Origin: Vicinamibacteria bacterium
Lineage (GTDB): Bacteria > Acidobacteriota > Vicinamibacteria > Vicinamibacterales > JAENWD01
NCBI GenBank assembly: GCA_963818215.1
Contig: CAWFRL010000021.1
Location: forward strand, 340,958 to 404,957
Length of the DNA: 64,000 nucleotides
Direction: 5' to 3'
The translations under genes and the position numbers were made by a program. Positions 1 through 64,000 of the stretch are shown one piece after another. The notes beneath the pieces were generated by a model, which did not search any database, was not told where the DNA came from, and was given only the letters and a program-made list of their open reading frames with translations. Position 1 is the stretch's first letter, and each line of letters begins with the position of its first letter.

Positions 1-622
1 CGTCGAGCCCGACGCAGCGTTTCCTCGGCGAGGACTCGACGATCAGCCTGCTCGGGCAGGAAAGCGGCCACCGCTGGCTGGCGTTCCTCCGCTTTCGAGA
101 CGCCGACGGCAGGCGCTCGGACGAACTGCTCGGCCGCGACCAGGCGCACTGGAGCTTCTTCTTCGACTCGGACGCCTCGTTCATGGAGGGCAACGACATC
201 GAGGATCTCGGCGGCGGCGCGTTCCGCACGGTGGCCGCCGTCAGCCGCTACAGCCTGCTGGACCAGTACGCGATGGGGCTGGTCGGCCCCTCCCAGGTGC
301 CGCCGTTTTTCTACGTCGAAGCGCCCACCAACATCGTCCCCGAGCGCGACCGCGAAGACTCGCCGGACACCGGCGTGACGTTCAACGGCACGAAGCGCGA
401 GGTGCGGATCGAGGACGTGATCGACGACGATGGGCCGCCGCGAGCCCTCGTCGGGTTCGAGCCCCAGGACCCACCGCCAGGCCTTCATCTACGTGGTCTC
501 CAACGGCCGCACGCTCGACCAGGCGCAGGTGGACAAGCTCGATCGCATTCGACGCGAGTGGACCAGCTGCGTTTCGGACCGCCACCAGCAACCGCATGAC
601 GCTCGAGACGAGACTGCGCTGA
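1..622 (+). CDS. 3' part of hypothetical protein with a zincin-like QExxH motif (truncated at window edge, frameshifted)
   Basis: Reading frame from the window start gives ...LLGQESGHRWLAFLRF...RDQAHWSFFFDSDASFMEGN...YSLLDQYAMGL; continues through ORFs 183-599 and 430-642; likely stop TGA at 620-622. Confidence 0.6.
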   Translation, partial: VEPDAAFPRRGLDDQPARAGKRPPLAGVPPLSRRRRQALGRTARPRPGALELLLRLGRLVHGGQRHRGSRRRRVPHGGRRQPLQPAGPVRDGAGRPLPGAAVFLRRSAHQHRPRARPRRLAGHRRDVQRHEARGADRGRDRRRWAAASPRRVRAPGPTARPSSTWSPTAARSTRRRWTSSIAFDASGPAAFRTATSNRMTLETRLR

Positions 623-678
623 ATTGCAGATTGCACGATTGACGATTGCCGATTACGAATTACGCGAATTGCGGATTA
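623..678. repeat. Degenerate heptamer tandem repeat (GATTGCA/GATTGAC/GATTGCC/AATTACG)
   Basis: attgcagattgcacgattgacgattgccgattacgaattacgcgaattgcggatt, an AT-rich intergenic stretch. Confidence 0.6.
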
Positions 679-691
679 GGATGGACGCGTC

Positions 692-3091
692 ATGCGACGC
701 GTCCTCGTCATCCTGGCCGGCCTCTTGTCGATGCCTGTCGCCGCGCTGGCGCAGGCGCCTGAGTCTCCGCCGCTCCGACACTCGACCCGGCGCGCCTCGC
801 GCTGATCGAGCCGCTGGTCGAGGAGGCGATCGCCGCCGGACAGATTCCCGGCGCCGTCGTCGTCGCCGGCCGCGGAGACCAGGTGCTCTATCGGCGCGCC
901 TTCGGCAACCGCGCGGTGCAGCCCTCGCCGGAGCCGATGACGATCGACACGATCTTCGACGTCGCCTCGCTCACCAAGGTCGTGGCGACGACCACGGCCG
1001 TGATGGCGCTGGTCGAGGACGGCCGCATCCGGCTCAGCCGATCGCGTCAGCGTCTACGTCCCGGGCTTCGAGCGCTACGGCAAGGACAAGATCACCATCC
1101 GTCACCTGCTGACGCACGTCTCGGGCCTGCGGCCCGGACCTCGACCTCGGCGTGGAGTTCGAGGGCGGGGCTGCCGAGGCGATCCGCCTGGCGCGTGAAG
1201 AGGTGCCGGTGGCGCCGCCCGGCGAGCGCTTCATCTACTCCGACATCGGCTTCTTCCTGCTCGGCCACATCGTCGAGGTCGTGTCGAAGCAGACGCTGCC
1301 GGCGTTCCTGCAGGCGCGCGCCTTTGGCCCACTCGGGATGGCCGACACGACGTTTCTGCCGCCCGCCTCGTTACAGGAGCGCATCGCGCCCACCGATGCC
1401 GTGCGAGCCGCTGGCCTGGCCCTGCACGGCGCCGGTGTCGGCCGATGCTGCGAGGCGTCGTGCACGATCCGACGGCCCGCCGGATGGGCGGCGTTGCGGG
1501 GCACGCGGGTCTGTTCAGCACCGGCGACGACCTGGCGATCTTCGCGCGCATGATCCTGGCCGGCGGCAGCTGGAAAGGCGCACGCGTGCTGTCGCCGCTC
1601 ACCGTCGCCGAGATGATGCGGCCGGCGACGCCGGCAGGCATGCAGCCGGTGCGCGGCCTGGGCTGGGACATCGACACCAGCTACTCGGCCAACCGCGGCG
1701 AGCTGTTGCCGATCGGGTCGTTCGGCCACACCGGGTTCACCGGCACGTCGATCTGGATCGACCCGCTCACGCGCACCTTCGTGATCGTCCTCACCAATCG
1801 CGTGCATCCCGCCGGCAAGGGGGACGCGACGCCGCTGCGCGCGCGCGTGGCCAGCGTCGTGGCCTCGGCCATCCCCGATGCGGTGGTGCCGCCGCACGTG
1901 GCCCTGACCGGAACCGACTTCGGCGCCGGGCCCGTCGCCGGGCCGGCCGCCGCTGCCGGCGCCGGTTCAAACCGGCATCGACGTCCTGCGCGCCGAGGGG
2001 TTCGCGCGGCTGAAGGGCCGGCGCATCGGGCCTGGTGACCAACCACACCGGCCGCGCCGCCGACGGCACGCCCACCATCGACCTGCTCTTCGGGCAGCAG
2101 GATCTCACCGCTCGTCTCGCTCTTCAGCCCCGAGCACGGCATTCGCGGCATCGTCGACGAGGACGTCCCGTCGTCGAAGGACGAGAAGACGGGCCTGGTC
2201 ATCCACTCGCTCTACGGCGCGACGCGGCGTCCCACCGACGAGATGCTGCAGGGCATCGACACGCTCGTGATCGATCTGCAGGACGTGGGCGTCCGCTTCT
2301 ACACCTACGGCACGACGATGGCGTACGTGATGGAGGAGGCGGCGAAGCGGAAGATTCGCGTCGTCGTGCTGGACCGTCCGAACCCGACCGGCGGCTGGCA
2401 GATCGAAGGCCCCGCGCTCGACAAGGCGGCCATCGGGTTCACGGGCTACATCCCGTCGATGCCGACGCGGCACGGCATGACGCTGGGCGAGCTGGCGAAG
2501 CTGTTCAACGTCGAGGCCAAGATCGGCTGCGACCTGGACGTGGTCGCGATGCGGCACTGGTCTCGCGACCGGTGGTTCGACGAGCTCGGCCTCGAGTGGA
2601 TCAACCCGTCGCCGAACATGCGGAACCTGCTTCAGGCCACGCTGTATCCCGGCATCGGCAGCATCGAGTACGGCAACCTCTCGGTGGGGCGCGGCACCGA
2701 CACGCCCTTCGAGCAGATCGGCGCGCCGTGGATCGACGGCCGGCGCCTGGCGGCGCATCTCAACGCGCGCCGGCTGCCGGGCATTCGCGCCTACCCGGTG
2801 TTCTTCACGCCGACCTCGAGCAAGTTCGCCGGAGAGCGCTGTCAGGGCGTGTTCTTCGTCGTCACCGATCGGGAAGCGCTCAAGCCCGTGCGGCTTGGCC
2901 TGGAAGTGGCGGCCGCGCTGTTCACCCTGCACCCGGGCGCGTTCGATCCCGGCCGCACGGCGATACTGCTGGGCTCGAGCGACGCGCTCGCGCGCGTCAG
3001 GACGGGAGAGGATCCGGCCGACGTCGCCGCGTCCTGGGCCGTCGCCGAGTCGCGATGGCGAACGCTGCGGGCGAAGTATCTGTTGTACTGA
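692..3091 (+). CDS. Serine hydrolase (class C beta-lactamase/AmiE-like) fused to DUF1343 exo-beta-N-acetylmuramidase (NamZ-like); frameshifted
   Basis: Signal peptide MRRVLVILAGLL; SxxK in FDVASLTK; LLTHVSGL; YSD; HTGFTG; then GLVTNHTG, FSPEHG, DLQDVGVRFYTY, VLDRPNP, RHGMTLGELA, PSPNM. Confidence 0.88.
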
Positions 3092-3120
3092 CCGTACATA
3101 GGCCGGAACTTCAGTTCCAG

Positions 3121-3537
3121 CTACATCTGATACAGCATCAGATACACCACCACGCCCGTCACCGAGACGTACATCCAGATCGGCCACGTGATCTTCGCGA
3201 TGCGCCGATGCCGCGCGTCGTCGCGCTTGAGCCCCCGGAAGAGCGTGACCAGCGCCAGCGGCACGACCGCGGCCGCGAGGATGATGTGCGAGATCAGGAT
3301 CGTGAAGTAGACGACCCTGATCGGCCCTACTCCCTGAAACGGCCTCGAGCCCACGTTGGCGTGGTAGATCAGGTACGAGATCAGGAACAGCGTGGACATC
3401 GCGAACGCGCCGATCATCGACGCGCGGTGCCTGGCAATCTGGCGCCGCCTGATGAAGTAGTAGCCCGCGAGCAGAAACAGCCCTGCGATGCCGTTGAGCG
3501 TGGCGTTGAGCGCGGGGAGGTCGGAGAGAGTGGGCAT
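3121..3537 (-). CDS. DUF420 family membrane protein (cytochrome oxidase-associated)
   Basis: LPALNATLN...HRASM...FLISYLIYH...YFTILISHIILA...HRRIAKITWPIWMYVSVTGVVVY; 4 TM helices. Confidence 0.9.
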   Translation of the reverse strand: MPTLSDLPALNATLNGIAGLFLLAGYYFIRRRQIARHRASMIGAFAMSTLFLISYLIYHANVGSRPFQGVGPIRVVYFTILISHIILAAAVVPLALVTLFRGLKRDDARHRRIAKITWPIWMYVSVTGVVVYLMLYQM

Positions 3538-3546
3538 GGCGGCACG

Positions 3547-4312
3547 CTAGCGCGCGTCGCGGCGCACGAGCACGATGCTCAGGCACATCGTGACGATGCC
3601 AAACAGCGCCACCACCAGCAGGCACAGGCTGAGCGAGGGCTCGCCGGCAAGCGGCGTCGGGCTCAACACGTGGCGAAGGGCGGCCACGCCGTAGGTGAGC
3701 GGGTTGGCGCGTCATCAGCACCCGCACCCACGGCGCCGCGCCGGCGGCCGGAAAGGCCGCGCCCGACAGGATCCAGAGCGGCACCAGCCCGAGATTCATG
3801 ATCGCGTGGAAGCCCTGAATCGAATCGAACTGCCAGGCGACGATGAACCCGAGCCCGCTCAGCGCGACCGACAGCAGGATCAGCACGCCAAAGGCCTGCA
3901 CCACGACCTCCGGCGTCAGCGGGCGCACGGCAAACGGCGCGGCCACGAGAAAGATCGTCGCCTGCATCGTCGCCAGCGTCGCCGCCCCGAGCAGTTTGCC
4001 GGTGACGATGTCGATGCGGGAGACCGGCGCGGCCAGCACGCCCTGGAGGAATCCCTCGTGGCGGTCCTCGATGATCGAGACCGTCGAGAAGATCGCGGTG
4101 AACAGCACGATGAGCGCCAGCGTGCCCGGGTAGAAGTACTCGAGGTACCCGTTGATGAGCGGCGAGGCGGCCGGCCGGAACGACTGGCCGAAACCCGAGC
4201 CCAGCAGCAGCCAGAAGATCGCCGGCGATCCGATCGCGCCGATCACGCGGCTCGGCTGCCGGAAGAACCGCACCAGCTCGCGCTGCCAGAGGGTGAAGGC
4301 GGCCGGCGTCAT
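3547..4312 (-). CDS. ABC-2 type transporter permease (frameshift near 3' end)
   Basis: WQRELVRFFRQPSR, YLEYFYPG, SIIEDRHEGFLQGVLAAP, LSGAAFP. Confidence 0.88.
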
Positions 4313-5231
4313 TCGAATCGGCGCCCCGTGAAGTGGACGAACACGTCCTCGAGCGTCGGCCGGCCGAAGTGCACCGACCGAATCTCACCGGGAAACGCAT
4401 CCACCAGTTCGGCCACGAACGTGTGCGCGTGGTCGTGCTCGACGCGGACCTCGTCATCGACGACCGCGGCCTTGGCCTGGAACCGCGCCGTGATTCGCGA
4501 CGCCAGATCGGCGGGAGTCCGCCGTCTGCAGGCGAATCACGTCGCCGCCCACCATCCGCGTCAACGTGTCGGGCGCGCCGTCGACGACCAGGCGGCCATG
4601 GTCGAGGACGAACACGTGATCGGCGGCGGCGGCTTCGTCGAGCAGGTGCGTGGTGAGCACGATGGTCGTGCCGTCGCTGGCGCGAATCGCCCGCCAGGTC
4701 GCGCCACGAGATCCCGTCGCACGCCCGGGTCCAGGCCCGTCGTCGGCTCGTCGAGCAGCAGCAGCGACGGGCGCGTCATCAGCACCTTGGCGATCTCGGC
4801 GCGCCGCTTGAGGCCGCCGGACAGGCGCGACACGACCTCGCGCGACCGATCGGCCAGGCCGACACGCGCAAGGGCCTCGTCGATTCCTGCGCGCAGCGGC
4901 CGCCCCTGCAGCCCGTACAGGCGTCCGTGGTGCAGGAGGTTCTCGCGCACCGTGAGCCGCTGGTCGAGCGCCGGCGACTGGAAGACGACGCCGAGCCGCC
5001 GCCGCACGGCGGCCGCATCGGTCCGCACATCGGCGCCGAAGACCAGCACCGAGCCTTCCGAGGCGCGCTGCAGCGTCGCGCAGATGCGAAACAGCGTGGA
5101 CTTGCCGCCGCCGTTGGGCCCGAGCAGCGCGACAAACGTGCCTGGCGCCACCGTCAGCGACACGTCGTCGAGCGCGACGCGGCTGCCGTAGCGGTGGGTG
5201 AGGTGGCTTACTGCGAGCGCAGGGTGGCCAC
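4309..5231 (-). CDS. ABC transporter ATP-binding protein (frameshifted)
   Basis: Walker A GPNGGGKST, signature LSGGLKRR, Walker B LLLLDEPTTGLD, C-terminal PTLEDVF. Confidence 0.9.
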
Positions 5232-5232
5232 C

Positions 5233-6128
5233 TTACGCCCGATTGGCGAGCATCAGTACCCAGAGAACGGGCAGGTAGATCAGCGAGCGCGTAGAACAGC
5301 TGCCGCGCGCGTTCCGGGGTGCGCTGCTGCGCAAACCGGATGGCCAGCGCGAGCAGCACGCGAGGCCAAGCACCACGGCGCCGGCAAAGTAGATGCGGCC
5401 CGCGATGCCAATCGCCGTCGGCAGCAGGCTCACCGGCACCAGCGCCGCGGCGTAGCTCACCATCTGCGAACGCGGTGCTGCGGCCGTCGGGATCCTCGAC
5501 CGGCAGCACACGGATGCCGCCACGCTCGTAGTCGTCGCGGTAGAGCCACGAGATGGCCAGGACGTGCGGCATCTGCCAGAAGAAGACGATCGCAAACAGC
5601 ACCCACGCCTCGATCGACAGCGTGTTGCGCGCCGCCGCCCAGCCGATCACCGGCGGCAGCGCGCCAGGCACTGCGCCGACGACCGTGGCCAGCGAGGTCA
5701 CCTTCTTGAGCGGCGTGTAGATCAGCGCGTAGCTGACGAGCGTCGCCACGGCGACCAGCGCCGCCAGCCGGTTCGCGCCGAACCACAACTGCGCCAGCCC
5801 GATCGCCGAAAGCGCCGTCGCGAACCAGAACGCCTCGGCGCTGCCGATGCGGCCATCCGGCAGCGGCCGCTGCATCGTCCGGCGCATGCGCCGCGTCGAC
5901 GTCGCGTTCGAGCACCTGGTTGAACGCCGCGGCGCCGCTGGCGACCAGGAAGGTGCCGACGACCGTGTTGAACAACAACGCCAGGTCGGTGCCGCCAAGG
6001 TTGCCCAGGTGGAAGCCAATCACCGTCGTGACCAGCACCAGCAGGTTCACCCGCGGCTTGATCAGCGTGACGTAATCGGCCCACGCACTCGTCGGGAGCA
6101 CGGCGGTCTGGTCGGACTTGGTGGACAT
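5233..6128 (-). CDS. cyoE: Heme o synthase (protoheme IX farnesyltransferase), frameshifted
   Basis: LIKPRV, NQVLERDVD..MRRTMQRPLP.GR, YTPLKK, GAVPGALPPVIGW, FFWQMPH, YRDDY.RGG. Confidence 0.93.
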
Positions 6129-6142
6129 GCGAAAGAGGTCAA

Positions 6143-7532
6143 TTATATCGGGCTACTGCTTGCCCGCCCGGCTTCTCGAATCTTTCGCAGCACCCGGTCT
6201 TCCATCCACTGCGTGGACCACCAGTCCACGGGGCTGACGGGGTACCCCCCGACCAGCATCGTGAAGTGCAGGTGGTCGCCGCCGGCAAGGCCGGTCATCC
6301 CGCTGCGGCCCAGTCCCTGGCCCTTGTCCACGTCGTCGCCCGGCTTGACGTCGATGGCCGACAGGTGCGCGTAGAGCGACTGCACGCCCAGGCCGTGGTC
6401 CACGATCACGCAGTTGCCGTAGATGCCGAGGTAGTCCGCGAAGGCGACCTTGCCGCGAGCCGCCGCGACGATGGGCACGGCCGCCGTGACCGCGAGATCG
6501 AAGCCCAGGTGCACCTGCCGGTCGATCTCCTTGCCGTCATGAAAGTACGTGCGGTGATCGGCAAACGCGGCCTCGACCTGGGAGTTGCCCAGCTGCTGGA
6601 ACGCGCCCTGCCACAGCATCCCGGGCGCAGACTTGGAAGCGAGCCCGGCGATCGTCTCGGCGTTCTTGCGGCGCAGGTCTCCGTTGATCTTCAGAAACGC
6701 CGCGACCAGATCGTTCGGGTCGGCAACCTCACGCGCGAAGTCAGGAGTGTTTTCGAGGATTGCCGGGACGACGCGCTGGAGGAACGTGTCGGCGACCTCG
6801 ATGCGGCTCCTCCGGAACACTTTGGGGAACACGCGCGAGTCGATGTCGGCCGATGCGGTGTTGCCGGCCTCGTCGGTGGCAAACACCTTCATCGGCGTCG
6901 CCAGGTCCTGATCGTGGAGCAGGGCATAGACCGCGACGCGCGCGGCCGGGTCGGCGATGCCCACCGCGGTTCCCGGGTACGCGGCATAGACGCGGTCGCC
7001 CACGCGAACGCCGGCCGTGACGTCATTGGGGGTCGCGCGGAACACCACGAACTCGCTGCCGCCGTGGTTGATGTAGTGGTGCATCGAGAGCACCGCGACG
7101 CGCGGGGGCTCCAGTCGGACGCGCACGGGATGCGCGACCGAGGACGCCAGCGTGCGCACGCCGTAGAGCACCTGGCGCTCGGCGGCCACCAGGACGCGGG
7201 CGTCGCCGGTCTTGAGATCGGCGATCTCCTTCCGGGTCGCCGGCACGGTCACGCGCACGCGATCCGGGCCGTCCTGAGTCAGGCCTGCGGCCCCGCCCTG
7301 GCCCAGCGTGAACAGAGGGCGTCTGTTTGCCGCCTTGTTCGAACGTCACGTCGAGCTTCGACAGCCGGCCGCCCGGCGCGCCGACCGTGACCTCGACCAC
7401 GGCTCCCTGCCCCATGAGCGCCTTTGGCTTCTCGACTGCGATCGCCGGCCCACCGCCGCGGCCCGACCACCAGTACGCGCCGCCGCCGCCGGCAATTGCC
7501 AGCAGAACCAGGATGAGCAGGAATTTACGCAT
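6143..7532 (-). CDS. M23 family metallopeptidase with N-terminal membrane anchor
   Basis: HLGFD (HxxxD), YGNCVIVDHG, SLYAHL, GMTGLAGGDHLHF; start MRKFLLILVLL. Confidence 0.9.
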
Positions 7533-7555
7533 GCGGGGATTGATTCTAACTCGTG

Positions 7556-7625
7556 CCCGGTGCCCGGCACTCGTGCACGAGTGCACTGCTGCACGAGTGC
7601 CGACGCTGCGGCACCTGCATGGCAC
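7556..7625. repeat. Short palindromic GCAC/GTGC octamer-type repeats
   Basis: gcactcgtgcacgagtgcac is a perfect palindrome, followed by gcacgagtgc, gcacctgc and gcaccggc. Confidence 0.5.
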
Positions 7626-7695
7626 CGGCATGACTCAGCCCGGTTTGACTCGCTCCAGCCGGGGCCGATACAATCGATGGTTCCAGACCGAGCGT

Positions 7696-7770
7696 GCCGG
7701 TATCGTCTAGGGGTCAGGACACGTGGTTCTCAGCCACGGGACCGGGGTTCGAATCCCCGTACCGGTACCA
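7696..7770 (+). tRNA. tRNA-Glu (anticodon CTC)
   Basis: Acceptor stem GCCGGTA/TACCGGT plus ACCA; anticodon arm CGTGG-TTCTCAG-CCACG; T-arm GGGGTTCGAATCCCC. Confidence 0.97.
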
Positions 7771-7893
7771 AATAAGTTCATCGAAGTTCATCTAGCCGGG
7801 GCTGTAGGAGAGGCGGTAGGTCGAGGCCGCGAGTGGTCTGTCGTCACCGAACTGCAACTCCTTTGTTCTTGCAGCATCCACTGTCGCTGTCGT

Positions 7894-10330
7894 CTATTTT
7901 TCTCCTCCTTCCTTCGCCAGCTTCGCCCGCCACTCAGCGGCCTGGGCGGCCTTGCCCCAGCGTTCGTACAAAGTAACAACTCGGGTGGTCGCCGCCTGTG
8001 TCCGCTCGTGGCTTGCGCCGAACTGCTTCGTAATAATGCCGGCGCTTTCGATTAAGAGCGGTTCGGCGGCCGTGTACACCTTTTCATCCGTCAGGCAGTC
8101 GCCGAGGAGGTTCTTGGTCATGGCGACTTGCCAGTGATCCGAGGGAAAGTGCTAGAGTTTGATCAGTAAGGCTTTGCGGAAAGCTGACTCGGCTTCCTTG
8201 AGCTTCTTCTGCCGCTTCAGCACACCGCCCAATATCTGTAGGTCCCCGGCGATATTCGGGTTGTTCTCACCGAAAATCCGGGTGTCCAATTCAACGACCT
8301 TCCGGCGGTACCTTTTCAGCCTTCAGCAGGTTGTCCATGTCCCGATAAACCAACGCGAGGTTACTCAGATTAGTAGCTACGACGGGATGGATATCGCCGA
8401 ATGCCTTGCGATTAATTACGAGGGCCTCTTGAAGCAGCGGCTCCGCTTGAGGCGCTTTCCCTTGGCCGCTGTAGAGCAAGCCGATGTTATTGAGGCTTTG
8501 GGCAACGTACGGATGGTCGTTCCCGAGCCGCTTGCGGCGGATGGCAAGAGACTCGCGATACAAAGCCTCGCACTCCTCTCGTTTCGACAGCCGCTCCAAC
8601 ACAGCCGCCAAGTCGTTAAGCGCGGTCGCCAGCCACAGATCGTCACTGCCGACCACCTTCCGATACATGCCCAGCGATTCGCGCAGTGTTCGCTCGGCAC
8701 CCGCCCAGTCGCCCGACGCGTATCGAACCTCGCCGAGTGTGAGCAGTGTTTCTGCGACGCGAGGATTTTCTTGTCCGAGACGCCTCCGTTGAATGTCGAG
8801 GGCTTCAAGGAGCATTCGCTCGGCTTCAACAAACGCGCCCTGTTGCCCCTTGATTGCGCCAATACTATTCAGCGTTGAAGCTACCTCAAGACTGTCTCGG
8901 CCGAAGGCGCCCTCCCGATAACGGAGCGCCTCTTCGGCAAGCTGTGCGGCCGTGTCATACTTGCCGAGTTTAAAGTACACGCGCCCCATTGTGTCCATCA
9001 GCGTCGCTCGTACCTCAGGTTGGTCGCGTAGCTCCGTGCGCATTCGCTGCGACCCCCGGTCGAGTACCTCGCGTGCGGTGAGCTCCCGCCCTCGCCCCTC
9101 GAATGGATCAGAGCCCTTGAACATGCCAACCAGAAACTCCGAGACCTGCCGCGCAACCGTGGCCTCACGATTGGCGCGATCGCGTTCGCGGGCGATCCGC
9201 TGCGCTTGTATGGTCATCGTCACGGCCAGAGCGACGAGGAGCAGAACGAAAGTGGCCGCCGCGCCGACGCCGAACCGGTGCCGTCGCACGAACTTCTTGG
9301 TCCGGTACGCCGCGCTGGGCGGCCCGGCCAAAACCGGCTCGTTCCGCAGGTGGCGCCGCACGTCGTTCGCCAGTCCTAGCGCCGTATCGTAGCGTCGCGT
9401 GCGGTCCTTCTCCAGCGCCTTCATCGTGATCCAGTCGAGGTCTCCGCGAAGCTGGCTGGCGAGTCGCGCAGGCTCGGTGTGACGGTTCTTCGCGGCCTCG
9501 GTCGATGCCGGTCCCTGCTGCGTGATGCGCGTGCTGGGGCGCGTCGGCTCCACCTCACGGATTGTGCGGCGAAGCTCGTCGAGACCCTTCTCCCGCAGCA
9601 GCTTCCGATCGAAGGGCAGTGCCCCCGTCAGCAATTCGTACAGGAGCACGCCGAGGGCGTACACGTCCGTGCGCGTGTCGATGTCGAGTCCCGTCAGCTC
9701 TGCCTGCTCTGGGCTCATGTACTCGGGCGTGCCGATCAGCACGCCCAGTTCGGTGAACAGGCTGCGTTCGGTCAGGGGCTGCGTCGTCGCCTTCGCGATC
9801 CCGAAGTCGATGATCTTTGGCACCGGGTGGTCGTCTTGGAGCGTGACGAGCACATTCGAGGGCTTGAGGTCGCGATGGATGACCCCCTTTTGGTGCGCGT
9901 GCTGCACGGCTTCGCAGACGCGGATGAACAGTTCGAGCCGCGCCGCAATGCTCAGGCGGTACCGGTCGGCGTACACCGTGATGGGCTCGCCCTTGACATA
10001 TTCCATGGCGAAATATGGGCGCCCCTCCGGCGTGCTGCCGCCATCGAAGACCGTGGCGATGCCCGGATGGTCCATCACGGCCAGGGCCTGTCGCTCCGCC
10101 TCAAAGCGAGCGATCACCTGCGCGGTGTCCATCCCGGCCTTGATGATCTTCAGCGCGACGGATCGATGGACCGGCCGGGTCTGCTCAGCCAGCCACACCT
10201 CGCCCATGCCGCCTTCGCCGAGCCGCTGGAGGAGGTAATAGGGACCTACAGTCGCGCCGGGCTGGGCCGAGGAGGGGAATCCTGTGATCGTGGGCGCGTT
10301 GGTGGGGGCAGGTGGATGCTGGTCCTCCAT
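7894..10330 (-). CDS. Hanks-type Ser/Thr protein kinase with TM helix and C-terminal TPR repeats (frameshifted C-terminus)
   Basis: GEGGMGEV, VALK, HRDLKPSN, DFG, GTPEYMSPEQ, DVYALG; TPR repeats of the LNNIGLLY type. Confidence 0.93.
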
Positions 10331-10468
10331 GGCGAGCCTCCCAGGGTGACACTCAACTACCGCCGGGGCGCGACTGACGCCGACGGGACGGAGTATACGC
10401 CCGGACTGATGCCCACCGGGCGTCCTCGCGGTTCTCGAATGCAAGCTGCTGAGCGGTCGGCCGCTTTC

Positions 10469-11026
10469 CTACTTCGGCGTGATCTTGGTGATCTTGTTGC
10501 CCTGGATGCCGAGGCCCGCCATCAGCCCCTTCTGCCCGAAGATGATCGCGTAGATGTCGTCCTTCATCGTGGTCGTCGTGGTGGACTTCGCCATGCCCTC
10601 GTCGACGAGGACGACGCTTGGGCCGACACCGACCTCGAAACCGCTCGCGTTCTGAAACTCGCCGAGGGCCTTCGCGTTCATGAAGAACATGGCGTAGCCG
10701 TACGTCTGGCCGCCTGCCTGCAGCCCGAAGGACGCGCCGGTCGTCTTGTAGTAGGCAACCGCGGCCCCCTTCTGCAACAGCGTGCCTTCGCCGTACTGAC
10801 CGCCGATGCCGAGGCCGGCCTTCGTGACTTTCGGGAACACCAGGATGGCCTGGGCCTTGGGCCCGATTGCCTTGGCCACCGGCACGCTGGCGTACAGCTG
10901 CTGCAACGATGCCTTCGATTCAGAGGTGAGCTCGGCCGCCGCGGTCTTGCCCTTGTCCTGCGCGGCCGAAGGGTGAGCGGCACAAATGCACGCGACTGCG
11001 ATGCCTGCGACCAGCGATGTTCTCAT
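10469..11026 (-). CDS. Secreted YSC84/SYLF lipid-binding domain protein
   Basis: Signal peptide; ILVFPKVTKAGLGIGGQYGEG, SFGLQAGGQ, QKGLMAGLGIQG.KI; RBS GGAGGAG. Confidence 0.88.
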   Translation of the reverse strand: MRTSLVAGIAVACICAAHPSAAQDKGKTAAAELTSESKASLQQLYASVPVAKAIGPKAQAILVFPKVTKAGLGIGGQYGEGTLLQKGAAVAYYKTTGASFGLQAGGQTYGYAMFFMNAKALGEFQNASGFEVGVGPSVVLVDEGMAKSTTTTTMKDDIYAIIFGQKGLMAGLGIQGNKITKITPK

Positions 11027-11099
11027 TGTCGTACTCCTCCACGTGATGATCGAGCCGACCTCCGGAATCGATTCCTGAGATGTCCGGCGAGCGGGCCTG

Positions 11100-11684
11100 T
11101 CAGCCTTGCCGCATCGCCGCGACGAGCTCTTTCGACCCCGAGCCCCAGCGCGAGACGGATCGGATTGCCTGAGTGAAGGGGACATCGAGCGGGTGCACAC
11201 GCTCGCGAGCGAGGATGTACACAGCCCCGGCCAGCGGTGTCGGCACCGACGGCACGAACACCGTGAGCCGGCCGTCGTCGAGCTCTTCGATGATGAAACA
11301 CGGGACGAGCGCGTCCTCGAGCTCCACGAGTGCAGGCTTCCACGCCGTGTCGTCGCCGTCTTCCGCCAATCGCTGCGTCAGACTGCGCAGGAGCCCGTAC
11401 CCCGGGAGCCGTTCGAAAAACACTCTCTCCAGCTTTTCGCGAGCGATCTGTCCGGCCTGAGTACGGACCGCTGCACCGACGAAGAAACAGGCGACCAGCA
11501 CCAGCACCAGCGAGAAGAACTGCTCAGCCGGTAGCCAGTCGGGGAGCAGCACGGCGATCGGCCGTACCAGGCCGGCGGCTGACTTCATGCCCTTCAGCAG
11601 CAGCAACACCGCCAGGTAGAGCGGAACCACGATGAACACGCCACCGATGACGGTGCTCGTAACGAGTTCGCGCGCGTGTTTCAT
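11100..11684 (-). CDS. DUF502 family membrane protein
   Basis: GGVFIVVPL, ERLPGYGLLR, VFVPSVPTPLAG. Confidence 0.8.
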   Translation of the reverse strand: MKHARELVTSTVIGGVFIVVPLYLAVLLLLKGMKSAAGLVRPIAVLLPDWLPAEQFFSLVLVLVACFFVGAAVRTQAGQIAREKLERVFFERLPGYGLLRSLTQRLAEDGDDTAWKPALVELEDALVPCFIIEELDDGRLTVFVPSVPTPLAGAVYILARERVHPLDVPFTQAIRSVSRWGSGSKELVAAMRQG

Positions 11685-11788
11685 GTGTGTTGGCCTCCGT
11701 GGAACACGGATTGGGTTTCAGGCCGCAGAACAAGACAGCGGGCCGCGCCAGAGACCAGCGCGGCCCGCCCGTCGAGGAGCCAATCCGC

Positions 11789-12510
11789 CTAGCGAGTGGC
11801 GAGACGCCGCCTCACAGTGAGGCTCACCCCGGCCACGAGCGATGCAAAGCCCAGCAGGCCGAGCAGCGGCAGTTTGCTGGCCGTCCGTGGCAGCGTCCTC
11901 GGCTCGGCAGCCGCGCTCTGGGCCGCTGGCGCGGCCGCAGGCGCCGGTGCGGCGCCGCGGGTGCGCCCGCGGGTGCGGCCTTGGCGAGAGTCGCCTGCAC
12001 TTCCTTCTCCGTCAGCACCTTGGGCGGCATCGTCGTGACGATGGTCGCCGACAGCTTGTCGTTGGCGCGGAAGTCCGAGATTTGCGCCGGCTGGCCGCCG
12101 CGCATGATCTTGACGCCCCGCTTGTCGATGTCGCCCTGCGAGAACATCTTGATCTGATTGTCACTGGTGCGAACGATGATGCTCGTGCCCATCGCCTGCA
12201 TGACGGTCCCGTTCTTCACCTCGGTGACGGTGACCGGGACCATGGTGGTCGTGGTGGTGATCGTCGCGGTGCCTGCCATGCCAGGCTTCAGCTGGTGCAC
12301 CGACAGCGACTGCCCGTCGACGGTGAACCGGAAGTCGTCGGGCACGGTCAGTTCTTTCGTGCCCTCGGGCAACTTGACGACGAGCTTGTTGCCCTCCACC
12401 GCGATGACCTGGAACTTCTTGGTCTCCGTCGTTGATTGCGCCAGCGTCGCGGCGGCGGTCACGCCGACGAGCACGCCACCCAACATCAGCCGAATCAGTG
12501 TTCGAGTCAC
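11789..12510 (-). CDS. Secreted beta-rich protein with C-terminal LPXTA sortase sorting signal
   Basis: Signal peptide; duplicated beta domain; Ala/Pro linker; after a frameshift reads ...[37 protein letters not shown] (motif, TM helix, basic tail). Confidence 0.8.
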
Positions 12511-12615
12511 AAAGCCTCCTCTGACTTCCGTCTGCGAGTACCCACGTGCCTGAACCACACGCGGAACGATTCAACGGCCTCTGGAACAGGAGATCGCCCA
12601 GAACGTCGCACCAGT

Positions 12616-13314
12616 TCAGGGTTGCGAACGAGCGGCGGTTGCCGGGCCTCCGGCACGAACTGCACGAACGATGTACCGCTGCGGCGCCGGGCCCACGTGG
12701 TAGAACGGGTAGCACGTGACCAGCGTCAGGGATCGCGTGGGCGTCGCCTCGAGCACCGTCACGTCTTCCGGATACACGACCCACACGCGTTCAACGCGGT
12801 ACACCTCCTCGCCTTGAAGCGTCTCGATCTCGATGGCATCGCCGGGGCCGACGTCCTTCAGGCCTCGGAAGAACCCGTCGCGGTGCCCGGCGATTCCGGA
12901 GTTGCCGTCGGTGCCGGGGAGCGCCGTGTCCTCGATATGGCCGACCGCGCGATTGAGCGTGAAGTCGTCGGTGCCCGGCAGCACCGCCACTTCGAGCCCG
13001 ATCTTGGGGACGCGCAGGACGGCCAGCGGCGGCGGGGCCGGCTCCTCCAGCGAGCTTCGCCAGGCGCTGATGCGCTTGGGGTCCCAGAGGCTCAGGTCCG
13101 GCGCAGCGGTCGGCTGTGACGTGCCGGCCCGGGCAGCTTGAAGGTCCGCGAAGCGCTCGAGCTCGTGCCGGGCGCCGGTCGCACCATCGATGCGCAGGGC
13201 GCCCCAGGTCACCAGGCTGACAAGGCCAAAAGTCCAAACCGCGTGTTCGGCCAGCAGCCAGGCCCGCTCGTAGCGATTGGTCTCCAATGTCGAGCTGCGC
13301 CGGGGACGCTCCAC
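12616..13314 (-). CDS. Class D sortase
   Basis: N-terminal TM helix; AVGHIEDTALPG..GNSGIAGHRDGFF; LTLVTCYPF; RYIV; GTG start after RBS AGGAGG. Confidence 0.92.
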   Translation of the reverse strand: MERPRRSSTLETNRYERAWLLAEHAVWTFGLVSLVTWGALRIDGATGARHELERFADLQAARAGTSQPTAAPDLSLWDPKRISAWRSSLEEPAPPPLAVLRVPKIGLEVAVLPGTDDFTLNRAVGHIEDTALPGTDGNSGIAGHRDGFFRGLKDVGPGDAIEIETLQGEEVYRVERVWVVYPEDVTVLEATPTRSLTLVTCYPFYHVGPAPQRYIVRAVRAGGPATAARSQP

Positions 13315-13383
13315 TCGCGACGACCTCCTGCCGCGCTGCTGGGCGGATATCGAGCCAGTTTCGCGAGGACGTCCGGCGCTCAA

Positions 13384-13400
13384 CGCATGTCGCGTACCAG
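13384..13400 (-). promoter_or_regulatory. Sigma54 (-24/-12) promoter for the sortase operon
   Basis: Minus strand CTGGTACGCGACATGCG, GG-N10-GC spacing, about 70 nt upstream of the start. Confidence 0.6.
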
Positions 13401-13646
13401 AACGGCCGATCGAGGATATTGGCCGTTTGCACGGTGTCTTGCGGCCCGGGAACCTGGCGACTCCCACGGGTTGACGGAGCGCCTCCGGTATTCCGTGCGT
13501 CAGGATGACACCACGGTCGACTGAAGTGGGCGCGTCAGTCAGGACGAATTGAGCGCGGCTGAGCCGGCGCGCTACACTGCGCCGGCCGAAGGCGTATCGA
13601 ACTATCAGCTCGAGCGACGGGGTTCGAGCAGCTGCGCCAGCGCCGC

Positions 13647-14096
13647 TCACCCTTTAGCGCGCACGAAGGTGATCAGCGTATACCTCGACGCACTCTTTGC
13701 TTCGAACGAGAAGGGCCGGGAAATCTCCACGTTCGGCGCGCTGTCGCAGATCGTGAGCCGGTCGCCGACCAGGGCAAAGATACCTTTCCAGGTCTTTCGC
13801 TTGTCAGCACCTTCCATATGCTCGAAGTCAATGGCCGCCGGCCGGGCACTCGGAGTCACCCGAACGGTTCCGGCGTAGAGGGACTTGCCGACCTTGGTCT
13901 GGATCTGGAAACGGCCGCCGTCAAACGAGAGTTGATGTCCCACGACGTCGTCAATGATTTTGCCGTCGCGTTCCGCCCTAATGGCGGTCCAGGATCGCTG
14001 CAATCTCAATCCGCCGTCCTCGCTCCGCTGCGCGAGAAGGGGAACAAACCCAGCGGCGACAATCAACCAGCACAACGCTGACGTCACTCGGTTCAA
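13647..14096 (-). CDS. TIGR03067-domain secreted protein
   Basis: LQ.SWTAIRAERDGK...IDFEH...KGIFALVGDRLTIC...RP.SF pattern; signal peptide. Confidence 0.75.
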   Translation of the reverse strand: MNRVTSALCWLIVAAGFVPLLAQRSEDGGLRLQRSWTAIRAERDGKIIDDVVGHQLSFDGGRFQIQTKVGKSLYAGTVRVTPSARPAAIDFEHMEGADKRKTWKGIFALVGDRLTICDSAPNVEISRPFSFEAKSASRYTLITFVRAKG

Positions 14097-14344
14097 AATG
14101 ATTCTCCAGAGCAGGAGAGAAAGCGCTCGCTAAGCTGCCATCTTCGCAAGATAGCAGCAACGCGGGAGGCGATGCTCGGCCGGGGGCGGATCCCGACTCC
14201 CAGGCACCTCGGCCGCGGACCGCGTCGAGCCGCTGACCCGTGGCACGGTCCGCGGACGGCCTGACCGGACTACAGCCCGGCATGAATTGCACGGCCAGGC
14301 TCGTGCGCGGCTCCCCAAACCCGAATCAATCGTTGAGATTCGGC

Positions 14345-14361
14345 TTGGCACGCCTTCTGCC
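14345..14361 (+). promoter_or_regulatory. Sigma54 promoter
   Basis: TTGGCACGCCTTCTGC with GG-N10-GC; predicted +1 near 14372, just before ATG 14375. Confidence 0.7.
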
Positions 14362-14374
14362 CTGCGTCCAGGCC

Positions 14375-15500
14375 ATGCAGACTCGCGCCCGCACCCGCTC
14401 GTTGGCGTCACGCACGAAGGCGCTGGTCGCGCTGGGCCTGCTGACAAGCGCGGTCTCCTGCGCCGGACCCTTCAAGGTCAAGATGCCCGGCGGCGGCAAC
14501 GAGGCCGAGAAGCGCCTGCGCATCGACGCCATCCGCCGTGCCGAGGTGTGGCGGCCCACCCGGGTGGCGAGCCTCGATCTCGAAAAGGGCCCGGACGTCT
14601 CCCGGGGGTTTGCGCCGCAGGCGACGGTGCGGTGCAACTACGTCGACGAAAAGATGAGCGGCCGCTCGCCGAAGTTCAGCTGCGCCGTTGGCCGGGGCGA
14701 CAAGGTCAAGGTCAAGTACGGCAAGACCAACGGCGAGGTCTACGCCGAGGTCGCGGCGACGCGGCTGTTGTGGGCGTTGGGATTTGGCGCGGACCACATG
14801 TATCCGGTCCGCGTCATCTGTCGCGGATGCCCGGCCGATCTCGAGGGCGCGCCGACGGCGAACCGGCGGCAGGCGCTGTTCGATCCCGCGGCGATCGAGC
14901 GCAAGATGAAGGGCACCGAGCTCGAGTGGGACGACACGGATGGGCTGGTCGTGGTCCGAGCTCGATCTGGTGTCCGACGCGAACGCCTCGAAGCAGCAGG
15001 CGCAGCGCGACGCGTTGAAGCTGCTGGCGGCGATGCTGCAGCACACCGACTCCAAGTCGCAGCAGCAGCGCCTGCTCTGCCTGGACGAGCCCTCGAAGAA
15101 GAACCCGACGACCTGCGAGCGGCCGTTCCTGATGATCAACGACCTGGGGCTCACCTTCGGCCACTCGAATCTCTTGAATCGCAACTCCCAGGGCAGCGCC
15201 AACTTCGAGAAGTGGTCGGAGGAGCCGGTCTGGCGGAAGGCCGAGGAGTGCGAGGCCAACCTGTCCGGCGGGCTCACCAGCACGTTGAAGAACCCGGTCA
15301 TCAGCGAGGCGGGCCGCCGGTTCCTCGCCGACCTGCTGGTGCAGCTCACCGACCGGCAGCTGACGGACCTGTTCAAGGTCGCGCGCATGCCGGCGCGCGC
15401 GCGGGCCGCCGAGCAGCCCGAGGGCGACTCGGTCGGCGAGTGGGTGGCGGCGTTCAAGGCCAAGCGCGATGCGATCGTGAACCATCGCTGTCCGAACTGA
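14375..15500 (+). CDS. Putative lipoprotein with atypical (HipA/PI3K-PI4K-like) kinase motifs; one frameshift near 14943
   Basis: Lipobox LLTSAVSC; SGRSPKF, KVKY, AEVAATRLL, HTDSKSQQ, INDLG. Confidence 0.6.
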
Positions 15501-15540
15501 GGGCCGAGTATCGGCTCCATTTCTGCTACTCTCGCGGCTC

Positions 15541-17542
15541 GTGCGCAAAGCCCTGATTGGGGCCGGCATCGGCCTGGCCGCCGCCCTGTTTGCCCTGCTC
15601 CTGGGCCGCCTCCCCTTCATCGACGTCGTCGAGCTCAAGACGTACGACTGGCGCATGCGAGCGACCGCCGGCTCGGCGCGCGCGAGCGACGACATCGTCC
15701 TGGTCACCATCGACGAGGAAAGCATCCGCGGCCTCGAGCCCCTGGTCGGCCGCTGGCCGTGGCCGCGCCTGGTCCACGCCGACTGCTCAACTACCTGGCG
15801 CGGGCCAGGCCAAGCGTCGTGCTCTACGACGTGCTGTTCACCGAGCCGACCGGACAAGTTCTTCGTCCAGGACCAGGAATGGAGCGGCGCGGAGTCGGAC
15901 GACGGCGCTGGCGGCCTCGGCGCGCGCGCGTGCCGCTGGTGTTGCCGGGCGACGCGGTACCGAGGCGCTCGAAGGCGGCGCAGCGCCCAGCCGCACCGCG
16001 GTGCCTGCCGGGCCTGATGGCGGCATCGCAAGCGCGCCGAGGAGCGGCCGGTCTTCGTGCCGCCGATCGCGCCGCTGGCCGCCGCCAGCCGTGTCGTGGC
16101 GCACAACTTCGCGGTGCTCGACCCCGACGGCCCATGGCGCCGGTACGTGCCCTTCGTGCGTAATCAGGGAAGAGCGATCCCGTCGCTCGCCTTCGCCGCG
16201 GCGCCGTGGCGCTGGGCATCGACCAGGCCAGCCCGGCGGACGACGGTGTCTCTGTGGGCAGCCGGCTTCTGCCCCTTGACGCCAGCGCGGTACGCGATCC
16301 GCAGGTTCGCCACGCACGGCCGGACGCCTGCTGATCGACTATCGCAGCCGGCGGCCCGACGGCTCGTCGCCGTACCGGCGCGTGTCGTTCTACAAGCTGT
16401 TCTACGCCGAACAGCAGCTGCTCGAGGGCCAGGCGCCGTCGAGCGTCCCGAGGCGTTCCGCGACAAGATCGTCATCGTCGGCGCGACCGCCGCCGCGCTC
16501 GACGATGTCTTCACCGTGCCGGTGGCGGCGGGGAAGGTCGGCGGTCTCGAAGTGCACGCCGCGGTGGTGGACGCGATCCTCGCCGGACGGGCGCTGTCGC
16601 CGGTGTCGCGCGTCTCGCGCGTCGCGTTGACGCTTGCCGCCGCTGTCACCCTTGGCGTCATCGGTGCGTTCGTCGGGCCGTGGATCACGACCGTCGTCGC
16701 GCTGGCGCTGTGGGGCGCCATCACGGCGTTTGCGACCTGGCAGTTCGCCGCGGGCCATGGTACCCGCTCGTGGTGCCGCTGCTGGCGCTGGTGCTGGCGA
16801 CGTTCGGCGATGTCGCCTACGAGTACTTCGTCGAGGGCCGGGAGAAACGGCGGGTCAAGCGACTGTTCTCGCGCTACGTCTCGAAGGACGTCTACGAGCA
16901 GCTGATCGAGACCCGGCCGGCGCGCGGCTGGGCGGCCAGCGCCGGCGCATGACCGTGCTCTTCTCCGACATCCGCGGGTTCACGGCGGTGTCCGAGCAAG
17001 GCGAGCCGGAAGCGATCGTCGCGCAGCTCAACGAGTACTTCTCGCCGATGGTGCCCATCGTCTTCGCGCACAAGGGCACCATCGACAAGTTCGTCGGCGA
17101 CATGATCATGGCGCTGTTCTGCGCGCCGCTCGACGACCCCGACCACGCGGACCACGCGGTGCAGACGGCGCTGGCGATGTCGGCCGGACTGGCGCGGCTC
17201 AACCGCGAGTGGGCCGCCGCGGCCGTCCAACGCTCGACATCGGCATCGGCATCAACACCGGCGACATGGTGGCCGGCAACCTCGGGTCCGAAGACATCAT
17301 GAGCTACACGGTGATCGGCGACCAGGTGAACCTCGGCGCCAGGCTGGAATCGCTGAACAAGGACTTCCACACGCGCGTGATCATCAGCGACGCCACAGAG
17401 CCGCGCTGAAGGGGCGCTATGATATCCGCGCCCTCGGCGAAGTCGTGGTGAAGGGCAAGTCCGTGCCCGTCAAGATCTTCTCGGTCGTGCCGCCCGAGGC
17501 CGTCCTCGAAGGCCTCAACGCGGACGCCCTCTCGACCGATAA
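15541..17542 (+). CDS. CHASE2-domain adenylate/guanylate cyclase (class III), multiple frameshifts
   Basis: [40 protein letters not shown]; [45 protein letters not shown]. Confidence 0.9.
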
Positions 17543-17608
17543 CCCGGGAAGGCGGGACGTGGCACGCGGAAGCTCAGGACCTTGAGGTACACTAGGCGCA
17601 AGATCGTC

Positions 17609-18770
17609 ATGAAGTCCTCGGTCATCGCCACGATTGGCGCCGCGACGCTGGCCTTGCTCGGGCCCGGCGCGGGCTCGCAGCGCCGGCGAGCGCGACGGCC
17701 GGCCAGCTGGGGTCGGTGCTGAAGCGCGCGCAGCAGGTGCGCGACATTCAGATGACCGACGAGGAAGAGACCAAGCTGGGCGAGGCGGTCAGCGAGCGGA
17801 TTCGGCAGCGGTACGGCGTCGTGCAGGACCCGGCCATCCACAAATACGTCACGCTGGTCGGCGCGCGTGCTGGCGCAGGCCAGCACCCGGCCGAACCTGC
17901 CGTGGCGGTTCATCGTGCTCGACACCGACGGCGTCAACGCGCTGGCCGCGCCCGGGGGCCTCGTGCACATCACGCGCGGCGCGCTGTCGCTCATCAAGAG
18001 CGAGGCGGAGCTGGCCGGCGTGCTCGGTCACGAGATCATCCACGTCACCGAGAAGCACACGATCAAGGCGATCCAGAAGGGCAAGATGGTGCAGATGGGC
18101 GCCGACGAGACGCGTCGGCAGCGCCGGCGTCTTCAACAAGCTCGTGGACAAGGCCACCGGTGTCGTGATGGCCGGGTTCGGCCGCGAAGAAGAACTCGAG
18201 GCCGACCGGAAGGGGATTGTCGATCGCCAACACCGTGGGCTACAACCCCAACGGCCTGAAAGACTTCCTGACGACGCTCGCGGATCGCAACAAGGCGTCG
18301 ACGGAAAAGCAGGGGCTGTTTGCCTCGCATCCCGAGATGAAGGAGCGCTTCGACAAGCTCGACGCGACGTCAAGACCAGCAAGCTGACCGCCACCGCCAC
18401 CGTCGAGGCGCGCTACAAGAGCCACGTCACCTACGAGCCGGTGGCCATCACCGCGATTGCGACCGTCGAGAAGGGCTCGGCCGGACTTGCCGGTGGCGGG
18501 TCTGCCAAGACGGACGACACGGCCAAGACCGGCGACAAGGGCGACGGCAAGCCCGAGGAGCCGAAGAAGAAGAGGGGGTTCGGGCTCGGCCGCCTGATGG
18601 CGCCGTCCAGTGGCGGCGAGAAACAGGCCAGCGAGACCACGGGCTCGTCGGCCGCGCGCGGCGTCGACACCGAGCGCAACGCCAAGGGCGGCGGCAATCC
18701 GAACCTGGTGCCGGTCACCGTGACTGCCGCCGATCTCACCGCGTTCAAGAAGGACGGCAAGCTGAACTAG
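17609..18770 (+). CDS. M48 family metalloprotease (BepA/YfgC-like), secreted; frameshifted
   Basis: VNALAAPGG, EAELAGVLGHEIIH (HExxH), ELEADR, FASHP. Confidence 0.87.
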
Positions 18771-20232
18771 TGATCTGCCCTGCTCTCGTCGCTCCCCGCA
18801 CAAGTCGTCGCGGGCCTGGTCCTCGTCGGGCTCGCGGGCGCCGTCCGTGCCTTCACGACCAACCGCGTCGTTCGCGGCCGCGTGCGCCTCACGATGGTGC
18901 TCGGGGTGCTGTTTGTCGGCATCAACGCCGTGCTGGCGGCCTCCGACATCGTGCGGCCCGAGATGCGCCCGCTGGTCGTCTCGATCAGCCAGCTGCTGTT
19001 CGCCTACGCGCTGATTCACTTCGTCGTCCTGGTGCTGGTCAATCCGCTGCGCGCGGACCGCGTGCCGGACTACTTCCCGACCATCGTGCAGGACGTCCTG
19101 GTGTTCGTCCTGTTTGCGATGGTGGCGACGCTCGTGATGGAGGAGAAGTTCCTCACGACGTCGGCGGTCGGCGCCGTCGTGGCGGGGCTCGCGCTGCAGG
19201 ACACGCTGGGCAACCTCGTGTCCGGGCCTGGCGATCCAGGTCGAGAAGCCGTTCCACGTCGGGCACTGGATCAGCTCGGGAAGCTGGGAAGGCGAGGTCG
19301 TCGAGATCACCTGGCGCGCGACGAAGTTGCGCACGCGGCACGGCAACCAGGTGATCGTGCCCAACGGCGAGCTGGCCAAGGCGGCGATCGTCAACTACTC
19401 GGAGCCGGCCTCGCCGACCCGCATCGAGGTCGAGGTCGGCACCGCGCTACAACAACCCGCCGAACACCGTGAAGGCGGTGATCCTGGACGTGCTCGACCG
19501 CGAGCCGCTCGTGCTGAAGTCGCCCGCGCCGGTGGTGCACCTCATCAGCTTCGACGCCTCGTCGATCCTGCATCGCGCGCGGTTCTGGATTCAGCACTTC
19601 CCGATGGACGAGCTGATCACCGATCGCGTTCGCACCGGGATCTACTACGCCTTCAAGCGCGCAGGGCATCGACATTCCCGTATCCGATCGACGTCGAGTA
19701 CGGCGCCGAGCTGCAGGCGCCGGGACCGGACCCGGCGGCGATCAAGACGGCCGAGGAGCTGCTGGCCGGCACCGACCTGTTCGGGCTGCTGTCGGTCGGG
19801 GATCGCCAGGCGCTGGCGTCGGCCTCGCCGCTGCGCCTGTTCGGCGCCGGCGAAGCGATCGTCAGGCAGGGCGATGCCGGGCACTCGGCGTTCGTGGTCT
19901 GTGACGGGCGGGTCCGTGTGAGCCTCGACCCGGGCGACGTCGAACTGGCCGTGCTGGAACGTGGCGCGTACTTCGGCGAGATGTCGCTGCTCACCGGCGA
20001 TCCGCGCACCGCGTGGGTGCGCGCGGTCGGCGACTGCACCGTCGTCGAGATCACGTCAGACGCGTTTCGCGCCTTCGTGCTGAACCAGCCGGCGCTGGTG
20101 GAACGCATCGGCGCCGTCATCGCCGAGCGGCGCGCCGGCATTGCCCGCGCTCGGGCGACGGTCGCCAATGTCCCGCCGCCCGAGTCGGCCTCGAGCCTGG
20201 TGGCCCGGGTCAAACGGTTCTTTCACCTGTAG
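18770..20232 (+). CDS. MscS-family mechanosensitive channel with C-terminal cyclic-nucleotide-binding domain
   Basis: TSAVGAVVAGLALQDTLGNL, G.V.EITWR.TK, VPN; cNMP domain IVRQGD.G...YFGEMSLLTGDPRTA.V. Confidence 0.9.
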
Positions 20233-20271
20233 GGGCGCGTGCGCGCGCCACGTGCCGGGTCGCCGCACCTG

Positions 20272-20981
20272 TCACCACGGCCACCGCAACCCGCCGTTGC
20301 CGTACCCGCCGCGTCCGCCGTACTCCCGGTAGCCCTGGGCGTAGCCGCGCTCGAAGGCGTCGCGATACGCCGCCTTGTACTGGTCACGCGAGCCGTAGCG
20401 ATTGTTGTAGCCGCGGTCGCCGTCGCGATACCAGTTGTGGCGCCGCGGGTCGTAGCGGTCGCCGTCTTTGGCGTCCTCGCGGCCCTTCTGTGTCGCCCTC
20501 GCGCAGGCCGCGGTCGTAGGCTTCGTTGTAGTAGCCGCCGTAGCCGCCATAACCGCCATAGCCGCCGCGACCCGAGTTGGGATAGGTCGGATATCGGTTG
20601 CCGTAACCGGGGTCACGCCGCGGCGTGGCCCGGCCGTTGCCGTATGCCGCTGTAGCCGTTGTAGCCCTGCTCGTAGCCGGCAGCAAACCCCTGCCGGAAC
20701 GACTGGCGATAGTCGTTGCGGTTGCCGTAGCGCGAGTCGTAGCCGTAGTAGCCGTCACGATAGCGGCCGTGGCGGTCGTAGCCGTAGCGGTCGCGCCCGC
20801 GTGCGTCAGCCTGCCCCTGGTCGTAGCCGGCGCGATAGCCGTTGTCGTAGGCCGCCTGGGATCCCCCGCGGTTTTGTCCCCATCCCCAGGCCCGGCCGTT
20901 CGGCTGGGCAATCGCCGTCGCCGAGCACGCGAGGCCGGCCACGACGACGAGGGCCGGAATCAAGCGTCGCCTTGCGATCAT
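20272..20981 (-). CDS. Secreted Gly/Tyr/Arg-rich protein with duplicated YxxGYxxG helical repeats
   Basis: Signal peptide; AYDNGYRAGYDQG...YRQSFRQGFAAGYEQGY; second copy AYDRG...YRDAFERGYAQGY. Confidence 0.75.
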
Positions 20982-21026
20982 CGTCTTCGTCTCCCGAGGC
21001 AGGTGTGGCACCTGCCGGCAGGACAG

Positions 21027-21043
21027 ATCAAGCGGGGTGCCAA
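21027..21043 (-). promoter_or_regulatory. Sigma54-like promoter (variant -12 element)
   Basis: Minus strand TTGGCACCCCGCTTGAT: perfect -24 element, TTGA in place of TTGC. Confidence 0.45.
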
Positions 21044-21153
21044 CTCGCGAATCGCGAGATTGTTGGGGAATTCGCGCGGTCGGCGAAGGACTTACACGCC
21101 GCGCGCAGAGGACAACGCGGGCGTCGATCAGGACAGCCCGTCGAACCCGAAGC

Positions 21154-22358
21154 CTACTTGTAGGCCGTCTTCATCCAGCGGCGCGCCTCGTCGGCCGTCT
21201 CGGGATCGTTGCCCGCCTCGCCCAGGCGGATCGCCTCGCGCGTAGGCGGCCCGCGCGTCGGCCCGTCGTGCTTCGAGATCCGCCAGCTTGCCGACCTCCA
21301 GCTGCACGCGCGCCTTGACCCAGTCGCGCATGGGCAGGCCGGAGGCGCGCGTCAGATCGGCGCGCGCCGGCTCGAGCCGGCGCAGCGCCAGGCGCGCCAT
21401 GCCCCGCTTGTAGAACCACATCGCCTCTTCGCCAAAGGCCCTCGGGCGCGGATCGGCCGGCAGGCCGTCGATGCCCGCCGTGAGCAGGCGATCGGCCTCG
21501 GAGTACTGGCGCGCGCGGATCGCCGTGGCGCCGGCCTCGAGCCGCAGCACGCGGTTGCGCGGGAAGCCGCGTCATCAGTTCGCGGATGACGGCCAGCGCC
21601 TCGTCGAATCGACCCTCGCGGTTGTAGAGGAGCATCAGCGCGAACTTCGCGTCGACCTGCGTGTCGCCCGGATAGCGCGCGGCCTCTTCGATCATGTGCA
21701 GGCCCCTGGACTTGTCGCCGCCAAAGCCCACCATGTAGGCGACCCAGCGCGCCGGCAGCGACCAGCGTCGCCACGACGTAGCGATAGGTCCCGACGGTCA
21801 GTCCCGCATCCTTGCGCGACGGGTCGAGCGCCATCACGCGCTCGTGCGTGTCGTAGGCGCGGCGCGCCGCGCGGAACGCGCCGCCGACGCGGCCCTCGAC
21901 CGTCGCGGCGTACGACGCTTGCAGCCCGACGGCGGCGCCGACGTCGTAGAGCGCGTTCACGTCCTTCGGGTTTGCCGCCAGTCGACGCTCGGCCAGTTCG
22001 AGGGCGCGCGTCAGGTGCCGCCGAAACAGCTCGGCATCGGCGGCGGGCGGCTTCTCCAGCTTGAGGTCGCTGCGCGAAGCGCCGCCCAGGTACTGGTCGA
22101 CCGTGATGGACCCGCGCCTGAAGATGATGTGCAGCCACGTCGCGGTCGCCCGCGCGCGGTGCGTCGCCGAGTCGTTGGGCTCGAGCGCCAGCGCCTTGTC
22201 GAAACTCGCGACGGCCTCGGCGTAGTCGAGGTTGTAGGCCTGGGCGAACGCCTGCGATCGGAGTTGGGCCGCGGTCGGCGCCTGCGCGCTGGGCGTCGAG
22301 CGAGCCCCGTCATCAGCAGAGCGCTCAACGCGATCGGAAATGAATGGCTCGACGGCAC
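21154..22358 (-). CDS. Secreted tetratricopeptide-repeat protein (frameshifted)
   Basis: AYNLDYAEA, FRAARRAYD.HE.V, AKFALMLLYNREGRFDEAL helical repeats. Confidence 0.75.
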
Positions 22359-22375
22359 GTGCGTATGATCATGCC

Positions 22376-23378
22376 ATGCGTGTCACGACTCTCGACGCCC
22401 ACGTCGGCGGCGCGGCTGTTCGCCTGGTGACCTCCGGCCTGCCGCGAATCGACGGGCGCGTCGATGGCCGAGCGCCGGCTCAGCTTCGAGGACGCCGCGG
22501 GCGATGTGAGCCTGCTGCTCACGCGCGAGCCCCGCGGCCACGCCGGCGTGGTGGGCGTGGTCCTGACCGAGGCCGACCGCCCCGACGCGGACGCCGGCAT
22601 GCTGTTTTTCACCGGCGCCGGCGGTCGTCCGCTTTCGGGTCACGCGGCGATGGCGGCTGCCGCGCTGGCCCTCAACCACGGCCTGGTCACGCCCCGCACT
22701 GCCGGACCTGCTGCAGATCGACAGCGAGTCTGGCGCAGTCAGTGTTGCGCGTGGCCGACGCGCGACTCCCAGCGACGTGTCCGGGCCGTGCGGTTCGAGG
22801 GGCCGCCGGCCGCGGTGTTGCGTGGCAACGTGCGCGTGACGACGAGCCGGCGCACCGTGCGTGTGGACGTCGCGTGGTCAGGCAGCGAAGTCGTCGCCAT
22901 CGTCGAAGGCGAAGCGGCCGGCGTGCCGCTGTCGTCGAGCGCACACGCTGGAGCTTCGACGCATCGGCGCTCGAGCTCATCACGACGCTCGACGAGATGC
23001 TGACGCTTACGCCGCCGGGTCACAGCGCGGCGGTGCCCGTCACCGCCTGCGCCTTTGTCGGGCCGGCCACCGACCTGCACGCCGACGTGCGATCGGTGCT
23101 CGTGCGCAGTGACGGCAGCGTCGGCCGGTCGCCCTCGGCCAGCGGCACCGCCGCGGTGTCGGTGGTGCTTGCCGCGATGGGTCTGCTTACGCCTGGCGCC
23201 GTGTGCCGGCACGAGAGCCTCTCCGGGACGTCGTGGACCGCCGAGGCGACGCCGAGTCCGCAGCGACCTCCGGCGCTCGATGACGGTCGCCGTTACGGCC
23301 GAGGTGCATGCGACCGGCTCGCACGAGTTCGTCGTCGAAACCGGCGACCCGCTGACGCGCGGCGTGCTGTGGCTGTGA
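22376..23378 (+). CDS. Proline racemase family protein with atypical active site
   Basis: LDAHVGG, LTREPRGH, DAGMLFF, LSGHA (canonical MCGH), GRSPSASGT (canonical DRSPCGTG), TGSHEFVV..GDPL..G. Confidence 0.8.
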
Positions 23379-23415
23379 CCAACGGCAGATTACTGTGACG
23401 AACGACGCGATTTCC

Positions 23416-23445
23416 TTGACAGGCTGAAAACGCGGTGCCTATATT
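23416..23445 (+). promoter_or_regulatory. Sigma70 promoter
   Basis: TTGACA-N18-TATATT upstream of the HEAT-repeat gene. Confidence 0.6.
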
Positions 23446-23477
23446 CGGCCCACCGATCGCGGCGCGGGGGTAGACCG

Positions 23478-24376
23478 ATGGGCAACAACGCGCGGGCAGC
23501 GGCAGGGCTGGCATGTCTGGTCCTGTTTGGGGGCACGCCGGCACGGGCCGACGAGCCGTTCTGGAACTCCCGCCCGCTGAGCCACTGGGTCGGCGTCCTG
23601 CAGGCCGGCGATCTCGACGCCAGGACCGAAGCCGCGCGGGGCCTCACCGAGATTGCCATCGCCCACGGCGCGTCCGCAATCGTCCCGGCGCTTGCCTCAC
23701 CTCATCGACGCGCTTCACGCCGATGCCCCGCCACTGCGCGTGGCGGCGACCACCGCGCTCCAGCAGGCGGGTCCGCTCGCCGCGGCCGGCCGTTCCGACG
23801 TTGCTCGAGCTGTTCGAACAGGATCCCGATGCCGGCGTTCGTGCGCACGCCGGACTGGCCCTTTCGCAGGTGGCCCCGGCCGATACCGCCGTGGTGGAGG
23901 CGTGCGGCCGGGTGCTCGGTCGAGACGCCGACGCGCACGTGCGCCAGGCCGCCGCCGCCTCGCTCGTGCAGGCGGGGCCGGCCGCCAGGCCGTCGGGCCG
24001 GCGCTGCACGGCGCGATGCGCGACGGCGACGCCACTCGTGCGCGTGTTTGCCGCCGCCGCCGTGGGTCAGCTCGGCGAGACCAGCGCCGCCCTGCCGGTG
24101 CTGCTGGCCGGCCTGACGCACGAGGACCCCGCGGTGCGCGCCGAAGCCGCCGGGCTGCTCGCCAAGGTCGCGCCGGCCCATGCCGCCGCCGTGGCGCCGC
24201 TCATCTCGGCGCTGGCCGACGGCGACGCGCAGGTGCGGCAGGCGGCCGCCGAGGCGCTCGGGCAAATCGGCCAACCCGCCCGGCTCGCCCTCCAGCCCCT
24301 CTGGCGGCTGATTCGCGATCCCGACGAAGCGGTGCGCGAAAGCGCCGTGCGGGCCATCCGCAGGATTCGCGACTGA
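23478..24376 (+). CDS. Secreted HEAT-repeat protein
   Basis: Repeats such as DPDAGVRAHAGLAL, EDPAVRAEAAGLL, GDAQVRQAAAEALG. Confidence 0.85.
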
Positions 24377-24439
24377 CGCGCGCGCGTTTCGGGTATCGTG
24401 AACGGCGCGACATCGTCGCGTCTCTCACGGAGTCACTCC

Positions 24440-25265
24440 ATGCGTGCAATCGTCCGTCTCTCGAGCGTCCTGCTGCTGGCAGCGATCACCTCCGGCTGCA
24501 TCACCGCGCTCACCAGCATCAAGCTGCGGCCCGACGGCAGCGGCACCATCGAACAGACCCTCAGCATGAACGCCGCCGCCGCCGGCCAGTTTGCCGAGAT
24601 GGCCGGCGGGTTCAGCGACGCCGCGCCAGGCGCCAAGAAGGGCGAGCCGCCCGAGCTCTTCTCCGAGAAGGACATGAAGGAGGCCGCCGCGAAGTACGGC
24701 GAGGGCGTCGTCTTCGTGTCGTCCAAGCCAATCAAGACGGCCGACCGCGTCGGCCGCATCGCGACGTATCAGTTTGCCGACATCAGGACGCTGCGGATCG
24801 ACCAGAAGCCGCAGACCGGCGACATGCCGGGCACGTCGAGACAGCAAGGCCAAGGAAGACGTCCTCTTCCGGTTCGACAAGCAGCCCTCCGGCACGTCGC
24901 AGCTCACCGTCGTCTTCCCGGAAGGCAAGCTCGAAAAGGCACGCAAGGACGCGACGACCGACAAGGACGGCAAGAAGAAGTCGCTCGAGCCCGGTCAGCT
25001 CGAGATGATGAAGAAGCTCTTCGACGGCCTCAAGGTCGCCATCGACGTCGACGTGCTGGGCACCATCGTCAAGACCAACAGCCCCTACGTGCAGGGCTCG
25101 CGCGTGACGCTGCTCGAAATGGACTTCAGCCAGCTGCTGGCCAACGACCAGCTGCTGGCGCAGATTGGCGAACCCGGCTCGGTCGAGGAAGCCAAGCAGA
25201 TGCTCAAGAACGTGAAGGGGTTCAAGGTGAACCTCGATCGCGAGGTGACGATCGAATTCAAGTAG
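24440..25265 (+). CDS. Hypothetical lipoprotein
   Basis: Lipobox LAAITSGC; IKLRPDGSG motif; one frameshift; strong codon bias. Confidence 0.75.
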
Positions 25266-25278
25266 CGTCTACGACGCT

Positions 25279-25371
25279 AACCACGGAGGCACGAAGACAC
25301 GAGGACGCACAGAGCTTCTTGGGCAGCCCAAGAAACTCTGTGCGTCTCCGTGTCTCCGTGTCTCCGTGGTT
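25279..25371. repeat. 93-nt imperfect palindrome built from CACGGAGA octamers, between convergent genes
   Basis: Left arm aaccacggaggcacgaagacacgaggacgcacagag; core ttcttggg-cag-cccaagaa; right arm ctctgtgcgtctccgtgtctccgtgtctccgtggtt. Confidence 0.85.
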
Positions 25372-25392
25372 GACGTACGTCATCTTCGAGCG

Positions 25393-26058
25393 TCACGCCC
25401 GCGCGGCTTTCAGGGCGGCGACGTACTGGCGCGCGAGCGCCGTGATCTGCGCGAAGTCGCCCGAGTCGATCGCGGCCTTCGACACCAGCTCGCCGCCGAC
25501 GCCGACCGCCGACGGCGCCGGCCTTCACGAAGTCGCCGATCGTCTGCAGGTTCACGCCGCCGGTCGGGCAGAGCGGAATCTGCGGGAACGGACCCTTCAA
25601 CGCTTTCAGGTACGACGCGCCGCCGACGTTGCTGGCCGGGAAGATCTTGATGATGTCGCCGCCCAGCGACCACGCCGTGAAGACTTCGGTCGGCGTGATG
25701 GCGCCAGGCAGGACCGCGACGCCGCGCGCCTTGGCCACGGCGATCACATCGGGCACGACGCACGGCGTCACCAGGAACTCGGCGCCTGCGTCGATGGCGC
25801 CTTCGGCCAGCGCCCGGCTCGTCACGGTGCCGGCCCCGAGCAGCACCGATGTGCCGAACCGATCGGCGACACTGCCGAATCGCGCCCAGCGCGTCGGGCA
25901 CGGTCATCGTGATCTCGAGCGTGCGGATGCCCGCCGTCGACCAGCGCCTCGACGATGCGCAGGGCGATGGCCGCCGATTCCGCGCGGATGACGGGCACCA
26001 GGCCCTCGGACGTGAGCTGGTCGAGGACGTCGGCCTTGCTGCGGGTCGGGGAGGGCAT
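25393..26058 (-). CDS. eda: KDPG/KHG aldolase (frameshifted)
   Basis: LVPVIRA, EITMTVPDA, LGAGTV, GAEFLVTP, PGAITPTEV, KIFPA, PTGGVN. Confidence 0.92.
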
Positions 26059-26272
26059 GGCAGATTCTAGCTGGCCGACCAGGCTCGTCATCGACGTGTC
26101 GGCCAGCCGATACGTGGCGCGCACAGGTGGTCGGACCACTCGCGCGCAACATCGTGCAATGGCGCGCAACTGCATGACAGTGCTGGCAGTTGGCCCTGCC
26201 CTTCGCATCTAGAAGACGTGGCGAGCCGTCCCTTCATCCCATCATTGGCGGACGGCCGTTGCGCCTCCAGGC

Positions 26273-26299
26273 GAACTTGCCCGGAGACCGCACCGTATC
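26273..26299 (+). promoter_or_regulatory. Putative ECF-sigma promoter
   Basis: GAAC-N17-CGTATC, same architecture as the element at 63590-63617. Confidence 0.5.
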
Positions 26300-26330
26300 A
26301 ATAAGTGAACATCACGACAGGAAGGCAATC

Positions 26331-26423
26331 ATGAATCGGTTCGAATGGACGTTCTCTGGCAGCGCGGAATTGGTCACCGGCTTGCTGCTGGCGGCCATCA
26401 TCATCGTCGCGGCGTTCGCGTAA
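26331..26423 (+). CDS. Small 30-aa single-TM peptide
   Basis: RBS AGGAAGG; MNRFEWTFSGSAELVTGLLLAAIIIVAAFA*. Confidence 0.5.
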   Translation: MNRFEWTFSGSAELVTGLLLAAIIIVAAFA

Positions 26424-26476
26424 GCCGCGTGCGGAGCGTGAAGACCCGACTGCGGTAGCCAGTAGCCCGTATGTGG

Positions 26477-27383
26477 CTACTGGGTGCCGCTGGTCGGCGC
26501 CAGGTAGCTCTTGCGCGCCCGCGCAGCCATCCCGAGCTTCTTCACGCGCACTTCGAGCTTGTGCAGCTTGCCGTCGGTCGCCGGCGGGAATCCCAGCACG
26601 TACTGGCTGTGAAGCTCCTGCGCGACGCGGGTGAAGGTCGGTCCGAGGTCGTCGGTCTTCTTCAGCTCGAAGTAGCCGCCGCCGGTTTCGTCCGACAAGC
26701 TTCCTGAGTCCGCGATCCGGTTTCGTGCGCACGCTGGTACTGCCCGTTGAAGTACTCGCTCTCCAGGCCGATCGTGTAGATCATCACCTCGTCGGCGCGG
26801 GCCTGATCGAGCACTTTGCCCATGCCGATCTTGCTCGCCGTGTCGTCGCCGTCGGTGAACACCAGGACGACGCGGCGTCCCTGCACTTCCTGCAACTGCT
26901 GGATGCCCGCCTCGATCGCATCGTAGAGGCGCGTGGAGTTGCCGAACCCCAGCTCCTTGATCGCGGCGGCCAGCTCGTCGCGGTCCGACGTGAAGGTCGA
27001 GATCGGAAACTGGATCTTGTCGCTGAACGCGCCCAGCATGCCGCGGTCTTCTGGCAGCAGACGGATCACGAACTGCTCGGCGGCGTCCTTCAGCAGGTCG
27101 AGCGCCAGCGTCATGCTCCCGCTGGTGTCGAGCATCGCGACGACCGAGAACGGCTCGGGCTCGTTGCTGAACAGCGACAGCGTCACCGGCTTGCCGTTGT
27201 CGAACACCTCGAAGTCGTCGCGTCCCAGGTCGGGCGACCAGGCGCTTGTCGGCGTCGACGACGGTGACATAGAGCGGCACCACCTGCGTGCCGGCCTTGA
27301 ACGTGGGCTGCTGGGCGGCAAGCGCGAGCGGGCAGGGCCGCAGCGGCGGCGAAGACAAACACGAGCCGGCGGGACATTCGCAT
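26477..27383 (-). CDS. Acidobacterial-type VWA domain protein
   Basis: QQPTFKAGTQVV.LYVTV.D, MIDAS DTSGS, T.LYDAI, FTDGDD, ETGG, ELHSQYVLG, RARKSY. Confidence 0.9.
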
Positions 27384-27471
27384 CACAACTCCACGGTCAC
27401 TATCGCACAGTTAGGACGCCCGGCCCACCACGACAGTTCGGCTATACTCCGTCACTTTTTGCGGAGGGTGC

Positions 27472-30110
27472 ATGAGGCTGGCGACCGGTGTGGTGGTGGC
27501 GCTGCTGCTGACGACGGGCAGCGGCGCGGCCCAGGAACTCTGGCCAGGCGCGACCTACGACGCCGGCGATTCCCACCATCAAGTCCGTGCTGGGACACGA
27601 CTTCGGGGAGGAAATCAGCTCGCCCGAAGAGATCGCCATCTACCTCAGGGCGCTGGCCGCCGCGGCGCCCGATCGCACGCGCCTGGTCGAATACGCCCGC
27701 ACCTGGGAAGGCCGGCCGCTGCACGTGCTGGCCATCGCCTCGCCCGCCCGCATCGGCCGGCTCGACCAGATCAAGGCCGACCTCAAGCGCCTGGCCGACC
27801 CGCGCACGTTGTCGGCCGCCGACGAGTCGCGGCTGCTCGGCGAACTGCCCGTGGTGACATGGCTGATGCACGCCGTCCACGGCAACGAGATCTCGTCGTC
27901 CGATGCCGCGCTGGCCGAGGCCTACCACCTGCTGGCCGCGCGCGGCGACGCGATGGTCGACACGATCCTTCGCGAGTCGATCGTGCTCATCGATCCGCTC
28001 GAGAACCCGGACGGCCGCTCGCGCTTTCTCTTCCAGAACAAGCTGGGACGCGCGGCCACGCCGGATGGCGAGCGCCTGAGCGCGGAGCACGACGAGCCGT
28101 GGCCCGGCGGCCGGTCGAACCACTACCTGTTCGACATGAACCGCGACTGGTTCGCGCAGACGCAGCCCGAGACGCGTGGCCGGCTGACGGTCGCGCTCGA
28201 CTACTTCCCGCACGTCGTCGTGGACCTGCACGAAATGGGCGGCGACTCGTCGTACTACTTCGCGCCGCCGGCCGATCCGCTCAACCCCTTCATCACGCCC
28301 GACCAGATCCGCTGGCTCGAGACGTTCGGCCGCGCCAACGCCGCGCGCTTCGACGATCGCGGCTTCGCGTACTTCATCCGCGAGGTCTACGACTCCTTCT
28401 ATCCCGGCTACGGCGAGTCGTGGCCGATCTTCAACGGCGCCATCGGCATGACGTACGAGCAGGCGTCGGCGCGCGGCCTGGTCTTCACGCGCGACGACGA
28501 CACGACCCTGACGTATCGCCAGGGCGTCGTCCATCACTTCAACGCCGCCATCACGACCGCTTACACCGCGGCCGGCAATCGCGAGCGCCTGCTGCGCGAC
28601 TTCCTCGAGTACCGCCGCTCGGCTATCGCCGAGGGCGAGAAAACGCCGGCGCGCGAGTACGTGCTGCTGCCGGGCAACGACCCGGGAATGGCAGCGCGGC
28701 TGGCGCGGAACCTGGCAGGGCAGGGCATCGACGTGCGGATGGCGAGCGAGGCGTTCAAGGTCGGCACGCGCGAGGTTCCCGCCGGCGCGTACCTCGTCTC
28801 GGCGGCGCAGCCCTCCGGCCGGCTCGTCCGCAACCTGCTCGACACGCACGTGCCGCAGCCCGAGGCGTTCGTGAAGGAACAGGATCGCCGCCGCAAGAAG
28901 CGGCTCGGCGATCAGATCTACGACGTCACGGGCTGGAGCCTGCCGGCCCTCTTCGACGTGGACGTCATCACGAGCGCGCAGGCGCTGACGCCCGCGTCAA
29001 CGCCCGTCAGCGCGACGCCCGCGCCAGTCGCGGCCGCGCTGCCGCCGGCCAAGGTCGCCTACCTCCTGCCGTGGGGCAGCGAGACGCCGGGCGCCGTGAA
29101 CGCGCTGCTCCGGGCGGGCGTGAAGGTGCACCAGGCCAGCCGCAGCCTCACGATCGGCGCCAGGACCTATGCGGCGGGCACCGCGATCGTTCGCGTGGCG
29201 GAGCTCGGCGCGGGCCATCGCGAGACGCTGGCTGCCATCGTCGCGCGGCACGGCGTGCCCGTCGTCGCGCTCGACAGCGGATGGGTCGATCGCGGCGTGT
29301 CGCTCGGCTCGGGCGACGTCGCCGCGCTGAAGGCCCCGCGCGTCGTGCTGGCGTGGGACGCGCCGACGTCGAGTCTGTCTGCCGGGTGGACGCGCTACGT
29401 GCTCGAGCGCCGGTTCGGGTTCACGGTCAGCGCGGTGCGCGTGTCCTCGCTCGGGCGGCTCGACCTCGACAAGGTCGACGTGCTGGTGCTGCCGCAAGGG
29501 CTCCTACGCCAACGCGTTCAACGACGACGCGGTGCGGAGGTTGCGCGAGTGGATGCGCGGCGGCGGCACGCTGGTGACGCTCGGCGAGGCCTCGCGGTGG
29601 GCGGCGGGCGAGAAGGTGGGCCTGCTCGACACCCGGCCTGAACTTGCGCGGCGGCAAGCCTGACGTCGAAGAGAAGGACAAGAAGCCGACCGACCCGCCG
29701 CAGCCTTTCGACTACGACAAGGCCGTGCAGCCGGAACGCGAGCGCCCCGAGAACATCCCCGGCGCGGTGGTCCGCGTGCGGCTCGACCTCGAGCACTGGC
29801 TCGCATCCGGCACCGACGGCGAGATCCAGGCCATCGTCGAGGGCCAGCGCGTGTTCACGCCGCTCAAGCTCGACAAGGGCACCAACGTCGGCACCTACGC
29901 CGCCAAGGACAAGCTCGTGGTCGGCGGACTGGCGTGGGACGAGGCGCAGTCACAGCTGGCGCAGAAGGCGTTCCTGATGCACCAGGCCGTCGGCCAGGGC
30001 CACATCATCGCGTTTGCCGAGGAGCCGAACTACCGCGCGTTCACCGAAGCGACGCAGCTGCTGTTTGCCAATGCGGTGTTGCTGGGGGTGGCGTACTGGC
30101 AGCCGGCTGA
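27472..30110 (+). CDS. M14 family zinc carboxypeptidase with C-terminal GATase-like domain (3' end approximate)
   Basis: VHGNEIS, ENPDG, GRSNHYLFDMNRDW, DLHEMG, GMTYEQ, YDVTGWSLP. Confidence 0.9.
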
Positions 30111-30179
30111 CCGTGCGATGCGTGCGCGAGCGCTCCTGGGCGAACCGGCCGCATCGAGGCCGCGTCCTCCCCGTGCGAG

Positions 30180-31433
30180 TCCGCGACCATGTCACCGCCA
30201 CCGACGGCGGCTCGCTCTTCAACGACGCCGCCACCGCCTCGGCCTTCCGCATGACGCGCAGGATGTTGAGGCTCAGAATCTTCTTGATGTCCTCGTCGCC
30301 ATAGCCGCGGCGGAGAAGTTCCGCCGTCAGGGCCGGATACTTCGACACGTCCTCCAACCCCTCGACGACGGTGTCGATGCCGTCGAAGTCGCCGCCGAGC
30401 GCCGATGTGATCGATGCCGGCGACCTTGCGGATGTGGTCGATGTGGTCGGCCACCATCGACAGCGTCGCCTTCGGCGCCGGATGCGTCTTCCGGTACTCG
30501 GCCACGGCGGCCCGCAGCTTCTCCGGCTCGCCGGCGTACTGCTCCTGCAGCTTCGTCGAACATCGCGTATTCTTCCAGGTAGTTGGCGCCGCCAGCCGGC
30601 GCGATGAAGCTCGGCACGAAGGTCACCATGACGACGCCGCCGTTGGCCGGCAGCTGCTTCAGGATCTCGTCGGGCACGTTGCGCGGATGACGGGCAGACG
30701 CCCCGCGCCGACGAGTGCGAGAAGATCACCGGCGCGCGCGTGACGCGAATGGCGTCGGCCATCGTGTCGGCCGAGACGTGGCTGAGGTCGACGAGCATCC
30801 CCAGCCGGTTCATCTCGCGCACGACCTGCTCGCCAAACGGCGACAGCCCGCCAAGGACCGGCTTGTCGGTGGCCGCATCGGCCCACGGCACGTTCTTGCT
30901 GTGCGTGAGCGTCATGTAGCCCGCGCCGAGGGCGTGCATCATGCGCAGCGCCGCCAGCGACGAGTCGATGGAGTGCCCGCCTTCCATCCCGATCATCGAC
31001 GCGATCTTGCCGGCCTTGAAGGCCCGCTCCACGTCGTCTGCCGTTCGTGCCAGCGCCAGCGTGTCCGGGTACTTCGCGACCATGCGGTGGACGATGTCGA
31101 TCTGCTCGAGGGTCGCGCGCACGGCCTCCTTCCCCTGCATCGTGGCGGGGACGTAGACCGACCAGAACTGCCCGCCGACGCCGCCGGCGCGCAGGCGCGC
31201 GATGTCGGTCATCAGCGACGGCTGCGGCTGCCGGATGTCCAGGACGTTCAGATCGCGGCCGGGGCTCTTCTCGCGGAGCGCCCACGGGTAGTCGTTGTGG
31301 CCGTCGATGACGGGGGCGGCCTTGTGCAGGGCCGCGGCACGATCGGCCAGGCTCGAGGCGGACTGTGCCGGACAGGCCGGCGACGGCCGCGGCGACGACG
31401 GCGAGAAGAGTGCGACGCTCGGCGAAAGGTCAT
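30180..31433 (-). CDS. Membrane dipeptidase (M19), 3' end approximate
   Basis: [41 protein letters not shown]. Confidence 0.92.
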
Positions 31434-31534
31434 GGCGCACATTCTACGGCCTGCTTGACCGGTGTCGCCGCTCCCTGGCTTCACCTTTCGCCCGGCACCT
31501 CGCCGGCAGCTCGCGGTCCTGCTAGAGTCTTCGA

Positions 31535-32822
31535 ATGCGCCGACACGCCGTCATCGTCTCGTTGTTGCTGGCCGCTGCCGATACGTCGGCGGCACAGACG
31601 CTGTCCGATCTCGCCGCCCAGCGTGCCGAGGTCGACCGGCATCGCCGCGGATCTGCACCCGAAGGTCGTCGAGACGCGGCGCGACATCCACGTGCATCCC
31701 GAGCTCGGCTACCGGGAGACGCGGACCGCCGACGCTCATCGCCGATCGGCTGCGCGCGCTCGGGTTCGACGAGGTCAGGACAGGCATCGGCAAGACCGGC
31801 GTGGTCGGCATCCTCAAGGGCGGGCGCCCGGGCAAGGTGGTTGCCGTGCGCGCCGACATGGACGCGCTGCCCATTCCCGAGCTGATCGACGTGCCGTACA
31901 AGTCCACCGTGGATGAGCGTGAAGCACGCCTGCGGACACGACGCCCATGTCGCCATCGCGCTTGGCGTCGCCGAACTGCTGTCGCGTATGCGGGCGCAGG
32001 TGCCGGGCACGGTGCTGATGCTGTTCCAGCCAGCCGAGGAAGGCGATCCCGACGGCGGCCGCACCGGCGCGCTGCGGATGCTCGACGACGGGCTGTTTGC
32101 CAATCCGAGGCCGAGCGCGATCTTCGGAATGCACGTGATGCCGACGATCGACGCCGGCACGATCGGCCTGAACATCGGGCCGGCGATGGCCAGCGCCGAT
32201 CGCTTCACGCTGACGGTCATCGGCCAGAAAACGCACGGCGCCTACCCGCACACGGGCATCGATCCGGTCCCGATAGCCGCGCAGATCGTCACGGCGCTGC
32301 AGACCATCCCCAGCCGGCAGATCAACGCGGTCTCGCCGACCGTGGTCTCGGTCGGCGAGATCAAGGGCGGCAACCGCTACAACATCATCGCGGACAGAGT
32401 CGAGCTCACCGGGACCGTGCGCACGTTGAGCAAGGACGGGCCGGCGACGGTGCGCGCGAAGATGGAGGCGATCGCCAAGGGGGTCACCGGCGCGTACGGC
32501 GCCACCTACACGCTCGAACTACGTCGAGGGCACCGCCGTGACGTTCAACGAGCCGGCGCTGGCCCGGCAGACGCGCGGCGTCCTGGCCGCCGTCGCGGGC
32601 GAGACCAAGGTGATCGAGCCGCCGCCGCAAATGGGGGCCGAGGACTTCTCGTACTACCAGAAGGAGATGCCGGGCGTGTTCTTCTTCCTCGGCGTGCGCA
32701 ACGACGCCAAGAAGATCACCGCGATGGTGCACACCGAGTACTTCGATCTCGACGAGGACACGCTCCAGCTCGGCGTCCGGGCGATGAGCACGACGGTGCT
32801 CGACTACCTGCAGAGAGACTGA
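31535..32822 (+). CDS. M20D amidohydrolase
   Basis: RRDIH.HPELG, RADMDALP, HACGHD.H, FQPAEEG, GAEDFSYY. Confidence 0.92.
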
Positions 32823-33870
32823 CCGCGCAGTCGGCGATGGTCCGACTCGGCGCGGCGGGCCACCACCGTCGCCGCCGACGTGGGACCTCCCACCGACAGC
32901 CGGGGCCCAGATCCTTCGAACGAGTCGATCGCGGTGGCAAGGGCGGCGCAGTTGCGCTCGATGGCCGCCAGGCTCGTGGCCCAGTCCAGGGCTTCAAGGG
33001 ACTGGGCGCCCCAACCCGGGCCATGTGGGCGTGCGCGTCCAGCATTCCGCCGCGCGGACCATGTCGCTGATGCTTTGGGAGACGCCTGCCGCCGTCCGCA
33101 AGGTCTGGCAGGCGGCGATTCCTCCGGCACCGGCGGCGGCCGCCCCGCTGTAGGCCTCATACGCGGGTGGCAGGGCGTAGGGCGTCGGGCCTCCGCTGGG
33201 CGGCAGCGGGGCGCTGCTGCCGGGATACGACGCCCCGGGCGGCGGGCCACCAGGGCCCGACCCTGGATACGGTCTCGGGGGGTCTGGCCCCCGTACCTGG
33301 TGCGGACCAGGACTCCAGGCTCGGCCCGATCACGGGACGGCCCGGCGCGGCCGCGTCGGCCACGCGCAGCGCCATGTCAATCGACGCGTCGCTGACCTCG
33401 CCTTGTCCGCTGGCGGCGCGGACGAGCGCGTTCAGCTCGTCCTGCACTTCCGGCAGCCAGACGCTCGAGCCCCGAGCGTCCCCCTCGCGACTGAAGCTGC
33501 CCGAGCGCCCGTTGCGCCTCGGTCAGGCCAGCCAGGCGCTCTCGCGGCATCAGGCCAAACGGCGTGCGGTCGACCAGCCGGGCGTACCACACGTCCACGA
33601 GGACTCGCAGCGAGTCGACCAGCTCGTCATCGGTCGCCGACGGTCCGAGCGCGGCGCGAGGCGACCTGGGGAGTTCCCGAGCGGAGCCGCTGCAGGTCGC
33701 GCCGATCGGCCGCAAGCGCGAGCCCATCGGCCGGGTCGGCGACATGCTGGCGCAGATGGCGCACAAGGGCGACCTCGCGCTGTCGTTGTTCGAGGAGGAT
33801 GGGGGAGGGGCCCTGTGCTGAGCGTCACCGCGTCAGCACCGGCACACGCCAGTCCGATCACAATCACGAA
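32819..33870 (-). CDS. Hypothetical secreted protein (heavily frameshifted, boundaries uncertain)
   Basis: Successive minus-strand ORF fragments (33550-33891, 33377-33766, 33157-33447, 32716-33045) fill the gap; hydrophobic N-terminus; no family recognised. Confidence 0.35.
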
Positions 33871-33896
33871 GGCACGAAGGCACGATGGCACGATGG
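33865..33896. repeat. Octamer tandem repeat CACGA(A/T)GG x4
   Basis: cacgaagg cacgaagg cacgatgg cacgatgg. Confidence 0.85.
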
Positions 33897-33943
33897 CAAT
33901 CCTCGTTGGCGCGGTGGAATCCGATCGAATCCGCGAAATTTCT

Positions 33944-33975
33944 CAATCTGCAATCTGCAATCTGCAATCTGCAAT
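33944..33975. repeat. Heptamer tandem repeat CAATCTG x4.5
   Basis: caatctg caatctg caatctg caatctg caat, immediately before the -10 TAGGAT of the OsmC gene. Confidence 0.9.
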
Positions 33976-33986
33976 AGGATACCCCC

Positions 33987-34403
33987 ATGCCGGTCAAGCC
34001 TCCGACCGTCGTCACCGCCGAGTGGACGGGCGAGCTGGCGTTCACGATTCGCGCCGGCGACCACGCGATTGTCACCGACGGCGACTCGGCGCAGGGGCTC
34101 TCGCCGGTGCAGTTGCTGGGCGCCGCGCTGGCCGGGTGCATGGCCACCGACGTCGCGCTCATCCTGACGCGCGGGCGCCAGCCCCTCAAGAACCTCGTCG
34201 TCTCGCTGTCGGCGCGTCGCGCCGATCACGACCCTCACCGCGTTCTTGGTGTCCAGCTGCATTTCGCCGTCGGCGGCGACGTCAACCCGGCGCAGCTCGA
34301 CCGCGCCGTCCAGCTCTCGCGCGAAAAATATTGCTCGGTCTGGCACTCGATGCGTGAGGACATCACGCTCGACGCCACGACGAGCATCGACCCGGCTGCC
34401 TGA
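33987..34403 (+). CDS. OsmC family protein
   Basis: SPVQLLGAALAGC...LSREKYCSV; two conserved Cys. Confidence 0.9.
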   Translation: MPVKPPTVVTAEWTGELAFTIRAGDHAIVTDGDSAQGLSPVQLLGAALAGCMATDVALILTRGRQPLKNLVVSLSARRADHDPHRVLGVQLHFAVGGDVNPAQLDRAVQLSREKYCSVWHSMREDITLDATTSIDPAA

Positions 34404-34407
34404 ACCC

Positions 34408-35503
34408 GTGAGCGCGTCGCCTGCCCAAGGCCGTCTCGGGTATCTGGACTGGCTGCGGGGCCTCACCGTGCTCGTGATGATCGAAGCGCACGCCTTCGAT
34501 GCCTGGACCTTGCCGCACGAGAAGGCGCGCGCCGCGTATGGCTGGCTGATGGTCCTGGGCGGCATGGCCGCGCCAGCCTTCCTGTTCATGGCCGGTATCG
34601 CCGTCGCGCTGGGAGCCGCTGCGCAGATGCGGCGGGGCCGCTCGCCGGTTGAGGCGGCCAGGCTCGTCGAACGTCGCGGCTGGCAGATTTTTCTCTACGC
34701 GTTTCTCTTCCGCCTCCAGTCCTACGCGCTCGGAGGGTTCTCGAACGCCGCTGGCCTGCTCAAGGTCGACATCCTGAACATCATGGGGCCGGCCATTGTC
34801 GCGGCGGCCTGCGTCTGGCGTCTGCCTGGCACCCGCTTGCGCCGTGCCCTGGTCCTGACAGCCGCCGCGGCGCTCATCTCGATGTCGACGCCTGCTATCC
34901 GCGACGCCGGATGGCTGTCGGCGTGGCCGGACCCGCTCGAGTGGTATTTCAGGCCCGACCCCGGCAAGGGCACTTTCACCCTGTTTCCGTGGGCGGGTTT
35001 CGTCCTGGCGGGAGCGGTCCTGGGGCTGGCCCTGGACGGTGGGCGTGCCTGGGCGCCCTGGCGGCTTCAGGCGGCCATCGCCGCTGCAGGCATCGCCCTC
35101 GGGGCGGCGTCCTATTGGGCTTCGTGGCAGCCTGCGCTGTTCCCGACGCGCGCGGTTCTGGACCACCTCACCGGCGTTCTTCGGCTTGCGCGTCGGGCTG
35201 CTGGTCGTTCTGGTCGCCGTGGCGTGGCTCTGGTCGGTCAGGCCATGGCCGCGACTCATCGACTCCCGACCGCTGGAGGTGCTGGGCGTCGGGTCGCTGT
35301 TTGTCTACTGGGTCCATGTCGAGCTTGTCTATGGGGGGGCCACGCTTCCCCTTCGGCGCCAGCTCACCCTCGAGCAGGCCGCGGTCGCCTGGGTGCTCTT
35401 CACCGGAGGCATGTATTTGTTATTGCTGGGGTGGAACCATCTGGGCCCTGCCCGCGCCAAATTTCGTGAATCATTTCTAAACCCGTTGCTGTCAAGGGCT
35501 TAG
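34408..35503 (+). CDS. DUF1624 / heparan-alpha-glucosaminide N-acetyltransferase-like membrane protein
   Basis: LDWLRGL.VL.MI.AH, AAPAFLF.AG, DILNIMG, FPW.GF, SLFVYW.H. Confidence 0.82.
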
Positions 35504-35570
35504 TCCAGATAAGCTCGCTTGGATAGGCCCCGAAGCCCCGTCGGTTGCACGACCCGAGGGTCATGCCCGG

Positions 35571-35599
35571 TTGAGATCGGCTGAAGGCGTCGATACAAT
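35571..35599 (+). promoter_or_regulatory. Sigma70 promoter of the DGQHR gene
   Basis: TTGAGA-N17-TACAAT. Confidence 0.55.
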
Positions 35600-35644
35600 C
35601 CCGGTCTTTTGAGGCCAAAAGGCGCACCAGGAACCCAGAGAGCC

Positions 35645-36778
35645 ATGATCAACGTCGCGGCCATTCGGATGCAGCAGTTCGGGGTCCAGTTCTATCAGGC
35701 CTCGCTGACGGCCAAGGATATCGACAAGCTCGTCCGCTTCGAGGTCCTCAGTTACGCGGATCAGGCTCACCCGCCGGTCAGAGGCGGACGTCGAGGGGCC
35801 GGGCCCAAGATCAACTGGGATCTGCTCGAACAGCGCATCGCGTCGAGCGACCGCGCGTACCAGCGCCACATCATCCGCCGGAAGATCGACGAGCTGGTGC
35901 AGTACTACGAGCAGTGCCGGCAGGCGCGAGATCTGCCGTCGATCCCTGGCGCGGTCATCATCTCGTGCGACGAGAAGCTGAAGTTCGAGCCGGCGCAGGA
36001 TGGCGCTTCGGTGGGCACGCTGAAGGTGCCCGAACGCGAAGGCATCCTGCGCGCGATCGACGGCCAGCACCGCCTGCTGGCGTTGCACGCCGCGCTCGAG
36101 CAGATCGGCGGAGAGTCGTTCACGGTGCCGGCCATCATCTTCGACCAGCTGCCCGAGGATCACATCGTGCAGATGTTCGTGACGATCAACGCCAAGCACA
36201 CGCGGCTCAATGCCTCGCACCTGGTGTCGCTCTCGGGCCGCCAGCTCTATCGCGACGACAACCTGGCCGCCGCGCACGACATCGTCCGTGCGTTGAGCGA
36301 TCGAGAAGACTCGCCGCTCTACCAGCAGATCAAGCTGCTTGGCGTGGGCAAGGGCAAGGTCGCGCAGGCGCCGTTGGCCCAGGAACTCAAGAAGCTGTTC
36401 TCGGCCGACGCGTTTGGCACCGGTCGGAAGGCCGACGAGTTCCGCGAGGACTCGAAGAAGTTCTTCGTGAACTACCTCAAGCAGGTGGCGCAGGTGTTCG
36501 GCGCGGCCTGGAACGGCCGCAAGTACAGCATCCGCAGCGCGCCGGCTCTGCGCGCGTTCATTCGCGTGGCGCCCGATGTGATTCGCCGGCTCGACCAGGA
36601 GCGCGCGGACCGCTCGGACTATCGCGCCATCGGCCGCGTCATCGCGCCGTGGGGTCGACGAATCGGCGATCTGCGCTTCGAGACCGAGGGCGCATGGAAG
36701 CGCAATGGCTCGTCAGTGGAGCAGTTGGCAAAAGAGCTGCGGCTAGCCCTGCAGTATCCCGAAGGCGCTGGGCTCTAG
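35645..36778 (+). CDS. DGQHR-domain protein (DndB/ParB-like superfamily)
   Basis: YQR...RKIDEL..Y, PGAVII, AIDGQHRL, MFVTINAK; intact ORF. Confidence 0.9.
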   Translation: MINVAAIRMQQFGVQFYQASLTAKDIDKLVRFEVLSYADQAHPPVRGGRRGAGPKINWDLLEQRIASSDRAYQRHIIRRKIDELVQYYEQCRQARDLPSIPGAVIISCDEKLKFEPAQDGASVGTLKVPEREGILRAIDGQHRLLALHAALEQIGGESFTVPAIIFDQLPEDHIVQMFVTINAKHTRLNASHLVSLSGRQLYRDDNLAAAHDIVRALSDREDSPLYQQIKLLGVGKGKVAQAPLAQELKKLFSADAFGTGRKADEFREDSKKFFVNYLKQVAQVFGAAWNGRKYSIRSAPALRAFIRVAPDVIRRLDQERADRSDYRAIGRVIAPWGRRIGDLRFETEGAWKRNGSSVEQLAKELRLALQYPEGAGL

Positions 36779-36877
36779 TGTGTAGATTTCGAATGTAAGT
36801 TCGACACGAGTGTAAGACCGCGAACAGTCCTGCGACGCACAACCGCAATGTGCGTGTGATTTCTCAGCAGTCGGACG

Positions 36878-36893
36878 CGGCACGCTCCTTGCT
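36878..36893 (+). promoter_or_regulatory. Sigma54 promoter with upstream TGT-N10-ACA-type element (36811-36826)
   Basis: CGGCACGCTCCTTGCT, GG at 36879-80 and GC at 36891-92; predicted +1 about 36904. Confidence 0.75.
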
Positions 36894-36903
36894 AAATAGG
36901 AGG

Positions 36904-37006
36904 GCGTCAGCGGTCCGATATTACGGCAAGGGCGCCGTGATTGTGCTGGGGAGCCGGGCCGCCGGCAAAAGGGCATCGCGTGTTAACGCGGTGCCCTTTT
37001 CTTTTT
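36904..37006 (+). ncRNA. Putative sigma54-dependent structured small RNA (about 100 nt)
   Basis: Starts at the predicted +1; closing stem GTCAGCGGTCCG/CGGGCCGCCGGC encloses hairpins ACGGC-AAGGGC-GCCGT and GCT-GGGG-AGC; ends in an intrinsic terminator; no ORF. Confidence 0.6.
36967..37006 (+). terminator. Rho-independent terminator
   Basis: AAAAGGGCATCGCGT-GTTA-ACGCGGTGCCCTTTT followed by CTTTTT. Confidence 0.9.
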
Positions 37007-37043
37007 GCGGTCAGACTTCTGCTCCGGGCGGGGCGACTTCTTC

Positions 37044-37856
37044 GTGCACATCGATCTGAACGCCGATGTCGGTGAGGCCACCAACCCGCTCGAAGAACTG
37101 GTCGAGCTGGCACTGCTCGATCTCGTCTCGTCGGCCAACGTCGCGTGTGGCGTTCATGCGGGCGACCGCGGCGCGATGCGACGGCTGGTCTCGGTTGCGG
37201 CGGCCCACGGGCTCAACATCGGCGCGCACCCGGGCTATCCCGATCCCGAGCATCGCGGTCGCCGCGCGCTCGACCTGCCGCCCGAAGAAGTGCGACAGCT
37301 CGTCCGGGACCAGGTCGCCTCGCTTGCCGCCGTTGCCGCCGAACGCGGCGCGCGCCTCACGCACGTCAAACCACACGGCGCGCTGTACAACCAGGCGGTT
37401 TCAGACTCCACACTCGCTCATGCCATCGCGTTTGGCGTGAGAGATGTCGATCCGACGCTGCGACTGGTGGGGTTGTGCCGCTCACAGTTGCTCGAAGCGG
37501 GCATTGCCGCGGGTCTGCCGGTGTGGGGTGAAGCGTTTGTCGACCGCGCCTACCGACCCGACGGATCGCTGGTGCCGCGCAACCAGGCAGGAGCCGTCCA
37601 CACTGATCCCGGTCTGGCCGTGACGCAGGCGCTCACGCTGCTGCTCACCGGCTTCGTGCGCGCCATCGACGGGGTCACGCGCGTCCCGGTGCAGCCCGAC
37701 ACGCTCTGCATCCACGCCGATACTCCCGGTGCCGTGGTGCTGGCCCGGCGGCTGCGCAGTGCGCTCACGGAAAAAGGCATCGGCGTTGGCAGCGGCGTCG
37801 TCTCCCGTCGGCGCCGCGGCGCCGTGTCCGCGCAACCGCTGACGCGCAACCCCTAA
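37044..37856 (+). CDS. pxpA: 5-oxoprolinase subunit A (LamB/YcsF)
   Basis: IDLNADVGE, SANVACG.HAGD, GAHPGYPD, HVKPHGALYN, E.F.DRAY, TLCIH.DTPGA. Confidence 0.92.
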   Translation: MHIDLNADVGEATNPLEELVELALLDLVSSANVACGVHAGDRGAMRRLVSVAAAHGLNIGAHPGYPDPEHRGRRALDLPPEEVRQLVRDQVASLAAVAAERGARLTHVKPHGALYNQAVSDSTLAHAIAFGVRDVDPTLRLVGLCRSQLLEAGIAAGLPVWGEAFVDRAYRPDGSLVPRNQAGAVHTDPGLAVTQALTLLLTGFVRAIDGVTRVPVQPDTLCIHADTPGAVVLARRLRSALTEKGIGVGSGVVSRRRRGAVSAQPLTRNP

Positions 37857-37874
37857 CCCACCAGTCGCACCGCA

Positions 37875-39086
37875 GTGTTCTGGACAGAGGCGACCCCACA
37901 GGCGCGACGAGCCCTTCTGGCGGCCGCGGCGGGCTGGATGCTCGACGCGATGGACGTGCTGCTGTACGCGTTTGTCCTCGACCACGTGCGCGCGGAGTTC
38001 GGCATCGACGATCGCATGAGCGGCCTGCTGCTGGCGCTGCCGCTGCTGGCCTCGGCCGTTGGCGGCGTGTTCTTCGGCTGGGTCGCAGACAGGCTCGGCC
38101 GCACGCGCGCGCTGATGGCGTCCATCCTTGTCTATTCGGTGGCCACCGCGGCCTGCGGCCTGGTCAGCAGCGTCTGGCAGTTGGCGGCTGCGCGCCTGCT
38201 GGTCGGCGTGGGGATGGGCGGCGAGTGGGCAACCGGTGCGGCCCTGGTCGCAGAGACATGGCCGGCGCAGCACCGCGGCAAGGCGCTTGGTCTGATGCAA
38301 AGCGCCTGGGCGGTGGGCTACGCGGCGGCCGCCGGGCTCAATGCCGTCGTGCTGCCCGCGTTTGGCTGGCGTGCGGTTTTCCTGGCCGGCCTGCTGCCCG
38401 CGATTGTCACGTTGTGGATTCGCCGATCCGTCGAAGAGTCGCCGTTGTGGCTGGACGGTGCCCGAAAGGCGGAGCCCTCGGCGCTCTCTGATGTCCTCAC
38501 CGGTCGTGGCGCGCGGCTGACGTGGACGATCGTCGCGATGAACGCCGCGACGATGTTTGCGTGGTGGGGACTGTTTTCGTGGATCCCGTCGTTTCTCGCG
38601 CGGCCGGTCGACCAGGGCGGGGCCGGCTTGTCGCTGTTGCGCTCGTCCACGTGGATCGTGCTGATGCAGGTCGGCATGTGGCTCGGCTACGTCAGCTTCG
38701 GCTTCATCGCCGACCGCGTGGGACGCAAGCGCGCCTACGTGACGTACCTCATTGCCGCGGCCTGCCTGGTTCCCATCTACGCGACCTCGCGGCATCCCGC
38801 GGTGCTGCTGGCGCTGGGGCCGGTGGTGGCCTTCTTCGGGACGGGCTATTTCAGCGGGTTTGGCGCGGTGACGGCAGAGATCTTCCCCACGCGGATCCGT
38901 GCGACGGCTCAAGGCCTGACCTACAACCTCGGACGAGGCATCAGCGCTGCGGCGCCGTTCACCGTCGGCGCGCTGGCGGCGGTCTACGGTCTCGGGGCGG
39001 CGCTGCTCGTGACGAGTCTCGCGTTCCTCGTGGCGGCCACGCTGTGGATCTGGATCCCTGAAACGCGCGGGCGCGCGCTCTCCTGA
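37875..39086 (+). CDS. MFS transporter
   Basis: G..ADRLGR, GMGGEW, ETWP...RG, EIFPT.IRAT; 12 TM helices. Confidence 0.92.
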   Translation: MFWTEATPQARRALLAAAAGWMLDAMDVLLYAFVLDHVRAEFGIDDRMSGLLLALPLLASAVGGVFFGWVADRLGRTRALMASILVYSVATAACGLVSSVWQLAAARLLVGVGMGGEWATGAALVAETWPAQHRGKALGLMQSAWAVGYAAAAGLNAVVLPAFGWRAVFLAGLLPAIVTLWIRRSVEESPLWLDGARKAEPSALSDVLTGRGARLTWTIVAMNAATMFAWWGLFSWIPSFLARPVDQGGAGLSLLRSSTWIVLMQVGMWLGYVSFGFIADRVGRKRAYVTYLIAAACLVPIYATSRHPAVLLALGPVVAFFGTGYFSGFGAVTAEIFPTRIRATAQGLTYNLGRGISAAAPFTVGALAAVYGLGAALLVTSLAFLVAATLWIWIPETRGRALS

Positions 39087-39112
39087 TGGCCGAGCGAGCG
39101 CGCCGCGATGCG

Positions 39113-41349
39113 TCAGTCCTGCGATCTCTCGGTCTCTGTGGCTGATCGCTTCCCGCGTCCGCGCTGATACAGGAACGACACGGCGAGCAGCACCAGGCCT
39201 ACGCCGATGAAGCCAAGAATTCGATAGATCCCGCCAAGCGACGACAAGTCCACCAGGAACACCTTCAGCACGGTCAAGCCAAACAGCGCCATCGCCAGAT
39301 ATCGCAGCGGCGCGAAATCGCGCACGAGGCCGACGCCGATGAACGCTGACGCCAGCACGGTCCAGATCACCGACAGCGCCAGGCTCGAGGCAAACCGCGC
39401 GTCAGCCGACTGATAGCCTTTGAGGGACCAATACGCGTCGTTGTGCGCCGAGCAGGCGACGACCACCAGCACGCTGGCGACGACGACCGCAAGCGTTGTG
39501 CCCGACAGCGCGCGCTCCGCGTCCGCCCCCTCGATTCGGCGCCAGTACCACGCGACCGCGTAAAGCAGCCCGGCCAGGACCAACCCCATCACGAAGGCCT
39601 CGTGAGCGATGGGATGGAATACAGCCGGCGTTTCCGGTAACGAGAGCGCCAGGTATCGCACGACGGCCCAGGCGAGCAGTCCGCTGCCGCCCACGCGGAA
39701 CCACCGCTCGCGCATCAGCAGGCCGATAGCCACCACCAGCGCGCCTTCGACCCCAATCCCCACCGTCAGCCACGGGCCGTCAAACTGCACGGCCAGGGCC
39801 ACGGTGACGGCGCCAAGGGCGACCGCGAACGCGTTGAGCCCCGCGCGCCGGTCCTGATGCCAGAGCCGCCACGCCATTGCGCCATGCGCGGCAGCGATTG
39901 CCAGGCACAAGGTCGGCGCGCTCGCCAGCCAGACGTCCTCGACCGCCGCGTACATCGACGCGAGCAGTGCGTACCCGTTGGCGTGCTGCAACACGTTGTC
40001 GCCGCGGTCCAACACGCGTTGCTGGCGGAACACCCGGTCGAGTTGCGCCAGCGCATGCAGCGCAAAGACGGCAATCGCCGTCACGACGTTGGCCGTCAAC
40101 CACCGCGACGTCTGGTGCGAGTCGACCCAGGCCATCAACGGCAGCGCAACCGCAATCCAGGCGGCCCAGCGCCATGCGGTCGAATCGGCCCGCACCGCAA
40201 GGCCTACCGAGACCATCGCCACGGCGATCAGGTAGACCCAGACGGCCACGCCGTGGGGTTCGAGGATGCCGAGCGAGGTCACGTGGTAGAGCAGCGGTCC
40301 GGTCGCCAGGACGATCGACGAGAGGTGGCGCCAGCCGTGCCGCGCGAGTTGGGCGCGCAGGATCAGCAGGAACAGCACGCAGAAGAGCGTCAGGAAGAGC
40401 TCCGTGCGCAGCCACTTGGCGGGCGCCGAGTACTCGATCATCCAGGCGGCAATCGTGAAGACCGTGAAGCAGTAACTCAGCGCGTTCAGGCTGGGCCAGC
40501 CCTGCCGGTTCGCCAGATAGAGCGTGCCGACGACAAGCAGCGCGTCGTAGCTGAACAGCGTCAGCTGCGCGTCCTCGACCGCCCCCGACGAGAAACGGCG
40601 TCGCAAATCCGCCGCCGACGGCCATCAGCGCCAGGCCAAGCGCCCGCTGCCGGTCGGCCAGCGCGGCGGCACCCCCCGTCAGCATCACGAGCAGCGCAAA
40701 GGTCGTCGTGCGTCCGATCAGGTCGTAGAAGCTGAACGCCGCATAGATCGCCAGAAACAGCACGGCGAGGCCGCCGCCGGTGACGATCTGGCCGTACGCG
40801 CTGTAGCCGCGCTGGCTGAATCGCTGGCCGGCACCGATCAGCACGGCGCCGGCCACCACGCCCAGCGCCACGCGCATCGATTCGGTAATCCACTCGTTGT
40901 CGAATGCGTACTTCAGGAAAAAGGCGACGCCCAGCACCAGCACGATCGCGCCGACCCACAACATCAACCGCCCGCCGATCGCGTCCTCGAGCGACGTGGA
41001 CTCGTCGTCTCGTGCTGCGGCCGGACCAGCCGGCTCGCCGACGACACCTGGCGAAGGTAGTGGCGGCGTCACGACCGGCGGCGCCGGGTCGGACACGTGG
41101 CGGCACGATTGGCGGCGCGATTGGCGGCGTGACAATCGGCGGCGCGGCGGCACGTTCCGGTGCGGCTCCGAGCCTCGAGGCCTCCGCCGACTCCAGGGCG
41201 GCCAGCCTGGCCTGCACGTCGGCGAGCTCGCGCTTGACCCGGGACACTCGCATCCACGAGACAACCGGCAGAATCAGCCAGAGCCCCGCGGCAACCAGGA
41301 GACTGCCAAAGCCGATCAGGATGAGGAGCACTTCGTCTCCCGGGTTCAT
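39113..41349 (-). CDS. DUF2339 predicted membrane protein (frameshifted)
   Basis: LEDAIGGR...GVAFFLKYAF.N.WI; GGFATP; C-terminal KVFLVDLSSL..IYRILGF. Confidence 0.88.
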
Positions 41350-41461
41350 GACGAACCGGAGTGTAGCCTAACGGTTCGCAAGACAAGGCCTCCGGCGTCG
41401 GGATCTAGCGCGTATGCCTCAGGCCTCTGGAACTGACGAACCAAGCCTCGGGCTCCCCAAA

Positions 41462-41490
41462 AATCCGTGTAATCTGTGTAATCTGCGGAT
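41462..41490. repeat. Nonamer tandem repeat AATC(C/T)G(T/C)G(T/G) x3
   Basis: aatccgtgt aatctgtgt aatctgcgg at; same family as 63521-63552. Confidence 0.8.
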
Positions 41491-42085
41491 GATTCCTCTG
41501 CGTAATCCAAGCCAATCCGTCCTGCGCTTGACGATTGCGGCCATCGCCGCCCTGCTGTCGTCCGCCTGCCTGGTCGTCTCGCTGCAGCCGGTCTACGAGC
41601 CAGACACCATCGCGTTCGATCCGGCCCTGCTCGGTCCATGGATCGCCAGCGACGACGGCACCACCGTGTCGTTTGAACGGGCCGAGTGGCACTCCTATCA
41701 CGTGACCATCGAGGAGCGCGACGACCGCACGCGCCTGTCGGCGCGGCTCACCCGCGTGGGCGAGCAGTTGTATCTGGACGTGTCGCCGCTTGATGGCGCC
41801 GATGTCGCGCCGCTGCTGCTGCCGGTCCACGGCCTGTATCGCATCGAGCTCGGCGGCGACGAGCTCTTGCTGTCGGACCTGAACTACGAGCATTTCGAAC
41901 GGATCGTGAAGGAGGGCACCTCTGGCCTGCCGATGGTCGTCGACGCGCGCAAAAACGTGGTGATCACCGCCAGCACGTCGGAACTCCGCCGATGGCTGGT
42001 GGCGCATGCGGCCGACGAGGGCCTGTTTGCGGTGCCGACGACGCTGCGGCGCAAGGCCGCCGCTGCCAGCCCTACGCCGCGCTGA
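41489..42085 (+). CDS. Hypothetical lipoprotein
   Basis: Lipobox ALLSSAC, then LVVSLQP.Y....FDPALLG.W. Confidence 0.7.
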   Translation: MIPLRNPSQSVLRLTIAAIAALLSSACLVVSLQPVYEPDTIAFDPALLGPWIASDDGTTVSFERAEWHSYHVTIEERDDRTRLSARLTRVGEQLYLDVSPLDGADVAPLLLPVHGLYRIELGGDELLLSDLNYEHFERIVKEGTSGLPMVVDARKNVVITASTSELRRWLVAHAADEGLFAVPTTLRRKAAAASPTPR

Positions 42086-43776
42086 TGTGCTGCCGCACCA
42101 GTTCGCGGCGCAGGATCTTGCCGACCATCGTCTTGGGCAGCTCGGTGCGGAACTCGATCGCCGACGGGACCTTGTAGGGCGCCAGCTTCTCCTTGCAGAG
42201 CCGCTGGAGGTCCTCGGCGGTGGCGGAGTGCCCCGCTCGCAGGACCACCCAGGCCTTCACCGATTCGCCCCGGGTCGCATCGGGCACGCCGGCGACGCCG
42301 ACTTCGGCAATCGCGGGGTGGCTGGCGATCACTTCTTCGACCTCGCGCGGCCAGACCTGGTAGCCGCCCGGCTTGATCAGGTCCTTCTTCCGATCGGTCA
42401 GGAAGACGTAGCCGTCCTCGTCCATGTAGCCGATGTCGCCCGTGTGCAGCCAGACGTCGCCCTCGGCATCGGCTCGAAGCGCCTGCGCGGTCTCCGACGG
42501 CGTTGTTCCAGTACCCGCGCATCAGTTGCGGCGCCCGCAGCAGCAATTCGCCCTCTTCACCGGGCCCGAGCGAGCGCAGACCGGTCTCGACGTCGACGAT
42601 CCGCGCTTCGACATCGGGCAGGGGCACTCCGATCGAGCCGATCTTGGCGCGGCCGCGCAGCGGGTTCACCAGGCACGCCATCATGCCCTCGGTGAGCGAG
42701 TAGCCCTCGATGATCCGGCCGCCGGTGAGCGTCTCGAACTGCTCCTTGGTCGCCTTCATCAACGCCATCGCGCCGGAGAACGAGATCTTGATCGACGAGA
42801 AGTCGACCTTGCCCGCCCGGACGACGGGGCTGTTGAGCATGGCCTGGAACAGCGTCGGCACGCTGAGCATGAAGGCCGGGCGTGTCGCCTTGATGGTCTT
42901 CAGCACGTCGGCGAGATCGCGCGGGTTTGGCACGAGCGCCAGCGGGCTGCCGCTGGCCAGGCCGAGCCCGAAGGCGCCGACGTTGGCGTACACGTGAAAC
43001 ACCGGCAGCGGCACGAGAATCACGTCTTTGCCGGCATCGAACTCGGCCTTGTTCCAGGTGTACAGCTGCAGCCCCGTGTACACGTAGGCCTTGTGCTGGC
43101 CGACCACGCCCTTGGGAGTGCCCGTCGTCCCGCCGCTTGCCAGGATCACCGCGTCGTCATCGGCGCCTACGGCCGCGCGGATCGGCTGCTGGCCCTTGTG
43201 CGTGCTCATCAGGTCGCGCAACCAGCGGTCGCCCGCCGAGAGCGTGATGCGATGGCCTTCCTTCTTCTCCTTGAAGAGCGTGAAGAGCAGCGACATCACC
43301 GGGGGCAGGTATTCCTTGATGCTGGTCGCCACGACAATCTCGACGCCGGTGTGGGGCTGCGCGGCCTTGATGCGGTCGTAGAACTTCGTGAGCGCGACGA
43401 CGACGCGCGCGCGGGTGTTGACAAGCGGCGGCACCAGCTCGTGATCGGTGTAGATGGGATTGAGCGCGACGACGACCGCGCCGAGCTTCCACAAGGCGAA
43501 CTGCGCGATCGCAAACTGCGGGCAGTTGGGCAGCAGCAGCGCGACACGGTCGCCGCGGGCCACGCCGAGCGACGCGAACCCGGCGGCGCAACTGTCACTG
43601 AGCGCGTCGAACTGGCGCCAGCTGATACGCTGCCCCTTGAAGAGCAGGGCCGCCCCGTCGGGGCGTTCTTTCACGTGCCGGTCGAGAAAGTCGACGAGCG
43701 TGCCACCTGGATACGGCGCCAGGGTGGTGGGCACGCCCGTGTCGTAGTGGGCCAGCCATGGGCGGGGCGACGACAT
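42072..43776 (-). CDS. fadD: Long-chain-fatty-acid--CoA ligase
   Basis: SGGTTGTPKG, EGYSLTE, WLHTGDIG.MD, DRKKDLI, LPKT.VGK. Confidence 0.9.
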
Positions 43777-43818
43777 GTCGGCCCACTGTACGGCGCGACG
43801 CGTCGCGGGATCAACACA

Positions 43819-44832
43819 TCACGTGAACAGCATCGACAGAATCGCCTTCTGCGCGTGCAGGCGATTCTCCGCCTGGTCGAACACCACTGAGGTCGGGCTA
43901 TCCAGCACACCGGACGAGACCTCCTCGCCACGGTGCGCCGGCAGGCAGTGCATGAAGAGCGCGCCCGGCTCGGCGCGCGCCATCAACCCTTCGTTGACCT
44001 GGTAGCCGGCAAAGGCACGGTCGCGTTCGCGCGACTCGTGTTCCTGGCCCATCGAGGTCCACACGTCGGTGTAGACCGCGCACGCCCCCTTCACGGCCTC
44101 CTTCGGGTCGGTGAACAGCCGAAGCGCCGCGCCGTGACGGGACAGCCAGGCCACCTGCGCCTGCACGCGCTCCGGCAGGACGTAGCCGTCGGGCGAGGCC
44201 AGGTGCACGTGCATGCCGGCCATCGCCGCCGCCTGCGCAAGCGACGTCGCGACGTTGTTGCCGTCGCCGACGTATGCGATGGTGCGCCCAGCCAGCCTGC
44301 CGAGCCGCTCCTGCAGCGTGAGCAGGTCGGCCACGGCCTGGCACGGGTGCTCCTCGTCGGTGAGCGCATTGACCACGCGCAGACGCGGCGCGGCGGTGGC
44401 GAACTCCTCGAGGATCTGCTGCGCGAAGGTGCGGATGACGACCGCGTCGACCCAGCGCTCGAGGTTGCGCGCGACATCGGCCGCCGACTCGCGCCCGCCG
44501 AGCGCCACGTCGGACGGAATGAGGATCGGATCGCCGCCGAGCTCCCGTACCGCGACCTCGAAGGTCACGCGCGTGCGCAGCGACGGCTTGTCGAACAGCA
44601 GCGCGACGTGCCGTCCCGACAGCGGCGTCTCGACCCGTCGACGTCCGGCGGCGCGGGCCTGCTTGAGTCGCGCGGCCTCGGTGAGGCACGCGGCCAGTTC
44701 CTCCGGCGTCACGTCGGCCAGCGACAGGAACGAGCGCGTGCGGGGCGGCTGCGAATGGCCGGCCCGTGTGGGGCGCGCCGCTTTGAGCGGCTGCACGCGC
44801 GCGCCCGTTCTGGCAGTGGTCGTTCGACTCAT
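43819..44832 (-). CDS. argF: Ornithine carbamoyltransferase
   Basis: PSLRTR, HPCQ, VGDGNNV, TDVW.SMG, MHCLPAHRG, QAENR. Confidence 0.95.
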   Translation of the reverse strand: MSRTTTARTGARVQPLKAARPTRAGHSQPPRTRSFLSLADVTPEELAACLTEAARLKQARAAGRRRVETPLSGRHVALLFDKPSLRTRVTFEVAVRELGGDPILIPSDVALGGRESAADVARNLERWVDAVVIRTFAQQILEEFATAAPRLRVVNALTDEEHPCQAVADLLTLQERLGRLAGRTIAYVGDGNNVATSLAQAAAMAGMHVHLASPDGYVLPERVQAQVAWLSRHGAALRLFTDPKEAVKGACAVYTDVWTSMGQEHESRERDRAFAGYQVNEGLMARAEPGALFMHCLPAHRGEEVSSGVLDSPTSVVFDQAENRLHAQKAILSMLFT

Positions 44833-46035
44833 GTTCTGTACTCCCCGTTGATCCGCACGTACTCGGCGCTCAGGTCGCACGTCCAGACGACAGCGTGTCC
44901 GGCCCCGCCGGTTCCCAGGTCCACGTGGACGTCGAGCTCGGCCTGCCGCAGGTACTCCGCCGCCTCCGGCGCCTGATCGTCAAACGGCTGGCCGTCCTTG
45001 AAGAGCACGATCGGCCCCACCTGCACGCGTGCGTGCTCGAGCACGAAGCGCGCGCCCGAACGGCCCGACGCCGACACCAGCCGGCCCCAGTTCGGATCCG
45101 CGCCGTGAACCGCGGTTTTCACCAGCGGCGAGTTGGCGATGGTCTTGGCGGCGCGCATCGCGTCAGCCGTCGATTCGGCGCCCGTGACGTGGACCGCGAC
45201 CAGCTTGGTGGCGCCTTCGCCGCCGCGCACAATCGCCAGCGCCAGGGCGCGCGCGACGGCCTCGAGGCCCTCCACCAACGCGCCGTAGCTGCTGCTCGTC
45301 GATGGCAACGCTGCTGCTGCCGCTGGCCAGCGCGACAAACGTGTCGTTGGTGGAGCACTCGCCGTCCACCGTGATCGCGTTGAACGTGCGGTCGGTCACC
45401 TCGCGCAGCGCGCGGTCGAGCAGCGCCGGCGTCACGGCCGCATCCGTCGTCACAAACGCCAGCATGGTCGCCATCATCGGCTCGATCATGCCCGCGCCCT
45501 TGGCGATGCCGCCCACACGGAATGTGCCAGCCGGCGTGTCCACCTGCACGGCAAACTCCTTGGGGCCCATGTCGGTGGTCATGATGCCGCGCGCGGCGTT
45601 GTGCCCGTCGCGGCTCAGCGCCGCAAAGGCGGCCGTCGCGCCGTTGACCACCTTGTCGACCGGCAGGTGCACGCCGATGACGCCGGTCGACGAGACCAGC
45701 ACCTGCTCGACGGGGCAGCCGACCAGACCGGCGACCGACATCACCGTCGCGCGCGTCGTCGCCAGGCCCTGGGCGCCGGTGCAGGCGTTCGCGCAGCCGC
45801 TGTTCACGACGATGGCGCGTGCCCAGCCGCCGCTCCTGGCGACGTGCTCGCGCGAGACCAGGACCGGGGCGGCCTGCACCTGGTTGGTCGTGAAGACCGC
45901 CGCGACCGACGCTGGTCGATCCGCGACGATGAGCGTGATGTCGAGCGCCCCGGACGCCTTGATGCCCGCCGACACCCCGGCGGCCGTGAACCCTCGAGGG
46001 GCGGTGATGCCGCCGGCAATCTCGGACACGCTCAT
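44829..46035 (-). CDS. argJ: Glutamate N-acetyltransferase (bifunctional ArgJ)
   Basis: NSGCANACTG, SSTGVIG, IMTTD, KGAGMI.P.MATML, DGECSTND, SPLVKTA..GADPNWGR, CDLS.EYV.IN. Confidence 0.95.
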
Positions 46036-46214
46036 GCGCGCGGCCCTCGCTCGGCCAGCTGCAGCCGCACCGCATCCTGCCCGCACTGCCGGAACAGCGT
46101 GCAGCCCGCGCAGTCGTGCGCGATCTTTTCAGGCAGCCACGCGTGCGGCAGCGCGCCTCCAGTCACTCCCGGTCGTCCCGGAAATGCCGCTGTCAGCACT
46201 GCCCGGGCGGTCAC
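46032..46214 (-). CDS. 60-aa Cys-rich protein resembling the C-terminus of short GNAT N-acetylglutamate synthases
   Basis: LPHAWLPEKIAHDCAGCTLFRQCGQDAV; GTGA overlap with the argD stop and ATGA overlap with the argJ start. Confidence 0.55.
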   Translation of the reverse strand: MTARAVLTAAFPGRPGVTGGALPHAWLPEKIAHDCAGCTLFRQCGQDAVRLQLAERGPRA

Positions 46215-47448
46215 TGCACGCCTCCCTTCGACCACGCCGAACGCACGGTCGAGACGGTCCATCGCTTCGTCGATCTCGGCGGTCGTGATCGTCAACGGCG
46301 GCAAGAGGCGGACGACCGTCTTTGCGGTGGCGTTGATCGAGCAGCCCGAGCGGCCGCGCCGCGTCGACGATCTCGGAGGCAGGCCTGTCGATCTCGAGGC
46401 CGCGGATGAGGCCGGCGCCACGGATCTCCGACACCATCGGATGCGAGGCGGCAATGGCCTGCAGGCGACGCTCGAAGTGCGCGCCGGCGGAGGTGACGTG
46501 CGCCAGCAGGCCGCCATCCAGCAACTGGTCCACGAAGTACAACCCGGCACGGCAGGCCAGCAGGTTGCCGCCATACGTGCTGCCGTGATCGCCCGGCGCG
46601 ACGGCGCGGCTGACGGACTCGCGCAGAAGCGCCGCGCCGATGGGTATGCCACCGCCGAGCGCCTTGCCAATCGAGATCAGATCGGGATCGAGGCCGAGCA
46701 CCGTCGAGTAGAACGCGTGTCCCGTCCGTCCAAGGCCGCTCTGCACTTCGTCGGCGATGACGAGCGCTCCGGTCCGCGCTACCGCGGCCCGGATGGCCGT
46801 CACAAACGCCGCCGGCAGCGGGCGTACGCCGCCTTCGCCTTGAATCGGCTCCACGACGATGGCCGCCGTCTGGTCGGTGACGGCCGCATCGAGCGCCGCC
46901 AGGTCGGCGGGATCCACAAACGTCACACCCGGGACCAGCGGCTCGAACGGCTCGCGGTAGTGCGGGTCCGCCGTGATCGACAAGGACCCGAACGTGCGAC
47001 CGTGGAACGCACGCGTCAACGCCACGAACCTGGTCCGCTGCCGGTCGCCCTTCGTATACCAGTAGCGGCGCGCGAACTTCAGGCACGCCTCCATCGCCTC
47101 GGTGCCGCTGTTGCAGAAAAACGCGCGGTCGAGCCCCGACAGCCGCGCGAGCTTCTCGGACAGCTCGGCCTGGAACGGGTGGAAGAACAGGTTCGACGTG
47201 TGGACCAGGGTCGAGGCCTGCTCGGCGATCACGCGAGCCAGTCCTGGATTTGCGTGGCCCAGGCTGGCCACGCCGACGCCCGACGTGAAGTCGAGGTAGT
47301 CCTTGCCCTCGGTGTCCCACACCGAGGCGCCCTGGCCGCGCACCAGCACGACCGGCGCGCGCTTGTAGGTCTGCAGCACGTGCCGCGCCTCGGTGTCACG
47401 AACCTGATCGGCAAAGCTCTTGGTCATTTCAATGGATGTCACGGTCAC
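46211..47448 (-). CDS. argD: Acetylornithine aminotransferase
   Basis: NSGTEA.E, FHGRT, EPIQGEGG, DEVQSGLGRTG, GKALGGG, HGSTYGGN. Confidence 0.95.
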
Positions 47449-48267
47449 GCCACCATGCGCGTGCCCGGCAACGACCTGTTGTCGCCGGACGGCGCTTCAA
47501 GAAGCGACGCGAGCGTCTGCGGCTCGCGTCCGTCCACCAGCACGACTTCCTCGACCCCGGCGGCAAGCGCCGCCATCGCCGCCCTCAGCTTGGCGATCAT
47601 GCCGGCGCTGGCGACGCCGGACTTGCACCATGGCCTCGGCCCCCGCGCGATCGAGATGCGCCACCGTGTGGCCGCTGCTGTCGAGCACCCCCGGCGTCGC
47701 GCCGGCAATCACCAGTTGTCGCACCTGCAGGCGCCCGGCCAGGTGGCCAGCCAACGTATCGGCGTTGACGTTGAACAGCGTGCCGTCGCGCCCGACGCCG
47801 ATGCTGCAGACAACCGGCAGATAGCCGGCGGCAACCAGGTCGCGCAGCAGCGCCGGCGTCCCGTCTCCGATCGGCTGGCCGACCAGGCCGAGGTCGACCG
47901 TCTGGCCGTCGACGGCCACGTGCGGCGCCGCTTTCTCGACGACGGCCAGTCCCGCGTCGGCGCCCGTCAGGCCAACGGCCCGGCCGCCAGCCGCCGTGAT
48001 GGCGGCGACAAACCGCGTGTTGACCGTCCCCGCCAGCACCTCCACCACCACGCCCATCGTCGGTTCGTCGGTGACGCGGAGGCCATCCACCTGCCGCTTC
48101 GGCACGCCGATGCGCGCAAGCGCGGCGTCGATCTCGCGGCCGCCGCCATGGACGACCGCAAGGCGCGTCCGCTCGGCGACGCGGGCCAGCATCGACGCCA
48201 GCGCCGCGAGCCGCTCGGGCGGCTCGAGCAGCTCGCCGCCAAACTTGAGTACGGAAACAGCCTTCAC
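47445..48267 (-). CDS. argB: Acetylglutamate kinase
   Basis: VLKFGG, VHGGG, GLRVTD, NVNAD, GMIAKL. Confidence 0.93.
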
Positions 48268-49245
48268 AGCAGGCCCAGCCGCTCGTCGTACCCGAAGGCG
48301 ACGTTGAAGTTCTGCACCGCCTGACCGGCGGCGCCCTTCAACAGGTTGTCGAGGCACGACACGACGACGAGCCGGCCAGTGGCGGCATCGAGCTTCCAGC
48401 CGATGTCGCAGAAGTTGGTGTGCGCGACGTGCTTGATGACCGGCAGATCGCCGCCGCGCAGCCGGACAAACGGCGACTGGCTGTAGGCCGACGCGTACGC
48501 GTCGGCAATGTGGCCGTCGGTCGTGCCCGGCTGCCACGCGCACGTAGATCGTCTCGAGGATGCCGCGGTCAATCGGCACCAGGTGCGGCACGAAAGTCAC
48601 CGGGACGCCGAGCTCCTGCTCGATCTCGGCGGCGTGGCGGTGCGCGAAGACGCCGTACGCCGACAGGCTTTCGTCGACCTCGCAGAAGTGCGTGCGCTCG
48701 CTGGGCGCCTTGCCGGCGCCGGACACCCCCGACTTGGCGTCGATGATGACGTCGCCGGCCACCAGGCCGGCGGTCACCAGCGGCGCCAGCGCCAGCACCG
48801 CCGCGGTGGGGTAACAGCCTGCGCATGCGATCAGCCGCGCGGTGGGCAGCGCCGCGCGTGTGCGCTCGGTCATCCCATAAGCGGTGCCCTCTGGGAGCGA
48901 CGTGACCGCGTGATACCAGCGGGCCCGGTCGCCATCGGCGCGCAGCCGAAAGGCGCCCGACAGGTCGAAGACGCGCCGGCCTCGCGCGACAAGGTTCGGC
49001 GCGATGTCGGCCGAGGCATCTTCGGGCAGGGCGAGAAACACGACCTCGTTGGCCGCCAGCCGTTCGAAATCGTAGGGCTCGACCTCGCCGTTCCAGAGGC
49101 CCGACAGGGCAGGCAACGTTCTGCCGCCCGCAGCTTTCTGCGAGCCCATCGCGGTCTGCAGCGAGACGTGCGGGTGGCGGGCCAGCAGGCGGACCAACTC
49201 CTGCCCCGAATACCCCGTCGCCCCGGCAATCCCGACCGTGTGCAC
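48264..49245 (-). CDS. argC: N-acetyl-gamma-glutamyl-phosphate reductase
   Basis: GATGYSG, DLSGAFR, GCYPT, SGVSGAG, HRH..EI, DNLLKGAAGQAVQN. Confidence 0.95.
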
Positions 49246-49263
49246 CCTGCTTGACTCCTGCCC

Positions 49264-49320
49264 CCGCCGATTTATCCAGCGGAGCGGATAAGTATACGGA
49301 AGTGGGCATGCCAGATCAAG
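49264..49320 (-). promoter_or_regulatory. argC promoter overlapped by tandem ARG boxes
   Basis: Minus strand TTGATC-N17-TATACT; boxes CGTATACTTATCCG and TGGATAAATCGGCG start 20 nt apart. Confidence 0.65.
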
Positions 49321-49350
49321 CCACTTCTTCAAAATACCTAAGCTAGCCTC

Positions 49351-49407
49351 TTGCGCTCGGCCTGGCACCCTTGTATACTCATGCGTCTGGCTGCATAAAC
49401 ATGAAGG
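49351..49407 (+). promoter_or_regulatory. argR promoter overlapped by tandem ARG boxes
   Basis: TTGCGC-N17-TATACT; boxes TGTATACTCATGCG and TGCATAAACATGAA start 20 nt apart. Confidence 0.75.
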
Positions 49408-49850
49408 CGCGAAGGCAAGCTCTCATCCTCGAACTGCTCGGCAAGGAGCCAATTCGTAACCAGGAGCAGTTGCGAAACGGGTTGAAGGCCCTGGGCGTTG
49501 CGGCCACCCAGGCGACGCTGTCGCGCGACATCAAGGAACTGGGCCTGATGAAGCGCGCCTCCGACGGGGCGTATCAGCGGCCAACGGCTCCAGCCCCACC
49601 CGGGGGCTCGGCGGTGACCGGGCTGAGTCGGGCGGTCACCGAGTTTGTGACGCGAGTGGACCGGGTTCAGAACCTGATCGTGCTGCGCACGGGACCCGGT
49701 CAGGCGCATGCGGCCGCGGTTGCGTTCGACCGCGCCCAGCTTGGGGAAGTCGTCGGCACGATTGCCGGCGACGACACGATTCTTGTCATCGCTCGAGATG
49801 GCACCGGGGCCCGTGATCTCGAGCTGCGGTTGAACGGACTGATTCGATAA
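49401..49850 (+). CDS. argR: Arginine repressor
   Basis: ATQATLSRDIKEL, LRT.PG.A, GTIAGDDTI. Confidence 0.96.
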   Translation: MKARRQALILELLGKEPIRNQEQLRNGLKALGVAATQATLSRDIKELGLMKRASDGAYQRPTAPAPPGGSAVTGLSRAVTEFVTRVDRVQNLIVLRTGPGQAHAAAVAFDRAQLGEVVGTIAGDDTILVIARDGTGARDLELRLNGLIR

Positions 49851-50893
49851 ATGAGAAAGCGTCTTGTCGTCGCCTACGGAGGCAGCCTTGACGGCGCCGC
49901 CGCCGTCTCGTCGCTGGCACACGACGAAGCGGATGTGGCCACGCTCACGCTCGATCTGGGCCAGGGGATGGACCTCGAGCAGGTGCGCGACCAGGCGCGG
50001 GCGGCCGGCGCGCGCCGCGCGCACGTCGTCGATGCCCGGCGCGAGCTGGCCGGGCAGATTCTGCGGCCGGCGTTGACCGCGGGCGCCTTCGAGGCGGGCC
50101 CCCGGGCCATCGCCGTCACGCGGCCGGTCATCGCCGCGCATCTGGTCGCGGTCGCACGCATGGAAGGCGCCACCGAGGTGGCCCACGGCGCCTCGGGCGC
50201 GGACCGCGTCAGGATCGAGCAGTCTGATCGCGGACCTGGCGCCGGAGTTGACCATCCATGCCATGGCGGACACCAATCGCGAGGATGCCGCCCCTCGCAT
50301 CGACCAGAACCTCTGGGGCCGCACGGTGACGATGGGCGGGCCGGCCGACCAGTGGGAGCTGGCGCCCTCAGACGCCTTCACCCGCACGAGCGAGCCGCAC
50401 AGCTGCGCAGCCCAGCCGGCCATCGTCGAGATCGCGATTGAGCGCGGAGTGCCGGTGGCGGTCAACGGCGTGCCGCTCGACATCGACGAGCTCGTCGAGG
50501 TGGTCGACACCATTGCCGGCGACCACGGCGTAGGACGGTTCGACCAGGCGTCTCGGTCCGCCCGGGCGCTGGTGGAAGCGCCGGCGGCCGCCGTCCTGTC
50601 GGCCGCGATCGCCGAGCTGGCCTCGGCCAGCTTCGACCGCGATATGCTGGCGCTTCGGGGCCAGATGGCGCAGGCTTACGCGAGGCTGATCGATGAGGGC
50701 CGTTGGCACACGCCCGCGCGCGCCGCGCTCGACGCGTTCACCGCGGCCTCGTCGGGCTCGATGTCTGGCGCCGTCCGCCTGCTGCTGTTGCGCGGCGCGT
50801 GCCGCGTCGTCGGCCGCCGCGTCGGCGCCGCGGCCACCGAGTCGATCGCCGCCGGCGCCTACGAAGATCCGTTGTCGCGCGGCCCAGGCCTGA
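49851..50893 (+). CDS. argG: Argininosuccinate synthase-like protein with degenerate catalytic motifs (3' end approximate)
   Basis: DLGQ, RP.IA, AHG, DQNLWGR, G.PVAVNG, HGVGR, EAPAA; lies between argR and argH; key motifs altered. Confidence 0.65.
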
Positions 50894-50924
50894 GGCCCGA
50901 GGCTATCGCGAAAGTTCACGAATT

Positions 50925-52320
50925 ATGTCCACGCTCTGGTCCGGCCGCTTCGACAGCGAGCCGAACGCCGCGGTCTTCGACTTCGGCGCCTCGTTTCGTT
51001 TCGATCGCCGCTTGTTTGAAGACGACGTGATCGGCAGCCTCGCCTGGGCGCAGGCCCTGGCGACCGCCGGCGTGCTCTCCGGGGACGAAGCGGCAGCCAC
51101 GACGGCCGCGCTCACCGAGATCCTCGCCAAAGGCCAGGCCGACCCGTCCTGGGTGGCCGGTCCGGACGAAGACGTGCACTCGTTTGTCGAACGGCAACTG
51201 GTGGAGCGCATTGGCGACACGGGCCGCCGGCTGCACACCGGTCGATCGCGAAACGAACAGGTCTCGCTCGATCTGCGCCTGTTTCTTCGGCGCCGGTCGA
51301 CCTCGCTTCAGGCGTCGGTGCGCCGGTTGATTGCGGCCTTCGTGTCGCTTGCGGAGCGCTGCGGCGATGCCCGCATGCCGGCCTACACCCACTTGCGCCG
51401 CGCGCAGCCCGTGCTGATCGCGCACTTCCTGCTCGCGCACGCCGCCGCGATGCGTCGCGACCACTCGCGGTTTGCGGCGGCGGCGTCCGAGGCCGATGCG
51501 CTGCCGCTGGGCTCGGGCGCGGTGGCCGGCACCAACTACGAGATCGACACCGCGACGCTCGCCCGGACCCTGGGCTTTTCGCGCGTCGTCGCCAACAGCA
51601 TCGACGCGTCGGCCGACCGCGATTTCGTGTCGGCGTTCCTCCATGCGTGCGCGCTGACGATGGTGCATCTGAGCCGCTTTGCCGAAGACATGGTGATCTT
51701 CAGCGGCGAGGAATACGGGTTCTTCGAGTTGTCGGACGCCTCGTCCACCGGCAGCAGCATGATGCCGCAGAAGAAGAACCCCGATCCGCTGGAACTGGTG
51801 CGCGGCAAGTCGGGCCGGGCCATCGGCCATCTCGCCGGGTGGCTCGCCACCATGAAGGGCCTGCCGAGCGGTTACAACAAGGACCTGCAGGAAGACAAGG
51901 AAGCCGTCTTCGACGCCGATCAGACCGTCGACCGGATCGCTTGAAGCCGTGGCGATCGTCGTCGAGGGCCTGACGGTGCAGACCGAGCGGGCGGAGCGTG
52001 CCGCGGCCGGATTGCTGCTGGCGACCGACGTCGCCGACTATCTGGTCGGCAAGGGCCTGCCGTTTCGGCGCGCGCACGAACTGGTGGCCGCGATGACCAG
52101 GCGGCTGCTGGCTGAAGGACGCGACTTCGAATCGCTGCCGCTGGCGGAATGGCGTGGCTACTCGGAGTTGTTCGACGCCGATGTCATCGACCGGGTGACG
52201 ACCAGGGCGTCGGTGGCGGCCCGCCGGACACCTCAATCCACCCATCCCGAGGCAGTTCAGGCCTCGCTCCGGGAAATCAAGGATTGGCTGGCGCAGGCCT
52301 CTGAAGCCCGACGTCCGTAG
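50925..52320 (+). CDS. argH: Argininosuccinate lyase
   Basis: LWSGRF, EDVH, LHTGRSRNEQ, YTHL.RAQP, GSSMMPQKKNPD, YNKDLQEDK, PFR.AH. Confidence 0.96.
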
Positions 52321-52408
52321 CCCGTAGCCGGCGGCCCCGGTTGTGCTAGACTCCTGTGGCCGCGGCAGACGCGGCCCTACCCATAAAACGAGCCTGTCAG
52401 GGGGCTTG

Positions 52409-53105
52409 ATGCAGCAGCGCCAGCCTCGACTCGGCGATGTCGTGGACGATTACTGTCCGCGCGAGCGCCGGGTCACGAACCACGCCGTCGTCGCCATGGT
52501 GGGCGACGAGGTCAAACAGACGCGGTGCACGACGTGCGACGCCGAGCACGACTACAAGCACGCCAAGGTGCCGCCCCAGCGGAAGAAGAAAGACGTACCG
52601 GGGGCGCTGTATCAGCAGGTGCTCGACGGGATTCCGCGAGTCGTCCCGCCGGACCAGGCGCCTGACGACGAGCCGGAGGCGGAGGCCGCCATCGTGCAGG
52701 CAGAAAGCGAGGCCGACGTCGAAGGCGACGCTGCGCCGTTGGCAGCCGACGCCGCGCCCGCCGGCGAGCACGAGGGGCCTGTTCATCGCCGCCTGATACG
52801 TGCGACGTTGCCCAGGCTGCCCGGCGCCGAGCCGCCCGTGCGGCGCGAGCCCGAATTCACCATGCGCACGCCGGCTCATGGCCGGTCGGGAAAGCCGAAA
52901 AACGGCTTCCGGGGCGGCGGCATGCAGCGCGCCGGTGGGCCAGGGTCAAGGGCAGGGGCAGGGCAACGCCCACGGCAACCGGGGCAAGCGGCACGGCCGC
53001 CCGGGGGGCGATGGTGCCTGGAACCGCTCGGGTCAGCCAGGCTCAGGCGGCCGCGGTCCCGGGGGACAGCGCCAGGGGCGCGGCGACAAGAAGCGTTCGC
53101 GATAG
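52409..53105 (+). CDS. Hypothetical protein with N-terminal zinc-ribbon-like motif and disordered Gly/Arg-rich tail
   Basis: RLGD.VDDYCPRERRVTNH...RCTTCDAEH. Confidence 0.7.
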
Positions 53106-53138
53106 CGCGATTCCGCGCTCGATCGCCCCGACATTCCT

Positions 53139-54177
53139 ATGCGACTGACGTCAAAGGTTGGCGCGGCCATTACGTGCCTCGTGTGTCTGGTCGCGCCGCA
53201 GCCGCAGGTCAACGCGCAACAGCCGGCGGCACCGTCGGGTCCGACGGTTCGGTACGAGCCCACCGCAGGAGTGCCGACGTTTGCCGTGCGCCCGCCGGTT
53301 CTGCGCATCACGCCGGGCACCACGGTGGAATCGCGCACCTTCTCCAAGCCCGGTGACTACTACACGCCAGAGGGCGGCCCGTGGCCGGGCGAGGTGGGCC
53401 CCTTCTACATCGAAGGCGCCACGCCAGGCGACACGCTGGTCGTGCGCGTCCTCAAGGTGCAGCCGAATCGCGACTCGGCGGTCTCGACCATCGGTCCGTC
53501 ACTGAGTGCCGTCGCCGGCGACTCGCGGCTGAAGATCCTCAACGAGCCGATTCCGTCCAAGCGCTATCTCTGGCGGCTCGATCGCCAGCGGATGGTCGGG
53601 ATCCTCGACATCCCCAATTCGGCGAGCCGGCAAATCGAGCTGCCGCTGGTGCCGATGCTGGGCCGCGTCGCGGTGGCGCCCAGCGGCGAAGAGGCCTTCG
53701 GGGGACTGTGGCCCGGCAACTTCGGCGGCAACATGGACGCGTCGGACGTGCGCGAGGGGACCACCGTCTACCTGCCCGATCTTCCACGAGGGCGCCTACT
53801 TCTACTTCGGCGACGGCCATGCGCTCCAGGGCGACGGCGAGATCTGCGGCTCGGGCCTCGAGACGACGATGGACGTCGCGTTGCGCTTCGAACTGATCAA
53901 GGGCCGCAAGATCGACTGGCCCCGATTCGAGGACGCGGAGCACCTCATGGTCGCCGGCAGCGGACGGCCGCTGGTGGACGCGTTCCGCATCGCGCAGGTC
54001 GAGCTGATCGAATGGCTGGTCGAGGACTACGGCTTCGACAAGCTCGACGCCTACCAGGTCGTCTCGCAAGCTGGCGTCACGCGCGTGGCCAACGTCGTCG
54101 ATCCGAATTTCACCGTCGTCGCGAAGTTTCCGAAGAGATACCTGCCGGCGCGTACAGGTAGGGCCAGGCCCCGTTAA
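53139..54177 (+). CDS. Acetamidase/formamidase family protein (secreted)
   Basis: GPFYIEGA.PGD.L, FGGNMD, GDGHA.QGDGE..G.G.E, DAYQVVSQ. Confidence 0.9.
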
Positions 54178-54234
54178 GGCGGCCGCGGACCTCTCGGCGC
54201 GGGCCTGGCTCCCCGCTCGCGGTAGGATCAGGGG

Positions 54235-55054
54235 ATGAACGACTTTGCGGGCAAGCACGGGTTGATCGTCGGGGTGGCCAACAAGCGGTCAATCGCCTGG
54301 TCCATCGCGAAGGCCGTGGCCGGCCAGGGGTGCGCGGCTGGCGGTGACCTATCAGGGCGAACGCCTGGAAGAGAACGTGCGCGAGTTGTCGGCCGACCTG
54401 GCGGACCCGCTGATCCTTCCGCTCGACGTGACCAGCGACGAACAGATCGCCGAAGTCGCCGCCAGGTGCGACGCGACTTTCGGCGGGCTCGACTTCGTCG
54501 TGCACGGCGCGGCCTTCGCGCCGCGCGAGGCGGTGACGCGGCCGTTTCTGGAGACCTCGCGCGAGGGCTTTCGCGTCGCGCTCGACGTCAGCGCGTACTC
54601 GCTGGTCGCGCTTGCGCGGGCGACCGCGCCGCTGATGGAGAAAAAAGGCGGCGGCAGCCTGCTGACGCTGACCTATCTGGGCAGCACCCGGGTGTTCCCG
54701 AACTACAACGTCATGGGTGTCGCCAAGGCCGCGCTCGAGTCGTCGGTCCGGTATCTCGCCGCGGAGCTGGGGCCAAAGGCGATTCGGGTGAATGCGATCT
54801 CGGCCGGCCCGATCAAGACGCTGGCCGCATCCGGCATCGGCGGCTTCTCGAGCATCCTGCAGGTGTACCGGGACAAGGCGCCGCTGCGGCGCAACACCGA
54901 GACCAGCGAGGTTGCCGACACGGCGGCGTTTCTGCTGGGGCCCGCCGGGCGGGGAGTCACCGGCGAGATCCTGCTCGTCGACGGCGGTTACAGCATCGTC
55001 GGACATGTCAGGCTCAGTCGAACAGGTGTCCTGCGGCAGGACGCCAGGTCATAG
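54235..55054 (+). CDS. fabI: Enoyl-ACP reductase
   Basis: GVANKRSIAW, SAYSL, PNYNVMGVAKAALE, ISAGPIKTLAA, VDGG. Confidence 0.94.
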
Positions 55055-55776
55055 CGTGGCCAGGTCATGCGGGACGCGGCCCACTCCTCGACGCGAATCC
55101 GGTCGGCAGGCACGCCGATTTCGCCGAGCATCCGGGGCACTTCGTGGACGAGCGCTGCCGGGCCACACACGAAGCAGAGCGTCTCGTCGGGTCTCGCCAC
55201 CACGGCTTCCAGCTGCGCGCGGCTGATCCGGCCGCGGCTCCCCTGCCACATCCCGCGGGTTTCCCGGGTCGCGGTCTTCTCGTAGCGAATCCGCCCCTCA
55301 CCCGCAAGCGTCGTCAACTCGTCGTCGAACGCGAACTCTTCGGCGGTGCGCGCGCTGTAGAGCACGCTCACCTCCGGCGCTTCCGGCGCGCCGAGCGCCT
55401 CGTGCAGCATCGCGCGCAGGGGTGCGATGCCCGAGCCGCCCGCGACAAACAGCACCGCGGGCTCGGTCAGCCTGTCTGGATAGAGAAATGTGCCGACGGG
55501 GCCGTCGAGCTCGACCGAGGTTCCCACGGAGAGCGACGGCAGGTGCGGCCCTGGCGAGCCGTCCTCACCAAGGCCCATCAGCAGTTCGAGGTTGCCTGAA
55601 CGCGCGGCTTCGTGCGGCCCAACCGCGATGGAGTACGGCCGCTTGAGGCCGGTGCCGGTCGCGCCGATGAGCACGGCCTGGCCGGCACTGAAAGCGAATG
55701 GGCGTGACAGCGCAATCTGCAGCAGGACGCTGCGCGGCGTGGCGCGCGAAACGCGGTCGATGACGGCAGGCAGCAT
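54988..55776 (-). CDS. Ferredoxin-NADP reductase-like FAD/NAD(P) oxidoreductase
   Basis: RPYSIA, GP.GTF, AGGSGIAP, FVCGP, EEW. Confidence 0.88.
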   Translation of the reverse strand: MLPAVIDRVSRATPRSVLLQIALSRPFAFSAGQAVLIGATGTGLKRPYSIAVGPHEAARSGNLELLMGLGEDGSPGPHLPSLSVGTSVELDGPVGTFLYPDRLTEPAVLFVAGGSGIAPLRAMLHEALGAPEAPEVSVLYSARTAEEFAFDDELTTLAGEGRIRYEKTATRETRGMWQGSRGRISRAQLEAVVARPDETLCFVCGPAALVHEVPRMLGEIGVPADRIRVEEWAASRMTWPRYDLASCRRTPVRLSLTCPTML

Positions 55777-55837
55777 GTGAGGCAGGCCGGCCACGTGGCC
55801 GCGCCAGGCGCCGGCCCTGGGCTGGAGCCTCGGCGCC

Positions 55838-58403
55838 TCAGTGCGGCCGGTTCACCGACGGCTGCGTGGGGATCTTAGCAAACACCGACCGCGGCTTGCC
55901 GTTCTCGGAGTCCTCGACGGGCTCGGTCGCCTGGCCCAGTCGCTGTGCTTTGCGCTGCGCCTTGTCCTGATACATCCGCTTGTCGGCCGTCGCCAGCAGC
56001 GTCTCGTACGCCTCGCCGTCGCGCGGGAACACGGCGTTGCCAAACGAGCTTCCGAGCTGGACGTAGCGGCCGGGCCGGACCTCAAACGGGATGTCCGCGA
56101 TCGACTGTTGCAGCTCGCGCTGCTTCTGCTGGGCCTCCTCGGCGCCACAACCCGACAGCACGACGACGAACTCATCGCCCGCGTAGCGAACGCAGATGTC
56201 GTACGGCCGGATCCCCGAGCGCAGGACACGCGCCACCTCGCGCAGGGCCTTGTCCCCCACGTGATGGCCATGCATGTCGTTGATCTCCTTGAACCCGTCA
56301 AGGTCCATCACCAGCAGGGAGACCTCGGTCTTCAAACGCTCGGCGCGCGCCAGCTCGCGCGTGAGGTGCACGAACATGAAGCGCGTGTTGGGAAGGCCGG
56401 TGAGCGGGTCGGTGAGCGAGTCGCGCTTGGTCTCCTCGAAGACGATCGAGTTGTTGACCACGCCGGCCGCCTGTTCGGCCACGCGATCCAGCAGGCGCCG
56501 ATGGTCGTCGGTGAAGCGTCCCGGCTCGGTGTCATACACCGCAATCGCGCCGATCAGCCGATCGTTGAACACCAGCGGGCACACCAGCGCCGACTGCAGC
56601 GTCGTCTCGCCGCTGGCGCCGCCGGCCTCCAGGTCGGCGCTCGGCCGCGCGTTCACGAGCGGGCGCAGGTTGCGACCCACCCAGCCGACCAGGCCCTGCC
56701 CGTTTTTCACGGCCAGCGGCTGCAGGATCTCGGCGTCGACGCCGGTGGCAAACCGGCACCGCAGCAGGTCGCCGGATTCCTCGTGCAGGAAGAGCGCGCA
56801 GGTCGTAAACGGCACGAGGCTGCTCAACTTCGACGAGATGAGCGCCATCGTGTCGGCGACGCCGAGGCTGGTGCCCATCGACTGCGCGATTTCGTAGAGC
56901 GCGTAGATCTCGCGATGCGCCAGCGCGATGTCCTGGAACACGCGCTTGGGCGCCTGGTCGACAGGCGCGGCGACTACGGGCACGCCGCTGAGGGCCGCAA
57001 ACGACAGCCGTCGCGCCGGTTCGATCTGCTGCCGCGCCTCGTCGTCGAGCGACGGCAGGTGCTCGACGAACAGATCGACCAGGTGCGGGTCGAATGCGAG
57101 ACCCGCCTCGGTCTGCAGGACGTCCAGCGCTTCCTCGGTGGTGAGCGCGCGATGCGACGGCCGCTCCGACGTCAACGCGTCGAAATGATCGACGACGGCC
57201 AGGATCCGCGCGCCCAGCGGAATCTCGTCGCCCTTGAGCCCGGCCGGATACCCCTTGCCGTCCCACCGCTCGTGGTGGCCGTGGATGACCGGTGCGACCG
57301 GATAGGGAAACGGCACCGTCGCGATGATCTCGGCGCCTACCTGCGGATGCACTTTCATCCGCTGGAACTCTTCGTTGGTCAGCGGCCCGGGCTTCGACAG
57401 GATGTGCTCGGGCACCGCGAGCTTGCCGATGTCGTGGAGCAGCGCCGCCGTCCGGATGCCCTGCACTTCGGCCGGCGACATGCCCACCACGCGCGCCAGG
57501 CCGGCGGCATGCACCTGGACGCGCCGGATCCGCGAGGTCGCCGTCTGATCCTTGGCGTCAATGGCGAGCGCCAGCGCTTCGATCGTCGCCAGGTGCACGT
57601 CGCGACATCTCGCCTGCGCGCCGCCGCTCGTGTTCCACGCGATCGGAGTAGACGCGGTAGGTCCGGTGCGTCAGGTACAACGGGCCCACCAGCAAGCGGA
57701 GTGAGCCAGGCGCCGTCGCCCGCCAGCAGCACCGCGGCGGTCGCCGCAACGCCGCCGCCGACGATGTAGCTGAGCGCACTCCACACGGCGTGTTCGTTCC
57801 ACACCTTGGCCAGCGGCTCGCCGCTGGTGAGGGACACCGCGACGGCGGTGAGTGAGCGTGTTCAACACGAAGTAGGTGAGCGCCGCGCCGAGGATGGCCT
57901 TCTCCTGCCCGATCAACCCCGGCACCGAGAACGCCACCTCGCCGCCCAGACCGAGAAACACCAACCCCGACGCCTTGGCGGTTACCGCCAGCGGCGGCCA
58001 TGCTGAAGGCCGTGCGGTGGAGCGGCGTGCGGGCGGACACGTTGACCGTGCTCTGGACCCAGGCGGCCACCGCGGCGATGATGAGCGTCGGATGCGGGCC
58101 AAGCAGGAGGAGCCCGGCAAAGGCAAAGGCAAACGACAGCGACATCGTCGCGCCCTGCAACGAGAACGGCAGATCGACCCGGAACAGCGCCGCGCCCGAC
58201 GCCCCCGCCAGCAGGGCCAGGAAGACGGGCCAGTGCGAGTAACTCGCCGAGGTCTGCAGCAACAGCGCCCCGCCGCCGGCCGCCATCACGAGCGCGAAAA
58301 ATGCCCGCGCGGCAAAAGGCAGGTCGACGAAGGTCGCCGGCAGCTCCGGTTGCCCCGGGACGAGTCGTGACCCCGTGAGAGGGCCTGTCAGCGCAAGGCT
58401 CAT
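55838..58403 (-). CDS. Membrane-anchored HD-GYP + GAF + GGDEF c-di-GMP turnover protein
   Basis: About 6 TM helices at the N-terminus; LLHDIGK, HHERWDGKGYP; GAF domain; TDPLTGL.N, DLDGFK.IND..GH..GD, RYAGDEF. Confidence 0.92.
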
Positions 58404-58453
58404 GAAATCGCGGACGAGGGTTACCTGAAACCTTCGTCCAGTCGAACTGACAA

Positions 58454-58470
58454 AGCAATGGGACTGCCAA
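58454..58470 (-). promoter_or_regulatory. Sigma54 promoter
   Basis: Minus strand TTGGCAGTCCCATTGCT with GG-N10-GC, about 50 nt upstream of the HD-GYP/GGDEF start. Confidence 0.75.
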
Positions 58471-58703
58471 GCCCGGCGCCCATCTGGTGAACTACCAGTA
58501 AACCACATCGTTACAGTCATTTAACGCCAATATTTGCAGCGCCGACCCGCGCCTGCCGGCCCCTTGTCCAACCTTGTCGTGTCTCGAAATAGCACGCAGG
58601 TTTGTGATCAGGCTGACAAATCTCGCCAGTTACACAGCATTTCGCCGACTCTCGATGTCTTGAAACGGAACAGCTCGAGCGGAGGATGGGGGCTGTAGGC
58701 CGA

Positions 58704-60082
58704 TTATTCCCCGTTTTGCCGTGTGCCGTTTCGAGACGCTCGTGGGGGCTCGAGCTCGTATTCTTCGATCTTCCGGTAGAGGGTGCCGCGACTGATGTCG
58801 AGCACGCGGGCCGCCTCCTTCTTGTTCCAGCCCACCGACTCGAGCACGCGCAGGACGTGCCCACGCTCGGCCTCTCGCAGCGACGGCAACCTGTCGCTCG
58901 GCGCCGCTGGGGGTCACGGCAGAAGCGTGCAGGAACTCGATGTCGCTGGCGCGGATGACCGTTCCCGGCGACGACAGCGCCGCGCGCGACACCGTGCTTT
59001 CGAGCTCGCGGATGTTGCCCGGCCACGGATAGGCGACCAGCTGGTCCGCCGCGTCCTTGCCGAAGCTCTTGGCGTCCAGCGGCAGGCCGTTGGTCGCACA
59101 GTAGCGCGCGAGAAAGCGTTGCGCAAGCACCGGAATGTCGGCCGGGCGTTCCCGCAGCGAAGGCAGCCGGATGGCAAACGCGTTGACCCGGTAGTAAGAG
59201 GTCCTCGCGGAATCGCCCGTCGCGGACAAACAGATCCAGCGGCCGGTTGGTGGCCGAGATCAGGCGGAAATCCACCGAGATCGAGCGGTTGCCGCCCAGA
59301 CGCTCGAACCGGCGTTCTTCGAGCACCCGCAGCAGTTTGGCCTGGGCGACGATGGACAGGTCGCCGATCTCGTCGAGGAAGAGCGTGCCGTCATTGGCCA
59401 GTTCGAGGCGGCCTGGCTTGCGATCGTGCGCGCCGGTGAAGGCGCCCTTTTCGTAGCCGAAGATCTCGGACTCAAACAGCGTGTCTGGCAGCGCCGCGCA
59501 GTTGACCGCCTGGAATTTCGCCTCGGATCGCCGGGACAGGTCGTGAATCATCCGTGCGACCAGTTCCTTGCCCGACCCGGTGGGGCCCAGAATCAGCACG
59601 GAGATGTCGGACTTGGCGGCCGTCCGAATCCACTCGAAGACAATCAGCATCTTCTCGTCGCGGCCGATCATCTCGCGGAAGCGCTGAACCGCCGGGGACT
59701 GGTCCTCGGTGGAGACGGTGGCGCGGCGTTCGAGGAATGCCTCGACCAGCGGGGCAATCGGTCCGCCCTGCCGGTGGAACTGATACCGGACGGGATCGCC
59801 CGACAGGCGCCGGATGACGCCGAAATCGACGAGCTCGCGGACGCAGTTGGCGACGTCGAGCCGCAGGCGTCCGAAGGCGGCCATCAGGGCCTCGAGGTCG
59901 GGGGTGTCGTCGGGCCGCGCCGCCAGGAACCTCAGCAATCCCGCCCGAAGCGGGGACTGCACGAGGGTCTTGAACCGGCCCTCGAGGTCGGAAGGCGAAT
60001 CGGGCTGGACGGCGGGCTGCACGATCAGGGTTATCGGATCGTGTCCAGTAACGGGACAGTTGGATTGCAATGCAATCGTCAA
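58704..60082 (-). CDS. Sigma54-dependent enhancer-binding protein (AAA+ and Fis HTH), no receiver domain
   Basis: GPTGSGKE, ESEIFGYEKGAFTGA, LFLDEIG, FREDL, WPGNIREL, NKKEAARVLDISRGTLYRKI; start uncertain. Confidence 0.92.
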
Positions 60083-60483
60083 TCCCCCCTGCCGGCCTTG
60101 TAGTAGTCAGTCTGGAACCGCTCGATGAGCTCCTTCATCTCCATCGCGTCCCCCTTGTGATGGCCGCGGCAGTGGATGGCGTTGTGGCCTCCGGTGGTCT
60201 CGATGCACACGTGGGCGAACAGCATGTCGGTGTCGACCTTCACGGATGCAACGTGCGCGATGTTGATCGTCTGCTCGAGCTGGCCGAACCACTGCGGGGT
60301 GTAGTGCACGACGCTGGTCGGCGTGATCTTCACCTGGGTGGGGAACAGCCGGTTGCCTCGGCTCAAGCGGCTGGCGAGAAAGACGTGATCGCCGCTGATG
60401 CGTCCGGACTTGCGCAGCAGCCACCACGCGACCGCCACAAACGCCAGCAGGACGAGCCCGAGGCCGATCGTCAAAGGATCCAT
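60079..60483 (-). CDS. Small membrane-anchored bacterial PH-like domain protein
   Basis: N-terminal TM helix; ASRLSRGNRLFPT, I.IAHVASV, IETTGG. Confidence 0.65.
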   Translation of the reverse strand: MDPLTIGLGLVLLAFVAVAWWLLRKSGRISGDHVFLASRLSRGNRLFPTQVKITPTSVVHYTPQWFGQLEQTINIAHVASVKVDTDMLFAHVCIETTGGHNAIHCRGHHKGDAMEMKELIERFQTDYYKAGRGD

Positions 60484-60579
60484 GGGGCGTAACACTGCAC
60501 ACGCCGCTGCCAGCGTGTCAAGCGCCCGAGCCTTGGGTGTACACTATCGCTCACGAGTCGATCTCAAGGAGCCGCATCA

Positions 60580-61746
60580 GTGCCCCATCGTGCGCCAGGC
60601 GCGTCAGACGGCCGCAAGGGCCATTACCTCTCCGGCAAGCCCATCAAGTACTACCGCCCGCGCGGCAGCCAGGACGTCCGCGCGCTGGTCGACGATGGCT
60701 TCCAGGCGTTCAACGGGGCGCGGCTGTCCGAGGCGTGCCACATCTTCTCCGAGAAGATGCTGGACCCCGACAACGACACCACCATCGGCATCACCGTGGC
60801 CGGCGCGCTGACGCCGGCCGGGCTCGGCGGCTGCCTGATCGAGTTGATGGAGCGAGGGCTGGTGGACTTCGTCATCAGCACCGGCGCAAACCTCTATCAC
60901 GACCTGCACTACGCGCTGAACTTCACCCTGCACCGCGGGTCGCCATTTCTCGACGATCGGGATCTGTACGACGAGGGCGTGATCCGGATCTACGACGTTC
61001 TCTTTCCCGCCACGGTGCTGCTCGAGACCGACGCGTACGTGCGCGACTTCCTCGTGCGCTGCGGGATCGACGAGCCCATCTCGACCTCCGAGCTGCACGT
61101 GCGGCTCGGACAGGACTTGCTGTCGCGCCGCGAAGGCTGCGAGAACTACTCGGTGCTTGCCGCTGCCGCCAAGTACGGCGTGCCCATCTACACGTCGTCT
61201 CCCGGCGACAGCTCCATCGGGATGAACATCGCCTACCACGAGTTCATGAACAACAGCCGCCTGATGATCGACCCGAACAAGGACGTCAACGAGATCTGCG
61301 CCATCGTCCTCTCCGGGCACAAGAACGGCTGCGTGATCCTGGGCGGCGGCTCGCCGAAGAATTTCTACCTGCAGGCGCAGCCCACGCTCTGGGAGGTGTA
61401 CGGAATCCAGAAGGGCGGCAACGAGTACTTCATCCAGTTCACCACCGATCAAGTGGTCTGGGGCGGACTGTCGGGCGCCACGCCATCGGAGGCCGTCAGC
61501 TGGGGCAAGGTCAACCCTGGCGTGCTGCCCGACACGGTGGTGGCCTACGTGGATTCGACCATTGCGTTCCCGATTTTCTGCGAGTACGCGGTCGGCGCGC
61601 GCTTCGGCCGGCGAGAGCGGCGCAACCTCATTGCCAGGCGCAGCGAGCTGCTGGCAACCTTGCGTGCCGAGGCCAGGGCGGCGGCCGTGTCGCGGCCGGC
61701 CGTGGGCGAGATCGAGACCATCGGCGATCTGGACAGGAAGACGTAG
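60580..61746 (+). CDS. Deoxyhypusine synthase-like protein (probable homospermidine synthase)
   Basis: STGANLYHD, DSSIG, GGGSPKN, GGLSGA.PSEAVSWGK with the catalytic Lys. Confidence 0.9.
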   Translation: MPHRAPGASDGRKGHYLSGKPIKYYRPRGSQDVRALVDDGFQAFNGARLSEACHIFSEKMLDPDNDTTIGITVAGALTPAGLGGCLIELMERGLVDFVISTGANLYHDLHYALNFTLHRGSPFLDDRDLYDEGVIRIYDVLFPATVLLETDAYVRDFLVRCGIDEPISTSELHVRLGQDLLSRREGCENYSVLAAAAKYGVPIYTSSPGDSSIGMNIAYHEFMNNSRLMIDPNKDVNEICAIVLSGHKNGCVILGGGSPKNFYLQAQPTLWEVYGIQKGGNEYFIQFTTDQVVWGGLSGATPSEAVSWGKVNPGVLPDTVVAYVDSTIAFPIFCEYAVGARFGRRERRNLIARRSELLATLRAEARAAAVSRPAVGEIETIGDLDRKT

Positions 61747-61761
61747 TCGAGGGGAAGTGCG

Positions 61762-62190
61762 GTGGGAACCCTCTTTGCGGAGCTGGCCGCGCGCGCCGGT
61801 CCCCCGACCGGGCCCCGTATCTATGCCGATGCCAACGTGCCGGCGGGTGTCATCGCGTACATGCGGGAGGCCCTGCAGTGGGACGTGCTGTTCGTCATCG
61901 AACACGACGACTTGCGGCGCGCCCCGGACCGGCGCCACTTCGTGTTGTCGAGACAACTCGGGCGAACGCTGGTGACACTCGACCGCGACTATCTTGACGA
62001 CCACATGTATCCGCCGGGTGAGACAAGCGGGCTCATCGTGCTCTACGCGCCGACCGAACAGCTGTTGACCAGAACCCTGCAGCAGATCGACGAACGCATC
62101 TTCAAGGCCACGCCGCCACCCGCATCGGGATTTCCGCTGCCCTTGCGGGGTCGAAAGCTCGTGGCCGATCCGGAGTGGGTTGACGCATGA
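61762..62190 (+). CDS. DUF5615 family PIN-like protein
   Basis: IYADANVP...WDV...PD...RTLVTLDRDY. Confidence 0.8.
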   Translation: MGTLFAELAARAGPPTGPRIYADANVPAGVIAYMREALQWDVLFVIEHDDLRRAPDRRHFVLSRQLGRTLVTLDRDYLDDHMYPPGETSGLIVLYAPTEQLLTRTLQQIDERIFKATPPPASGFPLPLRGRKLVADPEWVDA

Positions 62191-63380
62191 CCACGATACT
62201 GTCTGGCGGCGCCGTTGTGCTCGCCGATCGCGTGCTGGAGCCCGGCACGCTCGTCCTCGAGAGCGGGCGCATCGTCGAGGTCCGGCCGGGCCGTGCGCCG
62301 GCTGGCGACGGCGTCGTCGACGTGACCGGCCACGTGATCGTGCCCGGCTTCATCGACGTGCACGTTCATGGGGTCGAGGGGCAGGACACGCTGAGCACGG
62401 CCAACGCCGTGGCCGAGATCGCGCGCCGGCTGCCGCGCTACGGCGTCACGGGATTCTGTCCCACGACGGTCGCGTGCGGGCCGGCTGAGCTGCGGCATCT
62501 GCTCGACGGCATTCGCGCGGCACGGGCGACGCCGGTCGAGGGCAGCGCGCACGTGCTGCCGGCGCACCTCGAGAGCAACTTCATCGCGCCGGACTTCCGC
62601 GGCGCGCAGCCGCTGGCGTGTCTCCGCCGGCCGACGCCCGAGGTGCGGCCGGGGCCGAACTCCGAGGCCGAGCCCTTTTCCGGGGCCGACATCCTCGCCG
62701 TGATCGCAAGCGCCCGCCAGCAGGTGGGCATCCTGACAATCGCGCCTGAACTGGACGGCCACCTCGACTTGATCCGCGACCTGGTCGGCCACGGTCATAT
62801 CGTCTCCCTTGGACATTCGGGAGCCACCTTCGATCAGGGCCTGGCCGGTGTCGAGGCCGGTGGCCGGCACGCCACGCATCTGTTCAATCGCATGCCCCCT
62901 CTGTCGCATCGCGCGCCCGGCCTCATCGGCGCCGTGCTGTCGCGGCCCGAAGTGCGCGCCGAGATTGTGTGCGATGGCTATCACGTGCATCCGGTCGTCG
63001 CCCGGACGGCGATTGCGGCCCTCGGCCGCGAGCGCGCGATGGCGATCACCGACGGCACCGCGGGGGCGGGACTGCCGGTGGGGTCGGTCGTGCCGCTTGG
63101 AAGCCACACGATCACGGTGACAGAGGACGCGTGTTTTCTCGCCGACGGCACGCTGGCCGGCAGCCGTCTCACGATGGACGGCGCCTTCCGGGTGTTGATT
63201 TCGCGGACGGGCCTCTCCCTGGTCGACGCCGCCTACATCTGTGCGACCACTCCCGCCAGGCAACTGGGGCTGACCAGGACGGGCGAGATCGCGGTGGGCA
63301 TGTCGGCCGATCTCGCCGTGCTGACCGGCGATTTCAAGGTCGTGGCGACCTATATCGACGGGGTGAAGTCAGGAGGCTGA
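62187..63380 (+). CDS. nagA: N-acetylglucosamine-6-phosphate deacetylase
   Basis: PGFIDVHVHG, HLE, TIAPE, GHS, THLFN.M, DG.HVHP, ITD, LAGS. Confidence 0.93.
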   Translation: MTTILSGGAVVLADRVLEPGTLVLESGRIVEVRPGRAPAGDGVVDVTGHVIVPGFIDVHVHGVEGQDTLSTANAVAEIARRLPRYGVTGFCPTTVACGPAELRHLLDGIRAARATPVEGSAHVLPAHLESNFIAPDFRGAQPLACLRRPTPEVRPGPNSEAEPFSGADILAVIASARQQVGILTIAPELDGHLDLIRDLVGHGHIVSLGHSGATFDQGLAGVEAGGRHATHLFNRMPPLSHRAPGLIGAVLSRPEVRAEIVCDGYHVHPVVARTAIAALGRERAMAITDGTAGAGLPVGSVVPLGSHTITVTEDACFLADGTLAGSRLTMDGAFRVLISRTGLSLVDAAYICATTPARQLGLTRTGEIAVGMSADLAVLTGDFKVVATYIDGVKSGG

Positions 63381-63402
63381 TGGGAGGTTATGCGGAGCGG
63401 CT

Positions 63403-63552
63403 TTATCCGCAGATGACGCAGATTACACAGATTCCTAGCGGAAACAGTTCCTGGCGCAGCGCCCGACCGGCGCGTGCGAAGTCGCCGCGGGCCAATCGCG
63501 CAAGACGGAAGTGCTGAACAAATCTGCGAAATCTGCGAAATCTGCGGATGAA
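63403..63552. repeat. MITE-like unit: inverted arms of 3x nonamer repeats around a spacer of about 87 nt
   Basis: Left arm ttatccgcagatgacgcagattacacagatt; right arm aatctgcgaaatctgcgaaatctgcggatgaa. Confidence 0.8.
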
Positions 63553-63589
63553 ATGAGGACATGAATCCCTGGAATCCCGGCCGGCCGAG

Positions 63590-63617
63590 GAAACTCCGGG
63601 CGAGCCGGGCTCGTATC
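63590..63617 (+). promoter_or_regulatory. Putative ECF-sigma promoter
   Basis: GAAAC-N17-CGTATC upstream of the DUF4097 gene. Confidence 0.55.
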
Positions 63618-63644
63618 ACCTGATCTGTGGAAGGGAGACCTGCA

Positions 63645-64000
63645 ATGGTGAAGTTTCGCGCCGTGGCGCCCGCGCTGGTGGCTGCTGCCATCCTCGGGTC
63701 CGGATGCTCGATCAATCTGAGCGCCGAGCACTACATCGGCAAGGAAGAGAAGACGTTTGCCGTCACCGGCAAGCCCGAGTTGCTGCTCAAGACGTTTGAC
63801 GGCTCCATCGAGGTCACGACCTGGGACAAGTCCGTTGTCGGCGTCACCATCGAGCGCCGGGCGGGAAGCCAGGCCGAGGCGGAGGCGCTGAAGGTCACGA
63901 CCTCTCAGGACGGCAACCGCATCGTCGTCGAGGCGGTGCAGCCCGAGCGAAGTGTGCAGGTCGGCATCCACGTCGGCCGCTCGGTGAGGTTCGTCGTGTC
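63645..64000 (+). CDS. DUF4097 beta-strand-repeat lipoprotein (5' part, runs off the window)
   Basis: RBS AAGGGAG; lipobox ILGSGC; EEKTFAVTGKPELLLKTFDGSIEVTTWDK. Confidence 0.8.
   Translation, partial: MVKFRAVAPALVAAAILGSGCSINLSAEHYIGKEEKTFAVTGKPELLLKTFDGSIEVTTWDKSVVGVTIERRAGSQAEAEALKVTTSQDGNRIVVEAVQPERSVQVGIHVGRSVRFVV

Follow-up and report, generated by a model that had tools for sequence, protein, structure and literature searches.

A predicted family of sigma-54-dependent structured small RNAs encoded beside a solo DGQHR gene in Vicinamibacterales

What does the 265-nt gap (36779-37043) between a solo DGQHR gene and pxpA encode? In the window, by which we mean the whole 64,000-nt stretch of Vicinamibacteria DNA analysed here, the DGQHR gene has peptidase, acyltransferase, pxpA and MFS genes as its neighbours. 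The gap length of about 265 nt given in the initial annotation was confirmed by the ORF ends and likely starts: the DGQHR ORF, with ATG 35645 as its likely start, ends at 36778, and pxpA most likely starts at GTG 37044, in the same frame as the listed TTG 37005, the PxpA proteins of relatives beginning with MRIDLNAD at the position matching this GTG. All the sequence features that the initial annotation had described in the gap were found where it had placed them (Table 1). It had proposed on their basis that the gap contains a sigma-54-transcribed structured small RNA of a new family, possibly forming a module with the DGQHR protein, with an attenuated leader of pxpA and the MFS gene as the alternative.

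Table 1. Features of the gap between the DGQHR gene and pxpA and of the flanking genes; positions are those of the window.
Feature	Position	Strand	Details
DGQHR-domain (DndB-family) protein gene, 377 aa	35645..36778	+	Pfam DndB, NCBIfam TIGR03187
Candidate upstream activator site	36781..36826	+	TGTAGA at 36781; TGTAAGTTCGACA at 36794-36806; TGTAAGACCGCGAACA (TGT-N10-ACA) at 36811-36826
Inverted repeat ACGCACA-N7-TGTGCGT	36835..36855	+	between upstream site and promoter; 7 pairs, poor T tail (terminator scan)
Sigma-54-type promoter CGGCACGctccTTGCT	36878..36893	+	GG 36879-80, GC 36891-92; predicted +1 about 36904
Small RNA, about 103 nt (predicted)	36904..37006	+	fold z = -4.17; consensus structure, covariation
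Stem P1	36906-36917 with 36955-36966	+	predicted fold
Hairpin P2	36920-36927 with 36934-36941	+	loop AAGGGC
P3/L3	36945-36954	+	GCU/AGC, loop GGGG
Intrinsic terminator	36967..37006	+	15-bp stem 36967-37000, loop GTTA, tail CTTTTT
pxpA (LamB/YcsF, 5-oxoprolinase subunit A)	37044..37856	+	Pfam 9.6e-82; NCBIfam PxpA subfamily 276.8 bits
MFS transporter gene	37875..39086	+	Pfam MFS_1 1.7e-44; co-directional, behind pxpA

The sigma-54 element CGGCACGCTCCTTGCT (36878-36893) carries the -24 GG and -12 GC (TGGCAC-N5-TTGCW) at the correct distance from the predicted 5' end of the RNA. The pattern GGCACGNNNNTTGCW occurred once in the 64 kb, both strands included, versus 0.10 occurrences expected, and the -24/-12 element was kept across relatives, in agreement with the original reading of it as a promoter. 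Among 90 distinct upstream regions, 86 contained GG[CT]A[CT]-N5-[TC]TGC, mostly 26 nt ahead of the model start, and the remaining four had TTGA at -12. The element was also present at 19 of 21 further or diverged copies of the RNA, including second or third copies elsewhere in a genome and copies in genomes that lack the DGQHR gene. Across the loci, the density of the promoter pattern was about 0.09 per kb, even with the RNA promoters themselves counted.

TGTA motifs and a TGT-N10-ACA palindrome had also been noticed upstream of the promoter. By itself, TGT-N10-ACA is at chance level in the window (five matches vs. 5.05 expected). In the zone 40-120 nt upstream of the -24 GG, TGTRA was found in 82 of 89 regions (shuffle mean 6.8), TGT-N10-AC[AG] in 61 (shuffle mean 2.1) and the strict TGT-N10-ACA in 34 (shuffle mean 0.9), and thus a candidate activator site is kept in relatives. 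The inverted repeat between this site and the promoter was not conserved outside close relatives in the upstream alignment, and may be a weak terminator of the DGQHR gene or a protein site. The genome from which the window comes encodes rpoN and more than 20 Sigma54_activat domains, and since it is only 59% complete, gene counts in it are lower bounds. No divergent sigma-54 promoter directed toward the neighbouring M20 or pxpA genes and sharing the upstream site was found in 92 loci. In other families, pilM had a sigma-54 promoter in three of five genomes, with an ambiguous similarity of the upstream motif to the site of the RNA. An HK/EBP pair at C13:175168-177900 of the window's own genome is a candidate for the activator. 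If the activator were of the PilS/PilR-like two-component kind, which is possible but rather doubtful, the RNA would be linked to the control of type IV pili.

The segment 36900-37010 folds with -57.9 kcal/mol (z = -4.17), and none of 200 shuffled sequences was as stable. In alignment A3, which comprises 88 distinct sequences, 95.7% of the paired cells could pair, as compared with 38.8-45.7% when the partners were slid; both-side changes occurred at 20 of 33 pairs, and none of 500 shuffles equalled any of these measures, but as the alignment was fitted to the covariance model and the sequences are related, the controls of this test are inflated. Pairing in P1 and P2 was 100% in this alignment, P2 covaried further in diverged copies (ACGGC/GCCGU, GUGGC/GCCAC, GAUGC/GCAUC), and all 12 stem pairs of the terminator varied on both sides across the family. 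Thus, the three-way-junction-like fold closed by a strong terminator, as initially proposed, withstood the comparison with relatives: the stems are kept, with compensatory changes. The pairing of P3 is without covariation support because P3 never varies. The sequence GCUGGGGAGCC (36945-36955), which comprises P3/L3 at the junction, is invariant across the family, and this 11-mer is retained in the most diverged copies as well; the sequence of the P2 loop is not conserved. The U tails of the terminator are weak in genus g20, and, because of an A-run upstream of its stem, the terminator could serve the opposite strand too. Taken together, the promoter, the upstream site, the stems and the terminator are all conserved among relatives, which is more than chance would produce. 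On this evidence, we consider it very probable that the gap holds a real sigma-54-driven structured RNA gene.

The search of the gap against Rfam 15, the models of Qrr, CrcZ, GlmY, 6S, SRP, tmRNA and riboswitches included, gave no family at the gathering threshold. The best scores below it were those of ctRNA_p42d (RF00489; 23.5 bits vs. a threshold of 50) and BjrC68 (RF02353; 22.9 vs. 39), which have in common with the gap a GC-rich terminator hairpin and a U tail, and of narK RNA (RF03032; 21.3 vs. 43.2), the sigma-54-promoter-like first letters of whose model align to GGCAC...TTGCT here. In all three, the aligned part is the terminator or the promoter, and never the junction core. Acido-1 (RF01686) and Acido-Lenti-1 (RF01687) are reported as non-coding RNA motifs of Acidobacteria in PMC2864571. 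The models of these two gave no match to the gap at E up to 10. In the openly available full-text literature, we found no description of such an RNA or of a pair formed by a DGQHR gene and a small RNA, and no regulatory RNA described for Vicinamibacterales. The proposal of a new small-RNA family is therefore upheld by its position outside Rfam 15 and by the conservation of stems and promoter, and the gap appears to be an independent, strongly conserved small-RNA gene of common soil bacteria that has apparently not been described before.

Covariance model R1 found the RNA in 86 of 151 Vicinamibacterales genomes. In a phylum-wide sample searched with model R2, it was present in 5 of 10 genomes of the same order and absent from the single other genome of the same class, and the 139 others gave one weak match (38 bits). 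With BLAST, the part of the gap from the -24 box to the terminator was recovered from 12 of 13 congeneric genomes, from 4 of 5 in the family's other genera and from 4 of 22 belonging to other families; the sequence upstream of the -24 box was not conserved beyond close relatives in this search. Thus, the family seems to be confined to the order Vicinamibacterales in the genomes searched. A BLAST search with 36860-37010 found the element alone in its own genome, 59% complete, all other matches having E >= 0.09. Some genomes carry two or three copies of the RNA, two of them in tandem. In the complete, single-contig genomes, G075 has the element at C1:836579-836675, and G097 has it at both C1:940497-940593 and C1:940832-940928.

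The following course of events would fit these features. Sigma-54 RNA polymerase would bind the -24/-12 element at 36879-36892, and the promoter would be activated by an enhancer-binding protein attached to a site of the TGTAA type some 65-95 nt upstream of the -24 GG. The predicted transcript would start near 36904, stop at the intrinsic terminator at about 37006, and form a three-way junction of about 100 nt. It would then act in trans as a regulator with GCUGGGGAGCC as its recognition surface, either by pairing with a C-rich RNA, possibly with Hfq, or by binding a protein. That the RNA is a trans-acting regulator of any kind is likely. Base-pairing is a plausible mode of action to which we give slightly less than an even chance, and protein binding is a rather unlikely one. 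The explanation as a whole, an undescribed family of sigma-54-dependent small RNAs with the trans-acting part included, is one that we expect to hold. Transcription, target and activator are its predicted parts, and any tie to the DGQHR protein is likewise putative.

Sequences matching the RNA are present in RNA libraries. At least 10 soil metatranscriptome runs contain 33-43% of the words sampled from the gap, a fraction close to the RNA's share of it, the matches being assembled contigs of libraries that possibly contain DNA. Contigs obtained from four metatranscriptome runs were of low depth, left parts of the stretch uncovered, and had ends and strand that were not readable. One RNA-library contig, 99.5% identical to the window, covers 36933 across the terminator to 37138. 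Contig X8 (96% alike) extends over 36885-37034, from 19 nt before the predicted start to 28 nt past the T tail, and does not fit a discrete primary transcript, since it overruns both predicted ends.

As regards possible targets, the exact complement of GCUGGGGAGCC had nine matches in the genome, one of them the RNA's own antisense, vs. 14 expected by composition; shuffled 11-mers gave 0-55 genomic matches. Two of the nine, which are no more than a lead, fall within a segment that is duplicated (C5 and C33), precedes a GDSL-like gene and gave no match in Rfam. In the neighbouring genes, conserved 7-mers complementary to the RNA did not cluster at any position, no 100-nt bin being shared by more than 8 of 57 loci. 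The results of these target searches are at chance level. The intrinsic terminator with a U tail and the presence of hfq in the genome (G000:C1:83431-83619) are features of Hfq-associated small RNAs, and the RNA might bind Hfq. We also considered a protein-sequestering RNA of the CsrB/RsmY type and rejected it: the loops are AAGGGC and GGGG, that of P2 is not conserved, and no CsrA was found in the genome (59% complete).

The explanation that survives best beside a free-standing regulator is that the RNA and the DGQHR protein form one functional module, in which the RNA would be a bound partner (a ribonucleoprotein), a decoy, or a controlled product. The protein matches Pfam DndB (6.8e-18) and NCBIfam TIGR03187 DGQHR (139 bits vs. 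a cut-off of 58.85). It is far from the equivalog cut-offs for DpdB (56 vs. 300) and DndB (25 vs. 328), and no dnd or dpd partner genes were found near its gene; its identification as DndB or DpdB was thus rejected. A sequence search against PDB gave a chance-level match only (E = 0.087), ESM Atlas gave DndB-family clusters only, and PADLOC gave weak DpdB and DndB matches. The protein was found in 106 of 151 genomes of the order. Outside the order, identity did not exceed 35%, except for one match at 52%, and as the RNA is order-specific too in the samples searched, the shared range speaks for a module. So does the degree of conservation: the DGQHR protein is 71-99% identical across the order, while for PxpA encoded at these loci, identity is 47-63% once the closest relatives are set aside. 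The DGQHR protein seems to be conserved about like the product of a housekeeping gene.

Gene order speaks for a module, too. Of the 69 genomes with both the RNA and the DGQHR gene, 66 have them no more than 5 kb apart: in 55, the RNA is past the 3' end of the gene at a distance of up to 500 nt (on the same strand in 38, convergent in 17), and in the other 11, the distance is greater but still within 5 kb. One case in which the RNA and the DGQHR gene had seemed to be on different contigs turned out to be adjacent under model R2. Moreover, 75 of 80 DGQHR loci carry the RNA at 35 bits or more, and one further locus has a weak match. The linkage is to the DGQHR 3' end in either orientation, and the two remain adjacent where the RNA is inverted or the outer neighbours have changed. 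When loci that R1 had missed beside DGQHR were searched with filters off, only one match was believable (G037; 30.2 bits, convergent at the gene end), and about 2.5 kb around the gene in nine DGQHR loci of family f3 gave nothing above 17.6 bits. Thus, of the initially suggested module, the link in gene order is real, but co-dependence is not seen: in family f18, the RNA is present in 10 of 11 genomes and the protein in 2 of 11, while family f3 has the protein in 11 of its 12 genomes and the RNA in none of them. Additionally, the sequence of the P2 loop is independent of the presence of the protein, and shared descent together with a shared two-way terminator could hold the pair together. We therefore regard one functional module as improbable. 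DndB-family proteins are DNA-binding or NTPase proteins, and we know of no RNA-binding member. That the RNA is a bound partner or a regulatory output of the order-specific DGQHR (ParB/DndB-fold) protein, made only when the sigma-54 activator fires, seems a little more doubtful still; if true, such a unit would give a DGQHR protein its first role that is linked to RNA and lies outside defence.

A role as a cis-acting leader of pxpA and the MFS gene, that is, an attenuator or riboswitch at which a signal permits read-through past the terminator, has more against it, even though the window itself seems to favour it. Here, the terminator tail ends 38 nt ahead of the first codon of pxpA, and a scan of 35000-39500 gave a single sigma-70-like site, at 35571-35599, and none between the RNA and pxpA; a promoter for pxpA other than that of the RNA was not found in the window. 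Both the window's family and genus g20 have the RNA directly upstream of pxpA on the same strand; the two are about 10-15 nt apart in L022-L024, and in G075 the spacing is about 50 nt. In relatives, pxpA and the MFS gene are again found as a pair next to the RNA, the 4-kb flanks include pxpA in 56 of 74 loci, and the RNA-library contig that ends at 37138 spans the terminator into pxpA. However, pxpA is downstream of the RNA on the same strand in only 11 of the 74 loci and divergent, upstream of the RNA promoter, in 42. In 63 of the 74, the RNA is convergent with the DGQHR gene, and its terminator faces the 3' end of that gene with no gene behind it on its own strand, so that the family as a whole cannot be a pxpA leader. 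The RNA is independent of the gene behind it, as is also indicated by extra copies elsewhere in some genomes. Besides, the minimum free energy and centroid structures are without an anti-terminator; the sole pairing seen by eye uses the 3' half of the terminator, and no alternative pairing was seen against its 5' half. Clearly, the attenuated leader that had been offered as the alternative fails as the role of the family, and as the main function of the element it is very unlikely. A secondary role is another matter. Because the RNA is 38 nt upstream of pxpA, the terminator probably also gates pxpA and the MFS gene in the window's lineage; these genes would then be transcribed through a terminator acting as an attenuator, and we consider the chances of this evenly balanced for the window's family and genus g20.

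Two further readings, in which there is no RNA gene at all, are both extremely improbable. That the gap contains only a terminator of the DGQHR mRNA, with an accidental promoter match and fold, would agree with a terminator that follows the DGQHR gene and abuts its stop codon in convergent loci, and with the chance-level frequency of TGT-N10-ACA in the window, but it leaves unexplained a core of about 60 nt upstream of the terminator that is more conserved than the flanking proteins, with compensatory changes, and a promoter whose spacing is fixed in 86 of 90 regions and which is also kept where a copy of the RNA is remote from DGQHR genes. That the gap encodes a small protein instead could be suggested by open frames of 44-77 aa across it (e.g., 36850-37059 on the plus strand, 69 aa, and 36743-36976 on the minus strand, 77 aa), which means that the initial statement of no ORF in the gap is not literally correct, but nothing argues for coding: conservation is at the nucleotide level, the linker and loops of relatives differ by indels of 1-7 nt that are not multiples of three, all three codon positions are invariant in the conserved block, the frames continue through the terminator, and the RNA is present in both orientations with an unchanged base-paired architecture.

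In soil, Vicinamibacterales (Acidobacteria subdivision 6) belong to the most abundant bacteria, and nearly all that is known of them comes from metagenome-assembled genomes. The small RNA, with its predicted promoter, activator site, structure and terminator, is found in most of the order and would provide a handle on sigma-54 signalling in it; the covariance model is suitable for submission as a new RNA family. The DGQHR protein family has so far been known from DNA-modification defence systems. The tight, orientation-independent linkage of the RNA to an extremely conserved solo gene suggests a housekeeping or regulatory role for the solo DGQHR protein family.

Several known systems can be compared with the predicted small-RNA gene. 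In the Salmonella rsr-yrlBA-rtcBA operon, which is sigma-54- and RtcR-dependent, Rsr (Ro60) occurs together with Y RNAs, according to PMC9879122. The likeness lies in a small structured RNA that adjoins a conserved protein gene, with sigma-54 transcription, here predicted. Unlike in that operon, the neighbouring protein is of the DGQHR/DndB family and not Ro60/TROVE, and the RNA is served by a promoter of its own and frequently lies on the opposite strand; the Rfam search of the gap gave no match to Y RNA. A class of leader-derived or attenuator small RNAs consists of terminated transcripts of riboswitches or leaders with an additional action in trans. As in that class, the RNA ends in the window's lineage at a terminator right upstream of pxpA, and the short RNA and the mRNA of pxpA and the MFS gene would share one promoter. 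In contrast to it, 63 of 74 loci are without a gene after the terminator on that strand, and we identified neither a conserved pocket of the ligand-binding type nor an anti-terminator in the RNA.

Closer are the sigma-54-dependent small RNAs with dedicated activators, namely Qrr1-5 with LuxO in Vibrio, CrcZ and CrcY with CbrB in Pseudomonas and Azotobacter, and GlmY with GlrR in enterobacteria; NrsZ, with NtrC, and Pxr of Myxococcus are further sigma-54-dependent examples. Genes for such RNAs often adjoin that of their own activator, and the sites reported for NifA (TGT-N10-ACA) and GlrR (TGTC-N10-GACA) are palindromic. The gene described here differs from them in its neighbour, which encodes a DGQHR protein and not an activator, and in its conserved motif, GCUGGGGAGCC, which is G-rich rather than an anti-Shine-Dalgarno or an A-rich Hfq/Crc site. 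There is also no likeness in sequence or structure to Qrr, CrcZ, GlmY and the others, whose Rfam models were unmatched at E up to 10. The architecture, on the other hand, is that of the Qrr, CrcZ and GlmY class (for CrcZ and CrcY, see PMC6292655): a short non-coding RNA with its own intrinsic terminator, a -24/-12 promoter, and a conserved upstream activator site, here predicted, which like those of NifA and GlrR is a palindrome of the TGT...ACA type. As with Qrr, several copies are present in some genomes.

The end of the DGQHR-domain gene and the most likely start of pxpA leave a gap of 265 nt, in which a TGT-N10-ACA palindrome, a -24/-12 element and a junction-like fold with a terminator are all present, as the initial annotation had claimed. 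In the 64-kb window GGCACGNNNNTTGCW occurs once, against 0.10 occurrences expected. The stretch 36900-37010 folds at -57.9 kcal/mol (z = -4.17), a stability equalled by none of 200 shuffles. In the predicted structure, stem P1 is accompanied by two hairpins, P2 with loop AAGGGC and P3 with loop GGGG, and the 15-bp terminator runs into a CTTTTT tail.

Features of the sRNA locus and of two operons elsewhere in the same genome
Feature	Position	Strand	Remark
DGQHR-domain gene	35645-36778	+	likely start ATG 35645
TGTAA-type repeats	36781-36826		include TGT-N10-ACA at 36811-36826
Inverted repeat	36835-36855		between TGTAA-type repeats and -24/-12 element
Sigma-54-type element CGGCACGCTCCTTGCT	36878-36893		pattern match
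pxpA start	GTG 37044	+	most likely start; relatives open with MRIDLNAD there
pilM-(pilN)-pilO-(pilP)-secretin, type IV pilus operon	G000:C10:72000-73600	-	L210, outside window
Histidine kinase + REC-AAA+ sigma-54 activator operon	G000:C13:175168-178110	-	L060, L180, outside window

When the gap was compared by BLAST with 40 relatives, the segment from the -24 box through the terminator was matched, and little upstream of that box; matches came from 12/13 genomes of the genus, 4/5 of the family's other genera and 4/22 of other families. A covariance model made from the relatives' sRNA sequences (R1, 20-sequence alignment) found the sRNA in 86 of 151 genomes from Vicinamibacterales, the window's order. 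A second model (R2), searched against a phylum-wide sample, matched 5/10 genomes of the same order and 0/1 of the same class, and gave one weak 38-bit match in 139 others. Together, these results confine the family to the order among the genomes searched. Tandem pairs about 240 nt apart, each copy with its own sigma-54 promoter, lie at G035:C365:14468-14906 and G097:C1:940497-940928 (L151/L155 and L179), in two genomes without a DGQHR gene, and three dispersed matches were found in each of G023, G068 and G143.

The initial annotation had named the keeping of the stems in relatives as a test, and the stems are indeed conserved, with compensatory changes. Across the 20 aligned sequences, the core ATATTACGGCAAGGGCGCCGTGATTGTGCTGGGGAGCCG was almost invariant, and P1 and the terminator varied in a compensatory manner. 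Among 94 matches (88 distinct), standard pairs filled 95.7% of cells, compared with 38.8-45.7% when partners were slid by 1-3 columns, and both sides changed in 20/33 pairs; 0/500 shuffles attained any measure. These figures carry two caveats: the model had been used to fit the alignment, and its sequences are related. P1 (8 pairs) and P2 (7 pairs) were 100% paired, and 12/12 terminator pairs covaried. P3 is without any variation, so that its predicted pairing has no covariation behind it. Where copies have diverged most, P2 has an entirely different stem (ACGGC/GCCGU, GUGGC/GCCAC, GAUGC/GCAUC) and an unconserved loop, while GCUGG(G)GGAGCC was unchanged. The 11-mer at 36945-36955 is the signature of the family.

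Relatives also uphold the -24/-12 element. The pattern GG[CT]A[CT]-N5-[TC]TGC was found in 86/90 distinct upstream regions, mostly 26 nt ahead of the model's first position, the remaining four having TTGA at -12, and in 19/21 further copies, including second and third copies per genome and those of DGQHR-less genomes. The pattern is rare, with a density on both strands of the loci of about 0.09 per kb even when sRNA promoters are counted in, and the spacer from -12 to the RNA is changeable in sequence and constant in length. The palindrome stands at chance level when the window is taken alone, but reads as a conserved site when relatives are compared: 40-120 nt upstream of the GG, TGTRA was found in 82/89 regions (shuffle mean 6.8; control zone 5), TGT-N10-AC[AG] in 61/89 (shuffle mean 2.1) and strict TGT-N10-ACA in 34/89 (shuffle mean 0.9).

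The window's own assembly (4.46 Mb, 35 contigs, 59% complete) contains rpoN, more than 20 activator domains and hfq; CsrA was not found in this incomplete genome. Its 158 matches to the loose promoter pattern include, besides the sRNA, three sites that also have TGTRA-type motifs upstream, one of them in a tandem repeat; the other two belong to the pilM operon and to the histidine kinase and activator operon on contig C13. A sigma-54-type promoter, TGGCACTGGCTTTGCC, lies ahead of the pilM operon, with TGTAATCGACTGACAC...TGTGATCG upstream, resembling the upstream site of the sRNA; in other families, pilM has a sigma-54 promoter in 3/5 genomes, but the motifs upstream show no clear likeness. The activator encoded on contig C13 has orthologues at 73-97% identity in 35/40 relatives, and in 12/13 loci of the window's genus that operon still has its sigma-54 promoter, with two TGTAAT-type motifs near -110 and -90. 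No Pfam HTH_8 was found in its C-terminal 90 residues. For the activator of the sRNA, a self-regulating system resembling PilS/PilR is a reasonable candidate, and no more. About 22 kb downstream of the sRNA lies a Sigma54_activat-domain gene (212 bits; window 59195-59671, minus strand; G000:C21:400152-400628).

In 63/74 fully analysed loci the order is '(MFS< pxpA< M20<) sRNA> DGQHR<', the sRNA running towards DGQHR (convergent) and away from the peptidase-pxpA-MFS genes (divergent); the other 11, the window included, read 'DGQHR> sRNA> pxpA>'. The sRNA has been inverted in place at least once, keeping the 3' end of DGQHR on one side of it and the 5' end of pxpA/M20 on the other. No sigma-54 promoter faced the divergent genes in any of 92 loci, which, with these orientations, indicates that the sRNA is its own transcription unit.

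Nevertheless, in the window's lineage the sRNA is probably also an attenuated leader for pxpA-MFS, the alternative that the initial annotation had raised. Only 38 nt separate the T tail from the pxpA start, the lone sigma-70-like site within 35000-39500 is upstream of DGQHR, and one contig from an RNA library extends from 36933 across the terminator to 37138, with 99.5% identity to the window. Here pxpA-MFS would be transcribed most simply via read-through, with the terminator as attenuator. Between 33 and 43% of the gap's sampled words were found in at least 10 soil metatranscriptome runs from several studies, which is about the share of the gap taken by the sRNA. In four runs compared in detail as assembled contigs (depth 2-5), one contig spans 36885-37034, past both predicted sRNA ends, one runs into pxpA, and one belongs to a relative with the convergent arrangement; these contigs place the sequence in RNA libraries but do not delimit a discrete transcript, and expression is counted as unproven. 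Further along, at 39113-41264 (minus strand), two overlapping long ORFs match the N-terminal and C-terminal parts of DUF2339, and may be a single membrane-protein gene broken by a frameshift or assembly error.

We consider it unlikely that the DGQHR protein is the partner of the sRNA. The adjacency behind the proposed module does recur across the order: in 69 genomes with both, the sRNA lies at most 500 nt beyond the gene's 3' end in 55 (38 same strand, 17 convergent) and within 5 kb of it in 11 more, and of two cases on different contigs, one turned out adjacent with R2. DGQHR loci from public MAGs had an sRNA of at least 35 bits in 75/80 cases, plus one further weak match. However, the two genes are not co-dependent. 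In family f18 the sRNA is present in 10/11 genomes and the DGQHR protein in 2/11, and in its genus g20 the sRNA lies directly upstream of pxpA, at times in tandem; in family f3 the protein is present in 11/12 genomes and the sRNA in 0/12, a filters-off search near the gene finding none. With 139 bits the protein clears the TIGR03187 domain model, but it does not reach the DndB and DpdB equivalog cut-offs. Within the order, 106/151 genomes have it, in single copy and 71-99% identical, compared with 47-63% for the PxpA beside it outside the closest relatives; beyond the order, the homologues seen were 31-35% identical, except for one at 52% in G179, a genome flagged as unpublished. Members of this family are known from systems of defence by DNA modification; for them such conservation is atypical, and it suggests a core function in the cell.

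As a family-wide role, a pxpA leader is rejected, failing on gene order and orientation.

The sRNA would rather be a sigma-54- and activator-dependent regulatory RNA acting in trans, with the invariant GCUGGGGAGCC at the junction as its recognition surface. That it base-pairs with C-rich RNA, together with Hfq, is slightly more likely than that it binds a protein, because the terminator ends in a U tail, the genome has hfq and the family tends to occur in several copies. Exact complements of the 11-mer in its own genome were at chance level, yielding no target, and neighbouring genes had no conserved complementary site. A segment of about 650 nt, present in two nearly identical copies (C5:3100-4100 and C33:1400-2150; L233, L234), reaches from upstream of a GDSL-like gene into that gene and carries an exact complement about 100 nt before its ATG; the segment has no Rfam match, and complement and duplication may be chance or an assembly duplicate.

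The initial annotation had not recognised the fold as SRP, 6S, tmRNA or a known riboswitch, and no Rfam family reached its gathering threshold in the gap, the sole such match in the window being a tRNA gene at 7696-7767 (plus strand). Sub-threshold scores (ctRNA_p42d, 23.5 vs 50; BjrC68, 22.9 vs 39; narK, 21.3 vs 43.2) concern resemblance at the level of terminator or promoter only. The Rfam models of Acido-1 and Acido-Lenti-1, RNA motifs from Acidobacteria (PMC2864571), did not match the sRNA, and in open-access full text we found no report of it, of Vicinamibacteria small RNAs or of a DGQHR-RNA pair. Its gene partnership with DGQHR is unusual and unexplained; the sRNA itself is a new family inside a known kind, the sigma-54-dependent small RNAs.
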